Below, piece after piece: positions 1 through 40,946 of a stretch of DNA of 40,946 bases; positions within the stretch are counted from its first letter, which is position 1; the number at the start of each line of letters is the position of its first letter. The notes below the pieces were generated by a model. It saw only the letters and a program-made list of their open reading frames with translations. It did not search any database and had not been told where the DNA came from. The stretch lies in the NCBI GenBank assembly GCA_003661965.1, contig QMXD01000003.1, forward strand, positions 1 through 40,946, given 5' to 3'. The stretch comes from Candidatus Hecatellales archaeon (GTDB lineage Archaea > Thermoproteota > Bathyarchaeia > Hecatellales > Hecatellaceae). A program made the position numbers and the translations under genes.

Positions 1-109
1 CACCCAAAACACACCTACGTTCACAAAGAATACATTCAACCTTTCCGTTTCCAAGCCTCCTATAAAGCTTTGCCTCCCTTACCGTTTGCTGTTTTAAAAG
101 GTTTTCCAT
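1..109 (-). CDS. 5' fragment (36 codons, runs off the window) of a probable AmmeMemoRadiSam-system radical SAM enzyme (PFL-activating-enzyme-like)
   Basis: Read manually (not in ORF track): ATG at 109 gives MENLLKQQTVREAKLYRRLGNGKVECILCERRCVLG; EA.LY..L...V.C.LC...C is the typical N-terminal Cys motif of this family; divergent from the ACAD gene. Confidence 0.7.
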   Translation of the reverse strand, partial: MENLLKQQTVREAKLYRRLGNGKVECILCERRCVLG

Positions 110-218
110 ACCAACCAGCCAACCACAACTTTTATTCTCAAACAAAAAATTAAACATTTAAGTCTTAACTTCACCCATATTAGAGTTAAAAGAAAAATGG
201 AGCCTGGGGATTTAAATC

Positions 219-1357
219 TTGGATTTTGAGTTAACAGAAGAACAAAAAGACATTAGAAGAGCTGTTCAAGAATTCACCCAAAAAGAATTCACCAAAGAAA
301 AAGCCTTAGAATATGACCAGAAGGGGGAATTCCCCTATGAGCTATGGAAAAAGGCATGTAAACTAGGATTTATTGGTATCCATTTTCCTGAGGAGTATGG
401 GGGTCAAGGTTTCGGTGTTTTTGAGAATGTTTTGGTGATTGAGGAGTTTTGTAGGGTTGACTCAAGTATTGGTGTAGCCTTATCCCTAACAAGCTTCGCC
501 TCAGAAATTATCCTTAGAAAGGGAAACGAAGACCAAAAGAAAAAATTTTTACCTTTGGTTGCAGGGGGAAGGCTATTTCTGCTGGTGCTTTCACTGAGCC
601 TGAACATGGAAGCGACATTACCTTTTTATCCACAAAAGCCTCTAGGGTTGGTGGTAGCTACATAATTAACGGAACAAAAACCTTCATAACCAACGGAACC
701 ATAGCCGACTTTATAGTTACACTTTGCCAAACAAACCCTGAAGCAAAACCAACCTATAGAGGTCAAAGCCTAATAATAGTTGAAAAGGGTGTTAAAGGAC
801 TTGAAACAACAAAAATAGGGAATAAGATGGGTATAAGGGCTTCTCCAACAGCTGAAATATCCTTTAACGATGTTGAGGTTCCAGCTGAAAACCTTATTGG
901 AGAAGAAAATAAGGGTTTTTATTACACGTTAGAGTTTTTTGATGAAAGCAGAATCCAAATTGCAGCTCAAGCTGTAGGGATTGCTCAGGGTGCTTTTGAT
1001 CGTGCTTTAAGGTATGCTAGGGAAAGGGAGCAGTTTGGACGTAAAATCATAGAATTCCAAACAATCCAACACAAACTAGCAGAAATGGCAACAAAAATAG
1101 AAACTGCTAGGCTTTTAACCTATAAGGCGGCTTGGAATTTTGATAGGGGGAGAATAGATCCTAAGTTGACTTCTATGGCTAAGTGTTATGCTTCTAGGGT
1201 TGCTGTTGAAGTTACAAACGAGGCTGTTCAAATCTTTGGAGGCTACGGATACATAGCAGAAAACGAGGTAGAAAGATACTATAGAGACGCAAAAATAACA
1301 GAAATATACGAAGGAACAACTGAAATCCAGAAAAATACGATAGTAAAGTTTCTTTAG
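219..1357 (+). pseudogene. Acyl-CoA dehydrogenase split by a single frameshift at about 564-571 (pseudogene or sequence error)
   Basis: ORFs 219..665 and 827..1357 are the N- and C-halves; switching to the -1 frame at AAG 569 restores KAISAGAFTEPEHGSD...INGTKTFITNG and joins a 379-aa ACAD ending in IYEGT. Confidence 0.88.
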
Positions 1358-1367
1358 CTCCTTATCC

Positions 1368-1380
1368 TAGTTTTTAACTA
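1368..1380 (+). terminator. Possible T-tract terminator / mini-hairpin after the ACAD gene
   Basis: TAGTT-TTT-AACTA with a T5 run 10 nt after the stop codon. Confidence 0.3.
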
Positions 1381-1507
1381 AAAATGTAAGCTTAAGCTTA
1401 GGTAAATATACAACGTTTAAAGTTAAGATTTAGCTTCCCCTAATACCGAGCCATATGCTGCCAACCTTTTCCTAACAAGCATATTCTGAAACTTTTTTCT
1501 GCATTTT

Positions 1508-4354
1508 CTAATCCCAAAACATTCTTGTTCTTAAATATTCTCTTTCAGCCTTTAAAATCTCCATATAAAACTCATCCTCACTTTTAGGTTTTTTAGCCAA
1601 TATTTTTGCTGCTTTGGTTGGTCCAATACCTTTTCCAGCCAAAACCACCACAGCCTTTTTTCCATAGGTTTGAACTAGGCTTGCGTTTTTCCATGTTGTA
1701 AGCCAAACTTTTTCTTCATCTGGTGTAAGCTTTTTCCCACTAAGCCTTTTTCTAACAATTTTTCCTGTTTCCCTATCGTTTTCATGGGTTATGGCTACTA
1801 GTGTTGAACCACATTTTGGGCATCTAATTTTTTCTGGTAGGTTTGATATTCTTCTTAGGGTTTCCCAGTCTGCCTTAAAAACACATATAAGTCTAACAGT
1901 TTTCCTGTTTAATCTTTCCTTTACAATTGGGAGAATTTCACCTTTTTCTTTTACTGGTCTTAGAAGGTCGTGTGGTGCTATTTTGTCAAGTAGGGGTATG
2001 GCTATAGGTGAAGGATTCTCCTTTAAAGGTGAAACCTCAACCTTTATTTCTCCATCCCTAACCCACTGAACTATCTTTTTAACGTTTTCCACATCTAAGT
2101 CTTCAAGAAGAATTTCACGGCGAGTTTCCCTATAAACTGGTGTGTCTTTTAGTGCTTTAACTAAGGCTTTAGCATGAGAAACCCTATACTCAGCATTTTT
2201 AGAGACTACTCCAAACCTTTTTGCGTTATTCCAAAACCTCCAAAGAAAAAGGTTTGTCTGGTCTAAGACTACATCTAAAACTTTTTCTACATCCTCCTCT
2301 GTTAAAGCCTCTATTTGACTTTTAACCATGTAGGGGTCTATAGGATAGGGTGTAATAAGTGCAATCCTATACGGGTCTGATTGGAAAGCAATCTCTAAAC
2401 CTGTTTTTGAGGTTAGGAGTGATGCAAGAAGAAGGCTTAAGGTTTTGTTTGGTTTATCACCAAAACAACCATGGATAACCGTATAGTTTTCAAAGTTTTC
2501 AATAACAATGTTTTTGTCGTGGGGGATAGGAAAACCCTCCTCAACCTGTCTTCTAACAGTTTCAACAACCTTCCCCTTTGAATCTTCATCCATAGGATAG
2601 GCTTCCAAAATTTTTGGAGTTTCCCCACCTAAAACATTCTCAGCCAAAACTCTCCTAATTTTTCCAACTTCTTGGGCAATGTTGAAAGGTACAGGTATAA
2701 CTTCCCCCTCCCATGAGGGTATGGCTGCTGGTGTAGGTTCAACCTCCTCAACCTCAACAATATCTTTTTCCTCATCCACAGCCAAAATCTGCCATACCAA
2801 GCCGTGAAGAATAAACTGGTTTCTAGGTTTCCCGTTTCTAGCAACAAACTCTTGGTCTAGGTAGCCAACCTTTCTTCTTGTAACATTATCAACAACAAGA
2901 TAATGTTTAACCTCAGGTATCATTGAAAGGTTTTCAAAATAGTATTTGTAGCTTTGGGGAGACCTAACCAAAACTTTCCCATCATAAAAACCTATTATCC
3001 CCTCGGTTTTAAGCTGGTTTAGGGTTTCAAGAAAATCTTCAAAGTTTAGGTGTGTGTAGGGGTAAGCTTTTACAAGAGTATCATAAATTTCTTTTGCGTT
3101 TAGGGAGCCGTGGGTTAAAACCATCCCCACAATCTGGTGGGCTAAAACATCTAAAGCATTATAATGGATTTTAGGCTCCTCCAACTCTTCAACTAAAGCC
3201 TTCCTTAAGATAACAGCAGACTCTAAAATGTCGTCAAACCATACAGCTATAATACATCCTGAAGGTTCACCTTCAACCGTGTGGCTGCTACGACCTATCC
3301 TTTGAATTATTTTTGAAACCTGTTTTGGTGACTGATATTGGATTACATAGTCTATAAACCCTATATCTATACCAAGCTCAAGTGAGGATGTGCAAACAAC
3401 AGCCTTTAACTCTCCCCTCTTAATTAGTTCTTCAACCTCGACCCTTGAATCCCTAGAGATTGAGCCGTGGTGGGCTGCAAAAGCCAAGTCTGGATTTAGC
3501 ATCCTAATTTTTAAGGCTAAAGACTCTGTATGTTCTCTTGTGTTTGTAAAGATTAGGGTTGACCTATGGCTTTTAACAATCTCCAAAATTCTTCTAATAC
3601 GGCTTATTGTTCCAGCTGGAATCATAAACTCTTTTGAGAGTTTTTCGTCTGTTTGGTTTGGGTTTGGGTTTTCAACTTTAACCTTCATTAACCTAAAAGT
3701 TTTTGCTTTAACAATTTTCACGTTTCTATCTTTACCAGCAAGAAATCTTCCAACAACCTCAGGATTTCCAACCGTTGCTGAAAGCCCTATTCTCTGAAAA
3801 TCTTTTTCGGTTATTCTGGCTAGTCTTTCAAGCCCAAGTGAAAGCTGGCTTCCACGTTTATCATCAGCTAACTCATGAACCTCGTCAACAATAACCCAGC
3901 TAACGTTTTTTAGGTGTTTTATCATTCTTTTACCGACAAGGATTGCTTGAAGTGTTTCTGGTGTTGTTATAAGCATGTCAGGTGGAAACTCAGCCTGAAT
4001 TTTTCTTAGTTTTGTGGGTGTGTCTCCATGTCTAATCTCAACCTTTAACCCAATTCTTTCCCCAATCTTAACAAGTCTCCTAAAAATATCCCTGTTTAAA
4101 GACCTAAGGGGTGTAATGTAAAGTATCGATATTGGGGCTGTTTTACCTTGGCTTCTAAGCCTCAAAAACTTTTCAAAAACTGGTAGGATTGCAGCCTCAG
4201 TTTTTCCTTCACCAGTTGGAGCTATAACTAAAACGTTTTCTCCAGCTAAAATTGGTGGGATGGCAAGCTTTTGGATTTCTGTAAACTTTTTTATTCCAAG
4301 TCTTTCTATTTCTTGGAGAATTGGTTTACTAAAAAAGTTAAGGTTTGTATCCAA
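1508..4354 (-). CDS. lhr: Archaeal Lhr-like SF2 helicase (948 aa)
   Basis: APTGEGKT Walker A, DEVH, SAT, QRIGRS motif VI, Lhr-type wHTH and C-terminal region, CPKCG; TTG start. Confidence 0.92.
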   Translation of the reverse strand: MDTNLNFFSKPILQEIERLGIKKFTEIQKLAIPPILAGENVLVIAPTGEGKTEAAILPVFEKFLRLRSQGKTAPISILYITPLRSLNRDIFRRLVKIGERIGLKVEIRHGDTPTKLRKIQAEFPPDMLITTPETLQAILVGKRMIKHLKNVSWVIVDEVHELADDKRGSQLSLGLERLARITEKDFQRIGLSATVGNPEVVGRFLAGKDRNVKIVKAKTFRLMKVKVENPNPNQTDEKLSKEFMIPAGTISRIRRILEIVKSHRSTLIFTNTREHTESLALKIRMLNPDLAFAAHHGSISRDSRVEVEELIKRGELKAVVCTSSLELGIDIGFIDYVIQYQSPKQVSKIIQRIGRSSHTVEGEPSGCIIAVWFDDILESAVILRKALVEELEEPKIHYNALDVLAHQIVGMVLTHGSLNAKEIYDTLVKAYPYTHLNFEDFLETLNQLKTEGIIGFYDGKVLVRSPQSYKYYFENLSMIPEVKHYLVVDNVTRRKVGYLDQEFVARNGKPRNQFILHGLVWQILAVDEEKDIVEVEEVEPTPAAIPSWEGEVIPVPFNIAQEVGKIRRVLAENVLGGETPKILEAYPMDEDSKGKVVETVRRQVEEGFPIPHDKNIVIENFENYTVIHGCFGDKPNKTLSLLLASLLTSKTGLEIAFQSDPYRIALITPYPIDPYMVKSQIEALTEEDVEKVLDVVLDQTNLFLWRFWNNAKRFGVVSKNAEYRVSHAKALVKALKDTPVYRETRREILLEDLDVENVKKIVQWVRDGEIKVEVSPLKENPSPIAIPLLDKIAPHDLLRPVKEKGEILPIVKERLNRKTVRLICVFKADWETLRRISNLPEKIRCPKCGSTLVAITHENDRETGKIVRKRLSGKKLTPDEEKVWLTTWKNASLVQTYGKKAVVVLAGKGIGPTKAAKILAKKPKSEDEFYMEILKAEREYLRTRMFWD

Positions 4355-4601
4355 AACGTTTCCGCCACTCTCTAAAAAAGTAAGCCATAAAAATTTTTAG
4401 GTCAACCTTTTTAAACCTATCCTCCTCCTTTTTTACCTCTTCCTCTAGGAGGCTTTTTAACTGTTCAGGTTTTTCAACCCTATCTAAACATTTAAAACAG
4501 ACGTTTTTTATCCATTCTAGGTTTTGAAGGTAGGGTGCAGACTCCATAAAAGCATCAAAAACAAGCTGTTTTAGCAGGTTAAGGTTTTTTTCTTCAACCA
4601 A
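4338..4601 (-). CDS. Small alpha-helical hypothetical protein (87 aa), overlapping the lhr start
   Basis: TTG start, genome-typical codon usage, 17-nt overlap with lhr, fills otherwise empty space; contains CFKC. Confidence 0.7.
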   Translation of the reverse strand: MVEEKNLNLLKQLVFDAFMESAPYLQNLEWIKNVCFKCLDRVEKPEQLKSLLEEEVKKEEDRFKKVDLKIFMAYFFREWRKRFGYKP

Positions 4602-4777
4602 GTTTTAGTCAACAAATATTTTTACGGTTGGGCTAACTAAACTTTTCCCATTAAACTTTTTCAACCCCAAAAAGAAGAATAAAAGCTAAACCTAAAACAA
4701 CCACGGATAAACCAAACAGTAAAGTTTTAAGAGCCTCAAAATTTTCAAACATAGATAAAGCCAAAAAATATGGTTGT

Positions 4778-6187
4778 CTAGGATTCTTTTTTCTCCTTAT
4801 ATTTTGGATGATACTTCTTGATGTAGACAGGGTCTATACGTTTAAGCTCTGTTTCAGGAAACATCGCCAAAAGATTCCAACCTATATCCAAGGTTTTTTC
4901 AATATCCCTATCCTCGTAGGGACCCTGATTAATAAACTCTCTCTCATATCTGTCTGCAAACTCAAGGTAGAGTCTGTCTCTCTCTGTTAAGGCTTCCTCA
5001 CCAATAACAGCCACAAGCTCTCTTAGGCTTCTCCCCTCAGCATAAGCATAGTAAAGCTGGTCTGCAACATACCTATGCTCCTCTCTTGTTTTACCCTTAC
5101 CTATACCCTCATTCATAAGCCTTGAAAGACTTGGTAAAACGTTAATCGGAGGATAAATTCCCTTCATGTGGAGAGCTCTCTCAACATAGATTTGCCCCTC
5201 TGTAATATATCCTGTTAGGTCTGGAATCGGATGGGTTATATCGTCGTGAGGCATGGTTAGGATGGGTATCTGGGTTACTGAACCCTTCCTCCCATGGATT
5301 CTTCCAGCCCTCTCATAGATTGTTGCTAAGTCTGTATACATGTATCCAGGGTAGCCTCTTCTTCCAGGAACCTCTTCTCTTGCAGCTGAAATTTCTCTTA
5401 GGGCTTCAGCATAGTTAGTCATGTCTGTCAAGATTACTAGGATGTGGAGGTCGTAGTCGAAAGCCAAAAATTCAGCAGCGGTTAATGCAAGTCTTGGGGT
5501 AATAAGCCTCTCAATAGCAGGGTCGTCAGCCAAATTAATAAACATGACAACCCTATCCATAGCACCTCTCTTTTCAAAGTCTTCTCTAAAGAATCTTGCC
5601 TCATCAGAGGTAATCCCCATAGCTGCAAAAACAACAGCAAACTCCTCCTCTTTACCTAAAACTTTAGCCTGTCTTGCTATTTGTGCAGCTATAAGGTTGT
5701 GGGGTAAACCTGAACCTGAAAACAGGGGTAGTTTTTGTCCTCTAACAAGCGTATTCATCCCATCTATAGCTGAAATTCCTGTCTGGATGAATTCTGATGG
5801 GTGGGCTCTAGAATATGGGTTTATTGGAGCACCATGAATATCTCTTTCATCCTCAGGTATTATTTCAGGTCCTCCATCGATGGGTTTACCGCTTCCATCA
5901 AAAATTCTTCCTATAATGTCTAGGGAGACAGGAAACTTTAGGGTGTCTCCAGTAAACCTTGTAACGGTTTTTGTAACATCTAAACCTGAGGTTCCCTCAA
6001 AAACCTGAACTATAGCCCTCTTCTCATCAACCTCTAAAACCTGCCCTGTTCTTTCCTCTCCTGTCGGTGTTCTAATTTTTACAACCTCACCATAGGAAAT
6101 ACCTGTTGTTCTTTCAACAAAAAGTAGTGGTCCTGCTATCTCTTTTACGGTTGAATATTCTTTTCCAGTTAAAATTGTTTTACTCAA
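4778..6187 (-). CDS. atpB: A/V-type ATP synthase subunit B
   Basis: [50 protein letters not shown]. Confidence 0.98.
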
Positions 6188-6193
6188 AATTTC

Positions 6194-7966
6194 TCATCTC
6201 CTAAGGGTTGTATAAAGCGAGTTAAACTGTTCACTAATTTTAGACTCAATCTCCTTACAAACTTTTACAGCCTCATCTAATGGTGCAAGCTTCATTCTTG
6301 CAATATCCTCTAAAACTGGTAGGGATAGGATGCTTTTAATTGGAACACCACGTTCAACAGCCTTCCCCATCTCCTCATAAAACCTGATAATAACCCTAAG
6401 CATACTGTAACATTTTTCTATTGAACAGTAGGTGTCAACAGGATGGTAGGCACTCTGCATTAAAAAGTCTTCCCTAATCATTCTTGCAGCCTCCAAAATT
6501 ACTCTTTGACTTTCGGATAGGGCATCAGGACCTACAAGCCTAACTATCTCCTGTAACTCCTCCTCTCTTTGAAGCAGCCATAAGGCTTTTCCTCTAAGCT
6601 CAAGAAACTCTGGGTTAACGTTTCTCCTATACCATTCCTCTAAGCTTTCAGAGTAGAGGGAATAGCTTGTAAGCCAGTTTATAGCTGGGAAATGTCTTTT
6701 CTCAGCTAAAGTTTTATCCAAACCCCAGAAAACCTTAATGATTCTTAGGGTGTTTTGGGTTACAGGCTCAGAAAAGTCTGCTCCTGGAGGTGAAACAGCA
6801 CCAACAACACTAACAGAACCTATTCTCTCAGTTGAACCTAAAGTTAAAACTCTTCCAGCCCTCTCATAAAACTCTGAAAGACGTGAGGCTAGATAGGCTG
6901 GATAACCCTCCTCACCAGGCATCTCCTCAAGTCTACCTGAAATTTCTCTTAGGGCTTCAGCCCAACGTGAGGTTGAATCTGCCATTAAGGCTACATCATA
7001 ACCCATATCCCTAAAATACTCACCCATAGTAATACCTGTATAAATACTTGCCTCCCTAGCTGCAATAGGCATGTTTGAAGTGTTTGCAACTAGAATTGTT
7101 CTATCCATTAACGGGTAGCCAGACCTAGGGTCTTTAAGCTTCGGAAACCTTTCAAGAACCTCAGCCATCTCATTTCCTCTTTCACCACAACCAACATAAA
7201 TAACAACGTTAGCATCAGCCCACTGAGCAAGCTGATGAAGCATAACAGTTTTACCTGTCCCAAAACCTCCAGGAATTGCTCCCTGTCCACCCTTAACCAT
7301 AGGGAAAAACGTGTCAAATATTCTTTGACCAGTTAAAAGTGGTGTGTCTGGTGGAAGCTTAACCTTATAGGGTCTCCCCCTTCTAACAGGCCATGTTTGA
7401 ACCATTTTAAGTTTAACATCACCAGCCTCAGTTTCAACAGTTGCAATTTCATCCATTATCGTATATTTGCCTTCCTTAACAATGTCTTTAATGGTACCGT
7501 GAACATCAGGTGGAACAAGAATCCTATGGGTTACAAGTGGTGTTTCAGGAACAGTTCCAAGGATATCTCCACCAACAACCCTATCCCCAACCTTTACGGA
7601 GGGGGTAAAATCCCATTTTTTATCCCTATCTAAAGATGGGATAGCAAAACCACGTTTAAAGAACGGTCCAATAAGTTCTTGAGTTTTAGGTAAGGGTCTT
7701 TGAATACCATCATAGGTTTGACCAATAATACCTGGGCCAAGCTCAACAGATAAAGGTCTACCTGTTCTTTCAACAGGTTCTCCAGGTTTAAGTCCTGCTG
7801 TCTCCTCGTAAACCTGAATTATTGCTTTATTCCCCTCAATTTTAATAATTTCACCAACAAGTTTTTCTTCTCCAACTCTAACAAGCTCATACATTTGGCT
7901 TCCAGTCATGTTGTCTGCGGTAACAGCAGGCCCTGAAACTCTAACTATTCTCCCTTTAGCCTCCAA
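6194..7966 (-). CDS. atpA: A/V-type ATP synthase subunit A (no intein)
   Basis: GGFGTGKT P-loop, [21 protein letters not shown]; SD GGTGG 6 nt before TTG. Confidence 0.98.
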
Positions 7967-8068
7967 ATTTTACCACCTAACCTTTCATGTTTCGTTTTAA
8001 CCCTTTTTCTGTCTGAAAATACTAGAAAATTATAGGTATTAAAGGTTTATCGTTAGCTAACAAAAAAT

Positions 8069-8386
8069 TTAGAGTTTTATCTCAACACCAACGGTTCTTT
8101 TAACTAGGGCTAAAAGCGGTGAAACTCTTCCAGGGATTGGTCCTTCCTTTCCAGGTATAACCAAAATTGTTGGATAGATTCTTTTTGAAATTTCGTCTAT
8201 TACATGTTTAATTTCATCAGCAATTTTTTCTGTTGTTAAAATTATTACAACATCCTTGTTGTCTGTAAGCTTCCACATTATTTCCTCAGCTTCTTTAGCT
8301 GTTTTTACACCGTAGGAGAGTTTTATTCCTGATACTCTAAAAAATGTGGCAACATCCTCATCAGCAACAACAGCCATCTTAGCCAT
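8069..8386 (-). CDS. atpF: A/V-type ATP synthase subunit F
   Basis: 105 aa, AVVADEDVATFFRVSGI and VKRTVGVEI motifs, directly upstream of atpA. Confidence 0.88.
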   Translation of the reverse strand: MAKMAVVADEDVATFFRVSGIKLSYGVKTAKEAEEIMWKLTDNKDVVIILTTEKIADEIKHVIDEISKRIYPTILVIPGKEGPIPGRVSPLLALVKRTVGVEIKL

Positions 8387-8500
8387 TCATCCACCAACCC
8401 TAACCGTCTTCAACTCCTAAACTTGTTTATTTTCCCTTAAAAAATTTTGGATTTTTCGGTTTGATGGGGTCTTCTAGGGTGAGAATAAGGTTTTTAAGGC

Positions 8501-8512
8501 AAACGTTTTAAG
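8501..8512 (+). promoter_or_regulatory. BRE/TATA-like promoter of the CBS-treT operon
   Basis: AAACGTTTTAAG about 35 nt upstream of ATG 8546; same AAAC(N)TTTA pattern as at 151, 17419 and 28966. Confidence 0.45.
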
Positions 8513-8545
8513 GTTAAACTTACTCTAACCTATTGGTGTTTCTTA

Positions 8546-9418
8546 ATGAATCTTCTAGAGGTTGTTTGCAGTAGACCTGTTGTTGGCTTGAATGATAAGC
8601 TTCTTTCAGTCTTAAATATTCTGGGTAGGAAGGGGACACCGTATAGGGTTGTTGTTCTTGGTGAAGATTTTAGGGTTAAGGGTGTTATTAGTGGACGTAG
8701 GATACTTGAGGTTTTGCTTGGTAGACGTGGTGAAGCATTAAAAACAAGGAAGGGTTTAAGGGGTGTTTTAGAGGAGCCTATAAGCCTATTTTTAGATGAG
8801 GCTAGAAACGTTTTCCCTGAAAACGTTACACTTCAAACGGTTTTACAGTATATGGCTGAGAATAGTCTTGGTTATATTATCGTGGTTAATGAGAATCATG
8901 TTTTTAAGGGTGTTGTTGATGAGGCTGCAATTTTAGGTAAACTTTTAAACAAAACTTTTGGTATTAAGGTTAAAGATGTTATGAGTTATCCTGCACTTAC
9001 AATTAATCCTGAAGCAAGCCTACTTGAAGCCTCAAACCTTATGGTTGATTCTAGGGTTAGAAGATTGCTTGTTACAAGGGATGATGTTTTAGTCGGTATT
9101 TTGACTATCACGGATGTTTTACACCATGTTTTGGTGAGAGAGAGGGAAATGGAGTCTGAGCTTTACGATGTTGAAACAATTTTTAAGGCTAAGGTTGATG
9201 AGGTTATGAATACAAACATAATTTCTATCTATCTTGAGAAGGATGTTGGTGAGGCTATAGACAAAATTATTGGAAACGATATAAGCTGTTTACCGGTTTC
9301 CGTTGAAGGTAAGCTTTCAGGTGTGGTTTGTAGGATAGACTTGGTTTCTGGAATTGTCAAAATTAAGGGTGTTCCGGAAGTAGTTAGGATGATGGGGTTA
9401 GAAGCCAAAAATGAGTAG
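8546..9418 (+). CDS. Stand-alone CBS-domain protein (about four CBS repeats)
   Basis: VKDVMSYPALTINPEASLLEA...RVRRLLV...LVGILTITDV and a second ISCLPV...LSGVVCRIDL repeat; overlaps treT by 8 nt. Confidence 0.85.
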   Translation: MNLLEVVCSRPVVGLNDKLLSVLNILGRKGTPYRVVVLGEDFRVKGVISGRRILEVLLGRRGEALKTRKGLRGVLEEPISLFLDEARNVFPENVTLQTVLQYMAENSLGYIIVVNENHVFKGVVDEAAILGKLLNKTFGIKVKDVMSYPALTINPEASLLEASNLMVDSRVRRLLVTRDDVLVGILTITDVLHHVLVREREMESELYDVETIFKAKVDEVMNTNIISIYLEKDVGEAIDKIIGNDISCLPVSVEGKLSGVVCRIDLVSGIVKIKGVPEVVRMMGLEAKNE

Positions 9419-10637
9419 TGTGTGTGTTCGAAAAATTAGTGATTATGAGCCTATAGTTGGCAGGGATGAGATTAAAACCATAGTTAGTTTAGCTGAGAGG
9501 GTTAAAGGTGCAAAAATAATTCATGTAAATTCTACAGCTTATGGTGGTGGTGTTGCAGAAATTCTTAAAAGTCTTATTCCTTTAGCCCGCTCGGTTGGTT
9601 TGGATGCAAGATGGCAGGTTTTACAGGGAAGCAAAGAATTCTTTTTTACAACAAAATCTATCCATAACGCTTTACAGGGAGACAACTCTATCGAGTTAAC
9701 AAGCGAGATGAGGGATGTTTACCTTAAAGTAAACGAGTTAAACGCTAAAACCTTAGACCTTGATGGGGATGTTGTTATGATTCATGACCCTCAACCTTTA
9801 CCACTCATAGACTATAGGAGGGATGGTAAATGGGTTTGGAGATGCCATATTGACACATCCCAGCCTAACAAACATGTTTGGGGTTTTATAAAACCTTTTG
9901 TTGAAAAATATGATGCTCTTGTTTTTTCACGTGAAGCCTACATTCCAAACGATATAAGAGGAATTAAGGTTTTTGTCAGATTTCCATCCATAGACCCTCT
10001 ATCAGATAAAAATAAGCCTCTCCACCAAACAGAAATCCTAAAAATTCTTGAAAGGTTTGATGTTAACCCTGATAAACCAATCATAGGTCAGGTTGCACGT
10101 TTTGACCCATGGAAAAATCCTTTAGGTGTTATAGACACCTATAGGAAGGTTAAAGAAAAAATATCTGAGGTTCAGCTTGTTCTTATAGGTTCTTTTGCCC
10201 ACGACGACCCTGAAGGCTTAGAATGGTATAAAAAAACTGTTAGGTATGCTGAAAACCTTAAGGATGTCTATATACTTACAAACATGGATGGTGTTTGTGA
10301 TGTTGAGGTTAACGGTTTTCAAAGAGCTTTCACTGTTGCTCTTCAACTTTCAATTAGGGAGGGTTTTGGTTTAACTGTTTCTGAGGCTTTATGGAAAGGT
10401 GTTCCTGTTGTTGCAACAAGGGTTGGAGGGATTCCTTTACAGGTTATTGATGGGGTTACAGGTTTTCTTATAAACACTGTTGAGGAGGCTGCTGAAAAAG
10501 TTGTTCTCCTAGTTAAAAGGGGATGGTTGGCTAGAGAGCTTGGAAGAAACGGTGTTGAACATGTTAAAAGAAACTTTTTGGTTACAAAAGACCTAAAAGA
10601 CTATCTTAGGCTACATATAGAGCTTGTTGGTAAATAG
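9411..10637 (+). CDS. treT: Trehalose glycosyltransferring synthase TreT-like (GT4)
   Basis: HVNSTAYGGGVAEIL, IHDPQP, WRCHIDTS, QVARFDPWKNP, EGFGLTVSEALWKG. Confidence 0.85.
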   Translation: MSSVCVRKISDYEPIVGRDEIKTIVSLAERVKGAKIIHVNSTAYGGGVAEILKSLIPLARSVGLDARWQVLQGSKEFFFTTKSIHNALQGDNSIELTSEMRDVYLKVNELNAKTLDLDGDVVMIHDPQPLPLIDYRRDGKWVWRCHIDTSQPNKHVWGFIKPFVEKYDALVFSREAYIPNDIRGIKVFVRFPSIDPLSDKNKPLHQTEILKILERFDVNPDKPIIGQVARFDPWKNPLGVIDTYRKVKEKISEVQLVLIGSFAHDDPEGLEWYKKTVRYAENLKDVYILTNMDGVCDVEVNGFQRAFTVALQLSIREGFGLTVSEALWKGVPVVATRVGGIPLQVIDGVTGFLINTVEEAAEKVVLLVKRGWLARELGRNGVEHVKRNFLVTKDLKDYLRLHIELVGK

Positions 10638-11993
10638 CTAATAGCTTTTAATAACAGACTCAAAAACGGTTTTTAAACGTTCAACAGCCACAGATATACT
10701 ACACTGTTTAGATGTTTCATATCCAACCTCACCCATCCTTAAAGCATCCTCCTCATTCCCTAAAAGATAACTTATTTTTCCTGCAAGCTCCCTATAGTCT
10801 TGGGGGTTATGGGTTAAACCGTTAACGTTTTCAATTATAAGCTCAGAAGAACCTGCACCCCTACTTACAACCACAGGTTTTCTGTAGTTCCATGCTTCAA
10901 CAACAGTTAAACCAAAACCTTCCATAAGTGAGGGAAGTAAAACCACGTCAGCCCTCATATACAAACATTTAAGCTCCTCCTCATCAACATAACCTAAAAA
11001 CTTTACAGAGTCTTCCACTTTAAGCTCCTCAGCAAGCTTTTTTAGTTCCCTTCTCCAGTTTTCACCTTTACTATGTCCAAGACTTGTGCTTGTAAAACTT
11101 CCATCCCCAACAAGCAAAAGTTTTGTGTTTGGGTTTTCTTTTTTAACTATGGGTAAAGCTTTTATTGCTGTATCCTGACCCTTAACCCTATCCATCCTTG
11201 CAACAACAAGAATAACCTTTTCATCTTCCATGATACCATACTTTGACAGGGTTTCATCAAGCTTTTTACCGTTCACCTTACCCCATTTTTCAGGGTCCAC
11301 ATAGGGATATATCTGGTAGGCTTTCCCATGGTAACCAGCACGAATTAAACCTTCAAGGTCTCTTTTTGTGCTTACAATCACAGCATCATAGCTTTCCATG
11401 TTTTTCATGATAAAGTTTCTTAGTCTTGGTGAAACATGCTCCAGCTTAAACGGTATATGCCAACGGAAGATTGTTGGGGCTGAGGGTCCTATCATACTTC
11501 CAACCTGAAGCTGTTGAAAATCATGAATCCAAAAAATGTCTATGTCTGGTAGAAACTTTAACATTGTTTGGGTGCAAAGCCAGTTATAGTAGGCGTATGC
11601 CTCATATTCCTCTTTCCTTATCTCCATTTTTCCAAGCCCATGAATTTCCCTCCAAATTCCCTCTTTAAAGCCTGTGTAACGTGGGACATAGAAGCTTGGT
11701 AGTTGAACGTTGTAGATATGAACCCCTTCGTGAAAAACTTCTAAGGGTGCGTTTGGGTTTAGGGAAACCCATTTTGGTGAGGAAACTAACCCTCTAACCA
11801 TAAACCTTTTTAGTATGGCATAGGTCATTTCAGCCACTCCGCCTGGTGTAAACTGGTAGTCTTCGTTTTCAACTAGGTCTTTTAGGTTTATGGGTTCGTA
11901 TAGGTAACCGTATTTTTCAAGAATCTCCTCATAGTTTAGTTTAAACCTGACTAGGGGTGTTTGGGTGTTTACACATAGCTTAATCTGATTCAT
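10638..11993 (-). CDS. GT4 glycosyltransferase, candidate non-OtsA trehalose-6-phosphate synthase
   Basis: NTQTPLVRF N-terminus, PGGVAEM, WIHDFQQL, FRWHIP, VARMDRVKGQD, EGFGLTVVEAW; divergent from T6P phosphatase gene. Confidence 0.75.
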   Translation of the reverse strand: MNQIKLCVNTQTPLVRFKLNYEEILEKYGYLYEPINLKDLVENEDYQFTPGGVAEMTYAILKRFMVRGLVSSPKWVSLNPNAPLEVFHEGVHIYNVQLPSFYVPRYTGFKEGIWREIHGLGKMEIRKEEYEAYAYYNWLCTQTMLKFLPDIDIFWIHDFQQLQVGSMIGPSAPTIFRWHIPFKLEHVSPRLRNFIMKNMESYDAVIVSTKRDLEGLIRAGYHGKAYQIYPYVDPEKWGKVNGKKLDETLSKYGIMEDEKVILVVARMDRVKGQDTAIKALPIVKKENPNTKLLLVGDGSFTSTSLGHSKGENWRRELKKLAEELKVEDSVKFLGYVDEEELKCLYMRADVVLLPSLMEGFGLTVVEAWNYRKPVVVSRGAGSSELIIENVNGLTHNPQDYRELAGKISYLLGNEEDALRMGEVGYETSKQCSISVAVERLKTVFESVIKSY

Positions 11994-12072
11994 TGTTACA
12001 TAGGTAAACTTGTTTTCGTGGGAAAAATGTCTTTCTAAAATTTTTGATGGTTAACCTAAACCGATATTTAGT

Positions 12073-12876
12073 ATGTTTAACATAAAAATATGGTTACAGA
12101 TGTCTCCAAAACACTTATACAGATTTTGGTTTGAGGTTGAGGGTAGGCTTAAAAAAGAGTCAAAAATATTTTTGATGTTGGATTATGATGGGACGATTGT
12201 TCCGATAGCAGAAAAACCTGAGCTAGCAATTTTAAACCCTAAGGTTAGGCTTCTACTCAAAAACATTGTTTTAAGAAGTGGAAAGTTTAAGGTTGCTATT
12301 GTTAGTGGAAGAAGCATTAAAGACCTTAAAAGCCTCCTCAGATTAAAAGACATATACTATGTTGGTGTTCATGGTTTAACGGTGGAAGGTCCAAACCTAA
12401 AGTTTACCCATAGGGAGGCTGTTAGGGTTAAACCTTTTATCGTTAAAGCCTATAGGGATTTGGCTGAAAGTCTTAAGGGTGTTAGTGGTGTTTTTGTTGA
12501 GGATAAGGGTTTTACTGTTGCTGTCCACTACCGTTTAGCAAAGGAAAACAGAAGAATTATAAGGGAAAGGGTTTTGTCGGTTAAAGCTAAATATGGTTGT
12601 TTTAGACTTTTGGAGGGGAAAAAGGTTTTTGAGCTTACGCCAAACATAGATTGGGGGAAGGGTGATGCAAGCCTTCTTCTGCTTAAAAGGTTTAGGTTTA
12701 AACATTTCCCTATCTATGTTGGGGACGATAAAACTGATGAGGATGCGTTTAAAAAGCTTAAAGATAAAGGTTTAACTGTTGTTGTGGGGAGGAAAAGGTT
12801 TTCCGAAGCCAAATACTACGTGAAAAACGTTAGGGAAGTTTGGTTTCTCCTCCAAAAACTTCTTTCCCTACCTTAG
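12073..12876 (+). CDS. otsB: Trehalose-6-phosphate phosphatase (HAD IIB); alternative start ATG 12100
   Basis: LMLDYDGT, VSGRS, VEDKGFTVAVHYR, GKKVFELTP...WGKG, YVGDDKTDEDAF. Confidence 0.9.
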   Translation: MFNIKIWLQMSPKHLYRFWFEVEGRLKKESKIFLMLDYDGTIVPIAEKPELAILNPKVRLLLKNIVLRSGKFKVAIVSGRSIKDLKSLLRLKDIYYVGVHGLTVEGPNLKFTHREAVRVKPFIVKAYRDLAESLKGVSGVFVEDKGFTVAVHYRLAKENRRIIRERVLSVKAKYGCFRLLEGKKVFELTPNIDWGKGDASLLLLKRFRFKHFPIYVGDDKTDEDAFKKLKDKGLTVVVGRKRFSEAKYYVKNVREVWFLLQKLLSLP

Positions 12877-12877
12877 C

Positions 12878-13951
12878 TTAGGGGGAAGCCAAAAAACCTT
12901 TAATCCTTTCAGCTATGTTGAATGGGTTTGAGGCTATTATGCTTGAAGCATAAAGCTCCATAGCACCAATATCCGACACGTTTTGGTTTAACAAGCCCCT
13001 ATCAACAATTCTTACTATGTATGGGAAATCATCCCATCCATTAACTTTTTTAGCTGGCGGGAAAACCATAGAAAGGTTAAAAGAGTATACGTTTAGGCTT
13101 TTGTAGGCTTCCAAAACCTTATGGATGACTTTAGGAAGATTCCTGTTCCAGTTGTGGGTAAACATAAAAACCTCTTTTTCCTTTATTGGTGTAAGATAAA
13201 CAAAAACCTTAACCCCACCATAGGTTAAACCTAAACCAAGAACCCTATGTATATGGTAAAGGTCTTGAAGATAGTTTGAACCGTAGGTTTCCCTATACCT
13301 TTCCATGCATAAACGTAAATATTCAGGTTTAGGGTAAGGCTTCCTACTCATCATCACCTGAAAATGGCTGTGGTTTTGGCTTGCTCCAGCCCTCCAAAGA
13401 CAATTCCATATCAAATATGGGAAAACAGCCCTAGAATCCTCCCTATTCACCCTTTTAAACCATTGGACGGCTGTTTTAAACCCGTCTAAAAGCTCTTTAA
13501 GGCTTAGCTTTAAAGGGTTATGTTTTCTGGGGATAATTAGACTATGCCAACCATCATATTTAGCAATGTTTGCTGCTGTGGTTGTGTAGGCTGACTCAAT
13601 TCTTCCAAAAACATCTTCAGCTGTCTGGTTTTTGGGGTTACATAGCATACATTTTTCCTCGGTAAACGTTGGAGGCTGGGTTTCCTGTTTTTTAGCGGTT
13701 CTTAGGGCTCTAAGCTGGTTGTAGAAGGCTCCCTCAAAGGTAACCTTGTTTACAACCTTAACTATTGTTTGTTTTTTAACAGCTTTTAAGCTTCCAAACC
13801 TCTCTTTAGCAAAACTTTTTAAGGTTGGGGGAATTTTAAGTCTTCCAACAACAACCTCAACCTCAAAAATTCTATGAAAAATTTTTTTATCTTTTTTTGG
13901 AAGCTTTTTTACAAGTTTAGGTAGCATAACCATATCCATGTTTAGCTTCAA
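12878..13951 (-). CDS. GalT-like (HIT superfamily) sugar-1-phosphate nucleotidyltransferase / NDP-sugar phosphorylase
   Basis: CMLC Zn site, HSLIIPRKH, NCLWRAGASQNHSHFQ with the HxHxQ catalytic signature. Confidence 0.72.
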   Translation of the reverse strand: MKLNMDMVMLPKLVKKLPKKDKKIFHRIFEVEVVVGRLKIPPTLKSFAKERFGSLKAVKKQTIVKVVNKVTFEGAFYNQLRALRTAKKQETQPPTFTEEKCMLCNPKNQTAEDVFGRIESAYTTTAANIAKYDGWHSLIIPRKHNPLKLSLKELLDGFKTAVQWFKRVNREDSRAVFPYLIWNCLWRAGASQNHSHFQVMMSRKPYPKPEYLRLCMERYRETYGSNYLQDLYHIHRVLGLGLTYGGVKVFVYLTPIKEKEVFMFTHNWNRNLPKVIHKVLEAYKSLNVYSFNLSMVFPPAKKVNGWDDFPYIVRIVDRGLLNQNVSDIGAMELYASSIIASNPFNIAERIKGFLASP

Positions 13952-14053
13952 CCTTTGATAGTTTCTTTCTCCCCAAAATATAAAAGACTAAAATTTTTTT
14001 GTCTATGGTTTCCATAAAAATTTTAGGTGAAGTTTTCTTTTGGTGGTGGGGGA

Positions 14054-14560
14054 ATGTCTGAAAAAATAAGTAAAATTCTTTTCCCTAGACTTGTTGTGCT
14101 TATAACCACGTGTGGTATGGATGGAAAAGCTAACGTTTCAACCTTCTCCTTTATAATGCCAATAAGCTTCCAACCAAAATATGTTGCTTTTGCTGTTGTT
14201 CCAACAAGATACACGTTTAAAAACCTTAAAGAGGTTCCTGAGTTTGTTATAAACATACCAAACGAAAAAATGCTTAAAGAAGTATGGGTTTGTGGAACAA
14301 GGTCTGGTAGAGACACAGACAAGTTTAAGCTGGCAGAACTTAAAACAGAGGCTAGTGTTAAGGTTAAACCTCTAAGAATAGAAAAATGCCCCATCCAGCT
14401 AGAATGTAAGGTTGAGTTTATGAGGGAGTTTGGAGACCACTATCTGATTGTTGGAAAGGTTTTGGAGGAGCATGTTAAAGAAAAAGAGTTTAAACCTATC
14501 CTACACTATTCTGGTAACGAGTTTTATGTTGTTGGAGAAAAGGTAAGCTATGGTGGATAA
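14054..14560 (+). CDS. Flavin reductase-like FMN-binding split-barrel protein
   Basis: ISFQPKYVAFAV, EFVINIP, CGTRSGRDTDKF, CPIQLECKV, GDHYLIVG; ATG 14054 after GGTGG preferred over GTG 14027. Confidence 0.85.
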   Translation: MSEKISKILFPRLVVLITTCGMDGKANVSTFSFIMPISFQPKYVAFAVVPTRYTFKNLKEVPEFVINIPNEKMLKEVWVCGTRSGRDTDKFKLAELKTEASVKVKPLRIEKCPIQLECKVEFMREFGDHYLIVGKVLEEHVKEKEFKPILHYSGNEFYVVGEKVSYGG

Positions 14561-14563
14561 ACC

Positions 14564-15430
14564 TTGAAAAAGACAGGAATCTTTTACCATGAAATTTGTG
14601 GTAGGGAGGCATACAAACCCCTAGTTATGGGTTTAGAGGAGGGTTTTGAAAGCCTTAAAAAGGATAAGGAGATAACCTTAGCCTCAAACATCCTATTCTT
14701 TGAGTCAAAACCAGCGGAAGAGGAGTGGATAGCCTACATCCACACAAAAGACTGGATAAACTATGTAAGGGAAAGAACAGGCTATTGGAGATGCTCAATC
14801 TATTCGGCTGGTGGTGTTGTTGAAGCTACAAAAAAGGTTTTAAGGGGGGAAATTGATAACGCTATGGTTTTTGCTGGTGTTGGAGGTCATCATGCTCATA
14901 GGGATCATGCGTGGGGAGGATGCTATTTTAACCTTGAAGCAATAGCCATAGAGTATGCAAGAAGAAATTTTGGTGTAAAAAGGTTTGCTGTGGTAGACAT
15001 AGATACCCATCACGCAGACGGCACAATAGACATTTTTAGGGATGATGAAGATGTGCTTTATGTTTGTTTTTGTGGTTGGTGGGGTGAAAAAGGGGAGAAG
15101 GGAAAAGCAAAAGTCTGTTTATCCCATGCAAACAACGATGAAGAGTTTATTAGGAAGGTTGAAAAGGAGGTTCCACCGTTAATCAGAAATTTTAAACCTG
15201 AAATTCTTTACTGGGTTTGCGGTATAGACACCCATAAAGCAAGCTATGGAACCCAAAAACTAACAGAAAAATGTTATCCTGAAATTGCAAAAATAGTTAA
15301 AATGTGTGCAGATGAAAACTGTAACGGTAGACTTATTGTAATGTTTTATGGGAATGCTCCAGCATGGGTTTGTGAATACATAACACCAAAAATAGTTAAA
15401 TGTTTAGCTGAAATAGAAACAGCAAAATAA
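14564..15430 (+). CDS. Histone deacetylase / acetylpolyamine amidohydrolase family protein, atypical
   Basis: GGHHAH, GGCYFN, VDIDTHHADGT, CGIDTH metal motifs; EGGY replaced by YGNA. Confidence 0.82.
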   Translation: MKKTGIFYHEICGREAYKPLVMGLEEGFESLKKDKEITLASNILFFESKPAEEEWIAYIHTKDWINYVRERTGYWRCSIYSAGGVVEATKKVLRGEIDNAMVFAGVGGHHAHRDHAWGGCYFNLEAIAIEYARRNFGVKRFAVVDIDTHHADGTIDIFRDDEDVLYVCFCGWWGEKGEKGKAKVCLSHANNDEEFIRKVEKEVPPLIRNFKPEILYWVCGIDTHKASYGTQKLTEKCYPEIAKIVKMCADENCNGRLIVMFYGNAPAWVCEYITPKIVKCLAEIETAK

Positions 15431-15490
15431 AAATTTTAAAACAAAAATTGGGCATTTAAATCTTGACGTGGAAGAAGGGTTTGTTTATCC

Positions 15491-17386
15491 ATGGTTGACT
15501 ATAGCAGGATAGGTTTAAAGGTTGGTCTTGAAATCCACAGACAACTAGACACAAAACATAAACTATTTTGTAGCTGTCCAACCAAACTATCCCAAAAAAA
15601 ACCTGAAATAGTTTTTGTTAGACGTTTACGTCCAACCCAATCTGAGCTAGGACAATTCGACCCAGCAGCCCTTTTTGAGTTTAAAAAGGGGAAAATAATA
15701 GTTTATGAGGCTGATAGGGAAACCTCATGTCTTGTTGAAAGTGATGAGGAGCCTCCACACAACCTAAACCTTGAAGCTGTTAAAACAGCCCTACAAGCCG
15801 CATTACTTCTAAACTCAAAACCTGTTGACGAAATTCATGTGATGAGAAAAATTGTGATTGACGGCTCAAACACATGTGGTTTTCAACGTACATGTATTGT
15901 TGCTTTGGGTGGTTTTTTGGAGGTTGATGGTAAAAGGTTTCCGATTCAAACAATATGTCTTGAGGAGGATGCTGCTAGAAAGGTTGGTGAGGATGAAAAA
16001 AGGACTGTTTATAGGCTTGATAGGCTTGGAATACCTCTTATCGAGGTTGCAACAGCACCAACAATTTCAACACCAGAGGAGGCTGAAAAGGTTGCTTTAG
16101 CAATAGGAAAAATTTTGAGGAGTACAGGGAAGGTTAAACGTGGTATAGGCTCTATAAGACAGGATTTAAACATATCGATTAGGGATGGAGCCTTAATAGA
16201 GGTTAAGGGTGTTCAAGAGTTAAACCTAATCTCAAAGGTTGTTGAGTATGAGGTTCAAAGACAGCTTAAGCTTTTAGAAATCCGTGATGAGCTTAAAAAA
16301 CGTGGTTTAAGGGAGGAGGAGCTAAAAGAAGAGTTTTATGATGTTACAGAGGTTTTTAGGGAGACTAAAAGCGGTATTATTCGGAGAGCCTTAGAGGCTG
16401 GTGGTGTTGTTTTAGCTGTTAAACTTCCAAAAACAGCTGGACTTTTAAAGGTTGAGCTTGAGCCTAAGCTAAGGTTTGGAACAGAGCTTTCAGACCGTGC
16501 GGTGTTTTATGGTGGTGTTGGAGGAATTTTCCATACGGATGAGCTTCCAGCCTACGGGATAACCCAAACAGAGGTTGAAAAGGTAAAATCTATTTTGGGG
16601 GTTTCAGGGCTGGATTCTGCTGTTATTGTTGCTGATAAACCTGAAAAGGCGGGGGATGCTTTAAAGGCTGTGGTTGAAAGGGTTAGGGAAGCCTTAAAAG
16701 GTGTTCCTGAGGAGACAAGGTCTGCAAAACCTGATGGGACAACACGTTATATGAGACCTAGACCTGGGGCTGCAAGACTTTACCCTGAAACTGATGTTCC
16801 ACCTATACCCATCTCCCTTGGGATGGTTGAGGAGGCTAAAAAAACTCTTCCACCACCAATAGATAAGCAGGTTGAGGGTTTGATGGGTGAGTTTAAGATT
16901 AATAGGAAGCTTGCTGAACAGCTTTTAGACTCTGATTATCAGGGTCTTTTTAGGAGGGCTGTTGAGGTTGGTGTTCCACCGAGTTTTGCTGCTTCAGCCT
17001 TAACAGAAACAATGAAAAGTCTTGAGAGGAAGGGTGTTCCTGTTGAAAACCTTTCTGATGAGGATATTTTGGATGTTTTTAGGCTTATTGGTGAGGGTAA
17101 AACTGCGAAAGAGTCTTTTTCAACCCTAATAGAGTGGATGGCTAAAACAGGCGGTAAAGCTTTAGAGGCTTTGGAGAGGCTTGGGCTTAAAACTTTAACA
17201 ACCCATGAGGTTGAGGTTGTGGTTGAAAGGAAGCTTTTGGAGAATATGGATTATTTAAGGCAGAATCCTAGTAGGGCTTTTAACCATTTGATGAAGGTTG
17301 TTATGGCTGAGGTTAGGGGTAGGGCTGAGGCTAGGGTTGTTGCTGAGGTTGTTAGGGGATGCTTGTCTAGACATGGCATAACGTAA
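15491..17386 (+). CDS. gatE: Glu-tRNA(Gln) amidotransferase subunit E
   Basis: GLKVGLEIHRQL, MRKIVIDGSNTCGFQRT, LEEDAAR, LDRLGIPLIEVAT, RPRPGAARLYPETD. Confidence 0.97.
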   Translation: MVDYSRIGLKVGLEIHRQLDTKHKLFCSCPTKLSQKKPEIVFVRRLRPTQSELGQFDPAALFEFKKGKIIVYEADRETSCLVESDEEPPHNLNLEAVKTALQAALLLNSKPVDEIHVMRKIVIDGSNTCGFQRTCIVALGGFLEVDGKRFPIQTICLEEDAARKVGEDEKRTVYRLDRLGIPLIEVATAPTISTPEEAEKVALAIGKILRSTGKVKRGIGSIRQDLNISIRDGALIEVKGVQELNLISKVVEYEVQRQLKLLEIRDELKKRGLREEELKEEFYDVTEVFRETKSGIIRRALEAGGVVLAVKLPKTAGLLKVELEPKLRFGTELSDRAVFYGGVGGIFHTDELPAYGITQTEVEKVKSILGVSGLDSAVIVADKPEKAGDALKAVVERVREALKGVPEETRSAKPDGTTRYMRPRPGAARLYPETDVPPIPISLGMVEEAKKTLPPPIDKQVEGLMGEFKINRKLAEQLLDSDYQGLFRRAVEVGVPPSFAASALTETMKSLERKGVPVENLSDEDILDVFRLIGEGKTAKESFSTLIEWMAKTGGKALEALERLGLKTLTTHEVEVVVERKLLENMDYLRQNPSRAFNHLMKVVMAEVRGRAEARVVAEVVRGCLSRHGIT

Positions 17387-17411
17387 GTAAACGTAAGGTA
17401 AAAAAACGTAA
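17380..17411 (+). repeat. Three direct repeats of AACGTAA upstream of the repair-operon promoter
   Basis: AACGTAA at 17380, 17390 and 17405. Confidence 0.55.
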
Positions 17412-17417
17412 AAAATC

Positions 17418-17430
17418 GAAACCTTTATAT
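17418..17430 (+). promoter_or_regulatory. BRE/TATA promoter of the wHTH x3-nurA-herA-mre11-rad50 operon
   Basis: GAAACCTTTATAT, TATA box at 17424-17429, about 35 nt before TTG 17463. Confidence 0.6.
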
Positions 17431-17462
17431 CTATTTTCCCTAAACTAAACCTTAGAGGAAGC

Positions 17463-17933
17463 TTGAAGGTTAAACTGTCGATTAAGAGACCCTACGGAGA
17501 CATAGTTCTTGAGGGGGAAAGCTTTAACGAGATAATTGAAAACCTAAAATCTCTACCAGAATGGATAAACACCATAGACAGTTTAATCCTTAAACCTGAA
17601 ACACCTCAAGCAAAAAAGGATATGCTTAAGGGTGTCATCGAATATACGAGTGAGGGTCCTGTAATAATAGTTCCAAGGGAAAGGTTAAGTGATAAGGAGG
17701 CTATAGGGCTTATCCTTTACGCAAACGACCCAAACCCTCTTCAACCAAAGGAGATTGCAAGACTTTTTGCTCTTTCAGGTAGGCTTTCAGCAGGTTTTGG
17801 TGCTAGGCTTAGTGAACTTAAAAATGAGGGGTTGATTTTGAAGGATGCAGGCGCCTATAGGCTTACCGTAACAGGCAAAAATTGGGTTGAAAACTTTTTG
17901 TCAAGGTTAACTTCCTTGGGGGTTGAAACCTGA
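17463..17933 (+). CDS. Hypothetical protein, small N-terminal domain plus C-terminal winged helix (paralog 1)
   Basis: TTG start after GAGGAA; GARLSELKNEGLI...YRLTVTG wHTH-like; similar to the next two ORFs. Confidence 0.82.
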   Translation: MKVKLSIKRPYGDIVLEGESFNEIIENLKSLPEWINTIDSLILKPETPQAKKDMLKGVIEYTSEGPVIIVPRERLSDKEAIGLILYANDPNPLQPKEIARLFALSGRLSAGFGARLSELKNEGLILKDAGAYRLTVTGKNWVENFLSRLTSLGVET

Positions 17934-17935
17934 AA

Positions 17936-18448
17936 ATGGGTAACCTTAAAATTCACCTAGAATATGATGACACAAAAATAGATTTTGAAGGTTCACCTGA
18001 AGAGGTTGTTAAGGTTTTGCTTAACTTTTTATCCCAACATTATCCAGCCTACCAGCTTATAAAAAACCTAACCATAACGGTTGACCTTGAAGACCTACTA
18101 AAAAAGCTTGAGGGTGTTATCGGGGTTTCCCCTGAAGGTGTTATTGTAACAATTCCAAAAGAAAAAATTTCTAACCTAAGTATTAGGGAGCAGATTGCCC
18201 TACACCTTGTTAAAACCTATATTGGTAACAAGCTTGGTGTTGTTGAGAGAGCCTCCCTTTCAGCAGCTGAACTTTTAAACGTTATTGGTGGTAGGATGGG
18301 GGCTATAGCTGGTAGGTTAAGCGAGCTTGTTGATGATGGTTTGGTTGAAAGGGTTGGTAGAGCAGAATACAAGATTACAACCTATGGGCTTAAACAGTTC
18401 TCAGAAAACATTCTACCAAAGATTAGGCAGGTTTGCGGGGTGGCTTAG
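17936..18448 (+). CDS. Hypothetical protein, small N-terminal domain plus C-terminal winged helix (paralog 2)
   Basis: AGRLSELVDDGLVERVGRAEYKITTYG; 2-nt gap from the previous gene. Confidence 0.82.
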   Translation: MGNLKIHLEYDDTKIDFEGSPEEVVKVLLNFLSQHYPAYQLIKNLTITVDLEDLLKKLEGVIGVSPEGVIVTIPKEKISNLSIREQIALHLVKTYIGNKLGVVERASLSAAELLNVIGGRMGAIAGRLSELVDDGLVERVGRAEYKITTYGLKQFSENILPKIRQVCGVA

Positions 18449-18450
18449 GT

Positions 18451-18909
18451 TTGGATGAAAGCAGGATTATTTTAAAGGTTAGGGTTGGTGGATACGAGGT
18501 TCAGTTTGAGGGTTCACGTGAAAACGTTCTTAGGATGTTGGAGGAAGACCTTCCAAAAATAGTTGAAAGTCTCTCAAAGGTTAAACCTGAGACTGTTCAA
18601 CCCTCCACCGAGGTTGTTTCAAGCGAAAAACCTTTGTTGGAGGCTCAGATGGAGGAGTCTTATCCGTCTATTCAGGCTAAGAGTTGTGCTGAGGCTATTT
18701 TGGCTTTACTTTCAACTCCTTGGGGTAGGAAAAAGCCTAGAAGCCTTTCAGAGATTAAGGCTGCTTTGGAGGTTAATGCTTTACATTATTCTGGTAAGGT
18801 TATTGGGTTTACCCTTACAAGGCTTACAAAAAGACAAAAGGTTAGAAGATGGAAAACTGAGGCTGGATATGTTTACACGATAGCATCTCCACAACCACAA
18901 ACAGTATAG
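18451..18909 (+). CDS. Hypothetical protein, small N-terminal domain plus C-terminal winged helix (paralog 3)
   Basis: In-frame TTG 18451 just after the upstream stop (ORF track uses 18433); PRSLSEIKAALE...GFTLTRLTKRQKVRR...GYVY. Confidence 0.8.
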   Translation: MDESRIILKVRVGGYEVQFEGSRENVLRMLEEDLPKIVESLSKVKPETVQPSTEVVSSEKPLLEAQMEESYPSIQAKSCAEAILALLSTPWGRKKPRSLSEIKAALEVNALHYSGKVIGFTLTRLTKRQKVRRWKTEAGYVYTIASPQPQTV

Positions 18910-18910
18910 G

Positions 18911-19921
18911 TTGGAGGTTGAAAGAATGTTTAACCCATGGATGGATTTTTTCCCTGAAAACCTTGTAAACCTAAGCTTTGAATCCATCCATGGGCTTAAA
19001 GGTGAAAAGCTTGAGGTTGAAGGTTTAATAAGGTCTGAGGAAACTTTAAACCTTGAAGGGGAAACAGAAACCCTAAACCTAAAAACCTTTAAAAAAGAGG
19101 ATCTTGAAAAAAGAGTTTTTGAAATTTCCCCCCTAAACGATTATGTTACCGTTGTTGGTGTTGATATTTCCCTAAGAAAAATTGGGAATACAAAAAACGG
19201 TGTTGTTTGTGCTTTTAGGGGGACAGTTGTATGGAAGGATGAATATGCATACCATTACACAAGGTATGGACCACTCCTATACCATCTAACAGAAAACCAT
19301 GCAAAAACAGTTTTTGGTTTAAAGTTTGATGGTGGAAACCCAAACCATAACCTTGGAAAAATCCAGTTTTTTGTTGAAAAGGTGTTTCAAAAACATGTTC
19401 TTAGAAACCTTAAAAACTCTATAGTTTTGTTTGATGGATGTTTATCAACCCAAATGGTAAACGTTGAAACCTTAAACTTGGCTAGAAAAAACAATAATAG
19501 GGTTTTGGCTTTTGCTAAAAAAAGTAGGCTTTACTCTTGGAGTGAACCCCTAAAGGTTTTAAGGGAAAAGTTTTCACCATGTATTCTTTGTCTTAACGAC
19601 CTCCTATCTGAAAGCTTTAAGTCAACATGTCTTGGATGGGTTTTTCTAGCTAAACTTTCAAAAGAAAACTTTTTGTTTAGGCTTGATGTCGATAAAACTT
19701 TAGCCCTTGATGAGGCTGTTCAAACCGTTAGAAGACTTATAGGTAACGAACATTTCCACCACGGCTACCCTGAAACCCTAAGAATTGCACACTCCCTCTC
19801 CATCCTAACAAGGGTTGAAGTTATCGCCATCCAACGTTTTCTAACAGAAAAACTTGGAATCAAAATTTTGAGGCCTGAAAACCATAGAAGGATGCTTTTC
19901 GGTCCCTTTGGAGGATGGTAG
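18911..19921 (+). CDS. nurA: NurA-family 5'-3' nuclease
   Basis: GVDIS, LFDGCL, AFAKKS, GYPETLRIAH motifs; adjacent to herA-mre11-rad50. Confidence 0.82.
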   Translation: MEVERMFNPWMDFFPENLVNLSFESIHGLKGEKLEVEGLIRSEETLNLEGETETLNLKTFKKEDLEKRVFEISPLNDYVTVVGVDISLRKIGNTKNGVVCAFRGTVVWKDEYAYHYTRYGPLLYHLTENHAKTVFGLKFDGGNPNHNLGKIQFFVEKVFQKHVLRNLKNSIVLFDGCLSTQMVNVETLNLARKNNNRVLAFAKKSRLYSWSEPLKVLREKFSPCILCLNDLLSESFKSTCLGWVFLAKLSKENFLFRLDVDKTLALDEAVQTVRRLIGNEHFHHGYPETLRIAHSLSILTRVEVIAIQRFLTEKLGIKILRPENHRRMLFGPFGGW

Positions 19922-19925
19922 GTAG

Positions 19926-21371
19926 GTGAAGCTTTTTAAGAAAGAGGATGAAACAATCCAGATTCTTTGTTTTCCCGATGAGGATGTTAGGAAGGGAGAC
20001 TATCTTATGGTTGAAGATTTTAGAAGTGGGAGAAGTCTTCTTGTTCAAGTTATAGATATTAGGTTTGCAAACTTTCCAGGTTTAATGGAAGACCTTCTTA
20101 GGGACGAGTTAACAGAAAAAATTGTTTTTGGTGATGATTTTGACCCTTTAGGGCTTGAAACCCAGATAACCCTTTTAAGGGATGTTAGAATTCTTCTGGG
20201 GAAAATTAGATGTTCAATTGAGGATGGAAAATTAAACATGAATATTTCATGGTTGCCTTCAAGAACCCATTCAAGAGTTTATAAGGTTGATGCTTTAAGG
20301 CTTGTTGAACTTTTAAAGCTTGGCAAAAAAAGACCCCTAAAAATTGGTGAGATGAATGGGGGTTTAGAGTTAGCCATAGATGTTGATGGGTTGGATGGAG
20401 GCTTAACAATAATTACGGGTAGGAAGGGGACAGGAAAATCCCACCTATCAAAACTTTTAATTCTTGGCTTGGTTGAGTATGGGGCACCATGTGTTGTTTT
20501 TGATGTTAACGGTGAATATGTAAACCTTGGCTTAGATAAAAACGGTGAAAAAAACAAGTATTATGAGAGGATAGTTGTTTTAGAGCCTACAAAAAACTTT
20601 AAAATAACCCTAAACTACGCTGGAAAACATATTTTAGCAAACATTTTAACCTATACGCTTGGGCTACCTCAAACCTCCCTTAGAGAGTTTTTTAGGGTTT
20701 GGGATGAAACAATCCAAACAAACCATCTAACAATCAAAAAAATTGTTGAAAGGGTGAAGGTTTCAAACCTACATGAACATATTAAGGAGGCTTTACTTTC
20801 AAGACTTTACACCTTGGAACGTTCAGGATTTTTTACGGATGAGGAGTTTAAGCTTGTAAGGGTTGAGGATGTTTTAGGAAGGGTTTCTGGTGGGGGTGTT
20901 ATTGTTTTAAACCTTAGTAGGCTTCCAAACCTTGAAAGAAAAATTGTTGTTGAGTTTATGCTTGGAAAGCTTGTTGAACTTTTAAAAAGATGGTTTGTTA
21001 AAGCAATATTTCTTTTTGCTGAGGAGGCTCACCTATATTTAAGAGAAACCTATTGGGAGGATATAGTTACAAGGATGAGACATTTAGGCTTATTCACCTT
21101 TTTTATAACAAACCAGCCTGACTCCATCCATGAGGATATTTATAGGCAGGTTGACACATTTTTTCTTTTCAACTTTAAAAACGAAAACGATTTAAACACG
21201 ATTACAAAAGTTTCTAAGGTTGATAGTGAATCTATGAAGTCTATCACATATTCGCTTGAACCCTACCATTGTTTGGCTGTAGGTCAAGCTACAAAAGAAA
21301 TTCCTTTAATTATAAAGGTTAAAGAGTTGCCTGTTAAAACCATGGGGGAGACAAGAAAATTTTTTAGTTAG
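19926..21371 (+). CDS. herA: HerA-like ATPase/helicase (DUF87)
   Basis: ITGRKGTGKS, VFDVNGEY, FLFAEEAH, ITNQP; N-terminal HAS-barrel-like region; operon context. Confidence 0.88.
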   Translation: MKLFKKEDETIQILCFPDEDVRKGDYLMVEDFRSGRSLLVQVIDIRFANFPGLMEDLLRDELTEKIVFGDDFDPLGLETQITLLRDVRILLGKIRCSIEDGKLNMNISWLPSRTHSRVYKVDALRLVELLKLGKKRPLKIGEMNGGLELAIDVDGLDGGLTIITGRKGTGKSHLSKLLILGLVEYGAPCVVFDVNGEYVNLGLDKNGEKNKYYERIVVLEPTKNFKITLNYAGKHILANILTYTLGLPQTSLREFFRVWDETIQTNHLTIKKIVERVKVSNLHEHIKEALLSRLYTLERSGFFTDEEFKLVRVEDVLGRVSGGGVIVLNLSRLPNLERKIVVEFMLGKLVELLKRWFVKAIFLFAEEAHLYLRETYWEDIVTRMRHLGLFTFFITNQPDSIHEDIYRQVDTFFLFNFKNENDLNTITKVSKVDSESMKSITYSLEPYHCLAVGQATKEIPLIIKVKELPVKTMGETRKFFS

Positions 21372-21374
21372 GGT

Positions 21375-22592
21375 TTGGTGGAAGGGTTGAAGCCTTTTAG
21401 TTTTGTTCATATTGCTGACATCCATTTAGGCTATATGCAATATAATCTGGCTGAGAGAAGAGAGGATTTTGCAAAAGCTTTTATTGAGGCTGTTGATAAA
21501 ACCATCAAGCTTAAACCATCCTTTGTTCTTCTTGCAGGAGACATTTTTGACAGTCCAAGACCTTCAAACCAAACCTTAGCCACAGCAATCCGTGAGCTTA
21601 GAAGGCTTAGGGATTCTGGGATTAGGGTTTTTGCTGTTGACGGCTCCCACGACCTAGAACCAAACATCATGACAGGAACAATTCTTATCCCCCTCCATAA
21701 TGCAGGTTTAATAAGTTATCTGCCAAGACTTGAGGGTGGATGTTGGAGGGATGAAAACTGCTATATTTATGGGGTTCAAAGCTCAAGAAGCCTAAGGGAG
21801 GCTGACGAAAAAATTCCTGAGTATATGAGGAGGAATCCTCCAAAACCAAACCCAAACCTATTCAACATATTTGTTTTTCATGGAGCCTTAGATAACCCAA
21901 AATATGTTCCACCCTACCTAAAACCAGACCTTAGGATGGAGTATCTACCAGAAGGCTTCAACTATTATGCTGGGGGACATGTTCATGAGCCATCCATCCA
22001 AAAATTTAAGACGGGAGTTTTAGCCTATCCTGGATGTCTTGAAACAACAACCTATACTGAGGCAGAAATCCAAAAAGGCTTTTACTATGTTGAGGTTGAG
22101 TCTCCTGATTCTCCACCAAAAATTGAAAGAATAAAAATTGAGAATACTAGAAGGTTTGTTGTTGAGGAAAGGGATTTTTCAGGTTTAACCCCTGAAAAAA
22201 TAACCTTGGAAGCCTCAAACCAAATCCTAAAAATGGATGTTGAGGATGCTATCCTAGTTCTCCTGTTAAAGGGTGAACTTCCACCAGGTTTTAAGAAAAG
22301 CCAAATAGATATGCCAAGGATTAAGGCTTCAGCAAAAAAAGCCTTGTATACTGTTGTTTTAAACCAGATGGTTGAGTCTGAACAGCAAAAACTTCCACCA
22401 AAAATTAGGGAGACTAGGGAGCTTAAAACAGTAGCCTACGAGTATCTTCTAAAAATGTTTAGGGAGCAAAAATATCCTGAAGAATTTTGTTTAAGGATGG
22501 CTAAAACTGCCATAGACATTCTTGACCCATTACTTGGTGGGGATGAGGAAAAGGTTAAATCTATGTTGGAGGAGGCTGCCAAAAAACGATAA
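21375..22592 (+). CDS. mre11: Mre11 nuclease
   Basis: ADIHLG, AGDIFD, DGSHD, FHG, GGHVH, YPGCLE phosphoesterase motifs. Confidence 0.93.
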   Translation: MVEGLKPFSFVHIADIHLGYMQYNLAERREDFAKAFIEAVDKTIKLKPSFVLLAGDIFDSPRPSNQTLATAIRELRRLRDSGIRVFAVDGSHDLEPNIMTGTILIPLHNAGLISYLPRLEGGCWRDENCYIYGVQSSRSLREADEKIPEYMRRNPPKPNPNLFNIFVFHGALDNPKYVPPYLKPDLRMEYLPEGFNYYAGGHVHEPSIQKFKTGVLAYPGCLETTTYTEAEIQKGFYYVEVESPDSPPKIERIKIENTRRFVVEERDFSGLTPEKITLEASNQILKMDVEDAILVLLLKGELPPGFKKSQIDMPRIKASAKKALYTVVLNQMVESEQQKLPPKIRETRELKTVAYEYLLKMFREQKYPEEFCLRMAKTAIDILDPLLGGDEEKVKSMLEEAAKKR

Positions 22593-24652
22593 TTAAAAGG
22601 TTAACCCTCCAAAACATTAGGTCACATTTAAACTCTACTGTCGAGTTTAATGAGGGGTTTAACTGTGTTGTTGGAGGGGTTGGTGCAGGAAAAACATCAA
22701 TCTTGCTTGCTCTCCATTTTGCTCTTTTTGGTGAGCCTTTATACAGGTCTTACGAGTATCTTCTAAGGGAAGACAAGAATATTGGTCGTGTTATGCTTGA
22801 GTTTGAACATGCAGGTAGAGTTTATGGGTTGGTTAGGGTTCTTAGAAGAGAAAGAGGTAGAATAGTTCAAGACCCCTCAGAACTACGTTTAACAGAAAAC
22901 GGTAAGGTTTTAGCTTGGGGTAGGGTTGCAGCAGTCCAAGAGCAGCTAAAATCTATCATAGGTATAGATAAAAGAATGTTTGAGGAGTTTATATGGGTTC
23001 AACAGGAAAAGCTTAAAGAAATTTTGAATATGGCTCCACGTCAAAGACAGGAGATTCTTGATGAGCTTTTTGGTTTTTCAGCCTTTAAAAAAGCATGGGA
23101 AACCCTACACCTATACCAACGTGAATACGATAGGGAAAAAAACCTTCTAGAAAGAGACCCTGATGTTGTTGAGCTTAAAAACCTAAAACAACAGTATGAG
23201 GAGTTAATGTCAGACCTTATAAAACTTCAGGTTGATGTTGAAACCTTAGAGGTAGACCTTTCCGAGGTTACAAAAAAGCTTGGGAAGGCTGAGGAAACCC
23301 TTAAAAGTCTTGAAGCCTTAGAAAGGGAGACTGAAAAACTAAAAGAGGAAAAATCTTTGTTGGAGAGTAGGCTTAGCGAAACCCAAGCCTACATTAACAG
23401 TCTTAAAAGTCAACTGGAAAATAGAAGGTTGGAAGCTGAAGAATATAAAAAGACTTTAGAGAATCTTAAAAGGGAAAGGGGGGAGATTTTAAGCCAATTT
23501 TCAAAGAATAGTTTGGAGGAGTTATCTCAGACTGTTGAGGGTATAGAGTTTAAGGTTGGTAGGCTTAGGGATGAGGTTGCAAACCTTAAGGTTGAGGTTA
23601 GAAAGGCTGAAGAATCAATCCTTGTTGTTGAAGCTGAAAATGTTTGTCCAACCTGTCGAAGAGAGATAAGCCAATCTTTTAGGGAGGAGCTAAAAAACAG
23701 GTTAAACAAGGAAAACATAGAAAAACAACAAAAAATATCTAGGCTTGAGGCTGAGCTTGAAAATTTGGAGTTTGAACATAAGCTTATTCTTGAAGCTAAA
23801 ACAAGAATAGAGCTTTTAGAGTCTAAGATAGCTGAAACTGAGAAGCTTATCCAGATGAGAGAAAGGGATGTTGGTAGGCTGGTTGAAGAGCTAAACGAAA
23901 AAGAAAAACTTGAGTGGGAGCTAAAAACAGGATTGGATAAGGTTTCCAAAAAAATTTTTGAGTTTAAGGTTGAAGATGTTGAGAATGCAAGAAAAACACG
24001 TGAAGAACTACTTTTAAAACGTAACGAAATTTTAAACACAATAAAACATCAAAAAAGGCTTATTGAAGAAAAAAAATCTTATGTCGACTCTATTGAAAAA
24101 AGGATTAGGAATGCTGAGGAAAAGCTTAAAAGAAAAAGTTTGGTTGAGGATGTTTTAAAAATTATAGCTGGTCTTAGAGCATCCTACAAAGAGGTTGTTC
24201 CACTTTTAAGAGGCATGTATATTGAAGGGTTAAGAGAGGCTGTTCAATCTGTTATGGATAGCCTAACCCAAGGCTCAGGCAGAAACCTTTACGTTGAAAT
24301 AGACGATGAATACACACCAAGACTTATAGGTACTGCTGGTTTTAAGAGGGATGCAAACCTTATCTCAGGTGGAGAAAGAACATGGCTTGCCCTAGCCTAC
24401 AGGATAGGTTTAGGTCAACTTATAATGGAGGCTAAAACAGGTCAAAACCTTGAACTACTAATCCTTGACGAGCCTACAGAAGCCCTAGGAACAGAGGATA
24501 GAAGCATAGAAGTTTTAGCCACAGCAATCTCAAACCTAAAAATGGTTAGACAAATTTTAACAGTCACCCATTCCGAGGAGCTTGCAAAAGAAGCCTCAAC
24601 AAGAATTTTTGTTGTAAAAAAGAATGAGGTAAGCAATATAGAAAAAATGTAG
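22586..24652 (+). CDS. rad50: Rad50 SMC-like ATPase (688 aa), probable non-canonical ACG start (ORF track starts at 22703, after Walker A)
   Basis: In-frame ACG-ATA-ATT-AAA gives (M)IIKRLTLQNIRSH...GGVGAGKTS; WVQQ Q-loop, CPTC hook, ISGGER, LILDEPT, VTHS. Gene identity is secure; start position is inferred. Confidence 0.92.
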   Translation, partial: TIIKRLTLQNIRSHLNSTVEFNEGFNCVVGGVGAGKTSILLALHFALFGEPLYRSYEYLLREDKNIGRVMLEFEHAGRVYGLVRVLRRERGRIVQDPSELRLTENGKVLAWGRVAAVQEQLKSIIGIDKRMFEEFIWVQQEKLKEILNMAPRQRQEILDELFGFSAFKKAWETLHLYQREYDREKNLLERDPDVVELKNLKQQYEELMSDLIKLQVDVETLEVDLSEVTKKLGKAEETLKSLEALERETEKLKEEKSLLESRLSETQAYINSLKSQLENRRLEAEEYKKTLENLKRERGEILSQFSKNSLEELSQTVEGIEFKVGRLRDEVANLKVEVRKAEESILVVEAENVCPTCRREISQSFREELKNRLNKENIEKQQKISRLEAELENLEFEHKLILEAKTRIELLESKIAETEKLIQMRERDVGRLVEELNEKEKLEWELKTGLDKVSKKIFEFKVEDVENARKTREELLLKRNEILNTIKHQKRLIEEKKSYVDSIEKRIRNAEEKLKRKSLVEDVLKIIAGLRASYKEVVPLLRGMYIEGLREAVQSVMDSLTQGSGRNLYVEIDDEYTPRLIGTAGFKRDANLISGGERTWLALAYRIGLGQLIMEAKTGQNLELLILDEPTEALGTEDRSIEVLATAISNLKMVRQILTVTHSEELAKEASTRIFVVKKNEVSNIEKM

Positions 24653-24664
24653 TTTTCAAAGGGG

Positions 24665-24943
24665 CTACTCCTTTTTTTCTGCCTCCGTTTCTGCCGTCTC
24701 CTCCAAACCCGTCTCAGTCTCAGCCTCCGTTTCAACCGACGGTGGAGTTGGTGCTGGTGTTGTTATAAGCGTATAGCCAACCCAAACCACCACCACACAA
24801 ACAGCAGCAACAGCTATAAGAGCCACAACACTTACAGCTATCTGCCACGCCAAAGGACCAGCAAAAAACAAAGCCCAAACATATATCGCTATAACCACTA
24901 CCCCACCAGCAAACATTAAAGCACCCAAAACCTTGTCATTCAC
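24665..24943 (-). CDS. Small two-TM membrane protein with acidic tail, DPM2-like shape
   Basis: GTG 24943 with GGTGG 7 nt upstream (ORF track uses 24988); DKVLGALM..., two hydrophobic helices, WVGYTLITTPAP, E/T/A-rich tail. Confidence 0.75.
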   Translation of the reverse strand: MNDKVLGALMFAGGVVVIAIYVWALFFAGPLAWQIAVSVVALIAVAAVCVVVVWVGYTLITTPAPTPPSVETEAETETGLEETAETEAEKKE

Positions 24944-25054
24944 CCAGCATCCACCACCAAAACAAAAATTTTCACCAACAATAGACATAACCTACCAATA
25001 TAAAACATTAACTGTTAAAAAACCTTAAACAAAACCAGCATTTAAAACATGTAA

Positions 25055-25078
25055 TGCACTGCACTGCAGTGTCATGCA
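25055..25078. promoter_or_regulatory. Imperfect inverted repeat, candidate operator in the divergent intergenic region
   Basis: TGCA-CTG-CACTGCAGTG-TCA-TGCA, 18 of 24 positions self-complementary, perfect 10-bp core. Confidence 0.45.
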
Positions 25079-25197
25079 CACAAATAAAACCATAAGGTTT
25101 AAACCTCCGAAAAATTTAATTTAGACTTCTGCTTGATTTCTTGGGTAACTACCAAAATAAACAAGGTTCTGGTTTGAGGGTTTTACTGTTGGTCTTA

Positions 25198-26871
25198 ATG
25201 TCGGGAGCAAAAGCCCTAATCGAGTCTCTAAAAAGAGAGGGAGTTGAGGTTATTTTTGGTTTTCCTGGAGGAGCAATAATGCCTGTTTACGATGAACTAC
25301 TTGACTCTGGTATTAGACATATTCTTGTTAGACATGAGCAGGCTGCAGCCCATATGGCTGATGGGTATGCGAGGGTTACAGGTAGGGTTGGTGTTTGTAT
25401 GGCTACCTCAGGACCAGGTTCAACAAACCTTGTAACAGGTATAGCCACAGCCCACATGGACTCCTCCCCAATTGTTGCTTTTACAGGTCAGGTTGCAAGA
25501 CCTTTTATAGGGAAAGATGCCTTCCAAGAAATAGACATTATAGGGATTACAGCAAACATCGTAAAACATAATTATCAGGTTAGGGATACAAAAAAGATTC
25601 CAGCCATAGTTAAAGCAGCCTTCCACATAGCCTCAACAAGCCGAAAAGGTCCTGTGCTTGTAGATTTCCCAAGAGATGTTCAAACAGAAATTACAGAAAT
25701 AGAGTTTACAGACACACTCGACCTACCAAAAAAAGGACCATACGAAAACTTTTCAAGCAGCCAAGTTGAGGAGGCAGTTAAACTTTTGTTGGCTGCTGAA
25801 AAACCTATAATTTTGGCTGGTGGTGGAGTTATAAGTTCAAACGCATGCCAAGAACTTTTAGCCTTAGCAGAATATCTTAACGTTCCTGTGGCAACAACCC
25901 TTATGGCTAAGGGATGTATACCTGAAGACCATCCTTTAGCCTTGGGTATGATTGGTATGCATGGAACACCCTACGGTAACCGTGCATTAAGTGAAGCTGA
26001 CCTAATTTTTGCTGTTGGTTGTAGGTTTTCTGACAGGTCTATTAGTGGAGATATAAACTTTAACAGGCAAACAAGGATAATCCACGTTGATATTGATGCT
26101 TCCGAGATAAGTAAAAACGTTGATGTTACACTTGCACTTGTAGGTGATGCTAAAGAGGTTTTAAAGAAGGTTTTGGAGAAGGTAAAAGAAAAATCTGAGT
26201 TTAAAAAATCTTCTGAATGGTTTGAATATGTGGAAAAGCTAAAAAAAGATTATCCGTTACCAAGCTATAGTGAAACAGACAAGTTTATGAAACCACAAAA
26301 ACTGATGAAGATTCTAAGAGAAATTCTACCTAAAAATGCTATTGTAGCCACAGAGGTTGGTCAAAACCAGATGTGGGCTGCAATCTACCTTAAAACCTAT
26401 CTTCCAAGAACCTTTATAACCTCAGGTGGGCTTGGAACGATGGGTTTTGGTTTTCCAGCGGCTTTAGGTGCGAAGGTGGCTAAACCTGATGTTCCTGTTG
26501 TTAATATTGCTGGGGATGGAAGCTTTATTATGAATGAGCATGAGCTTGCAACATCTGTTGAGGAAAAAATCCCTGTAACAGTTATAGTTTTGGATAATAG
26601 GGTTCTTGGTATGGTTGCCCAATGGCAAAGAATAATCTATAAGAAAAGGTATTCTCAGGTTCATCTTGGAAATTCTCCTGACTTTGTTAAGCTTGCTGAG
26701 GCTTATGGGGCTATTGGTGTTAGGGTTCAATCCTACGAGGAGTTTGAGAAGGCTGTTAAACAAGCAATAAAAAGTGATGTAACAACAGTTATAGATGTTC
26801 TTATCCATCCCGAGGAGGATGTTGAACCGATTATTTTGCCTAAAGGTGTTCTTTCCCATAGTGTAGGTTAA
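25198..26871 (+). CDS. ilvB: Acetolactate synthase large (catalytic) subunit
   Basis: IFGFPGGAIM, RHEQAAAHMADGYAR, TSGPGSTN, GQNQMWAA, SGGLGTMGFG, GDGSFIMN; ATG 25198 preferred. Confidence 0.93.
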   Translation: MSGAKALIESLKREGVEVIFGFPGGAIMPVYDELLDSGIRHILVRHEQAAAHMADGYARVTGRVGVCMATSGPGSTNLVTGIATAHMDSSPIVAFTGQVARPFIGKDAFQEIDIIGITANIVKHNYQVRDTKKIPAIVKAAFHIASTSRKGPVLVDFPRDVQTEITEIEFTDTLDLPKKGPYENFSSSQVEEAVKLLLAAEKPIILAGGGVISSNACQELLALAEYLNVPVATTLMAKGCIPEDHPLALGMIGMHGTPYGNRALSEADLIFAVGCRFSDRSISGDINFNRQTRIIHVDIDASEISKNVDVTLALVGDAKEVLKKVLEKVKEKSEFKKSSEWFEYVEKLKKDYPLPSYSETDKFMKPQKLMKILREILPKNAIVATEVGQNQMWAAIYLKTYLPRTFITSGGLGTMGFGFPAALGAKVAKPDVPVVNIAGDGSFIMNEHELATSVEEKIPVTVIVLDNRVLGMVAQWQRIIYKKRYSQVHLGNSPDFVKLAEAYGAIGVRVQSYEEFEKAVKQAIKSDVTTVIDVLIHPEEDVEPIILPKGVLSHSVG

Positions 26872-26928
26872 ACAAAAACTTTACATCATCTAAAAATTTT
26901 ACTTTTACAGGTATTGGGAAAAATTTTG

Positions 26929-28251
26929 ATGGGTGAAATTTTAGAGGTAGCAAAAAAAATTTTGGAGGAGCATTGTTTATGTGATAATTGTCTAGGAAGA
27001 CAGTTTGCAAGTCTTGGTTATGGGTTAAGTAATGCTGAAAGAGGAAAAACCATAAAAAGCTTTTTAGCTTTTGAAGCTCACAACCAAGCCTTAAACGAAA
27101 ACAAGGATGGCATAAGCCTTCTTGAAAACTTGGCTGTAAACGGTATGTTTAAGCTTGCTGAAGACATTCTAAAAAGGCTTGGCTATAAACCAAAAACCAG
27201 CCAAAAAAAATGTGAGCTTTGTGAGGGTAAACTTCAAAAACTAGAATCTTTTGTTGGGGAGATGCTTAAAAAAGTTGAAGGATACGAGTTTAACAGTTTT
27301 CTTGTTGGAGCAAAAATCCCTGAAAAAATAATTGAGGCTGAAGATAGTTTAAGAGCAAACTATAAGGTAAAATGGGGTGAAACAATTAAAAGTGAGTTTA
27401 CAAGAGAAATTGGAAAAATAATTTCAAGGGTGACAAAAAAACATGTTGACTATAAAAAGCCAGACATAGTTTTTACCATCAACCCTTTCACCGAAGAAAT
27501 AGGTTTTCAGGTTAACCCCCTATTTATCGGTGGACGCTACAAAAAACTTGTAGCAGGAATCCCTCAAGCAAGATGGGTTTGTGGTAGGTGTGGTGGTGTT
27601 GGCTGTGAACATTGTGGATGGACAGGAAAAAAATATCCTGAGTCTGTTCAGGAAATAATAGAAAAGCCAATTCTAGAGTTAACCCTAGGAGAAAAAACAG
27701 AGTTTCATGCGAGTGGAAGAGAAGATATTGATGCTAAGGTTTTGGGTAATGGTAGACCCTTTATTATTGAGGTTAAAAACCCTAAAAAAAGGAATATAGA
27801 CCTTAAGCTTATTGAGGAAGAAATAAATAGGTCTGGTAAGGTTGAGGTTTTAAACCTTTATTTTGCAGATAAACAGGCTGTAAGAAAAATTAAGTCTATG
27901 GAAACAGCAAAAAAAGTTTACCGTGTTATTGTTGAGGTTGAAGATGGCGGGATAACGGATGAAGACCTTAAAAAAATTGAGGAAAAGTTTACAGATGTCA
28001 CGGTTAAACAGCAAACTCCAACAAGAGTTCTTCATAGACGTGCAGACAAAACCAGAATAAAACATGTTTACAGGGTTAAAACAAAAAAACTTTCCCAAAA
28101 AAGTTTTGAGTTGGAGGTTGAATGTCAAGGTGGCTTGTATGTAAAGGAGCTTGTTGATGGTGACCAGGGGAGAACAAAACCAAACATTTCTGAGGTTATC
28201 CAAAAGGGTTTAAGATGTGTTGAGTTAACGGTTTTAGAGGTTCAGGCTTAG
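26929..28251 (+). CDS. pus10: tRNA pseudouridine(54/55) synthase Pus10
   Basis: CLCDNCLGR, GGRYKK...PQARW, FHASGREDIDA, QQTPTRVLHRRAD, GGLYVKEL. Confidence 0.95.
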   Translation: MGEILEVAKKILEEHCLCDNCLGRQFASLGYGLSNAERGKTIKSFLAFEAHNQALNENKDGISLLENLAVNGMFKLAEDILKRLGYKPKTSQKKCELCEGKLQKLESFVGEMLKKVEGYEFNSFLVGAKIPEKIIEAEDSLRANYKVKWGETIKSEFTREIGKIISRVTKKHVDYKKPDIVFTINPFTEEIGFQVNPLFIGGRYKKLVAGIPQARWVCGRCGGVGCEHCGWTGKKYPESVQEIIEKPILELTLGEKTEFHASGREDIDAKVLGNGRPFIIEVKNPKKRNIDLKLIEEEINRSGKVEVLNLYFADKQAVRKIKSMETAKKVYRVIVEVEDGGITDEDLKKIEEKFTDVTVKQQTPTRVLHRRADKTRIKHVYRVKTKKLSQKSFELEVECQGGLYVKELVDGDQGRTKPNISEVIQKGLRCVELTVLEVQA

Positions 28252-28318
28252 ATTTGGCAAGAAAAGTTAAAATGTTTATTTTGTCCGAATAATGATATGT
28301 TACGGTAAGTGGGTTTAG

Positions 28319-28612
28319 ATGAAGAGGTCTAAAGGATACCGTTCAAAAACAAGAAGCCTACTAAGAAAAAAACCTAGGGAGAGAGGTTTAAGACCCCTAG
28401 GCTACCTTCTAAGAGAATATAAAACTGGTGAAAAGGTTGTTATCTATATAGACCCTGCAACCCATAAAGGTCAGCCTCATAGACGTTACCACGGAAAAAT
28501 TGGGGTTGTCATGGAGAAAAGGGGGAGAGCCTACGTTGTTGCTGTAAGGGATGGTGGAAAAACAAGGAAGATTATAGCTTTACCTGAACATTTAAAAGCT
28601 TTCCAAACCTAA
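28319..28612 (+). CDS. rpl21e: 50S ribosomal protein L21e (eL21)
   Basis: SKGYRSKTR, GQPHRRYHGKIG, PEHLK. Confidence 0.97.
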   Translation: MKRSKGYRSKTRSLLRKKPRERGLRPLGYLLREYKTGEKVVIYIDPATHKGQPHRRYHGKIGVVMEKRGRAYVVAVRDGGKTRKIIALPEHLKAFQT

Positions 28613-28630
28613 CCTTTTGGGGGTATTTTT

Positions 28631-28954
28631 TTGCCTCTTAAAAAAATAGAAAACAAACCTATAACAATCCCAGAAGTTAAAGAAGTTTTAGAAAACCTAA
28701 ACAGAGAACTAAACCAGTTTCAAAAAAGAACCCTAGAATATGTAACAGCCTTCTCAAAGCTTAAAAGCGATAAAGCCAAAGAGTTATGCTCAAAACTCAC
28801 AAAAGATTTTGGGTTAGACGTTAAAACAGCTGTTCAAATCGTAAACTGTATGCCTGAATCTGTTGAGGAGCTTAGAGTTTTCTTTCCAAGACACCGTCTA
28901 ATCGAACCTGAAAAACTTCAAGGTATACTTAAGCTTCTAGACGAGTATAGGTAA
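28631..28954 (+). CDS. rpo4: RNA polymerase subunit Rpo4 (RpoF)
   Basis: ITIPEVKEVL, LEYVTAF, AVQIVNCMPESVEELR; conserved position after rpl21e. Confidence 0.9.
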   Translation: MPLKKIENKPITIPEVKEVLENLNRELNQFQKRTLEYVTAFSKLKSDKAKELCSKLTKDFGLDVKTAVQIVNCMPESVEELRVFFPRHRLIEPEKLQGILKLLDEYR

Positions 28955-28965
28955 CCTAAAAAAGC

Positions 28966-28976
28966 AAACCTTATAT
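28966..28976 (+). promoter_or_regulatory. Internal BRE/TATA-like promoter upstream of DUF655
   Basis: AAACCTTATAT, matching the 17419 promoter, in the 112-nt gap after rpo4. Confidence 0.45.
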
Positions 28977-29066
28977 GTAAATTAAGGCTAAACAAGCCTC
29001 TTTTTGGCTGATTTTCGTTTTATTTATATCTTTCAACCTACCCACTTTCAAATTGAGGATGTCTTA

Positions 29067-29624
29067 ATGGAAAAGAAACGTTACGAGGAAGTTGCCTACG
29101 CACTTGATTTTCTCCCCCAAGGGAAGGTTGGTTTAGGCAAAAATTTTGTAGCTGAGCCTGTAGTCCAGATGGTTGGTGAAGAATTTTTTACCCTGCTTGA
29201 GGCAACAGTTAAACCTGGTGTAACCATAAGTCTTCATGAACGTCTCTATATTGGGAAGGATAAAAGAGATAAGGTTAACCATATTATAGGCAGAATCACC
29301 TACGAAAACCTAACTCCAACAGCTAAAAGTGAACTTCCTTTGGTGATTGAGGAGGTTGTTAAAAGTCATGAAGCCAGATTTGTCCACTTTTTTAACACAG
29401 CCCAACCCATAACCCCACGAATGCATGCTTTTGAGCTTTTACCTGGTATAGGTAAAAAGTATATGTGGCAGATTGTTAACGAGAGAGAAAAAAAGCCTTT
29501 TGAAAGTTTTGCTGACATCCAAAAAAGGGCAGGTATACCTGACCCTGTTAAGCTTATAGCCAAAAGAATTCTTGAAGAGTTGACAACAAACCAGAAATAC
29601 CGTATATTTACACGTCAATTTTAG
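29067..29624 (+). CDS. DUF655 putative RNA-binding protein
   Basis: EEVAYALDF, FTLLEA, HAFELLPGIGKK, FESFADI; conserved rpl21e-rpo4-DUF655-rsmA order; ATG 29067 preferred. Confidence 0.9.
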   Translation: MEKKRYEEVAYALDFLPQGKVGLGKNFVAEPVVQMVGEEFFTLLEATVKPGVTISLHERLYIGKDKRDKVNHIIGRITYENLTPTAKSELPLVIEEVVKSHEARFVHFFNTAQPITPRMHAFELLPGIGKKYMWQIVNEREKKPFESFADIQKRAGIPDPVKLIAKRILEELTTNQKYRIFTRQF

Positions 29625-29630
29625 GTGGGG

Positions 29631-30458
29631 ATGGAACTCCTAAAAACAGTTAAAGTTTTTCTTAGGGAGTATAGGATAAAACCACGTAAAAAGCTTGGTC
29701 AAAGTTTTGTTGTTGACAGGAGCCTTTTAGAACGTATGGTTGATTATGCTGGCTTGGGAAAGGATGAGGTTGTAGTTGAGATTGGTGCTGGTTTTGGTTT
29801 TTTAACAGAAATTTTAGCTGAAAAGGCTGGGAAAGTTTTTGCTGTTGAGGTTGACCCTAAACTTGTAGGGGTTTTGGCTAGAAGACTTAAAAGGTTTAGT
29901 AACGTTAAAATTGTTCAAGAAGATTTTCTTAGGTTAAACCTTGAAAACTTTGATAAGGTTGTTTCAAGCCCCCCCTACTCAATAATCTCAAAAATATTTT
30001 TTAAGCTTCTCAATACAAAGTTTAAAGTAGCTGTTTTACTTCTCCAAAAAGAGTTTGCTTTAAGGCTTTTAGCAAAACCTGGAGAAAAAAACTATAGTAG
30101 GCTTACGGTTATGAGTTATGTTAAATCTGAGGCTGAAGTTTTAGAGGAAGTTCCTCCAACATGCTTCTACCCAAAACCTGAAGTTTCCTCTATGGTTGTA
30201 AGGGTAAAACCTAGGGTTGAACCAGTATTTAACATAGAAGACTGGAAAACCTTTGAACAAACCGTAAAGTTTTTGTTTACCCAAAAAGGTAGAAAACTAA
30301 AAAAAGCTCTTCAAACCCTCTCCAAACAGGAGGAATTTAAGTTTTTAAGGGAAAGTTTTAAAGGTTTTCCCTACCTTGAAAAAAGGGTTTTTATGCTTAA
30401 ACCAGAAGAGTTTTGTGAAATCTCAAACCTAATCTACAACCTAAAAAGAAGGGTGTAA
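29631..30458 (+). CDS. rsmA: 16S rRNA adenine dimethyltransferase RsmA/KsgA/Dim1
   Basis: KKLGQSF, VEIGAGFG, VEVDP, VVSSPPYSI, LQKEFA, YSRL. Confidence 0.93.
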   Translation: MELLKTVKVFLREYRIKPRKKLGQSFVVDRSLLERMVDYAGLGKDEVVVEIGAGFGFLTEILAEKAGKVFAVEVDPKLVGVLARRLKRFSNVKIVQEDFLRLNLENFDKVVSSPPYSIISKIFFKLLNTKFKVAVLLLQKEFALRLLAKPGEKNYSRLTVMSYVKSEAEVLEEVPPTCFYPKPEVSSMVVRVKPRVEPVFNIEDWKTFEQTVKFLFTQKGRKLKKALQTLSKQEEFKFLRESFKGFPYLEKRVFMLKPEEFCEISNLIYNLKRRV

Positions 30459-30466
30459 GCCTACCC

Positions 30467-31090
30467 ATGGCTTCCATAGAAGAAGCCTTAATGGTGGTTG
30501 ACGGGTTTAAGCTTAAAATCCCAAAAGAAGTCTATAAACCGTCAGATGACACCTTCCTTCTTCTAAAAAACCTTAGAGTTAGCAAGGGTGAAAAAGTTTT
30601 AGAGGTTGGTTGTGGCTGCGGCATCCTCGCCCTAAAAGCAGCTAAAAAAGCTGAAAAGGTTGTTGCAACAGACCTTAACCCCATCGCAGTTTTAGCAGCC
30701 AAAGAAAACGTAAAACTTAACAGGCTAACCAGAAAGGTTGAGGTTAGGGAAGGAGACCTTTTTAAACCCATCAGAAAAAACGAGAAATTCGACCTAATAA
30801 TATTTAATCCTCCATACCTACCAACAACAAAAAAGAATAAGGTTGAAGGATGGATTGAAAAAGCTTGGGATGGAGGACCTACAGGAAGAAAAATTATAGA
30901 CAGGTTTTTAGCAGAAGCCAAAACCTTCCTAAAAAAGGGTGGAAGAATCTTAATGGTTCAATCAACCCTATCAAACGTCGAAAAAACAATAAAAAAACTT
31001 TCTAGGAAAGGTTTCCAAGTCAACATTCTAGACAAAAAAGAATTTGACTTTGAAACATTAGTTTGTTTTGAGGCAGAAAAAGTAGAATAA
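30467..31090 (+). CDS. HemK2/Mtq2-like SAM-dependent methyltransferase
   Basis: VYKPSDDTFLL, LEVGCGCG, FNPPYLP, AWDGGPTGR. Confidence 0.9.
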   Translation: MASIEEALMVVDGFKLKIPKEVYKPSDDTFLLLKNLRVSKGEKVLEVGCGCGILALKAAKKAEKVVATDLNPIAVLAAKENVKLNRLTRKVEVREGDLFKPIRKNEKFDLIIFNPPYLPTTKKNKVEGWIEKAWDGGPTGRKIIDRFLAEAKTFLKKGGRILMVQSTLSNVEKTIKKLSRKGFQVNILDKKEFDFETLVCFEAEKVE

Positions 31091-31132
31091 CCAATAGCCT
31101 AAAGTTTTGGTCATTTTTTATGATTTTTCTTG

Positions 31133-31165
31133 GTAATACTTTTTGGGTAAATAGTAATATTTAAA
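31133..31165 (+). promoter_or_regulatory. Promoter/operator of the FmdE-domain gene (GTAATAC-N14-GTAATAT abutting TTTAAA)
   Basis: AAATAGTAATATTTA at 31149-31163, identical to 34291-34277 on the minus strand; ends 49 nt before the start codon. Confidence 0.65.
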
Positions 31166-31211
31166 TTAGGGAAAAATTTAGCTATAAGTAGAACGTTAAG
31201 AGGTGTAAACG

Positions 31212-32597
31212 TTGCCCAAAACCATGAGGTCTAAAATTTTTGCTATAACACCTATGCTTATTTTGTTTTTATCGGTGGTTTGGATAGGGGTTGCAAATGC
31301 CCAACAAAGCGTTGTTGATGAGTATCCTGAACTTAAACCTTTGACCAACTTTGTTGGTGAAGAAAACCTGTCAGTTCTGCATTTAGCTGGGTTTAAAGCA
31401 GCAAAAAGGGCTATGGCTGAGCTGGGATTTAAAAAAGGAGATGCCAACATTCTAGCCTTAACCGATGCTGGATACATAGCCAAAATAGGTGAATATACAA
31501 CAGAGAAAGCTTTAGATGGTGTCATGTTAACCTCAGGATGCTCTAGGGGTAAGGGAAACCTTGTAAACGTGCATAAACCATACAATTCTCCGTTATGGTT
31601 TGCATTCTTCGACAAAAAAAGCAAAAACTGTGTTTATCTTGAGGTAAACAGTAACCTACTAAAAACTTATCTAGACAAAGAAAAGGAGGCTAAAGAATCC
31701 ACTCTAAAAGACTTTATGAAGCTTAAAGATGAACAGATATTTACCAAGATTGCTGTTGAAAACATAGACGCAAAAAAACTACTAAAGAATCCTGAAGACT
31801 GGCAGAAAAAAATGGTGGCTAAGGTTTTTGGTGGAAACGAGTTTAGCCTAATAACCATCTGCAATGTCTGGGCTTATAAAGGGCTACCAAACGACTTCCT
31901 AAAAGCAGTTGAACTCCACGACCACATATGTCCTGGACTTACAAGCGGCTACCTAATAGCCAAATACATAGAAAAAAACTTTCCAACAAAATCTCCAAGA
32001 TACGAGTATACAGTAATAGCATGTCCACCATGGTGTAAAGATGATGTTATAATCCAATACTTTGAAACAAATGTTGGACATAAGCATATGTTTGTAAAAT
32101 GGTTAACAAAGGAACAGTCAGAAGAACTTAAAAAACACCTACCTGAAAACCTCAAAAGCAAGGATGTGGCTGAAATTGTTATCAGATGGGAAAAAGGTGC
32201 TTCAAAAGGTGAGGGTATAGTCATCGGTTTTGACTGGAATAAGGCTGTTAAGCTTTGTGGCATAAAACGTTCATGGTTTAAAGACTTTAAAACTTACAGG
32301 TGGTGGTGGACTAGACTTAAAATGGATTTATGGATGATGGACTATATAGATAAGCCTGAAGAACTCGTGGCAACAATCAAAACGTTTAACGTGAACAGTA
32401 CAAGCGAAATCTGGAAGCTTGCATCAGCAGGGGTAAATCCGTTAGCTGAGCTTGGGCTAACACCAAAACCAACACCAACCCTCGTAGAGAAGACTGTTGA
32501 AGTTATCCCGTTATGGGTTTACATAACCATAGGAGTTTTAATAGCCATAATCATTGTAATGGTCTGCCTTTACACCCTAAAACTAAGAAAAACATAG
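31212..32597 (+). CDS. Secreted, C-terminally membrane-anchored FmdE-domain (putative metal-binding) protein
   Basis: SD GAGGTG plus TTG; N-terminal hydrophobic signal ending ANA-QQ; ELHDHICPGLTSG and CPPWCKDD FmdE motifs; PKPTPT linker, TM helix, basic tail. Confidence 0.78.
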   Translation: MPKTMRSKIFAITPMLILFLSVVWIGVANAQQSVVDEYPELKPLTNFVGEENLSVLHLAGFKAAKRAMAELGFKKGDANILALTDAGYIAKIGEYTTEKALDGVMLTSGCSRGKGNLVNVHKPYNSPLWFAFFDKKSKNCVYLEVNSNLLKTYLDKEKEAKESTLKDFMKLKDEQIFTKIAVENIDAKKLLKNPEDWQKKMVAKVFGGNEFSLITICNVWAYKGLPNDFLKAVELHDHICPGLTSGYLIAKYIEKNFPTKSPRYEYTVIACPPWCKDDVIIQYFETNVGHKHMFVKWLTKEQSEELKKHLPENLKSKDVAEIVIRWEKGASKGEGIVIGFDWNKAVKLCGIKRSWFKDFKTYRWWWTRLKMDLWMMDYIDKPEELVATIKTFNVNSTSEIWKLASAGVNPLAELGLTPKPTPTLVEKTVEVIPLWVYITIGVLIAIIIVMVCLYTLKLRKT

Positions 32598-32624
32598 AAA
32601 CGATAAAAACCAATCTTCTTTTTT

Positions 32625-33194
32625 CTAAGATTGGCATATCTTGGTTTTCTTGGTTAACACTAAAACTATAACTGCTCCAACAACCCCAGACATAAAAGCT
32701 ATAGCCAAATAAAGGGGTAAAAACCTAGTTGAAGGCCATACGTGTGTATAAAAACCTATCGCCAACCATGTAACCGTTAAACATGATAGGTTTGCAATCC
32801 CTCCACCTATACCTAGCCTTGCAAAGCTTAGTTTAGGTTTACATGAAAACTCAATCATTAAACCCATAACCAAGAATGCTATTACCCCATAAACGCCAAA
32901 CCACGGTGGGTCTACAACCCCATACCACGGAGAAACAAGCATACAAAAGGCAGGTATAAGTATGGCTGTAGATACACCAGAAAGTTTTTTACACCCGGTT
33001 ATTAAGTGAGCTAACGTAACCCATAAAACAAAAATAAATCCACCAAAAAGTATCATCCCTCCAGCAGGACCAAAAATACCTAAACTGTTTAAGATGGGTC
33101 TCATAGGAATGCTTAGGTTTATTGTGGCGCTTACCCCTGCACAAACAAAAATTGTTAAAAGGTTTTTTATGGTAGAAGAATCATTGGTAGGCAT
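32625..33194 (-). CDS. Polytopic membrane protein (about 6 TM, 189 aa), ECF S-component-like
   Basis: ATG 33194 lies 10 nt after the rSAM stop (ORF track uses 33254); hydrophobic Gly-rich helices; size typical of S-components. Confidence 0.7.
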   Translation of the reverse strand: MPTNDSSTIKNLLTIFVCAGVSATINLSIPMRPILNSLGIFGPAGGMILFGGFIFVLWVTLAHLITGCKKLSGVSTAILIPAFCMLVSPWYGVVDPPWFGVYGVIAFLVMGLMIEFSCKPKLSFARLGIGGGIANLSCLTVTWLAIGFYTHVWPSTRFLPLYLAIAFMSGVVGAVIVLVLTKKTKICQS

Positions 33195-33204
33195 TTTTCT
33201 CAGC

Positions 33205-34041
33205 CTATATGATACACTTGCTACACACGGTATGCTTACCCATGTTTTTAACAAAGTCTTTGTAAGGTTGAGATTTTACTATATCTTTAACCTTGGCTGA
33301 TAGTGCATCTGCAAGATATTCCTTGGGTAGGAAGCAGCATGGGGTAACCTTAAAATCCCATGTTATATAGATACCATATTTAACCACCCTACAAGGATTT
33401 GTATGTTTACTTGGAAGAAATGTTTGAAGCTTAAGTTTTTTAGCTAAAGTTTTAATCTCACCAAAAAGTTTAGCTTCCTTTTCCTCATCTAAAGCTTTAA
33501 AGCTTGGGTTATGCTGATTAAACAGCCTATGAAGATTTATTGCTTCAACTCCCAACATTGAAGCTTCCTCAACAATTTTAGGTATCTCGTCAACGTTACC
33601 CTCATAAACTGTTATGTCCAGAAAGATCTTTGGGTCTTTAAGTTTAAACTCTTTTTTTAGCTTAGTTGTAAGCAAAATTTTTTCTGAGACTTTTTCCAGC
33701 CTTTTAAGCCTATAAACTCCAAATGCAAACTCTTTTAGACCAGAAGAAAAAAGTTTTCTTATTTTTTTCTCGTCTAGAAGGGTTCCGTTTGTTATTAAGC
33801 TTGTTGTAATTTTTCTTGAAGAGGCGTAGGCTATCATATCGTATATTTGGTTGTGGAGTAAGGGTTCACCCCAGCCATGAAAACCAATATAGGTTGGATG
33901 GTTTAGGTTTAAAAGTTTCTTAAACCCATTAAAATCCATAAAACCTATAGGTCTATTAAGCCAACTACGCATACAAATTTCACAGTTAAGGTTACAGGCT
34001 GTTGTAGGTTCAACCTGGAAGAACGGTTTACTGCCAAACAT
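33205..34041 (-). CDS. Radical SAM protein with C-terminal SPASM/twitch-type cysteines
   Basis: CNLNCEIC (CxxxCxxC), GWGEPLLH, ITNGTLL, then C...TPCCF...CSKC. Confidence 0.92.
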   Translation of the reverse strand: MFGSKPFFQVEPTTACNLNCEICMRSWLNRPIGFMDFNGFKKLLNLNHPTYIGFHGWGEPLLHNQIYDMIAYASSRKITTSLITNGTLLDEKKIRKLFSSGLKEFAFGVYRLKRLEKVSEKILLTTKLKKEFKLKDPKIFLDITVYEGNVDEIPKIVEEASMLGVEAINLHRLFNQHNPSFKALDEEKEAKLFGEIKTLAKKLKLQTFLPSKHTNPCRVVKYGIYITWDFKVTPCCFLPKEYLADALSAKVKDIVKSQPYKDFVKNMGKHTVCSKCII

Positions 34042-34047
34042 CCCAAC

Positions 34048-34054
34048 AAAAAAA
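34048..34054 (-). terminator. T7 tract between the peptide ORF and the rSAM gene (possible leaky terminator)
   Basis: Minus strand CCCA-TTTTTTTGT-TGGG-ATG. Confidence 0.35.
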
Positions 34055-34063
34055 TGGGTTGAT

Positions 34064-34228
34064 TTAGAAGCTTCTTTTTAATAATCCAAGAATTTTTGAA
34101 GCTATTTTTTCTCTTAGACCTGTTAAGATTACCCCGCCAATAACAGTTAAACCTACAATTTGACTCGTTATGACTGCTTGAAGAACTGTAGCCGTTGAAG
34201 CAGTATTAACCGCTATAGGTGTGCACAA
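34064..34228 (-). CDS. Unannotated 54-aa peptide MCTPIAVNTASTATVLQAVITSQIVGLTVIGGVILTGLREKIASKILGLLKRSF
   Basis: Only start codon in its frame (TTG), GGGAGG SD 9 nt upstream, promoter motif at the same 49-nt offset as in the FmdE gene, stop 22 nt before the rSAM ATG. Confidence 0.7.
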   Translation of the reverse strand: MCTPIAVNTASTATVLQAVITSQIVGLTVIGGVILTGLREKIASKILGLLKRSF

Positions 34229-34272
34229 GTTCCCCTTCCTCCCAAGTCTTGAGAATAGTATGGTTGTTAAAA

Positions 34273-34307
34273 TAAATAAATATTACTATTTGACACTGTT
34301 ATCTTAC
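34273..34307 (-). promoter_or_regulatory. Promoter/operator of the peptide-rSAM-membrane operon (GTAAGAT-N14-GTAATAT abutting TTTATTTA)
   Basis: 15-bp identity and the same 21-bp half-site spacing as 31133-31163. Confidence 0.65.
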
Positions 34308-34342
34308 TTCGGTTAACTGTATTTTCAGGGTAATAGGAAGCT

Positions 34343-34870
34343 TTAATCAAACCTTGGTAAAGTTAATCCTTTTTGTTTTTGATATTTTCCGCTGTAAGGT
34401 TTTTTAACCTTAGAGGTTAACCTTGCAAAAACGAGGTGGATAAATCTTTCTCCAGCATAAAGCTTAACCGGAAACGATGAGCCTGAAATTCCTAGGGTTA
34501 GGTTTCCTTTAAATCCCCCATCAACAACTGTTGGTGGTATGGTTAATCCGCATCTAGCGTAGGTTGAACGTAACTCAACAAAACCCATTAGGTCTAAGGG
34601 CATCTCCAAACATTCTAGGGTGTAAACTAAGGCTTTCTCGTAGGGTTTTAGGATGAATTCTTTTCCTGACTCAACCACATAAAATTCTTCAGGCTTTAAC
34701 CCACCCATCCTAGGGTCTAAAATTTTTCTTTTACCCTGTTTAAGTCTTGCAATCTTGTTTCCTAGATGAAGGTCAACACCATTCTCTCTTATTGTATCCT
34801 CCTTTAGGGGGTCTATTATGAGAAGCCCCCTCCGAATATACTTTTCTATTTCCCTATCTGAAAGAATCAT
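34343..34870 (-). CDS. dcd: dCTP deaminase
   Basis: MILSDREI, NGVDLHLG, LRSTYARCG, VDGGFKGNLT, Y.GKYQ.Q.G. Confidence 0.93.
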   Translation of the reverse strand: MILSDREIEKYIRRGLLIIDPLKEDTIRENGVDLHLGNKIARLKQGKRKILDPRMGGLKPEEFYVVESGKEFILKPYEKALVYTLECLEMPLDLMGFVELRSTYARCGLTIPPTVVDGGFKGNLTLGISGSSFPVKLYAGERFIHLVFARLTSKVKKPYSGKYQKQKGLTLPRFD

Positions 34871-35014
34871 TTTGGTTTCCCTTCTAACATCAGTCTTAAA
34901 ATTTTTTCATTTTTTGTTTTTTAATGTTTGGCATTACTTCCCCCTTTTCCGTAATCCTTATCTAAACCAACAATACTTAGTTTTGTGAAAGAGGACGAGT
35001 GGAAGCGGTTAACA

Positions 35015-35518
35015 ATGAAGGGGAACGACTACAAAATTCCAAGTGGTATGCCTTACGTTAGAAGAGAATATATTAAGGGTCCCCCCCAACCAAAAATAAC
35101 AAAGTTTGTTATGGGGGACTCTAAAGGAAAATTCCCCATAAAGGTTAAACTTATCTCTGAAAGAAAGGTTCAAATTACCCATAATGCTCTTGAGGCTGCA
35201 CGTGTAGCAATAAATAAGGCTTTAGCAGATAAGCTTGGTGAAAAAGGCTATTGTCTAAAAATCCTTGTATATCCACATGTCGTTCTTAGAGAAAACAAGA
35301 TGATGGCTTTTGCAGGTGCTGACAGGATTCAGGAAGGTATGCGTAGAGCATTCGGTAAACCTGTAGGTTTAGCTGCAAGAGTAAAACCTGGACAACCCAT
35401 AATCGAGGTTAATGTTAACCCTGAAGGTGTTGAGGTGGCAAAAGCATCCCTACGTTTTGGTGCAAGTAAGCTTCCAACCCCATGCCTAATCCAGATTGAG
35501 GAAAACAAACAAAACTAG
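35015..35518 (+). CDS. rpl10e: 50S ribosomal protein L10e (uL16)
   Basis: REYIKGPPQPKITKF, ALEAARV, YPHVVLRENK, GADRIQEGMRRAFGKP; ATG 35015 preferred over GTG 34985. Confidence 0.96.
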   Translation: MKGNDYKIPSGMPYVRREYIKGPPQPKITKFVMGDSKGKFPIKVKLISERKVQITHNALEAARVAINKALADKLGEKGYCLKILVYPHVVLRENKMMAFAGADRIQEGMRRAFGKPVGLAARVKPGQPIIEVNVNPEGVEVAKASLRFGASKLPTPCLIQIEENKQN

Positions 35519-35550
35519 CCTATTTTTCCTAGGGTTTAGGCGTAGGTTGG

Positions 35551-36519
35551 ATGTATCAGTTTGAAACAGAAAAGGTTGTAGAGTCGATATTAAAGGGTAA
35601 ATTTAAAAAGGTTTTAATTCAGCTTCCAGACGGCTTAAAACCGTATGCGGTAAGTTTAGCTAAAGAGATTAGCAAGAAAACAAACGTTAAGGTTTATGTT
35701 TCTGGGGAGCCTTGTTATGGTGCATGCGACCTAGCTCTCCAAGAAGCTGAAAGTTTAGGTGTAGACCTTATAATCCACTATGGGCATTCCGAGTTTCCTT
35801 TAAACCCTAAACCTAAAATAGATGTTGTTTATGTGGAGGTAAAATCAAATATTGAGGTTCTTCCTGTTGTTGAGAAGGCTTTACCCTTTCTTAAAAACTA
35901 TAAACGGATAGGTTTGGTTACAAACATTCAACATGTCCATAAAATTGTTGAGGTTAAAGGTTTTCTTGAGGGGAAGGATAAAAAGGTTTTTGTAGGTTCT
36001 GCTGGTGGACTTGTAAAACATGATGGACAGATTCTTGGCTGCGACTATACAACAGCTGAAAAGGTTAAGGATATGGTTGATGTTTTCCTATATTTTGGTG
36101 GAGGAAAATTTCATCCATTAGGAGTTTTCTTTTCAACAAAAAAACCTGTTGTTGCTGCAGACCCATACACAGGTGAAGTTTTAGATTTAAAAGGGTTAGG
36201 TGAAAAAATTTTAAAGCAAAGAAAAGCTTTTTTAGCAAAACTTTTTCAGGCGGAAAACGTAGGGATTATTGTTGGCTTAAAGCCTGGTCAGCTAAACCTT
36301 GGTTTAGCTGAGGAGCTTCAGCAAAGGCTTAAGGAGATGGGTAAACATCCAACCCTTATTTGTCTTAGGGAAATAGACTCTAAATCTCTTGATAATTTTC
36401 CTCAGATTGATGTTTTTCTTAATACAGCATGTCCAAGGGTTGGTTTTGATGATGCTTTCCGATACAGTAAACCAGTAGTTTCAGCTAGAGAGTTTTTAGA
36501 GGCTGTTAAAGAAGCCTAA
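35551..36519 (+). CDS. dph2: Diphthamide biosynthesis enzyme Dph2
   Basis: IQLPDGLK, CYGACD, HYGH, GQILGCD, ACPR (three Fe-S Cys). Confidence 0.95.
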   Translation: MYQFETEKVVESILKGKFKKVLIQLPDGLKPYAVSLAKEISKKTNVKVYVSGEPCYGACDLALQEAESLGVDLIIHYGHSEFPLNPKPKIDVVYVEVKSNIEVLPVVEKALPFLKNYKRIGLVTNIQHVHKIVEVKGFLEGKDKKVFVGSAGGLVKHDGQILGCDYTTAEKVKDMVDVFLYFGGGKFHPLGVFFSTKKPVVAADPYTGEVLDLKGLGEKILKQRKAFLAKLFQAENVGIIVGLKPGQLNLGLAEELQQRLKEMGKHPTLICLREIDSKSLDNFPQIDVFLNTACPRVGFDDAFRYSKPVVSAREFLEAVKEA

Positions 36520-36531
36520 CGGTGTTCTAGA

Positions 36532-37161
36532 TTGTTAAGAATGATTAGGAGAAAGGAGCTTGAAATCCTACTTACAAGGGTTAAGCCTCACCCTAAACCA
36601 AAGGTTCTTATGGAGCAGTATCAAACCCCACCAAACGTTGCTGCAAACCTTCTCTATATGGCAGCCTACACCTTTAACGACATTATAGGTAAAACCGTTT
36701 GCGACCTTGGTTGTGGTTGTGGAATGTTAGCTATAGGTGCAGCCTATCTTGGGGCTGAAAAAGTTGTTGGGATAGATTTAGACCCTTTAGCAGTTTCAAC
36801 AGCAAAAGATAACGCTAGAAAGTTTGGTTTGGATGTTGATTGGATTGTTGGAGATATAGGATTGTTAAAGGGGAGGTTTGATACAGTTATCCAAAATCCC
36901 CCTTTTGGAGTTAAAAAACATGGTGTAGACTTAAGGTTTCTTGAGAAGGCTTTATCTTTAGCTGACACGGTTTATAGTATCCATAAGAGTGGGGAGAAAA
37001 ACAGAAGGTTTATAGAGAAAACAGTAACTAAAAAGTTTGGTGGTAGAGTTACAAACGTGGTTGAAACAGTAATTGTTATCTCCCACATTTTCAGTTTTCA
37101 TAAAAAACCAAAACATAAGGTGAAGGTTGATATCTATAGGATAGTGAAAAGCTATGGATAG
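36532..37161 (+). CDS. METTL5-like SAM-dependent RNA methyltransferase
   Basis: [29 protein letters not shown]. Confidence 0.9.
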
Positions 37162-37723
37162 GAAAGAAAAACTTGTTCAGCCTGTTACCCCTGGAGATAA
37201 GCTTGGGGTTATAGAGGAGTATGCACCTGGAAACGGAACCTATGTTAACAACGGTGTTATTTATGCTAAACAGGTTGGTTATGCTATGGTTAATAAAGAA
37301 AGTAAAAAGATAGAGGTTATGCCAAAAACAAGAATACCCTTTTTCCCTGCTAAAGGTCAAAAGGTTTTGGGTAGGGTTCAACATGTAGAGGATAAGTTTG
37401 CTATGGTTAAAGTGTTTAAGGTTAACGGTTTCGAGCTAAAATCACCGTTTACAGCTGTTATACATGTCTCCTTTATAAGCCGTTTTTTCACAAAAACTGT
37501 TTATGATGCCTTTAAGCCTGGAGACCTTATCTACGCCCAAATCATTGGAGACAAAAATCAGCCTTTCCAGCTTACAACAGCAGCAAAAGATTTAGGTGTT
37601 TTGGAGGCTTACTGCTCTAATTGTGGTGAGCTTATGATTCTAGATAAAAAACAGTTAAAATGTCCAAAATGTGGAAGTGTGGAAAAAAGAAAGATAAGTG
37701 AGTTTTATGGGAGGAAGGTGTAA
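37154..37723 (+). CDS. csl4: Exosome RNA-binding cap subunit Csl4
   Basis: [21 protein letters not shown]1 domain, CSNCG/CPKCG Zn ribbon, EKRKIS. Confidence 0.93.
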
Positions 37724-37726
37724 ACT

Positions 37727-38029
37727 ATGAAAGTTATTCTTGTTAAAAAAACAGAAAACGAGTTAAGGTTTGAGGTTCAGGATGAAACCCATACACTCTT
37801 AAACCTTCTCCAAAAAACCCTCCTAAAAAATAGTGCTGTTGAACTTGCTGGTTACACGATTCCCCATAGACTTGTAGGTTCAGCCGTCTTTTATGTTAAA
37901 ACTAATGGGGAGGAAAAACCTGTTCAAAGCATTTTAAAAGCTTCAAAAGAAATTATGGCTGAGGCTGAAGAGTTTAGAAAGGTTTTTGAGAATGCTGTAA
38001 AAGAATACGAGAAAAGTCATCCCACCTAA
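37727..38029 (+). CDS. rpo11: RNA polymerase subunit Rpo11 (RpoL)
   Basis: ETHTLLNLL, AGYTIPH; follows csl4. Confidence 0.9.
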   Translation: MKVILVKKTENELRFEVQDETHTLLNLLQKTLLKNSAVELAGYTIPHRLVGSAVFYVKTNGEEKPVQSILKASKEIMAEAEEFRKVFENAVKEYEKSHPT

Positions 38030-38577
38030 ACTTCCTCTAAAATTTTTAATGCCTCCTCAAGGTTTACTATCCTAGCCTTATAAAAGGTTTTCATATAGTT
38101 TAGTCCCCACTCATGGTCCTGCTGAGTAAAAGCATCGACACAATCCTCCGGAACAATAATACCATAACCGTTTAAATATCCGTCACATGCAGTATGTTTT
38201 ACACAACAATTTGTATGAAGCCCCGTCAAAATCAACGTTTCAACCTTAAGTTCTCTAAGTAGTAGGTCTAGATCTGTCTGGAAAAATCCACTATACCTCC
38301 TTTTAGAGACAATAAAGTCTTCTGGTTTAGGTTTTAATTCCTCAATAACCTTTGCTCCCTCTGTCCCTACCACCGCATGGGGACCCCAAATATCAAACTC
38401 TTTATCCACGTTTGGAAGATGGGCGTCGTTTACATAGATACATGGAACCTTTTTTTCGTGGGCTTTATCCAGAAGCCTTTTAATGTTTGGAATTATTCTT
38501 TCTGCTCTCTCACATTTTAAAGCTCCCTTAACAAAATCATTCAGCATATCAATAACCAAAACAGCAACCTTAACCAT
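38026..38577 (-). CDS. Isochorismatase-family cysteine hydrolase (nicotinamidase-like)
   Basis: VIDMLNDF, DAH, HAVVGT, KRRYSGF, GLHTNCCV; ATG 38577 preferred. Confidence 0.9.
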   Translation of the reverse strand: MVKVAVLVIDMLNDFVKGALKCERAERIIPNIKRLLDKAHEKKVPCIYVNDAHLPNVDKEFDIWGPHAVVGTEGAKVIEELKPKPEDFIVSKRRYSGFFQTDLDLLLRELKVETLILTGLHTNCCVKHTACDGYLNGYGIIVPEDCVDAFTQQDHEWGLNYMKTFYKARIVNLEEALKILEEV

Positions 38578-38591
38578 CCTACACCACCAAC

Positions 38592-39626
38592 CTACCCAAA
38601 CCATGTTTCCAAGGTTCCTCTTGCCCTAGTCTCGGTGTAAGCTGAAACCATTTTTTCAACAGCCTTCCTAACCCTATCCTCCGAAAAATCTCTTTCACTA
38701 CACAAAAACCTTACAACACCCTCAACATTAGGAGGCTTCCATTCAAGCCTATACTCATCTGTTACATCAGGCTTCAAAAAAATCTCCCTAATTTTTGCAG
38801 GCTCCTCCGGAAAACTTCCAGCTGGAAGTTTTGGTAAAACATTTTCAATACATTTTCCTTCCCTTATAAGTTTTAAGGCTGTTTTAGGTCCAACACCCTT
38901 AACACCATCAGGATTAAAATCTGTTCCAATAAGAATACCAACATCTATCAACTGCTCTCTTGTTAATTTAAGCTCACCCAAAACCTGCTCCAACTCGATA
39001 ATTTCAGGGTTAACCTCAATATAAGCCTTCTTTCTTGGAAGCTTCCTTTTCCCTGTTATTGTAAGGTTTCTAACAAGTCTTGGTGTTCCAAAAAGAAGCG
39101 AATCATAGTCTTGGCTTGCGGTAGCCCAAACATCACCTTTAATGGCTAGGTAGGCTGCTTGAGCCTCCCCCTCAGAGGGGGCTTGAACCCATGGAATACC
39201 AAGCAAATCTAAAAGCCTTTTAGCATCCTCAACCATGTAGTCTTCAAGCTTAGAAGTCATTTGAGCGTAAATTCTAGCCTCTTCAAAGTCTCCTCTCTCC
39301 AAAGCCTCCTCATATTTTATTGCAGCCTCCTCTTTAACGGTTCTTCTACGTTCAATCTCAGCAGCCTTAAGTGAAGGAGGCTTTCCATCAAAAACATAAA
39401 CAAGCCTTATCCCAAGCTCAACAAGATTCGAATTCCTATAGAGTAAACCGCTAAGATGGCTTGTTATTCTTCCACATCTATCAACCAAAGGTTCTCCTGT
39501 AGGCTGCCTAATTATCGCTAAAAACTGGTAAAGCGCATTATAGGCATCAACAGCCAAAGTTTTTCCTTTAAGATACTCTAAATCAACAACCTTTTTTGGA
39601 ACTATATCTTTAAGGTTTACTCCCAA
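38592..39626 (-). CDS. fen: Flap endonuclease 1
   Basis: MGVNL, AVDAYNALYQFLAIIR, VFDGKPP, EGEAQAA, SQDYDSLLFG, GTDFN. Confidence 0.97.
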   Translation of the reverse strand: MGVNLKDIVPKKVVDLEYLKGKTLAVDAYNALYQFLAIIRQPTGEPLVDRCGRITSHLSGLLYRNSNLVELGIRLVYVFDGKPPSLKAAEIERRRTVKEEAAIKYEEALERGDFEEARIYAQMTSKLEDYMVEDAKRLLDLLGIPWVQAPSEGEAQAAYLAIKGDVWATASQDYDSLLFGTPRLVRNLTITGKRKLPRKKAYIEVNPEIIELEQVLGELKLTREQLIDVGILIGTDFNPDGVKGVGPKTALKLIREGKCIENVLPKLPAGSFPEEPAKIREIFLKPDVTDEYRLEWKPPNVEGVVRFLCSERDFSEDRVRKAVEKMVSAYTETRARGTLETWFG

Positions 39627-39680
39627 CTCTACTCAAGTAAACCTTTCGTTCAGCTAACATTTAAGGTTTAAACAAGACTT

Positions 39681-39908
39681 CTACTGTCTCTTTATAAACT
39701 CTATCTTTTTCCTACCCTTAGTTGTGTTTGTTACACGAATAAGACCGCGAATCTCAAGCTTAAGCAAAACCTTATTTAAGGTGTCAGGTGTAACCTCAAC
39801 TTCTCTTCTTAAACTTCTTAAAAGCTCCGTATCATCACAAGAACCAAGACTACTTAAAGTTTCTATCACAAGATTATGAAGGGGAACAGGTCTCCAAACT
39901 TTACCCAA
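39681..39908 (-). CDS. Small winged-helix protein (75 aa) between cdc48 and fen1
   Basis: LNKVLLKLEIRGLIRV recognition helix and wing; co-oriented with flanking genes. Confidence 0.78.
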   Translation of the reverse strand: MGKVWRPVPLHNLVIETLSSLGSCDDTELLRSLRREVEVTPDTLNKVLLKLEIRGLIRVTNTTKGRKKIEFIKRQ

Positions 39909-39953
39909 AACCTACACCAACAACAAAAATTTTTTAAGGTTAAGGTTAGACTG

Positions 39954-40946
<993 letters not shown>

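Follow-up and report, generated by a model that had tools for sequence, protein, structure and literature searches.

Two putative trehalose modules and a probable bystander gene at a locus of a Hecatellales archaeon

Introduction

Do five closely packed genes of a Candidatus Hecatellales archaeon form one trehalose pathway, or are they separate units that share a locus? The window analysed here is the whole stretch of 40,946 nucleotides (GenBank contig QMXD01000003.1), and the genes lie at positions 8546 to 13951. The initial annotation had named their products as a CBS protein, TreT, a second GT4 glycosyltransferase, a trehalose-6-phosphate (T6P) phosphatase and a GalT-like enzyme. It had suggested that all five could make up one self-contained route without the canonical T6P synthase (TPS) OtsA.

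A GT4-type TPS is not new, having been published in 2020 (Stracke et al., PMC7688234). Saci_1249 of Sulfolobus acidocaldarius makes T6P from UDP- or ADP-glucose and glucose-6-phosphate (G6P), used none of four other sugar phosphates tested and has no TreT activity. A treY treT tps triple mutant of that organism lost growth under salt stress, and the family was described as mainly found in Sulfolobales (all PMC7688234). A 2026 paper on disaccharides in ANME archaea does not treat the GT4-TPS family.

Results

Layout of the locus

All five open reading frames were found, in the order listed (coordinates within the window).

8546-9418, + strand: CBS protein, 290 aa (PF00571)
9411-10637, + strand: TreT, 408 aa (PF21269 and full-length TreT matches)
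10638-11993, - strand: GT4-type TPS, 451 aa (PF00534; Saci_1249 orthologue)
11994-12072, no strand: divergent intergenic region between the GT4-TPS and TPP genes, 79 nt, AT-rich
12073-12876, + strand: T6P phosphatase (TPP; OtsB-type, HAD-IIB), stand-alone, 267 aa (PF02358, TIGR00685)
12878-13951, - strand: HIT/GalT-like protein, 357 aa (GalT-branch fold, motif NHSHFQ); in databases 353 aa, with the start at 13939

The first four family names of the initial annotation agree with these profile matches. Its description of the genes as having almost no spacers was also accurate, since the spacers in gene order are -8, 0, 79 and 1 nt. The end of the CBS gene and the beginning of TreT share 8 nt, and the TreT and GT4 genes are convergent with 0 nt separating their stop codons. 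The GT4 and TPP genes are divergent (head to head). The TPP and HIT genes are again convergent, the end of the HIT gene lying 1 nt from the TPP stop.

The strands alternate (+ + - + -), so the genes form four transcription units rather than one operon of five genes, which would have a single strand and operon-like spacing. Co-transcription is possible only for the CBS and TreT genes. The region at 11994-12072 contains TATA-like runs (TTTCTAAAATTTTTGA) and is presumed to be a shared promoter region of the GT4-TPS and TPP genes. The three promoter regions were read for a shared motif, and only AT-rich TATA-like runs were found.

The putative GT4-type synthase

A sequence of Saci_1249, machine-read from the print in the supplement of PMC7688234, was compared by BLASTP with the GT4 protein. 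The two matched over nearly the full length with 41% identity (E 1e-86). In the reverse search against the source genome the GT4 protein was the best match at 259 bits, followed by one at 52. A profile of the GT4-TPS family (A1) had one match in a genome consisting of one contig of 2,225,959 bp (G102), and this match was 91% identical to the machine-read Saci_1249. By reciprocal best hit the GT4 protein is thus an orthologue of Saci_1249.

In a tree, 56 family members formed one group (SH-aLRT 88) apart from 9 TreT sequences, and the Sulfolobaceae clade with Saci_1249 was nested in the same sub-clade as the clade of the window (support 92); this was a quick tree search with long outgroup branches. 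Residues E358 and E366 are invariant. These comparisons support the prediction that the GT4 protein is the T6P synthase of the source archaeon, as had been proposed, with the proviso that 41% identity is no guarantee of the same acceptor.

The family was surveyed in species-representative genomes, giving 245 relatives. The best 80 of these come from Bathyarchaeia, Nitrososphaerota, Methanomethylicia, Hadarchaeota, ANME-2, Thermoplasmata, Marsarchaeota and Hodarchaeaceae. For one genus, an in-frame stop ('1 TGA') was flagged in GT4-TPS of three genomes; it was dropped as a finding after tblastn of one of them gave no internal stop.

The phosphatase and the absence of GT20 OtsA

The phosphatase scored 129.5 bits with PF02358 (cut-off 27) and 134.4 bits with TIGR00685 (cut-off 68), and its translation contains HAD motifs I and IV (LDYDGT and GDDKTDE). 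By profile and motif it is a canonical stand-alone OtsB-type TPP.

GT20 OtsA was sought in the 90%-complete assembly with PF00982. Nothing scored above the cut-off of 32.5, in line with the expectation that canonical OtsA is lacking. The best match in this six-frame search was the GT4 gene itself at 21.6 bits; in a protein scan the same weak N-terminal similarity to GT20 reached 36 bits. In a phylum sample of 301 genomes, GT20 (22 genomes, all TPS-TPP fusions, TPSP) and GT4-TPS (28 genomes, of which 13 are without TreT) never occurred in the same genome. The sampled family f21, which we take to be Thermoproteaceae, bears TPSP and has no match to the A1 profile.

Gene neighbourhoods were counted at the loci of the best 80 of the 245 relatives. 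TPP adjoins GT4-TPS at 15 of these 80 and TreT does so at 41; at 37 neither is nearby, partly owing to short contigs. The TPP and GT4-TPS genes occur in divergent, convergent and collinear order, in Bathyarchaeia, Nitrososphaerota, Hadarchaeota and Hodarchaeaceae. The CBS protein, TreT, GT4-TPS and TPP are co-conserved and the fifth gene is not.

GT4 enzymes are functionally very diverse, and among sequences of solved structures the C-terminal domain of the GT4 protein best matches the sucrose-phosphate synthase of a cyanobacterium (6kih), with TreT behind it. The protein might then produce a different phosphorylated glycoside, such as sucrose-6-phosphate or one of glucosyl-glycerate type, that the HAD phosphatase dephosphorylates. 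It might instead activate another enzyme, for which the Thermoproteus tenax GT4 protein TTX_1305, an activator of TPSP (PMC3634074), is a precedent. Both readings are highly improbable, given orthology to a TPS that is proven biochemically and genetically and is specific for G6P among five sugar phosphates. The adjoining phosphatase scores above the cut-off of the equivalog model for T6P phosphatase and has no S6PP match, and no GT20 TPSP that could be activated was found in the source genome. Membership of the T. tenax activator and the GT4 protein in one family was considered and rejected, as the activator is a PimA-like protein of 387 aa and f21 genomes have no A1 match. The prediction of a GT4-type TPS is retained below.

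TreT and its putative four-CBS partner

TreT scored 196 bits with PF21269 (N-terminal domain). It matched TreT of P. horikoshii (2x6q) over its full length (residues 6-401) at 476 bits and that of T. uzoniensis (6zj4) at 400 bits. The score with the equivalog model NF041139 was 524 bits, below the cut-off of 775; the model is named for Thermococcales, and TreT function is not excluded thereby. The matches support its naming as a trehalose glycosyltransferring synthase (NDP-glucose + glucose <-> trehalose + NDP) and its proposed place as a second route to trehalose.

The CBS protein is stand-alone and has four CBS repeats (two Bateman modules). Its AF2 model (pLDDT 90.7) was searched with Foldseek. 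The top matches were MJ1225 (3kh5, TM 0.83/0.87), SSO3205 with AMP (3ddj) and AMPK gamma. With four tandem CBS motifs and TM scores of 0.83-0.88 to 3kh5 and 3lfz, the model is of the disc type. S/T-x-x-D motifs are present in two repeats (TITD and CRID), and R172, R173, R263 and D265 are invariant. These motif-level hints point to a possible nucleotide ligand, an adenylate being the likeliest.

In the 301 genomes, each of the 17 CBS orthologues immediately precedes a TreT gene on the same strand, with -8 to +5 nt between the two. The surrounding genes differ freely from genome to genome, in unrelated contexts, and the pair is present with or without GT4-TPS, including in lineages that have no GT4-TPS. 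No CBS orthologue away from TreT was found in the same sample at E <= 1e-48. Another small accessory gene precedes TreT elsewhere, namely OrfY (DUF5752; PDB 4CSO). Among 56 TreT-bearing genomes, 24 have OrfY/DUF5752, 17 have the CBS protein and 15 have neither; no genome has both.

A four-CBS fold does not specify a target, and CBS proteins are abundant with targets that cannot be read from sequence. The ribosome-bound four-CBS proteins 9zng, 9znf and 9e7f were also near the top of the Foldseek matches (TM 0.69-0.85), and the archaeal Dri/Sri proteins, which have the same four-CBS fold, serve as ribosome-binding factors. The CBS protein could accordingly be a general energy-state or ribosome-associated factor that shares the TreT transcript without acting on TreT. 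This is quite unlikely in view of its fixed position just 5' of TreT in unrelated contexts, the want of a TreT-free orthologue in the sample and its mutual exclusion with OrfY, the other TreT-linked gene. A TreT-specific regulatory partner that senses a nucleotide, possibly by contact with TreT, is the predicted role. The adenylate-sensing gate of the initial annotation is upheld as regards the AMPK-gamma/MJ1225-type fold, but the protein is tied to TreT alone and not to the whole cluster.

No description of a CBS-TreT link was found in the literature searched, and a search on OrfY and TreT returned nothing relevant. The TreT pathway of T. tenax was reportedly described by Kouril et al. in 2008. 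The CBS-TreT pairing thus appears to be undescribed; a GT4 enzyme acting as TPS is already published (PMC7688234).

The HIT/GalT-like protein

The fifth protein matched no Pfam or NCBIfam family at E <= 0.001, including the GalT models (GalP_UDP_transf); the only hit was to Ap4A_phos_N at E 0.12. Its AF2 model (pLDDT 91.2) gave as top Foldseek match the Arabidopsis ADP-glucose phosphorylase 2h39 (E 3e-11), with GalT and Apa2 next. The matches 2h39, 1z84, 6k5z, 5in3, 1hxp and 4i5v ranged from E 3e-11 to 1e-6. The motif H-x-H-x-Q (H190, H192, Q194; NHSHFQ in the window) is invariant in 31 homologues. The modelled structure places the protein, with its two domains, in the GalT branch of the HIT superfamily; the label GalT-like holds for fold and motif only. 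Most likely it would interconvert an NDP-hexose and a hexose-1-phosphate.

Clustering at 90% identity gives at least 800 clusters for the family, every one annotated as 'hypothetical'. At 77 metagenome loci its neighbours included GlgA (11), a sucrose-synthase-like GT4 (5), a debranching enzyme (4) and GT2 (4). Single loci combined it with GlgA, with a glucan phosphorylase and an NTP_transferase, with a GT4 or with a GT2. PurH adjoined it at 11 of the 77 loci, as often as GlgA.

The neighbours that use NDP-glucose or act on glucans, together with the fold, the invariant motif and the 1-nt distance from the TPP stop, are what favours a single five-gene pathway in which the GalT-like enzyme supplies or recycles NDP-glucose for TPS and TreT. 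The reaction would be ADP-glucose + Pi <-> glucose-1-P + ADP, which with TreT in reverse amounts to net phosphorolysis of trehalose. In the opposite direction it would supply NDP-glucose without NTP cost. Glycogen genes and genes of trehalose degradation were not detected in the source genome by tblastn, for which sequences of GlgA, glucan phosphorylase, GH57, GDE and GH65 were taken from other loci (distant queries, and so a weak negative); this would make the trehalose enzymes the obvious local users of NDP-glucose.

Several observations weigh against this pathway. The fifth gene lies beside trehalose genes at only one of the loci of the best 80 of 245 GT4-TPS relatives. That locus (L004) belongs to a close relative and keeps the gene order of the window all the way from atpB to the deacetylase gene, far past the cluster, so it gives no independent evidence that the gene is a member. 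Loci L005 and L006 have the other four genes without it, and strong orthologues were found in 3 of the 301 genomes. The gene is convergent to TPP and monocistronic. PurH is as frequent a neighbour of the family as GlgA. The source genome has five NTP_transferase-family matches that could make NDP-glucose, and because of these the GalT-like gene is not required for NDP-glucose supply. We regard the five-gene pathway as unlikely. The fifth gene is probably a neighbour and not a member of the conserved module, its link to trehalose being adjacency in a genus-level lineage. The cluster as first proposed is thereby reduced to its four co-conserved genes.

Discussion

The locus can with good probability be read as two conserved modules, GT4-TPS/TPP and CBS-TreT, with one probable bystander. 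In the first module a GT4-type synthase would replace GT20 OtsA and form T6P from UDP- or ADP-glucose and G6P, and the head-to-head canonical OtsB-type phosphatase would then release trehalose. The second would be a translationally coupled CBS-TreT operon. There TreT would form trehalose from NDP-glucose and glucose, possibly reversibly, and the four-CBS protein would be a nucleotide-binding regulator specific to TreT, its ligand most likely an adenylate. The CBS protein occupies the position that OrfY/DUF5752 has in Thermoproteaceae, Sulfolobaceae and ANME-2.

A gene for an MscS channel lies inside the cluster of the related loci L006 and L030. The cluster of the window has no channel gene, and an MscS orthologue is present on another contig of the source genome. 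The channel in related clusters suggests compatible-solute (osmotic or stress) homeostasis as the likely physiological role.

S. acidocaldarius has, like the source archaeon, TreT and the orthologous GT4 synthase in place of GT20 OtsA (Saci_1249 and Saci_0016; PMC7688234). The TPS and phosphatase genes are unlinked there and head to head here. Its phosphatase is a non-canonical broad-range HAD enzyme and it has no canonical TPP homologue, whereas the phosphatase of the window is of the canonical OtsB type. The msc-gt-tpsp operon of T. tenax (Zaparty et al. 2013, PMC3634074) is likewise an archaeal trehalose cluster in which a GT4 protein accompanies a T6P route, and it shares an MscS-type channel with L006 and L030. 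It encodes a fused GT20 TPS-TPP and a 387-aa PimA-like GT4 activator; the window has no GT20 and no channel in the cluster, its TPP is separate and its predicted synthase is a GT4 of another family. E. coli OtsA/OtsB use the same two-step chemistry with a homologous phosphatase (PF02358, TIGR00685), but the synthase of the window is GT4, with only weak N-terminal similarity to GT20 left.

The orfY-treT arrangement resembles the CBS-TreT pair in that a small gene of putative accessory function lies ahead of TreT on its strand; the gene upstream in the window encodes a four-CBS protein unrelated to DUF5752. MJ1225, SSO3205 and AMPK gamma have the same disc of four CBS repeats (TM up to 0.88) but are not linked to TreT, whereas the orthologous group of the window is defined by its fixed place upstream of TreT. 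The Arabidopsis ADP-glucose phosphorylase At5g18200 (2h39/1z84) and GalT resemble the fifth protein in their two-domain GalT-branch HIT fold (TM 0.59/0.67, E 3e-11) and also contain the HxHxQ motif of the nucleotidyl histidine. Identity is 13-17%, a Pfam GalT domain match is lacking, and the fifth protein has an extra N-terminal region.

A bolder proposal, to which we assign a rather small chance, combines two of these elements. The four-CBS protein would serve TreT as a dedicated subunit that senses adenylates, replaces OrfY and sets the direction or rate of a reversible TreT by energy state, and the GalT-fold enzyme would act as an NDP-glucose phosphorylase in this lineage. If so, the GalT-fold enzyme and TreT in reverse would constitute a two-enzyme, NDP-catalytic phosphorolysis (trehalose + Pi -> glucose + glucose-1-P), and in the opposite direction NDP-glucose would be formed without NTP spent. 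Where this enzyme family adjoins GlgA in bacteria, it would in that case provide ADP-glucose independently of GlgC.

The source archaeon appears to carry two known trehalose routes side by side, with a known alternative synthase in place of OtsA. New here are the CBS protein that always accompanies TreT and the uncharacterised sugar-nucleotide enzyme next door, which is probably only a neighbour. The strict CBS-TreT pairing provides a concrete candidate regulator of TreT, an enzyme of debated reversibility. The GalT-fold family, with its glycogen synthase neighbours, may represent an NDP-glucose enzyme that has gone unrecognised.

For the GT4-TPS family, what was in 2020 an oddity mainly of Sulfolobales, with a non-canonical phosphatase, becomes widespread in uncultured archaea. 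It extends to Bathyarchaeia, relatives of ammonia oxidisers, Hadarchaeota, ANME-2, Thermoplasmata and an Asgard lineage. Recurrent pairing with an OtsB-type TPP and TreT, and exclusion of GT20 OtsA in the sampled phylum, give independent genomic support for TPS function. It follows from this pairing and exclusion that surveys using PF00982 only underestimate T6P synthesis in archaea.

Layout of the trehalose locus

The five open reading frames of the trehalose region were confirmed exactly at the positions given in the initial annotation:

8546-9418, + strand: CBS, a four-CBS protein
9411-10637, + strand: TreT
10638-11993, - strand: GT4, referred to below with its relatives as GT4-TPS
12073-12876, + strand: TPP, an OtsB-type phosphatase
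12878-13951, - strand: HIT-like protein of the GalT fold

Spacers between successive frames were -8, 0, 79 and 1 nt. CBS and TreT form a coupled pair, TreT/GT4 and TPP/HIT-like are convergent, and GT4/TPP diverge across the 79 nt. The alternating strands therefore give four transcription units: the cluster itself is real, but the single operon implied initially is not. Pfam and NCBIfam assignments agreed with the earlier ones for four of the five genes; the HIT-like gene matched no family in either collection. The region is flanked by A-type ATPase and GatE genes (GC approximately 38%) in an archaeal assembly of 1.30 Mb (154 contigs, 90% complete), whose closest public relatives are Bathyarchaeia genome bins. 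A gene with a flavin reductase domain (14027-14560, + strand) is the divergent neighbour of the HIT-like gene. The 123-aa frame at 14023-14394 (- strand) is wholly antisense to it and is probably not a gene.

Identity of the GT4 enzyme

Stracke et al. (2020, PMC7688234) characterised Saci_1249 of S. acidocaldarius, a GT4 enzyme devoid of TreT activity that uses G6P and either UDP-glucose or ADP-glucose to form T6P. The treY treT tps triple mutant of this organism lacks trehalose and does not grow under salt stress (PMC7688234). The query used here, residues 19-443 of Saci_1249, was machine-read from a supplementary figure (PMC7688234) and contains reading errors; against it, the window's GT4 aligned over nearly its full length at 41% identity (E 1e-86). 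In the reverse search GT4 was the best match of Saci_1249 in the window's genome (259 bits; next 52). A profile built from the window's GT4 family detected a single locus in G102 (a sample genome of one contig, 2,225,959 bp), 91% identical to the machine-read sequence. A tree of 56 family members, nine TreT and two other GT4 proteins, made by a quick search and with long outgroup branches, placed GT4-TPS in one group separate from TreT, with the Sulfolobaceae clade containing Saci_1249 nested beside the window's clade.

Because alignment, reciprocal best match and tree agree with Saci_1249 orthology, the initial proposal that GT4 makes T6P is right, and already published (PMC7688234). By sequence, the window's GT4 belongs to a type of T6P synthase that is already known. 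The earlier reading of GT4, TPP and TreT is correct, and the core of the locus is of a kind already published.

Distribution relative to GT20 OtsA

The locus had been described as lacking canonical OtsA, and this held: a PF00982 search of the window's genome (90% complete) returned nothing above the cut-off, the top sub-threshold match being GT4 itself. Across 301 genomes sampled evenly from the window's phylum, true GT20 was confined to three families (22 genomes), where every copy was a TPS-TPP fusion in an open frame of approximately 600-860 aa. None of the 28 sample genomes carrying GT4-TPS also carried GT20. Stand-alone TPP genes (n = 14 in the sample) never accompanied GT20, and three of them adjoined GT4-TPS.

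Seven genomes of one genus (g37, family f18) carry a stand-alone canonical TPP (G008, G016, G048, G064, G104, G236 and G284). All seven lacked true GT20 and GT4-TPS (E <= 1e-60), and four (G016, G048, G064 and G104) also have the CBS-TreT pair. Separately, a fused TPS-TPP gene at G195:C17:3138-5246 (family f21, taken as Thermoproteaceae) contains in-frame TAA and TAG codons and is a possible pseudogene.

Co-conservation of neighbouring genes

A scan of species-representative genomes yielded 245 GT4-TPS relatives. The best 80 of these loci were kept and their neighbours scored by tblastn with the five window proteins. TreT lay near GT4-TPS in 41/80 loci (within approximately 1.2 kb), canonical TPP in 15/80 (within approximately 2.8 kb), the CBS protein in 5/80 and the HIT-like protein in 1/80. 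TPP and GT4-TPS are divergent in the window, L004 and L005 and convergent in L006, L017 and L019, and the Nitrososphaeria loci L011-L014 have the collinear order TreT-TPP-GT4. These varied gene orders, spread over several phyla, argue that TPP linkage reflects function and not shared ancestry.

L004 alone carries the HIT-like gene as well. Its gene order matches that of the window all the way from atpB to a deacetylase gene, and the ATPase subunits share 91-98% identity; it is thus the same inherited arrangement and no independent observation. The four genes CBS, TreT, GT4 and TPP also occur together in L005 and L006, where the genomic context differs and the HIT-like gene is missing.

L054:6394-13310 (ANME-2c, RXIK01000115.1) has a collinear operon of GT4-TPS, DUF5752 (OrfY) and TreT; divergent from it are another GT4 and a gene of the GH65 phosphorylase type. 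Approximately 25 further Methanosarcinales/ANME-2 loci share this core. A 2026 study of disaccharides in consortia that oxidise alkanes counted OtsA via PF00982 only and would therefore overlook GT4-TPS. In L027 (NZCD01000010.1, labelled Parcubacteria group bacterium) GT4-TPS adjoins TPP, and the tree places it with Thaumarchaeota sequences; this contig, binned as CPR, reflects either mis-binning or transfer between domains.

The CBS-TreT pair

CBS orthologues were found in 17 genomes of the 301-genome sample (E <= 1e-48, the window's own included), among them lineages without GT4-TPS (family f18). The gene is directly upstream of TreT on the same strand in 16 of the 17; in G172 the two are on separate contigs. 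CBS-TreT spacing ranged from -8 to +5 nt across 11 fetched regions, whose surrounding genes (ArgRS, AFOR, GH57, histidine kinase, Na+/H+ exchanger) were unrelated to one another. The predicted model is a four-CBS disc (pLDDT 90.7), nearest to MJ1225 (TM 0.83-0.88), with AMP-bound SSO3205 and AMPK gamma also close; it is likewise similar to archaeal ribosome-bound CBS factors. Invariant arginines and two S/T-x-x-D motifs are common to the orthologues.

OrfY (DUF5752) is the known upstream partner of TreT. In other lineages DUF5752 takes the place directly upstream, as in 26 of the 41 GT4-linked TreT loci, and its product matches the T. tenax OrfY structure (PDB 4CSO). TreT occurs in 56 genomes of the sample: OrfY was beside it in 24 (including G102), the CBS protein was present in 17, 15 had neither and no genome had both. 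The CBS protein is inferred to be an accessory or regulator specific to TreT, a positional analogue of OrfY; full-text literature searches found no description of such a TreT accessory. The initial view of an adenylate-sensing protein gating the whole pathway was too broad: the modelled four-CBS, AMPK gamma-like fold stands, but the gene is tied to TreT and occurs also where GT4-TPS is absent. A TreT gene at G163:C1:1671480-1671794 (family f27, taken as Sulfolobaceae) has an in-frame TAG and is a possible pseudogene.

MscS channels in related clusters

L006:8959-12809 (Bathyarchaeia contig CAZNLG010000008.1) is a one-strand operon, MscS-CBS-TreT-TPP, with MscS first, convergent with GT4-TPS. 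In the tightly packed cluster L030:8469-12888 (Hadesarchaea, JAPDJH010000012.1) MscS lies between GT4-TPS and TreT, adjoining canonical TPP, and neither a CBS nor an OrfY gene is found in the cluster. Similar GT4-TPS/TreT spacing was observed in L018, L021 and L064. The T. tenax operon msc-gt-tpsp (PMC3634074) offers a parallel to both clusters, which fits a compatible-solute role. The MscS orthologue of the window's genome (G000:C121:851-1654, on a different short contig) is 68% identical to that of the L006 operon.

The fifth gene

The HIT-like model (pLDDT 91.2, pTM 0.91) was closest to Arabidopsis ADP-glucose phosphorylase (2h39/1z84; E 3e-11, TM 0.59/0.67), followed by GalT enzymes and yeast Apa2, and H-x-H-x-Q is invariant across 31 homologues. 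The family comprises at least 800 clusters, mostly bacterial, named 'hypothetical' and without a Pfam domain; only three genomes of the 301-genome sample have a strong orthologue. Among 77 metagenome loci (within L106-L185), GlgA was directly upstream in 11 (gaps down to -16 nt; for example L114:4488-5987 and L090:3490-4989) and PurH upstream in another 11. Isochorismatase, flavin reductase and a sucrose-synthase-like GT4 each recurred in five loci, and a debranching enzyme and a GT2 in four each. Single loci have a glucan phosphorylase and an NTP_transferase. The flavin reductase is the next gene downstream in its five loci (for example L135:1370-1864).

An NDP-hexose/hexose-1-phosphate activity is the likeliest chemistry of this protein. 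A tie to trehalose would rest on gene order in one lineage, and the pathway has no need of the enzyme because the window's genome has five NTP_transferase matches. Its proposed pathway membership is unsupported, given its single, collinear occurrence among the 80 loci and its absence from L005 and L006.

What is new here is the pairing of canonical TPP with a GT4-type synthase, a far wider distribution of the GT4-TPS family, the strict CBS-TreT pairing that is mutually exclusive with OrfY, and a glucan-linked GalT-fold family.

What the first reader, a model, noticed from the sequence alone, without database searches (positions are those of the whole stretch)
12878..13951. GalT-like HxHxQ enzyme in a trehalose rather than galactose context
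It has the HSHFQ nucleotidyl-His motif and a CxxC, but no galK or galE neighbours and an extra N-terminal region of about 90 aa. Some GalT-like proteins act as ADP-glucose phosphorylases. Here it could supply or recycle the NDP-glucose used by TreT and TPS.
Basis: inference. Interest (0 to 1): 0.55.

Follow-up and report, generated by a model that had tools for sequence, protein, structure and literature searches.

The report
Unnamed NDP-glucose enzyme beside trehalose genes
This archaeal gene belongs to a widespread but unnamed enzyme family, shaped like galactose-1-phosphate uridylyltransferase and the plant ADP-glucose phosphorylase, that usually sits beside glycogen, trehalose or sucrose-type synthase genes, so it probably interconverts NDP-glucose and glucose-1-phosphate rather than handling galactose.

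Summary
The gene is real. It lies on the minus strand at 12878-13939/13951 (353-357 aa). HSHFQ (residues 194-198) and CMLC (101-104) are present, and I found no galK, galE or canonical GalT.

The family is unnamed and has at least 880 clusters at 50% identity across Bacteria and Archaea. Its catalytic residues are almost invariant, and it carries its own conserved N-terminal extension of about 55-60 aa, not 90.

The trehalose neighbourhood (CBS, TreT, GT4, TPP) is kept in the sister genome and arose separately in at least one other archaeal lineage. The commonest partner, however, is glycogen synthase. Archaeal glycogen clusters and SPS-like/fructokinase fusions also recur.

In 251 Chloroflexota genomes the family co-occurs with GlgC, so it is not a GlgC substitute.

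Best reading: an NDP-glucose:phosphate (or sugar-phosphate) nucleotidyltransferase working through His196, linking glucose-1-phosphate to the NDP-glucose pool of the adjacent glucosyltransferases. The direction of flux and the nucleotide are unknown.

Earlier scan notes describe glgA-linked, Pfam-positive GalT-like genes on other DNA. This is a second, Pfam-negative family found in the same position.

The parts
12878..13951 (-). GalT-fold HIT-superfamily gene. It is 357 aa from the TTG at 13951; the probable true start is the ATG at 13939, giving 353 aa.
13358..13372 (-). HSHFQ (residues 194-198). H196 is the predicted nucleotidyl-accepting histidine, H194 a predicted Zn ligand, and Q198 the GalT-branch glutamine.
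   Evidence: In 229 family representatives H196 is kept in 228, H194 in 224 and Q198 in 218.
13640..13651 (-). CMLC (residues 101-104), aligned to the Zn ligands C52/C55 of E. coli GalT.
   Evidence: Across the family the first Cys is kept in only 55 of 229 (Asp in 120) and the second in 144 of 229.
13697..13711 (-). RALRT (residues 81-85), the GalT-type R-x-x-R phosphate-binding motif.
   Evidence: R81 is kept in 229 of 229 representatives.
13772..13939 (-). Family-specific N-terminal extension (residues 5-60; helices and one strand). It is absent from At5g18200 and class I GalTs.
13952..14026 (.). 75-bp divergent intergenic region shared with the flavin reductase gene. It holds a TATA-like TTTATATTTT and an SD-like AGGTTGA ahead of the ATG.
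   Evidence: read by eye; inference
12073..12876 (+). Trehalose-6-phosphate phosphatase, convergent with the target. The two stop codons are 1 bp apart.
   Evidence: TIGR00685, 134 bits, cut-off 68
10638..11993 (-). GT4 glycosyltransferase (451 aa) with weak TreT_GT1, GT20 and OtsA similarity. Candidate GT4-type trehalose-6-phosphate synthase.
   Evidence: The precedent is Saci_1249 (PMC7688234). This is an analogy only; it was not tested.
9411..10637 (+). TreT-type trehalose synthase.
   Evidence: PF21269, 196 bits; NF041139, 524 bits, below its 775 cut-off
8546..9418 (+). CBS-domain protein overlapping the TreT start. The same CBS-TreT pair recurs in L064.

Best explanation
The gene encodes an active member of an undescribed, Pfam-negative family within the GalT branch of the HIT superfamily. 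It has the class I GalT / ADP-glucose phosphorylase fold.

By analogy with those enzymes, His196 attacks the alpha-phosphate of an NDP-glucose. This releases glucose-1-phosphate and forms a covalent enzyme-NMP. The NMP then passes to an acceptor, most likely orthophosphate: NDP-glucose + Pi <-> NDP + glucose-1-phosphate.

The enzyme therefore links the glucose-1-phosphate pool to the NDP-glucose/NDP pair that neighbouring GT-B glucosyltransferases use or make. In this archaeon those are TreT and a GT4 candidate T6P synthase with its phosphatase. In most other lineages the neighbour is glycogen synthase.

Shown: the fold, the conserved catalytic residues and the recurrent neighbourhood. Inferred: the substrate (glucose, and which nucleotide), the acceptor (Pi) and the physiological direction.

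For: Sequence: the family profile hits 1z84 (E 0.08) and 6k5z (E 0.12), with the RxxRP and HxHxQ motifs aligned.

Catalytic set: R81 229/229, H196 228/229, H194 224/229, Q198 218/229.

Neighbourhood in 77 loci:
- glgA immediately upstream on the same strand in 17, plus one at 1.9 kb
- an SPS-like GT fused to PfkB in 7
- a GT3 glycogen synthase / GH57 / GDE_C / NTP_transferase cluster in 6, in three separate clades
- trehalose genes in 3
- a GT4 in the Hecatellales

In a random sample of 251 Chloroflexota genomes, 12 of the 35 with the family have glgA directly adjacent. Two of them (G290, G226) have glgC-glgA-X operons.

On the tree, glgA adjacency falls in at least 4 separate clades and the trehalose link has at least 2 origins.

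A Pfam-positive GalT-like protein (PF01087/PF02744) occupies the same slot after glgA in G072, G108, G214 and G238. It aligns to this family's profile at hhalign probability 89.6%, E 1.9e-6.

The window's sister genome keeps the whole CBS-TreT-GT4-TPP-X block. L064 independently places the gene beside a TPS-TPP fusion, a CBS protein and TreT.
Against: No activity data exist for any member.

Structure cannot separate a phosphorylase from a hexose-1-phosphate transferase: ADP-glucose phosphorylase and the GalTs tie within 1 Z unit.

The gene is not in an operon with the trehalose genes. It is a single transcription unit, convergent with TPP and divergent from a flavin reductase.

About a third of the loci show no sugar gene nearby, though many of these are short contigs. 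One Dehalococcoidia clade has purH, a pncA-pncB fusion and a GT2 as neighbours instead, and three such genomes lack both glgA and glgC.

The Zn-site CxxC is complete in only about a quarter of members.

The window protein sits on a long branch and is less conserved (63%) than its neighbours (78-84%) between the two genomes of the genus.
Confidence: 0.5

Rival explanations
1. It is a true sugar-1-phosphate nucleotidyltransferase with GalT-type exchange. It moves the NMP from NDP-glucose to another sugar-1-phosphate rather than to Pi, so it interconverts NDP-sugars.
Against: No kinase that would make a second sugar-1-phosphate, and no epimerase, recurs next to the family. Every recurrent partner uses glucose donors. 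PF01087 and PF02744 do not match.
Confidence: 0.2
2. It uses the same chemistry but runs biosynthetically as the main NDP-glucose source (NDP + glucose-1-phosphate -> NDP-glucose + Pi). It would regenerate the donor from the NDP released by TreT, TPS or GlgA and replace GlgC/GalU.
For: Five genomes with a glgA-X pair had no GlgC above the curated cut-off. Nine Chloroflexota genomes have GlgA and X but no GlgC at E<=1e-80. The window's genome has no NTP_transferase that reaches any equivalog cut-off.
Against: The family co-occurs positively with GlgC: 23 of 35 genomes with the family against 90 of 216 without, odds ratio 2.7. Of the 65 GlgA+ GlgC- genomes, 56 lack the family. glgC-glgA-X operons exist. 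The own genome has five NTP_transferase genes and a PGM. From my memory of McCoy et al. 2006 (not re-read here), Keq for At5g18200 is 5-40 towards ADP + glucose-1-phosphate, so at cellular Pi the synthetic direction would hold NDP-glucose in the sub-micromolar range.
Confidence: 0.1
3. It is a dinucleoside-polyphosphate or adenylylsulfate phosphorylase of the Apa1/Apa2 type, i.e. a nucleotide-metabolism enzyme. The sugar neighbourhoods would then be incidental.
For: The best single-sequence PDB hit is yeast Apa2 (E 0.06). Pfam Ap4A_phos_N scores E 0.12. One JGI relative is named ATP adenylyltransferase/Ap4A phosphorylase II. The Dehalococcoidia clade sits between purH and a pncA-pncB fusion.
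Confidence: 0.1
4. It is a strict Leloir-pathway UDP-glucose:galactose-1-phosphate uridylyltransferase that merely lies near trehalose genes.
For: It has the class I GalT fold and motifs.
Against: There is no galK or galE in the window. No gal genes appear among the recurrent neighbours in 77 loci. Pfam GalT models do not match. The family has its own conserved N-terminal extension.
Confidence: 0.03

Closest known systems
Arabidopsis thaliana At5g18200, ADP-glucose phosphorylase (PDB 1Z84, 1ZWJ, 2H39)
   Different: Only 15-17% identity. The profile E-value is only 0.08. This family has about 55-60 extra N-terminal residues and does not match Pfam PF01087/PF02744. Its activity is untested.
Class I galactose-1-phosphate uridylyltransferases (E. 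coli GalT 1HXP/1HXQ, human GALT 5IN3/6GQD, P. aerophilum 6K5Z)
   Different: About 14-16% identity. No galK or galE partners. Pfam GalT models are not matched. The neighbours are glucosyltransferases of storage and compatible-solute pathways.
Pfam-positive GalT-like proteins encoded directly after glgA in other bacteria
   Same: Identical genomic slot immediately downstream of glgA. Related at the profile level (hhalign probability 89.6%, E 1.9e-6).
   Different: Those proteins match PF01087/PF02744 and lack the N-terminal extension (335-348 aa). This family is a separate sequence family that Pfam cannot see.
Yeast Ap4A phosphorylase Apa2 (PDB 4I5T/4I5V) and the DUF4931 protein BCE0241 (4QVU)
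   Same: GalT-branch HxHxQ enzymes. Apa2 is the best single-sequence PDB hit (E 0.06).

Membership tests
HIT superfamily, GalT branch | H-x-H-x-Q motif replacing H-x-H-x-H | tested here: met
   HSHFQ at residues 194-198. The motif is conserved across 229 family representatives. Its definition is taken from bioRxiv 10.64898/2026.09.13.751320.
HIT superfamily, GalT branch | Two tandem HIT-like half-barrels in one chain (class I GalT architecture) | tested here: met
Class I GalT (Pfam PF01087 + PF02744; IPR001937) | Match to the family's sequence models | tested here: not met
   No Pfam hit at E<=0.01. At E<=10 only CDO_I and Ap4A_phos_N appear. No NCBIfam hit. PF01087 finds nothing in the genome.
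Class I GalT | Zn site formed by Cys-x-x-Cys, one His, and the first His of the motif | tested here: met
   C101, C104, H144 and H194 align with C52, C55, H115 (one-residue offset) and H164 of E. coli GalT. The site is complete in the window protein but in only about a quarter of the family. Metal binding itself was not tested.
Class I GalT | UDP-glucose:galactose-1-phosphate exchange activity and a Leloir gene context | tested here: not met
   Context part only: there is no galK or galE in the window or among the recurrent neighbours. The activity cannot be tested with these tools.
ADP-glucose phosphorylase (At5g18200 type) | Sequence or profile relatedness to the characterised enzyme | tested here: inconclusive
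   Profile hit to 1z84 at E 0.08. It is the top structural hit but ties with the GalTs.
ADP-glucose phosphorylase (At5g18200 type) | Adenylyl transfer from ADP-glucose to orthophosphate via a His-AMP intermediate | not testable with these tools
   Needs an enzyme assay. The nucleophile-equivalent H196 is present.
Ap4A phosphorylase Apa1/Apa2 (PF19327/PF09830) | Match to the family models and to the monomeric Apa2-type fold with its auxiliary domain | tested here: not met
DUF4921 / DUF4931 (Pfam GalT-like DUFs) | Match to PF16268 or PF16285 | tested here: not met

The most novel reading that the evidence does not exclude
The family is the missing second half of a two-enzyme phosphorolytic bypass. 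A reversible NDP-glucose-forming glucosyltransferase would split a disaccharide using catalytic NDP: TreT here, and the SPS/SuSy-like GT fused to a fructokinase in Rubrobacteraceae. This enzyme would then phosphorolyse the NDP-glucose.

The net reaction would be trehalose (or sucrose) + Pi -> glucose (or fructose) + glucose-1-phosphate, with no dedicated disaccharide phosphorylase and no ATP. Beside GlgA the same activity would act as an energy-conserving drain that sets the ADP-glucose level.
Probability: 0.2. Interest if true: 0.7.

Novelty: new variant of a known kind. Interest (0 to 1): 0.5.

Why it matters
If the reading holds, the textbook schemes for prokaryotic glycogen, trehalose and sucrose metabolism lack a recurrent enzyme.

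A 2024 review of prokaryotic alpha-glucan enzymes (PMC11046441) mentions no HIT or GalT-type partner of GlgA in the 300,000 characters that are held. The physiological role of the only characterised ADP-glucose phosphorylase, from a plant, is to my knowledge still unclear.

This family has no Pfam or NCBIfam model, so it is annotated 'hypothetical' almost everywhere. It occurs in cultured organisms according to the record titles: Ktedonobacter racemifer, Dehalococcoides mccartyi, Rubrobacter, and Archaeoglobus and Thermodesulfatator relatives. Its function is therefore directly testable.

For this archaeon it adds a candidate step to a compact trehalose gene block.

Tried and rejected
1. Pfam, NCBIfam and single-sequence PDB searches gave no significant family assignment.

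2. 'It replaces GlgC' was attractive, where 5 of 5 genomes with a glgA-X pair had no GlgC above the cut-off. I rejected it as a general rule after the 251-genome Chloroflexota comparison. The family and GlgC co-occur positively (odds ratio 2.7). Of the 65 GlgA+ GlgC- genomes, 56 lack the family. glgC-glgA-X operons exist. These genomes are related to one another, so the Fisher p-values overstate the effect.

3. Search for fused forms: no relatives of 626-2000 aa were found (weak evidence). The longer representatives carried no informative Pfam domain.

Contexts of the closest metagenomic relatives (P0003, P0010, P0013) were taken from the genome search and the fetch from genomes instead.

5. 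Glycogen route in the window's own genome: no GlgP (PF00343) and no GT5 (PF08323) were found in the 90%-complete assembly. Glycogen coupling therefore cannot be claimed for this organism.

6. Literature searches found no paper characterising this family or any prokaryotic glgA-linked GalT-like enzyme.

7. Distant paralogues in related Bathyarchaeia (about 25% identity) are also Pfam-negative and did not help to name the family.

8. Residue-level comparison with the ADP-glucose complex 2H39 was not possible, because no coordinates are available to scripts.

Full report
**The gene**

Window 12878-13951 holds one ORF, on the minus strand. Read from the TTG it is 357 aa. The database copy (P0002, 353 aa) and the aligned homologues start at the ATG at 13939. 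That ATG is preceded by an AGGT(T)GA stretch and, further up, a TATA-like TTTATATTTT in the 75-bp gap to the divergent flavin reductase gene (read by eye).

HSHFQ is residues 194-198, CMLC is residues 101-104 and RALRT is residues 81-85.

The gene is convergent with the trehalose-phosphatase gene; the two stop codons are 1 bp apart. The 'cluster' is therefore four tightly packed transcription units in alternating orientation: CBS>TreT>, <GT4, TPP>, <X. It is not an operon.

**Neighbours and genome**

Pfam and NCBIfam identify these neighbours:
- a CBS protein at 8546-9418
- TreT at 9411-10637
- a 451-aa GT4 with weak TreT/OtsA similarity at 10638-11993
- trehalose-phosphatase at 12073-12876
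- on the other side, a flavin reductase, an HDAC-like protein and GatE

The GT4 recalls the GT4-type T6P synthase Saci_1249 of Sulfolobus (PMC7688234). That is an analogy and I did not test it.

The rest of the window is housekeeping: V-type ATPase, a HerA/Mre11/Rad50-like block, Pus10, diphthamide synthase, FEN1 and an AAA ATPase. No galK or galE is present.

The genome is 1.3 Mb, 154 contigs and 90% complete. It belongs with the Ca. Hecatellales (Bathyarchaeia), judging from the named relatives. It holds:
- one copy of the gene
- five NTP_transferase genes, none reaching an equivalog cut-off
- one PGM/PMM
- no GlgP, no GT5 glycogen synthase and no PF01087 GalT detected

**What the protein is**

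Pfam and NCBIfam give nothing. Single-sequence and profile searches of PDB sequences give only marginal hits. These are Apa2 at E 0.06, At5g18200 at E 0.08 and P. aerophilum GalT at E 0.12. In all three the RxxRP and HxHxQ motifs are correctly aligned.

- E. coli GalT: 21.2
- human GALT: 20.9
- P. aerophilum GalT: 19.9
- DUF4931: 14.5
- Apa2: 9.2

The first four are tied. So this is a class I GalT-fold protein, but structure alone cannot tell a phosphorylase from a hexose-1-phosphate transferase.

hhalign against E. coli GalT is colinear, although weak. It places R81/R84 on R28/R31, C101/C104 on the Zn ligands C52/C55, H144 next to H115, and H194/H196/Q198 on H164/H166/Q168.

The first 55-60 residues have no counterpart in At5g18200 or in Atlas GalT clusters. 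They contain residues conserved across the family.

**The family**

There are at least 800 relatives of 340-390 aa that align over 95-99% of the query. All lack a precomputed Pfam domain, and nearly all are named 'hypothetical protein'. An exhaustive search finds 884 representatives at 50% identity.

They occur in Chloroflexota, Bacillota, Actinomycetota (Rubrobacteraceae), Bacteroidota, Thermodesulfobacteriota, WOR-3, Patescibacteria, Archaeoglobi, DPANN archaea, Nitrososphaeria and Bathyarchaeia.

In 229 near-full-length representatives the catalytic set is almost invariant:
- R81: 229/229
- H196: 228/229
- H194: 224/229
- Q198: 218/229

The first Cys of the CxxC is kept in only 55 (Asp in 120). 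These look like active enzymes.

**Genomic context**

I called ORFs in 80 loci with 10-kb flanks and clustered them. I then annotated cluster representatives and labelled each locus. Among the 77 loci with the gene:
- glgA (TIGR02095, 553 bits) lies immediately upstream on the same strand in 17, plus one at 1.9 kb
- an SPS/SuSy-like GT4 fused to a PfkB sugar kinase lies upstream in 7 Rubrobacteraceae/Actinomycetota loci
- six loci in three clades carry a glycogen cluster: GT3 glycogen synthase, GH57, GDE_C, a GT4/5 and an NTP_transferase. They are two unclassified bacteria, the DPANN/Euryarchaeota SM23-78 group, and Archaeoglobus
- one Anaerolineae locus has a true GlgC upstream (435 bits)
- two Hecatellales loci have a GT4 100-150 bp downstream
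- three loci have trehalose genes
- thirteen Dehalococcoidia loci have purH, a pncA-pncB fusion or a GT2 instead

On a quick maximum-likelihood tree the careful search did not finish. Even so:
- the Dehalococcoidia context is one clade
- glgA adjacency needs at least four separate clades
- the trehalose link needs at least two origins

**The trehalose link specifically**

The sister genome of the same genus keeps the whole CBS-TreT-GT4-TPP-X-flavin reductase-HDAC block. X is 63% identical there, against 78-84% for TreT and the GT4.

In L064, an uncultured archaeon whose X is only 43% identical and falls in another clade, X is divergently adjacent to a GT20-TPP fusion of 642 aa. A CBS protein and a TreT that is 68% identical to the window's follow it. 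L027 carries TreT fragments next to X.

The Hecatellales genera closest to the window have no TreT or TPP nearby. The trehalose association is therefore real and recurrent, but a minority pattern.

**Test of the 'supply' idea**

Five genomes with a glgA-X pair had no GlgC above the curated cut-off. I therefore sampled 251 Chloroflexota genomes with the family profile, TIGR02091 (glgC) and TIGR02095 (glgA) and tabulated the results:
- the family is in 35 genomes
- GlgC at E<=1e-80 is in 23 of those 35, against 90 of the other 216 (odds ratio 2.7)
- GlgA is in 26 of 35, against 104 of 216 (odds ratio 3.1)
- of the 65 GlgA+ GlgC- genomes, only 9 have the family
- glgA is directly adjacent in 12 of the 35
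- G290 and G226 have glgC-glgA-X operons

The family accompanies the classical pathway rather than replacing GlgC. The genomes are related to one another, so the p-values overstate the effect.

Two genomes flagged as unpublished (G103, G246) are counted only in the cell for GlgA present and family absent.

**Positional equivalence**

Earlier notes of this scan describe many glgA-linked GalT-like genes on other DNA. Partly because of them, I fetched four weak profile hits that lie next to glgA in G072, G108, G214 and G238.

They are 335-348-aa proteins that do match PF01087/PF02744, and they sit 15-30 bp after glgA. They align with this family's profile at hhalign probability 89.6%, E 1.9e-6.

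Two distinct GalT-branch families thus occupy the same slot after glgA. This argues for equivalent function.

**Mechanism and direction**

By homology, His196 should form a covalent NMP intermediate. This is the ping-pong mechanism summarised in bioRxiv 10.64898/2026.09.13.751320.

The common denominator of the partner enzymes is NDP-glucose as donor and NDP as product. GlgA of this type uses ADP-glucose. According to PMC11046441, TreT accepts ADP-, UDP- and GDP-glucose. So I cannot name the nucleotide.

From my memory of McCoy et al. 2006 (Biochemistry 45:3154; not retrievable here), At5g18200 prefers Pi as acceptor, with Keq 5-40 towards ADP + glucose-1-phosphate. At cellular Pi that favours phosphorolysis.

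That would fit two roles:
- a drain or set-point on NDP-glucose beside GlgA
- a way to dispose of NDP-glucose made by a reversible TreT or sucrose-synthase-like enzyme

The fructokinase fusion in Rubrobacteraceae would suit the second role. These physiological readings are inference.

**Verdict**

This is a new, unmodelled family of a known enzyme kind. Interest is moderate and its function is directly testable.

Noticed in passing
window 10638-11993 (-): A 451-aa GT4 glycosyltransferase lies between TreT and the trehalose-phosphatase. It has weak TreT_GT1, GT20 and OtsA similarity (OtsA model covered at 16-416 of 456, 53 bits). It may be a GT4-type trehalose-6-phosphate synthase like Saci_1249 of Sulfolobus acidocaldarius, in a Bathyarchaeia-related genome outside the Sulfolobales.
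   Followed up: partly
window 8546-9418 (+); L064:6692-7561: A CBS-domain protein overlaps the TreT start codon by 8 bp. The same CBS-TreT pairing (41% and 68% identity) recurs in an unrelated uncultured archaeon. This suggests a dedicated nucleotide-sensing regulator of TreT.
   Followed up: partly
L051:7290-9968 and the equivalent genes in L056, L066, L068, L075, L080: Rubrobacteraceae encode an 820-890-aa fusion of an SPS/SuSy-like GT4 with a PfkB sugar kinase, directly upstream of the family gene. It is preceded by separate copies of a PfkB kinase and an SPS-like GT.
   Followed up: partly
L059, L023, L065 (DPANN and Euryarchaeota SM23-78 loci): Small-genome archaea carry a conserved glycogen cluster. 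It has a eukaryote-type GT3 glycogen synthase (PF05693, 521 bits), GH57, GDE_C, a GT4/5, an NTP_transferase, a radical-SAM gene and the family gene.
   Followed up: partly
L018:11114-12670 and Dehalococcoidia relatives: A fusion of an isochorismatase-like nicotinamidase with a nicotinate/quinolinate phosphoribosyltransferase-like domain (about 515 aa) lies directly downstream of the family gene. purH lies directly upstream. This context has no sugar genes and is not explained by the NDP-glucose reading.
   Followed up: no
L095-L102, L111-L115 (Bathyarchaeia relatives G001, G003, G004, G008, G009, G027 and others): Related archaea carry one or two further GalT-like paralogues of 347-372 aa, about 25% identical to the window protein. 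Pfam does not recognise these either.
   Followed up: partly
window 18911-24652 (+): An apparent HerA (DUF87), Mre11-like phosphoesterase and Rad50-like AAA block is preceded by a 336-aa ORF with no Pfam hit, in the position where NurA would be expected.
   Followed up: no
L060:1447-4776: In an Archaeoglobales MAG, a ribonucleotide reductase large subunit lies next to the family gene and is interrupted by an intein with a LAGLIDADG domain. In Archaeoglobus L028 an intein-free RNR occupies the same position.
   Followed up: no

Follow-up and report, generated by a model that had tools for sequence, protein, structure and literature searches.

Two convergent transcription units in the genome of a Candidatus Hecatellales archaeon have promoters that share the same 15 nucleotides, and we asked what this shared sequence is and what it implies for the genes behind it. 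The window (the whole stretch of DNA analyzed, 40,946 nt) contains both promoters, P1 and P2, at the outer sides of a small accessory gene cassette. From sequence comparison, the 15-mers are most likely binding sites for NikR, a prediction that would tie the cassette to nickel supply.

The 15-mer, AAATAGTAATATTTA, occurs in two exact copies on opposite strands and nowhere else in the 1.3-Mb assembly (Table 1). A sequence-only reading of the window had proposed that the twin promoters match exactly over 15 bp, that each copy ends 49 nt before a TTG start, and that each has a second GTAA half-site 21 bp upstream; direct reading of both positions bore out all of this, with the starts of the two half-sites 21 bp apart (a 14-bp spacer, N14) in both promoters. 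The likeness of P1 and P2 is limited to the 15-mer plus GTAA.A, and the remaining upstream DNA does not align. Read as an inverted repeat, the P1 half-sites match at 5/7 positions, and as a direct repeat at 6/7; the half-sites are themselves near-palindromic (GTA-W-TAC). We infer the TATA boxes from the hexamers ATTTAA and TATTTA, which are the most enriched upstream of genes in this genome and peak approximately 40–60 nt before starts; the transcription start positions are likewise predictions. The GAGGTG found before the P1 start codon also precedes the start in orthologs.

Table 1. Features of the cassette and its two promoters (positions within the window).
Feature	Position	Strand	Basis
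Accessory cassette of 3.25 kb with two convergent transcription units; the promoter of each bears a predicted operator	31091..34342		
P1 operator (predicted), full NikR-type box GTAATAC-N14-GTAATAT; half-sites 31133–31139 and 31154–31160	31133..31160	+	Matrix score, conservation
15-mer copy 1: spacer end (A..A), proximal half-site and first TATA-box bases	31149..31163	+	
Putative TATA box TTTAAATT, abutting P1 proximal half-site	31160..31167	+	
Shine-Dalgarno GAGGTG, 6 nt before TTG	31200..31205	+	
461-aa FmdE-domain protein (TTG start at 31212), N-terminal signal peptide, C-terminal membrane anchor	31212..32597	+	PF02663
189-aa six-helix membrane protein, ECF S-component-like fold	32625..33194	-	AlphaFold2 model
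278-aa radical SAM/SPASM enzyme	33205..34041	-	PF04055, PF13186
54-aa peptide MCTPIAVNTAS... (TTG start at 34228), one TM segment, basic tail	34064..34228	-	
Putative TATA box TTTATTTA, abutting P2 proximal half-site	34273..34280	-	
15-mer copy 2	34277..34291	-	
P2 operator (predicted) GTAAGAT-N14-GTAATAT; distal half-site 34307–34301 degenerate, proximal half-site 34286–34280 strong	34280..34307	-	

The window is rich in repeats of 15 bp or longer, with no fewer than 60 direct families and 44 inverted pairs (exact 17- and 19-nt matches among the latter), so the exact 15-bp match alone proves little. Dinucleotide shuffles of the window gave 0 expected matches both for the 15-mer and for GTAANAY-N14-GTAATAT, patterns picked after the fact. 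What stands out is that two adjacent promoters carry the match in one register: a stretch of at least 15 nt at equal offset was shared by only one further pair among 698 upstream regions, a true repeat element. The comparative evidence below adds to this. Allowing one mismatch, the 15-mer was found once in the assembly, within a gene on contig C78. Strict half-site pairs showed no N14 excess across the window's genome, and the genome-wide motif scan that had been suggested left P1 and P2 as the only promoter-placed N14 sites apart from a repeat-like GTGATAT pair on contig C16, 246 nt upstream of a gene. A matrix trained solely on nikR-linked sites of relatives scored P1 at 28.8 bits, the top of the genome, with the next site at 13.5. 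Under the inverted-repeat matrix P2 reached 2.6 bits in total (proximal half 10.5, distal half -5.4); its distal half-site fits a direct repeat better than an inverted one.

In bacteria, NikR operators are well established; the NikR of Escherichia coli is a ribbon-helix-helix (RHH) tetramer that binds two half-sites two helical turns apart. The predicted NikR box of delta-proteobacteria is GTGTTAC-[N13/14]-GTAACAC, with GTGTTAt, GTaTTAC and reversed half-sites listed as tolerated variants (Rodionov et al., 2004; PMC545781), and the pattern GT[AG][AT]NA[CT]-N14-GT[AG][AT]NA[CT] agrees with it. The NikR_C domain (PF08753) was detected in 38 of 41 related genomes, including G001, which belongs to the same genus as the window. 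Across 52 nikR loci of these relatives, strict half-site pairs occurred 15 times at N14 against a mean of approximately 0.6 for each other spacing (N5–N30), making N14 the sole enriched spacing; the nikR-linked consensus was GTAWTAC-T..T......A..A-GTAWTAC. These boxes sit between nikR and either genes for CbiM/NikM (E = 5.8e-63), NicO (E = 1e-95) or an ABC transporter, or operons encoding an S-component-like membrane protein and a small FmdE protein. Most nikR loci have no box beside nikR itself, above all in the window's own family. There, P1-type boxes with a TATA box lie 40–75 nt upstream of cbiM/nikM in G001, G003 (which has two boxes in tandem), G004 and G013, and the NikR proteins of the family retain the R-x-S-x-T/S beta-strand pattern, as do NikRs with a box at their own locus. 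Near-perfect copies of the published box were seen in G017, in a Hadesarchaeon and in G038.

The same box stands before orthologs of the cassette genes. The strict pattern gave 1–6 matches per genome, orthologous cassette promoters among them, and the N14 pairing recurred in orthologous promoters of at least six other genomes. In close relatives (88–90% nucleotide identity) all four half-sites are kept at N14. The P1 box is conserved in the FmdE promoters of G010 (contig C125) and G007 (contig C107) and in contig L181, and the P2 pattern [GA]TAAGAT-N14-GTAATA[TC] is retained in L181, L182 and L184. The promoter of the peptide gene reads GTATTAC-N14-GTAAGAC in G010 and GTATTAC-N14-GTAATAC in G026, and the cassette promoter of Hadesarchaeon L041 carries a perfect GTGTTAC-N14-GTAACAC followed by TTATAAAT. 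G017 has the box in both cassette promoters, with GTGTTAT-N14-GTAACAC at the P2 ortholog and both direct and reversed half-site arrangements at the FmdE promoter. In the peptide promoters of L041, L048, L059, L070, G010 and G026 the proximal half-site runs directly into TTATA or TTTA. The half-site geometry had been read as NikR-like from the window alone, and the published box, the N14 spike at nikR loci, the nikM promoters and the cassette orthologs lend this reading support at the sequence level.

It is therefore quite probable, judging from these sequences, that P1 and P2 each contain this archaeal lineage's NikR operator and are repressed by nickel. The operator would comprise a pair of 7-bp half-sites (GTAWTAC / GTAAYAY in consensus) set two helical turns apart from start to start, P1 being a full site and P2 pairing a consensus proximal half with a degenerate distal one. 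The proximal half-site of each promoter would occupy the BRE position and abut the TATA box, which makes repression by nickel-loaded NikR the likely mechanism: on the operator, its tetramer would exclude TFB and TBP. When nickel is plentiful, the FmdE-domain gene and the operon of peptide, radical SAM enzyme and membrane protein would be shut off together, and when it is scarce both transcription units would be released. The shared 15-mer would then mark where two constrained elements overlap: the first bases of the TATA box and the extended half-site A..A-GTAATAT. On this reading, the operators in its promoters place the cassette in the nickel regulon.

The FmdE domain of the 461-aa protein (Pfam PF02663, E = 4.6e-16) covers residues 235–300; as read from its sequence, the protein has a hydrophobic N-terminus with ANA-QQ, and a C-terminal TM segment with a basic tail. 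We found 74 loci related to it in archaea and bacteria. The 54-aa peptide had no match in Pfam or NCBIfam, and a peptide with an MC[ATSV]P[IV] N-terminus, a TM segment and a basic C-terminus lies directly upstream of the radical SAM gene in approximately 27 loci. The nearest NCBIfam models of the radical SAM enzyme, TIGR04317 and TIGR04311, both scored far under their cut-offs. The membrane protein probably starts at ATG 33194 rather than TTG 33254, and its homologs are 174–210 aa long. Its AlphaFold2 model (pLDDT 87.8, pTM 0.85) had ECF S components as best PDB fold matches (5EDL, RibU, ThiT), with TM-scores of 0.53–0.66 and weak Foldseek E-values of at least 0.15. At the sequence level it matched neither CbiM nor any family in Pfam or NCBIfam, and profile comparison showed no similarity to the S-like proteins linked to nikR.

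In the same-genus genome G002 (contig C49), the flanking genes, encoding a hemK-like methyltransferase and dcd, are approximately 5 nt apart with nothing between them. The cassette is present in 4 of the 41 relatives and is approximately 88–90% identical in metagenome contigs with different neighbors; it is most likely horizontally mobile. In Thermoplasmata, genes for HypA, HypC, a HypB-type GTPase and a NikR_C protein flank the cassette. In Methanosarcinales, CbiX and a NifH-family gene lie upstream of it and nikKMQ (DUF4198, CbiM and CbiQ) downstream; in Archaeoglobaceae, genes for CbiM and an ABC ATPase come after it. This nickel context in other lineages is strong but circumstantial. In G010, an ORF resembling a molybdopterin oxidoreductase (CHFCHGNCG Fe4S4-type motif, read by eye) adjoins the cassette.

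Two other readings of the 15-mer do without a metal regulator. It might simply be the strong BRE and TATA box of two AT-rich promoters, with the upstream GTAA coincidental, as the 15-mer is AT-rich and contains TATA bases, GTAATA is approximately 2-fold enriched upstream of genes, and long repeats abound in the window. However, a generic BRE shared by many unrelated promoters, the outcome against which the sequence-only reading had set its proposal, was not what we saw: no other promoter in 1.3 Mb has the 15-mer, the average promoter of the genome shows weak A-richness upstream of ATTTAW (107 aligned promoters), and the distal half-sites cannot be BRE. The rarity of the 15-mer and the recurrence of the N14 pairing in orthologous promoters and at nikR and nikM genes largely refute this explanation, which we consider highly improbable. 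Slimmer still are the chances that a mobile element brought the cassette in and that the 15-mers are its terminal inverted repeats. The two copies are inverted, lie within the 3.25-kb insertion at 58 and 51 nt from its ends, and belong to a cassette found in other genomic contexts, but they are not at the insertion ends themselves, and neither a target-site duplication nor a transposase or integrase ORF was found at the cassette. In other lineages the cassette genes are collinear or divergent and the boxes still stand in front of them; these promoter-linked boxes refute terminal repeats as the sole explanation.

The boxes could also be sites for another regulator, or for a regulator that is gone; we regard each as unlikely. 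The regulator might be another RHH protein, a winged-helix protein or a shorter NikR-like paralog, perhaps responding to Co, Zn or Mo/W: relatives encode a second NikR-like class of 126–132 aa that lacks the N-terminal Arg pattern, and the window's genome has a stand-alone RHH gene of 51 aa. FmdE takes its name from the operon of a molybdenum enzyme, the nearest model of the radical SAM enzyme (below cut-off) is a tungsten-cofactor enzyme maturase, and a molybdopterin oxidoreductase-like ORF lies beside one cassette. In some relatives the box precedes a gene for a ZnuA-type binding protein (for example in G026), and a study of Methanothermobacter suggests zinc as the metal sensed by a NikR homolog encoded next to genes of Zn transport (PMC3087415), so the metal need not be nickel. 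Against this, the box lies between nikR and its divergent neighbor in at least seven relatives and precedes the CbiM/NikM and NicO genes, its sequence agrees with the published NikR signal, and the cassette's neighbors elsewhere are nickel-specific (HypA/B/C, NikK-like DUF4198). The alternative of a relic, equally improbable in our view, holds that genuine NikR-type operators arrived with the cassette into a host that lost nikR (and nikM), leaving constitutive or other control. The NikR homolog for which the sequence-only reading advised a search was not found in the window's assembly (90% complete, 154 contigs), either by PF08753 or by tblastn with the NikRs of six relatives, and neither was nikM/cbiM; at the tRNA-adjacent position where G001 has a box-nikM-cbiO operon the window's genome has unrelated genes, and, compared with G002, the cassette is inserted DNA. 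Yet the assembly is incomplete and fragmented, nearly all relatives have nikR, and four intact half-sites kept in relatives of 88–90% identity argue for continuing selection. Regulation by NikR stays our preferred reading, under which the cassette probably serves nickel acquisition or handling; counting against it are the nikR missing from the assembly, the low inverted-repeat score of P2, the many nikR loci that lack a box and the boxes linked to ZnuA-type genes.

More tentatively, the cassette could be an undescribed, horizontally mobile, NikR-controlled system of nickel acquisition or delivery. Its parts would then be an exported, membrane-anchored metal-binding protein with an FmdE domain, an S-component-like permease, and a short membrane-bound peptide that always begins Met-Cys-x-Pro and is modified by the radical SAM/SPASM enzyme. 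In the window's genome, in which nikM was not found, the cassette may stand in for NikMNQO. Pairs of FmdE and S-component-like proteins could, on this view, be a recurrent, unrecognized kind of module by which anaerobic archaea and bacteria transport nickel (Bathyarchaeia, ANME-1/2, Archaeoglobi, Hadesarchaea, Dehalococcoidia and Desulfobacterota). To our knowledge, FmdE, which owes its name to the formylmethanofuran dehydrogenase operon, has had no explanation since, and experimentally defined NikR regulons are scarce in archaea; we found no archaeal NikR operator or regulon established by experiment in the literature searched. The operator itself is of a known kind, and the new lead is the link of the cassette to nickel. 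The analysis gives a concrete, testable predicted operator for Bathyarchaeia (GTAWTAC-N14-GTAAYAY abutting the TATA box) together with the genes it marks, and a functional handle on a conserved four-gene cassette of no assigned function and on FmdE-domain proteins generally. The cassette is widespread where nickel demand is very high, in ANME and methanogen relatives (F430) and in users of CODH/ACS and of hydrogenases. A 2009 survey detected three families of nickel/cobalt transporters in archaea (PMC2667541); a further system with a radical-SAM-modified peptide, if true, would extend the trace-metal acquisition known in anoxic sediments.

Compared with the delta-proteobacterial box (PMC545781), the sites have the same 7-bp half-sites 13–14 bp apart (27–28 bp in total) and the same core letters (GT..TAC / GTA..AC), and both lie upstream of nikM-type transporter genes. 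In the window's AT-rich family, the half-site center is A/T (GTAATAC, GTATTAC, GTAATAT) and N14 alone was seen, against N13/14 in the bacterial box; the window's sites fit direct repeats better than inverted ones; and they overlap BRE and TATA in an archaeal host rather than -35/-10. The E. coli operator at nikABCDE, GTATGA(T)-N13/14(16)-(A)TCATAC, at which a nickel uptake operon is repressed in a nickel-dependent manner (PMC545781; PMC2667541), differs in half-site sequence and has a sigma-70 promoter; the DNA-reading strand is R-x-T-x-T in E. coli NikR and R-x-S-x-T/S in the window's family. Archaeal NikRs (the Pyrococcus horikoshii structure and methanogen homologs) are of the same family and domain composition, RHH plus NikR_C. 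The Nik/CbiMNQO ECF transporters with NikK/NikL are under the same operator as the cassette in the window's family, and both systems combine a small-molecule-capture membrane component of S-component fold (for the cassette, a modeled one) with small membrane or extracytoplasmic accessory proteins. The cassette itself lacks T and A components, and it differs further in adding the radical SAM/SPASM enzyme and the MC.P peptide. In the Archaeoglobaceae and Methanosarcinales loci, the genes of the two systems are adjacent.

P1 (operator at 31133-31160, plus strand) and P2 (operator at 34307-34280, minus strand) are the promoters of a four-gene cassette at 31091-34342. The 15-mer, its distance of 49 nt to TTG and the half-sites spaced by 21 bp that the sequence-only reading had described were all found at both promoters. 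Copies of the exact 15-mer AAATAGTAATATTTA occupy 31149-31163 (+) and 34291-34277 (-), with 49 nt between the end of each copy and its TTG start (31212 and 34228), and there were no further exact copies in the whole assembly, a MAG of 1.3 Mb in 154 contigs (~39% GC, 90% complete). A 15-bp repeat taken alone is not remarkable in the window, which holds dozens, including exact inverted matches of 17-19 nt; the unusual point is the identical register in two neighboring promoters. Among 698 upstream regions of the genome, only one further pair had at least 15 nt in common at equal offset.

Coordinates and sequences of the features discussed (G, genomes of relatives; C, contigs, of the window's own genome if no G is given; L, fetched loci)
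Feature	Location	Strand	Details
P1 half-sites	31133; 31154	+	GTAATAC; GTAATAT; starts 21 bp apart
P2 half-sites	34307; 34286	-	GTAAGAT; GTAATAT; starts 21 bp apart
FmdE-domain protein	downstream of P1	+	461 aa, signal peptide, PF02663, C-terminal membrane anchor
Peptide	first gene after P2	-	54 aa, MCTPIAVNTAS..., one TM segment, basic tail
Radical SAM/SPASM enzyme	downstream of P2	-	
Membrane protein	downstream of P2; 33194 (probable start)	-	189 aa
FmdE promoter	G010:C125		TTATTAC-N14-GTAATAT then TTTTATAG
FmdE promoter	G007:C107		CTATTAC-N14-GTAATAC then TTTTATAA
FmdE promoter	G017		GTAACAC-N14-GTAACAC
FmdE promoter	Hadesarchaeon L041		perfect GTGTTAC-N14-GTAACAC then TTATAAAT
Peptide promoter	G010		GTATTAC-N14-GTAAGAC
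Peptide promoter	G026		GTATTAC-N14-GTAATAC
Peptide promoter	G017		GTGTTAT-N14-GTAACAC
Peptide promoter	Thermoplasmata L104		GTATTAC-N14-TTAATAC
Site between nikR and divergent CbiM/NikM	G039		PF01891, E=5.8e-63
Site between nikR and divergent NicO	G019		PF03824, E=1e-95
Site between nikR and divergent ABC transporter	G025		
Site between nikR and divergent S-component-like + small FmdE operon (repeated)	G033 (L107), G024 (L111), G020 (L117), G034 (L137), G038 (L154)		
TGCA-rich repeat	window ~24988-25141; C2:12006/12113, C2:49360/49553, C18:13229, C27:1309		
TGCA-rich repeat, further sites	C1:30212, C7:9299, C62:3535, C84:1520		

TATA-like hexamers (ATTTAA, TATTTA) are enriched in the upstream regions of this genome, and the bases preceding them there are weakly A-rich. 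The possibility that the motif is a generic BRE/TATA element, on which the sequence-only reading would have fallen, was rejected given these weakly A-rich bases and the restriction of the 15-mer to two promoters. Pairs of strict half-sites (GT[AG][AT]NA[CT]) showed no N14 excess genome-wide (12 at N14 vs ~6.6 per other spacing), and the N14 pairs in promoter position were P1 and P2 only, save one repeat-like GTGATAT pair located 246 nt ahead of a gene on C16. That the 15-mers are terminal inverted repeats of a mobile element was also rejected, as the copies are not at the insertion ends.

The NikR signal predicted in delta-proteobacteria is GTGTTAC-[N13/14]-GTAACAC, with variants including GTGTTAt and GTaTTAC, and reversed half-sites occur too (PMC545781). 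NikR_C was found in 38 of 41 relatives, including same-genus G001, whose NikR has 137 aa (C43, L131), and 52 nikR loci of relatives (214 kb in total) were analyzed. In these loci strict half-site pairs numbered 15 at N14 vs a mean of ~0.6 per other spacing across N5-N30. A weight matrix was built from eight nikR-linked sites of relatives, with cassette sites excluded. By this matrix P1 scored 28.8 bits, the top of the whole genome, and the runner-up 13.5 bits (C72:1407-1434, GTATTAC-N14-GTAAGGA). P2 scored 2.6 bits overall, with 10.5 for its proximal half (nearer the TATA box) and -5.4 for its distal half, and may be a lower-affinity site through this weak distal half. Searching the whole genome with the strict regex and the matrix gave no additional convincing operator, and no box was present upstream of an ECF S-component gene (C9) or an ABC transporter (C112). 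The C72 site itself has a TATA-like CTTATATAG on one side and, on the other, the TTG at which a 403-aa membrane protein begins; no Pfam or NCBIfam family was found for this protein.

We also searched 12 genomes of the organism's own family for P1-type boxes; cbiM/nikM has such a box 40-75 nt before it in G001 (same genus), G004 and G013, and also in G003, where two stand in tandem. Zero-mismatch boxes were seen, for example, in G003 (GTAATAC-TTTTT-N9-GTAATAT then TTATATAA) and G001 (GTATTAC-N14-GTAATAT then TTATATTT), and Pfam bore out the identities of the CbiM, CbiQ and ABC ATPase encoded downstream of the family's boxes. The P1 sequence is thus the family's operator ahead of the canonical nickel/cobalt ECF transporter. 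Together, the N14 pairs at relatives' nikR loci, the published consensus and the top score of P1 support the proposed NikR-like operator, which would be a further example of an already known NikR box type; that nickel is the metal sensed we infer from gene context.

The 15-mer reaches 5 nt upstream of the half-site because the matrix consensus, GTAWTAC-T..T......A..A-GTAWTAC, has A..A there; about 11-12 of its 15 bases are extended half-site and the final three are the start of the TATA box. Gene conversion may have produced the exact match between P1 and P2; two such promoters leave so little sequence free to vary that their identity requires no special mechanism.

The NikR tetramer, as established for E. 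coli NikR, places two ribbon-helix-helix dimers on two half-sites on one DNA face. In both promoters two turns separate the distal half-site from the downstream, proximal one (31154-31160; 34286-34280), which is in the BRE position and whose last base is part of the inferred TATA box (TTTAAATT; TTTATTTA). A NikR tetramer at these boxes would block TFB and TBP, and this exclusion would give nickel-dependent repression of both units together. Helicobacter NikR is described as activating as well, so the direction of regulation could differ.

Boxes of the same type were found at orthologous cassettes. A strict palindromic pattern with at most one mismatch, run on G010, G007, G017, G026 and the Hadesarchaeon, gave 1-6 matches per genome, the cassette sites among them, and the remaining matches precede a ZnuA-type binding protein, a ChlI-like AAA protein and an S-component-like protein. 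Almost every peptide promoter has the proximal GTAAYAY directly against the TATA box. GTAATAC-N14-GTAATAT at P1 and [GA]TAAGAT-N14-GTAATA[TC] at P2 are retained in four metagenome relatives. At ANME-1/Methanosarcinales loci (L035, L037, L038, L047, L105) a strongly conserved block, [AG]TAATAC-CAAAGCTATTTAAATAG..., lies ~90 nt upstream of the cassette FmdE gene. About 7 nt separate its single consensus half-site from the TATA box, the second half-site being indistinct, and the block may represent a euryarchaeal version of this control.

The four-gene module is conserved across 74 loci in Bathyarchaeia, Hadesarchaea, Methanomethylicia, Thermoplasmata, Archaeoglobi, ANME-1/2, Methanothrix, Dehalococcoidia, Desulfobacterota and others, and its genes run convergently, divergently or collinearly depending on lineage. 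In ~27 of these loci an MC[ATSV]P[IV]-type peptide is encoded directly 5' of the radical SAM gene. For the membrane protein, ATG 33194 is the probable start, rather than the longest-ORF TTG 33254, because homologue lengths point there; the TTG start would overlap the radical SAM gene by 50 nt, and the ATG is 10 nt past its stop. The AlphaFold2 model of this protein (pLDDT 87.8) matched ECF S components best (5EDL, RibU, ThiT), with TM-scores of 0.53-0.66 and weak Foldseek E-values. No homology to the nikR-linked membrane proteins was detectable by hhalign (probability 0.4%), and no solved structure sequence-related to the FmdE-domain protein was found.

Only 4 of the 41 relatives carry the module. 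In this genome it separates, as an insertion, a convergent hemK-like methyltransferase gene from dcd; the two genes are ~5 nt apart in same-genus G002. Metagenome copies of the cassette with 88-90% identity have other neighbors. Those at L181 (1890-5261), L182 and L184 have glycosyltransferase genes on one side and ParB-like/HTH genes on the other, and keep ~50 nt like the hemK-like 3' end and ~20 nt like the dcd 3' end; the cassette seems to have moved along with tiny flanks.

Gene context in other lineages also suggests a tie of the cassette to nickel, and this link is the part worth pursuing. On a Thermoplasmata contig the cassette has genes for a HypB-type GTPase, a NikR_C-containing protein, HypA and HypC as neighbors; CbiM and an ABC ATPase come after it on an Archaeoglobaceae contig. 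A Methanosarcinales contig has a NifH-family gene and CbiX upstream, a pair which we take to be the gene type for nickel insertion in F430 synthesis, and DUF4198, CbiM and CbiQ downstream. Operons of an S-component-like protein (~175-190 aa) and a small FmdE protein (~140-230 aa) were repeated NikR-box targets adjoining nikR, with a further such operon at L041 5205-5888. From this recurrence, FmdE-domain proteins appear to be general nickel-regulon members in this class. Among the papers covered by the literature searches, none tied FmdE-domain proteins, the radical SAM/peptide module or the S-component-like partners to NikR or nickel, and nothing relevant joined FmdE to ECF transporters or radical SAM.

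No gene for NikR, the regulator whose binding geometry the sequence-only reading had invoked, was found in the 90%-complete assembly by Pfam model, by tblastn with six NikRs or by blastn with the same-genus nikR locus, and nikM was not found in the assembly. Synteny with G001 (C6:10944-11075 vs L194) stops at a tRNA gene, exactly at G001's NikR box and nikM-cbiO operon, and this spot is occupied here by unrelated genes, encoding a 93-aa protein and an acyl-CoA synthetase-like protein. With nikR and nikM missing from the assembly and other genes at the tRNA-adjacent site, the P1 and P2 boxes may be relics, or NikMNQO may be replaced by the cassette in this organism; given the incomplete MAG, either reading may hold. 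An anti-correlation of cassette and cbiM was uninformative, as cbiM is absent in 4 of 5 cassette-bearing Bathyarchaeia and also in 25 of the 41 relatives overall. A stand-alone 51-aa ribbon-helix-helix (CopG-like) protein at C2:10376-10531 was the sole, weak match to the NikR N-terminal domain in the assembly.

CbiM/NikM needs its N-terminal Met-His to function. In G001:C19 (L194, 1597-1602) nikM reads ...aaACG CAT ATA CCT GAT GGT, or (M)HIPDG, so that ACG stands at the obligatory start position, making this gene a candidate for non-canonical ACG initiation. A TGCA-rich intergenic repeat (e.g. TGCATTGCACTGCATTACATGTTTTAAA or GTGTAATGCAGTGCAATGC...) was seen in many promoter regions of the window's own genome, with one exact 28-nt copy at equal offset from two gene starts.

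What the first reader, a model, noticed from the sequence alone, without database searches (positions are those of the whole stretch)
34064..34228. Hidden 54-aa peptide gene directly upstream of the radical SAM/twitch enzyme
It is below the ORF-track cutoff and has a TTG start. MCTPIAVNTASTATVLQAVITSQIVGLTVIGGVILTGLREKIASKILGLLKRSF has one Cys at position 2, a Thr/Ser/Ala-rich N-half, a hydrophobic GLTVIGGVILTG core and a cationic amphipathic tail. Support: a strong SD, the only start in frame, and promoter spacing identical to the FmdE gene. It could be a RiPP precursor (thioether or epimerisation substrate, bacteriocin-like amphipathic core) or a small membrane subunit presenting an N-terminal Cys metal ligand.
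Basis: partly seen in the sequence, partly recalled or inferred. Interest (0 to 1): 0.8.

Follow-up and report, generated by a model that had tools for sequence, protein, structure and literature searches.

The report
Hidden membrane peptide with radical-SAM partner
The 54-codon reading frame is a real gene that gene callers missed: it encodes a tiny membrane-anchored peptide starting Met-Cys-x-Pro. The same peptide sits in front of the same radical-SAM enzyme in nearly all of 80 related loci from archaea and bacteria, inside a cassette that looks like an undescribed, metal-regulated trace-metal uptake system.

Summary
The ORF exists as described, on the minus strand (34228..34064). It has a TTG start, GGAGG 9 nt upstream and no other in-frame start. 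Its length alone proves nothing; conservation does.

- **Co-occurrence:** among 401 genomes of the same class, the peptide and the orthologous radical-SAM (rSAM) enzyme occur in exactly the same 5.
- **Wider spread:** across 80 loci holding this enzyme (Bathyarchaeia, ANME-1, Methanosarcinales, Archaeoglobi, Thermoproteota, Dehalococcoidia, Desulfobacterota and others), 77 encode a small protein starting M-C-x-P. In 74 it lies directly upstream of the enzyme.
- **Peptide features:** Cys2 is invariant (77/77). The rest is one membrane helix plus a basic tail, which predicts N-terminus out, C-terminus in. dN/dS is about 0.2.
- **Enzyme:** a compact twitch-type rSAM with one auxiliary cluster and no peptide-recognition (RRE) domain.
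- **Recurrent partners:** a membrane protein with an ECF S-component fold, the exported FmdE-domain protein and a membrane TPR protein. Fur, NikR, DtxR, TonB-receptor and CbiM/CbiQ genes lie nearby.
- **Shared promoter elements:** the peptide and FmdE genes share them, both in this window and in bacterial loci.

Best reading: a leaderless, membrane-anchored rSAM substrate working in metal (possibly Ni/Co) acquisition. The chemistry is unknown. I found no description in Pfam, NCBIfam or the papers searched.

The parts
34064..34228 (-). Gene for a 54-aa peptide with a TTG start. Invariant N-terminal M-C-x-P motif, one TM helix (about residues 18-36) and a basic C-terminal tail.
   Evidence: ORF and sequence; homologues; dN/dS about 0.2; motif counts and charge bias.
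34238..34242 (-). Shine-Dalgarno GGAGG, 9 nt before the TTG.
   Evidence: GGAGG is kept in the close relatives L131, L132 and L136. AGGAGG-like sites precede the ATG in nearly all of 26 bacterial loci.
34277..34291 (-). Promoter/operator 15-mer AAATAGTAATATTTA (contains a TATA-like ATATTTA), ending 48 nt upstream of the peptide start.
   Evidence: Conserved in L131 and L136.
33205..34041 (-). Radical SAM enzyme, 278 aa. CxxxCxxC at residues 16-23, a C-terminal twitch/SPASM-type domain with four conserved Cys (217, 235, 273, 276), and no RRE domain.
   Evidence: Pfam. NCBIfam. BtrN is the best PDB sequence hit; invariant Cys. AF2 pLDDT 94; fold neighbours BlsE, SkfB, SuiB, BtrN, PqqE, anSME.
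32625..33194 (-). Six-helix membrane protein, 189 aa, with an ECF S-component fold. The true start is probably the ATG at 33194, 10 nt after the rSAM stop, not the TTG at 33254.
   Evidence: alignments. AF2 pLDDT 88. Foldseek top hits are S-components 5edl, 3rlb, RibU and 4huq (TM 0.55-0.68). A19xxxA23 in TM1; a gene caller uses the equivalent ATG in a relative.
31212..32597 (+). Exported, C-terminally anchored FmdE-domain protein, 461 aa. H236-x-H238-x-C240 and C275-K-D-D are invariant. It lies convergent to the peptide operon.
   Evidence: Pfam FmdE; present in 42 of 81 loci beside the peptide-rSAM pair; invariant residues.
31149..31163 (+). Second copy of the 15-mer AAATAGTAATATTTA, ending 48 nt upstream of the FmdE gene's TTG.
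   Evidence: Also present upstream of the FmdE gene in relative L136.

Best explanation
The ORF is a genuine, translated gene for a leaderless single-pass membrane peptide. By the positive-inside rule its N-terminus faces outside and its basic tail faces the cytoplasm.

The invariant start Met-Cys-x-Pro-(I/V)-(S/A/T)-Val is the dedicated substrate, or at least the obligate partner, of the twitch-type radical SAM enzyme encoded 22 nt downstream. That enzyme would act in the cytoplasm, on or next to Cys2, before the short uncharged N-tail is moved across the membrane.

The matured peptide then works at the outer face of the membrane with two other products of the cassette: the ECF S-component-like protein and the exported FmdE-domain protein (H-x-H-x-C / C-K-D-D site). 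In other lineages a membrane TPR protein and TonB-dependent receptors take part. Together they form a metal-regulated system for acquiring a scarce trace metal, nickel or cobalt being the best guess.

Shown: gene reality, peptide-rSAM coupling, cassette composition, shared cis-elements, folds.
Inferred: that the peptide is the rSAM substrate, the topology, the metal role and the identity of the metal.

My odds:
- real gene: 0.97
- functional pair with the rSAM: 0.9
- peptide is the rSAM substrate: 0.6
- metal acquisition or homeostasis: 0.55
- Ni/Co specifically: 0.3
For: Coupling.
- The peptide profile and the rSAM orthologue (E<1e-90) are found in the same 5 of 401 class genomes and nowhere else.
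- 77 of 80 rSAM loci from many archaeal and bacterial phyla carry an M-C-x-P small ORF; in 74 it lies within about 320 nt upstream.
- The two loci without it are cut short at the side where their nearest relatives carry it.
- Peptide and rSAM identities co-vary (Mantel r=0.74, 0 of 999 permutations reach it), and peptide subtypes follow rSAM clades.

Gene reality.
- dN/dS is 0.18-0.23.
- TTG start and SD are kept in relatives.
- 61 clusters of called proteins of 37-73 aa, almost all matching from residue 1.
- C2 77/77, P4 75/77, V7 69/77.

Topology. K+R count is 23 before the helix and 340 after it; only 8 charged residues occur in 770 N-terminal positions.

Enzyme. rSAM + SPASM Pfam hits. One four-Cys auxiliary site. 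Fold neighbours include the peptide-modifying SkfB, SuiB, PqqE, anSME and EpeE.

Metal theme.
- The membrane protein has an S-component fold.
- An EcfT/CbiQ gene is present elsewhere in all five class genomes that carry the cassette.
- The FmdE protein has an invariant His/Cys site.
- Neighbours include Fur, NikR, DtxR-like, TonB receptors, ExbB, CbiM/CbiQ/DUF4198, ABC-3 and CbiX.
- One homologue ends in HEHEHDHCC.

Co-regulation.
- An identical 15-mer sits upstream of the peptide and FmdE genes here and in a relative.
- In bacterial loci a TGCAAT-N4-TGCAAT element follows a sigma-70-like promoter in front of the peptide gene. It recurs before the FmdE and TPR genes, and in two of these loci beside a Fur-family gene.
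Against:
- The enzyme lacks an RRE. Its best sequence hits are small-molecule enzymes (BtrN, BlsE) or cofactor enzymes (TIGR04317, NirJ/AhbD), so it might not act on the peptide.
- If the conserved N-terminus ends up outside the cell, a cytoplasmic enzyme must act before insertion. This is assumed, not shown.
- The metal link rests on neighbourhood, with no background statistics. Many flanking genes are unrelated housekeeping genes.
- No riboswitch (NiCo, cobalamin, Moco) was found in 40 loci.
- The S-component-like protein has no conserved His and no hit in Pfam or NCBIfam.
- The window itself has no metal regulator or ECF module next to the cassette.
- Most sequences come from MAGs, so taxonomic labels and contig ends are uncertain.
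Confidence: 0.55

Rival explanations
1. The peptide is an unmodified small subunit, or a membrane tether, of a membrane complex. The rSAM would act on something else: a small-molecule chelator or cofactor, or a residue of the FmdE or TPR protein.
For: Best sequence matches of the rSAM are small-molecule and cofactor enzymes: BtrN, BlsE, TIGR04317, NirJ/AhbD. It has no RRE. The peptide keeps a TM helix in all homologues. Small accessory subunits such as CbiN exist in Ni/Co ECF transporters (established knowledge).
Against: Peptide + rSAM is the invariant core. It persists in loci without the S-component, FmdE or TPR genes, so no other conserved protein substrate exists. The conserved part of the peptide is a 7-9-residue N-terminal motif rather than the helix. 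That pattern is what an enzyme recognition or modification site looks like.
Confidence: 0.2
2. It is the precursor of a released RiPP (antimicrobial or signalling). The core lies at the N-terminus and the hydrophobic C-terminal part serves as a 'follower' that is cut off, as in bottromycin-type precursors. The membrane protein would serve export or immunity.
For: A small ORF directly before a SPASM/twitch rSAM. The core follows the initiator Met directly, as in follower-type precursors (memory). Patchy, horizontally spread distribution.
Against: No protease, C39 or ABC exporter, or other tailoring enzyme is conserved nearby. The membrane protein has the fold of importer S-components. The TM helix and the positive-inside tail are conserved. 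Metal regulators and uptake genes dominate the recurrent neighbours. The peptide shares operators with the FmdE gene.
Confidence: 0.12
3. The peptide is a sacrificial scaffold for a Cys-derived cofactor or chelator (PqqA/MftA- or methanobactin-like) that is excised after rSAM action.
For: Invariant Cys next to a SPASM/twitch enzyme. PqqE is among the fold neighbours. Metal context.
Against: No peptidase or further tailoring enzymes are conserved. It is unclear why a scaffold would keep a TM helix and a basic tail.
Confidence: 0.08
4. The ORF is a chance open frame in an AT-rich intergenic leader of the rSAM gene.
For: Short ORFs of this size are common in the window. The start is TTG. Gene callers skipped it.
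Against: Cross-domain conservation of the protein sequence, of the start position and of the SD; dN/dS about 0.2; 61 independent clusters of called proteins.
Confidence: 0.01

Closest known systems
Anaerobic sulfatase-maturating enzyme (anSME) with its Cys/Ser-x-Pro/Ala-x-Arg substrates
   Same: An rSAM of the SPASM/twitch group without an RRE that acts directly on a short Cys-x-Pro motif of a protein. anSME is a fold neighbour (TMq about 0.74). The peptide motif C-x-P is nearly invariant.
   Different: Only four conserved C-terminal Cys, enough for one auxiliary cluster; anSME has two (memory). No Arg at +4. The substrate is a 54-aa membrane peptide, not a sulfatase. anSME is not among the 25 best NCBIfam hits.
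BtrN (twitch-domain rSAM dehydrogenase; PDB 4M7T)
   Same: Best sequence match among solved structures (E 8e-8). Similar compact size. Its auxiliary-cluster Cys spacing, C-x17-C ... C-x2-C, is the same pattern as I recall for BtrN.
   Different: BtrN oxidises an aminocyclitol, not a peptide. Identity is only about 17%.
Sactipeptide and ranthipeptide maturases (SkfB, CteB/SCIFF, PapB)
   Same: SPASM/twitch rSAM enzymes encoded next to a small Cys-bearing peptide. SkfB is the second-best fold hit. A Cys2 thioether to S/T/A6-T9 is chemically possible.
   Different: Those enzymes carry an N-terminal RRE, their precursors have leaders and several Cys, and their products are released. Here there is no RRE, no leader, mostly a single Cys (42 of 77) and a TM anchor.
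CbiMNQO / NikMNQO Ni/Co ECF transporters
   Same: A membrane protein with an S-component fold plus a very small membrane partner. In CbiM/NikM the extreme N-terminus (Met1-His2) is the metal ligand (memory), which would explain why Met-Cys is fixed at positions 1-2 here. cbiM/cbiQ/DUF4198 genes directly follow the cassette in L055 and L106, and NikR lies nearby in L089.
   Different: No sequence similarity to CbiM or CbiN (no Pfam or NCBIfam hit). Those systems have no rSAM. The peptide + rSAM pair also occurs without the S-component-like gene.
NCBIfam TIGR04317 'tungsten cofactor oxidoreductase radical SAM maturase' and TIGR04311 'putative metalloenzyme maturase'
   Same: Best family-level hits of the rSAM (E 9e-31 and 2e-22). 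Both are themselves untested families proposed to mature metalloenzymes.
   Different: Scores of 107 and 80 bits lie far below the cut-offs of 380 and 400. The neighbourhoods differ.
Peptidic metallophores (methanobactins, bufferins)
   Same: Ribosomal peptides whose Cys residues are enzymatically modified for metal binding, encoded with TonB receptors and metal regulators.
   Different: Those use MbnBC/MNIO enzymes, have leader peptides and are soluble, secreted products. Here the enzyme is an rSAM and the peptide appears to stay membrane-anchored.

Membership tests
RiPP precursor peptide (generic) | Small ORF encoded next to its modifying enzyme and co-inherited with it | tested here: met
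   Same 5 of 401 genomes. 77 of 80 loci. Mantel r 0.74.
RiPP precursor peptide (generic) | Leader (or follower) region distinct from a core, removed by a protease, with the product exported | tested here: not met
   The conserved motif starts at residue 1-2, so there is no leader. No protease or exporter is among the conserved neighbours. A follower role for the helix cannot be excluded.
RiPP precursor peptide (generic) | RRE (PqqD-like) recognition domain in or beside the maturase | tested here: not met
   CxxxCxxC begins at residue 16 of a 278-aa enzyme. Only Radical_SAM and SPASM Pfam hits. No PqqD-like gene among the recurrent neighbours.
SPASM/twitch radical SAM enzymes | CxxxCxxC rSAM cluster motif plus a C-terminal Cys-ligated auxiliary cluster domain | tested here: met
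   C16/C20/C23 invariant. C217, C235 and C273 invariant, C276 at least 90%. Pfam SPASM 31.4 bits against a cut-off of 21.5. Fold hits BlsE, SkfB, SuiB, BtrN, PqqE, anSME.
anSME (anaerobic sulfatase maturase) | Full SPASM domain with two auxiliary clusters (7-8 Cys) and a substrate motif C/S-x-P/A-x-R | tested here: not met
   Only four conserved C-terminal Cys. The peptide has C-x-P but never an Arg at +4.
TIGR04317 tungsten-cofactor oxidoreductase rSAM maturase | Score at or above the curated cut-off (380 bits) | tested here: not met
   107.2 bits.
ECF transporter S-component | Six-helix S-component fold | tested here: met
   AF2 model with pLDDT 88 and pTM 0.86. Foldseek top hits are 5edl, 3rlb, 5kc0/5kc4 and 4huq, with TM 0.55-0.68 and prob 0.85-1.0, though E-values are weak at 0.04-2.
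ECF transporter S-component | AxxxA motif in helix 1 for docking on EcfT (from memory) and an ECF module available | tested here: inconclusive
   A19 is conserved in 32/36 and A23 in 23/36 sequences. An EcfT/CbiQ gene is present elsewhere in all 5 class genomes with the cassette, but not next to the cassette in this window. Docking was not tested.
ECF transporter S-component | Membership of a described S-component sequence family | tested here: not met
   No Pfam or NCBIfam hit at E<=0.1-1. Homologues are named only 'hypothetical protein'.
FmdE family (PF02663) | Pfam gathering score | tested here: met
   59.5 bits against a cut-off of 22.9. H-x-H-x-C-P-G and C-K-D-D are invariant in 27/27 sequences.

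The most novel reading that the evidence does not exclude
The cassette encodes a new kind of metal-capture device: a ribosomal peptide that is not secreted but stays anchored in the membrane. A radical-SAM enzyme would turn its N-terminal Cys (amine + thiol, capped by Pro) into a high-affinity 'hook'. The hook would receive Ni/Co, or another thiophilic trace metal, from an exported FmdE-domain protein or a TonB receptor. It would then pass the metal to an S-component-type membrane protein for import. This would be an anchored metallophore, used by ANME, methanogens, Bathyarchaeia, Dehalococcoidia and sulfate reducers in sulfidic sediments where such metals are locked up as sulfides.
Probability: 0.25. 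Interest if true: 0.85.

Novelty: new variant of a known kind. Interest (0 to 1): 0.72.

Why it matters
**Annotation.** A conserved gene family is systematically missed by gene callers. There are at least 61 peptide clusters at 50% identity and more than 400 partner-enzyme clusters at 90% identity. It is missed in organisms central to anaerobic carbon cycling: ANME-1, Methanosarcinales, Bathyarchaeia, Archaeoglobi, Dehalococcoidia and Desulfobacterota.

**Enzymology.** The system offers a minimal, RRE-less twitch rSAM with a defined peptide partner of about 50 aa. The invariant residue is Cys2, directly after the initiator Met. That substrate architecture is not described for radical-SAM peptide chemistry.

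**Physiology.** The link to an S-component-fold protein, an exported FmdE domain, Fur/NikR/DtxR regulators and Ni/Co transporter genes gives a concrete, testable hypothesis. It addresses how strict anaerobes obtain nickel or cobalt for F430, hydrogenases, CODH/ACS and corrinoids in sulfidic habitats. It would also give FmdE-domain proteins outside methanogenesis their first proposed function.

Tried and rejected
- **Family libraries:** Pfam and NCBIfam gave nothing for the peptide or the membrane protein.
- **RNA alternatives:** Rfam and ARAGORN around the locus found no RNA gene that would explain the region.
- **Riboswitch test for the transported substrate:** no Rfam family except tRNAs in 40 loci, including all the bacterial ones. 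This gives no support for a cobalamin, NiCo or Moco riboswitch.
- **FmdE protein against PDB sequences:** phmmer found no hit.
- **Literature:** seven full-text searches found no description of the cassette.
- **Weak profile hits:** hits of the peptide profile in 46 other class genomes (E 4e-4 to 0.1) lie inside long ORFs or contain stops. I treated them as hydrophobic noise.
- **Third near-copy of the 15-mer:** the copy at G000:C78 lies inside an MFS-transporter-like ORF and is probably chance.
- **L094 (Thermacetogenium):** it shows VCVPISV at the head of a fragmented TPR-like ORF. I did not count it as a peptide gene.
- **Exact 48/48-nt spacing:** it is not kept to the base in relative L136 (53 nt versus 46-49 nt). 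What is conserved is the shared element, not the exact spacing.
Full report
**1. Observation**

The ORF is on the minus strand, 34228..34064. It runs from TTG to TAA and encodes MCTPIAVNTASTATVLQAVITSQIVGLTVIGGVILTGLREKIASKILGLLKRSF.
- GGAGG lies at 34242-34238, which leaves 9 nt before the TTG.
- The TTG is the first start after the upstream stop.
- Reading the codons shows no other in-frame ATG, GTG or TTG.
- The rSAM gene starts 22 nt after the peptide's stop (34041).
- A membrane-protein gene follows. Its real start is probably the ATG at 33194, 10 nt after the rSAM stop.
- The FmdE-domain gene (31212..32597, plus strand) is convergent to this operon.

AAATAGTAATATTTA ends 48 nt before both TTG starts. 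These are the only exact copies in the 1.3-Mb assembly. No tRNA or Rfam family explains the region. A 54-codon ORF is not significant by itself in 37% G+C DNA, since one search lists dozens. The case therefore rests on comparison with other genomes.

**2. Is it a gene?**

*Same class.* A six-frame search of 40 relatives found the peptide in three other genomes, each time directly upstream of an orthologous rSAM. With a profile, 5 of 401 genomes of the class have it. The rSAM orthologue (E<1e-90) is in exactly the same 5. It is absent from a 95%-complete genome of the same genus, so the cassette is accessory.

*All prokaryote species.* A scan with the rSAM alignment returned 80 loci. They are labelled Bathyarchaeia, Hadesarchaea, Methanomethylicia, Thermoproteota, ANME-1/Methanophagales, Methanosarcinales, Archaeoglobi, Altiarchaeota, Dehalococcoidia, Desulfobacterota, Latescibacterota, Spirochaetota and others.

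*Small ORFs in those loci.* hmmsearch plus a motif scan of all six-frame ORFs found a small ORF beginning M-C-x-P in 77 of the 80 loci.
- In 74 it lies within about 320 nt upstream of the rSAM.
- In 3 ANME-type loci it lies about 2.7-3 kb downstream, beyond a TPR gene.
- The two loci without it are nearest relatives of those three. They have only about 1.3 kb or no sequence on that side.
- L094 is fragmentary.

*Family statistics.* Across 77 peptides the median length is 54 aa. Cys2 is 77/77, Pro4 75/77 and Val7 69/77.

*Called proteins.* A profile search of 1.84 billion representative proteins found 61 clusters. All are 37-73 aa, nearly all match from their own residue 1, and none is fused to another domain.

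*Close relatives.* Against two close metagenomic relatives, dN/dS is 0.18-0.23 with a third-position excess. The TTG start and SD are kept. In a relative with an 885-kb contig the ORF is intact but lies in a gap with no called gene. Bacterial versions start ATG-TG(T/C), nearly all preceded by AGGAGG-like sites.

The gene is real.

**3. The peptide**

The conserved part is the very N-terminus: M-C-(A/V/T)-P-(I/V)-(S/A/T)-V-(T/A/N)-(T/A). One hydrophobic helix follows (mean Kyte-Doolittle 1.97), often with a mid-helix S/P-Q. After it comes an N-F-(R/K) boundary and a basic tail.

Lys+Arg total 23 before the helix and 340 after it. Only 8 of 770 positions in the first ten residues are charged. 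The positive-inside rule (established knowledge) therefore predicts N-terminus out and tail in.

Subtypes follow rSAM clades:
- The window's clade (100/100 support; 7 rows from four archaeal lineages) has MC(T/A)P(I/V)A.N(T/A)A(S/N).
- Dehalococcoidia and Desulfobacterota versions add a C-x3-C.
- Thermoproteota versions add a His at position 11.
- One homologue ends in HEHEHDHCC.

Peptide and enzyme identities are correlated (Mantel r 0.74). Shared ancestry of adjacent genes contributes to that value.

**4. The enzyme**

- Pfam gives Radical_SAM plus SPASM.
- Invariant Cys are 16, 20 and 23, plus 217, 235 and 273; C276 is at least 90% conserved. That is enough for one fully ligated auxiliary cluster, a twitch-like arrangement.
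- The radical-SAM motif starts at residue 16, so there is no room for an RRE.
- The best solved relative by sequence is BtrN.
- The AF2 model (pLDDT 94) matches BlsE, SkfB, SuiB, BtrN, PqqE, anSME and EpeE with TMq 0.55-0.79. This places it in the SPASM/twitch group but does not fix the chemistry.
- The best NCBIfam hit is TIGR04317 at 107 bits against a cut-off of 380. The enzyme is not a member.
- At least 414 clusters at 90% identity exist (E<=1e-40). They are named only 'radical SAM protein'.

**5. The cassette**

I clustered all neighbouring ORFs of the 80 loci plus the window, 81 in all. Three further recurrent families emerged:

| Family | Loci (of 81) |
|---|---|
| Membrane protein downstream of the rSAM | 51 |
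| FmdE-domain protein (the same family as the window's convergent gene) | 42 |
| Membrane-anchored TPR protein of about 470 aa | 35 |

*Membrane protein.* It has no family hit. It folds confidently (pLDDT 88) into the ECF S-component fold: 5edl TM 0.68, ThiT 0.64, RibU and 4huq. It has a small-xxx-small motif in helix 1. All five class genomes with the cassette have an EcfT/CbiQ gene elsewhere.

*FmdE proteins.* They carry signal and anchor segments, and an invariant H-x-H-x-C-P-G ... C-K-D-D.

*Other neighbours.* These include Fur-family regulators, NikR, a DtxR-like repressor, TonB-dependent receptors with ExbB/ExbD/TonB, CbiM/CbiQ/DUF4198 sets directly downstream (L055, L106), ABC-3 permeases, and CbiX plus a NifH-like gene. 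In a Pfam tally of 148 neighbours the most frequent families are TonB receptors, followed by a further radical-SAM family and ABC ATPases. DUF4198, Fur and ExbB also recur.

*Architectures.* The combinations are FmdE+S-component (archaea, Dehalococcoidia, some Desulfobacterota), TPR+TonB receptor (Gram-negative bacteria) and S-component+TPR (Thermoproteota). Peptide + rSAM is the only invariant pair.

*Mobility.* In a close relative the four-gene module sits in a different genomic neighbourhood, so it moves as a unit.

**6. Co-regulation**

Besides the 15-mer shared in the window and in relative L136, I tested an earlier first-reader note from another genome, on a CAAYYAATTGCA 12-mer. The pattern occurs 11 times in 7 of my loci. 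My own estimate of the chance expectation is about 0.4. All 7 are bacterial loci of the FmdE+S-component type.
- In four of these loci the exact 12-mer lies 28-49 nt before the peptide start.
- Around it, a TGCAAT-N4-TGCAAT-like element sits just downstream of a TTGACA-N17-TAnAAT promoter in about seven loci.
- It recurs before the FmdE and TPR genes. In L066 and L121 a Fur-family gene lies alongside.

So in both domains the peptide operon and the FmdE gene appear to form one regulon, and in bacteria probably a metal-responsive one.

**7. Interpretation**

Because peptide + rSAM is the invariant core, and because what is conserved in the peptide is a short N-terminal motif, the simplest model is that the rSAM acts on that motif, at or near Cys2.

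C-x-P recalls the anSME recognition motif, and the enzyme resembles the dehydrogenase BtrN. Oxidation of Cys2 is therefore one candidate reaction. A Cys2 thioether to residues 6-9, or epimerisation, are others. None can be chosen from sequence.

The fixed Met-Cys start suggests that the free N-terminus matters, as in CbiM/NikM, where Met1-His2 ligate the metal (memory). After Met removal, Cys-Ala-Pro would offer an amine/thiolate chelate terminated by Pro.

The metal-uptake reading rests on neighbourhood, folds and regulators. The Ni/Co guess rests on a few loci and on the Ni/Co-hungry lifestyles of the carriers. These steps are inferences.

The rivals are listed with odds in their own section: an unmodified subunit with the rSAM acting elsewhere; a released RiPP with a follower; a cofactor scaffold.

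**8. Novelty**

No family model, protein name or paper searched describes the peptide, the membrane protein or the cassette. It belongs to the broad known kind 'rSAM enzyme with a small peptide partner'. It differs in four ways: the peptide is leaderless, it is membrane-anchored, the enzyme is RRE-independent, and the pair is embedded in an uptake-type, metal-regulated cassette.

**Limits**
- All relatives are MAG or metagenome sequences.
- There is no complex modelling.
- Neighbourhood enrichment was not tested against a background.

Noticed in passing
window 33194-33254: The mechanical ORF for the membrane protein starts at the TTG at 33254 and overlaps the rSAM gene by 50 nt. Alignment with orthologues, and gene calls in relatives, indicate that the true start is the ATG at 33194, 10 nt after the rSAM stop.
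   Followed up: yes
L136 (885-kb contig of a close relative), 4967-8019: The same four-gene module (peptide, rSAM, S-component-like, FmdE) lies between a glycosyltransferase/TreT block and the eIF2-gamma gene. This is a different neighbourhood from the window (dCTP deaminase / KsgA side), so the module is mobile within the lineage.
   Followed up: partly
L081+L096 (ANME-1 GoMg1); L093+L122 (Methanophagales AUK217): Single ANME-1 genomes carry two or three paralogous peptide-rSAM sets from different rSAM clades, with different peptide subtypes (MCAPITVAAVGG..., MCAPVSVSAATVGG..., MCAPVAVTAGGALTTW...). This hints at several specificities per cell.
   Followed up: partly
L055 263-8775 (Methanosarcinales MAG): The cassette lies between a NifH-family gene plus CbiX-type chelatase (a pair reminiscent of F430 biosynthesis genes CfbC/CfbA; memory) and a DUF4198-CbiM-CbiQ transporter set.
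   Followed up: partly
L107 3390-3563 (-), L123 3412-3693 (-), and two further Thermoproteota loci: A second, divergent small ORF starting MCTPVYVTVKTAS..., also with a TM helix and a basic tail, is encoded divergently just upstream of the main peptide gene.
   Followed up: no
P0069: One family member carries a C-terminal HEHEHDHCC tail on the predicted cytoplasmic side, which looks like a metal-binding extension.
   Followed up: no
L073 3216-4154 (-), and similar genes in L079, L084 and L136 9690-10670: A second radical SAM gene (Radical_SAM + Fer4_12) recurs within a few kb of the cassette in ANME-1 and in the window's close relative. It accounts for 6 of the 148 neighbours tallied.
   Followed up: no
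L002 1941-2789 (G010, Hecatellales): There, the gene divergent from the peptide gene is a molybdopterin oxidoreductase (Fe4S4 + Molybdopterin domains), not the dCTP deaminase seen in the window.
   Followed up: no
G000:C9:12875-13444: The only EcfT/CbiQ match in the window's own genome is read through one TAG and one TAA. It may be a pseudogene, an assembly error or an alignment artefact.
   Followed up: no
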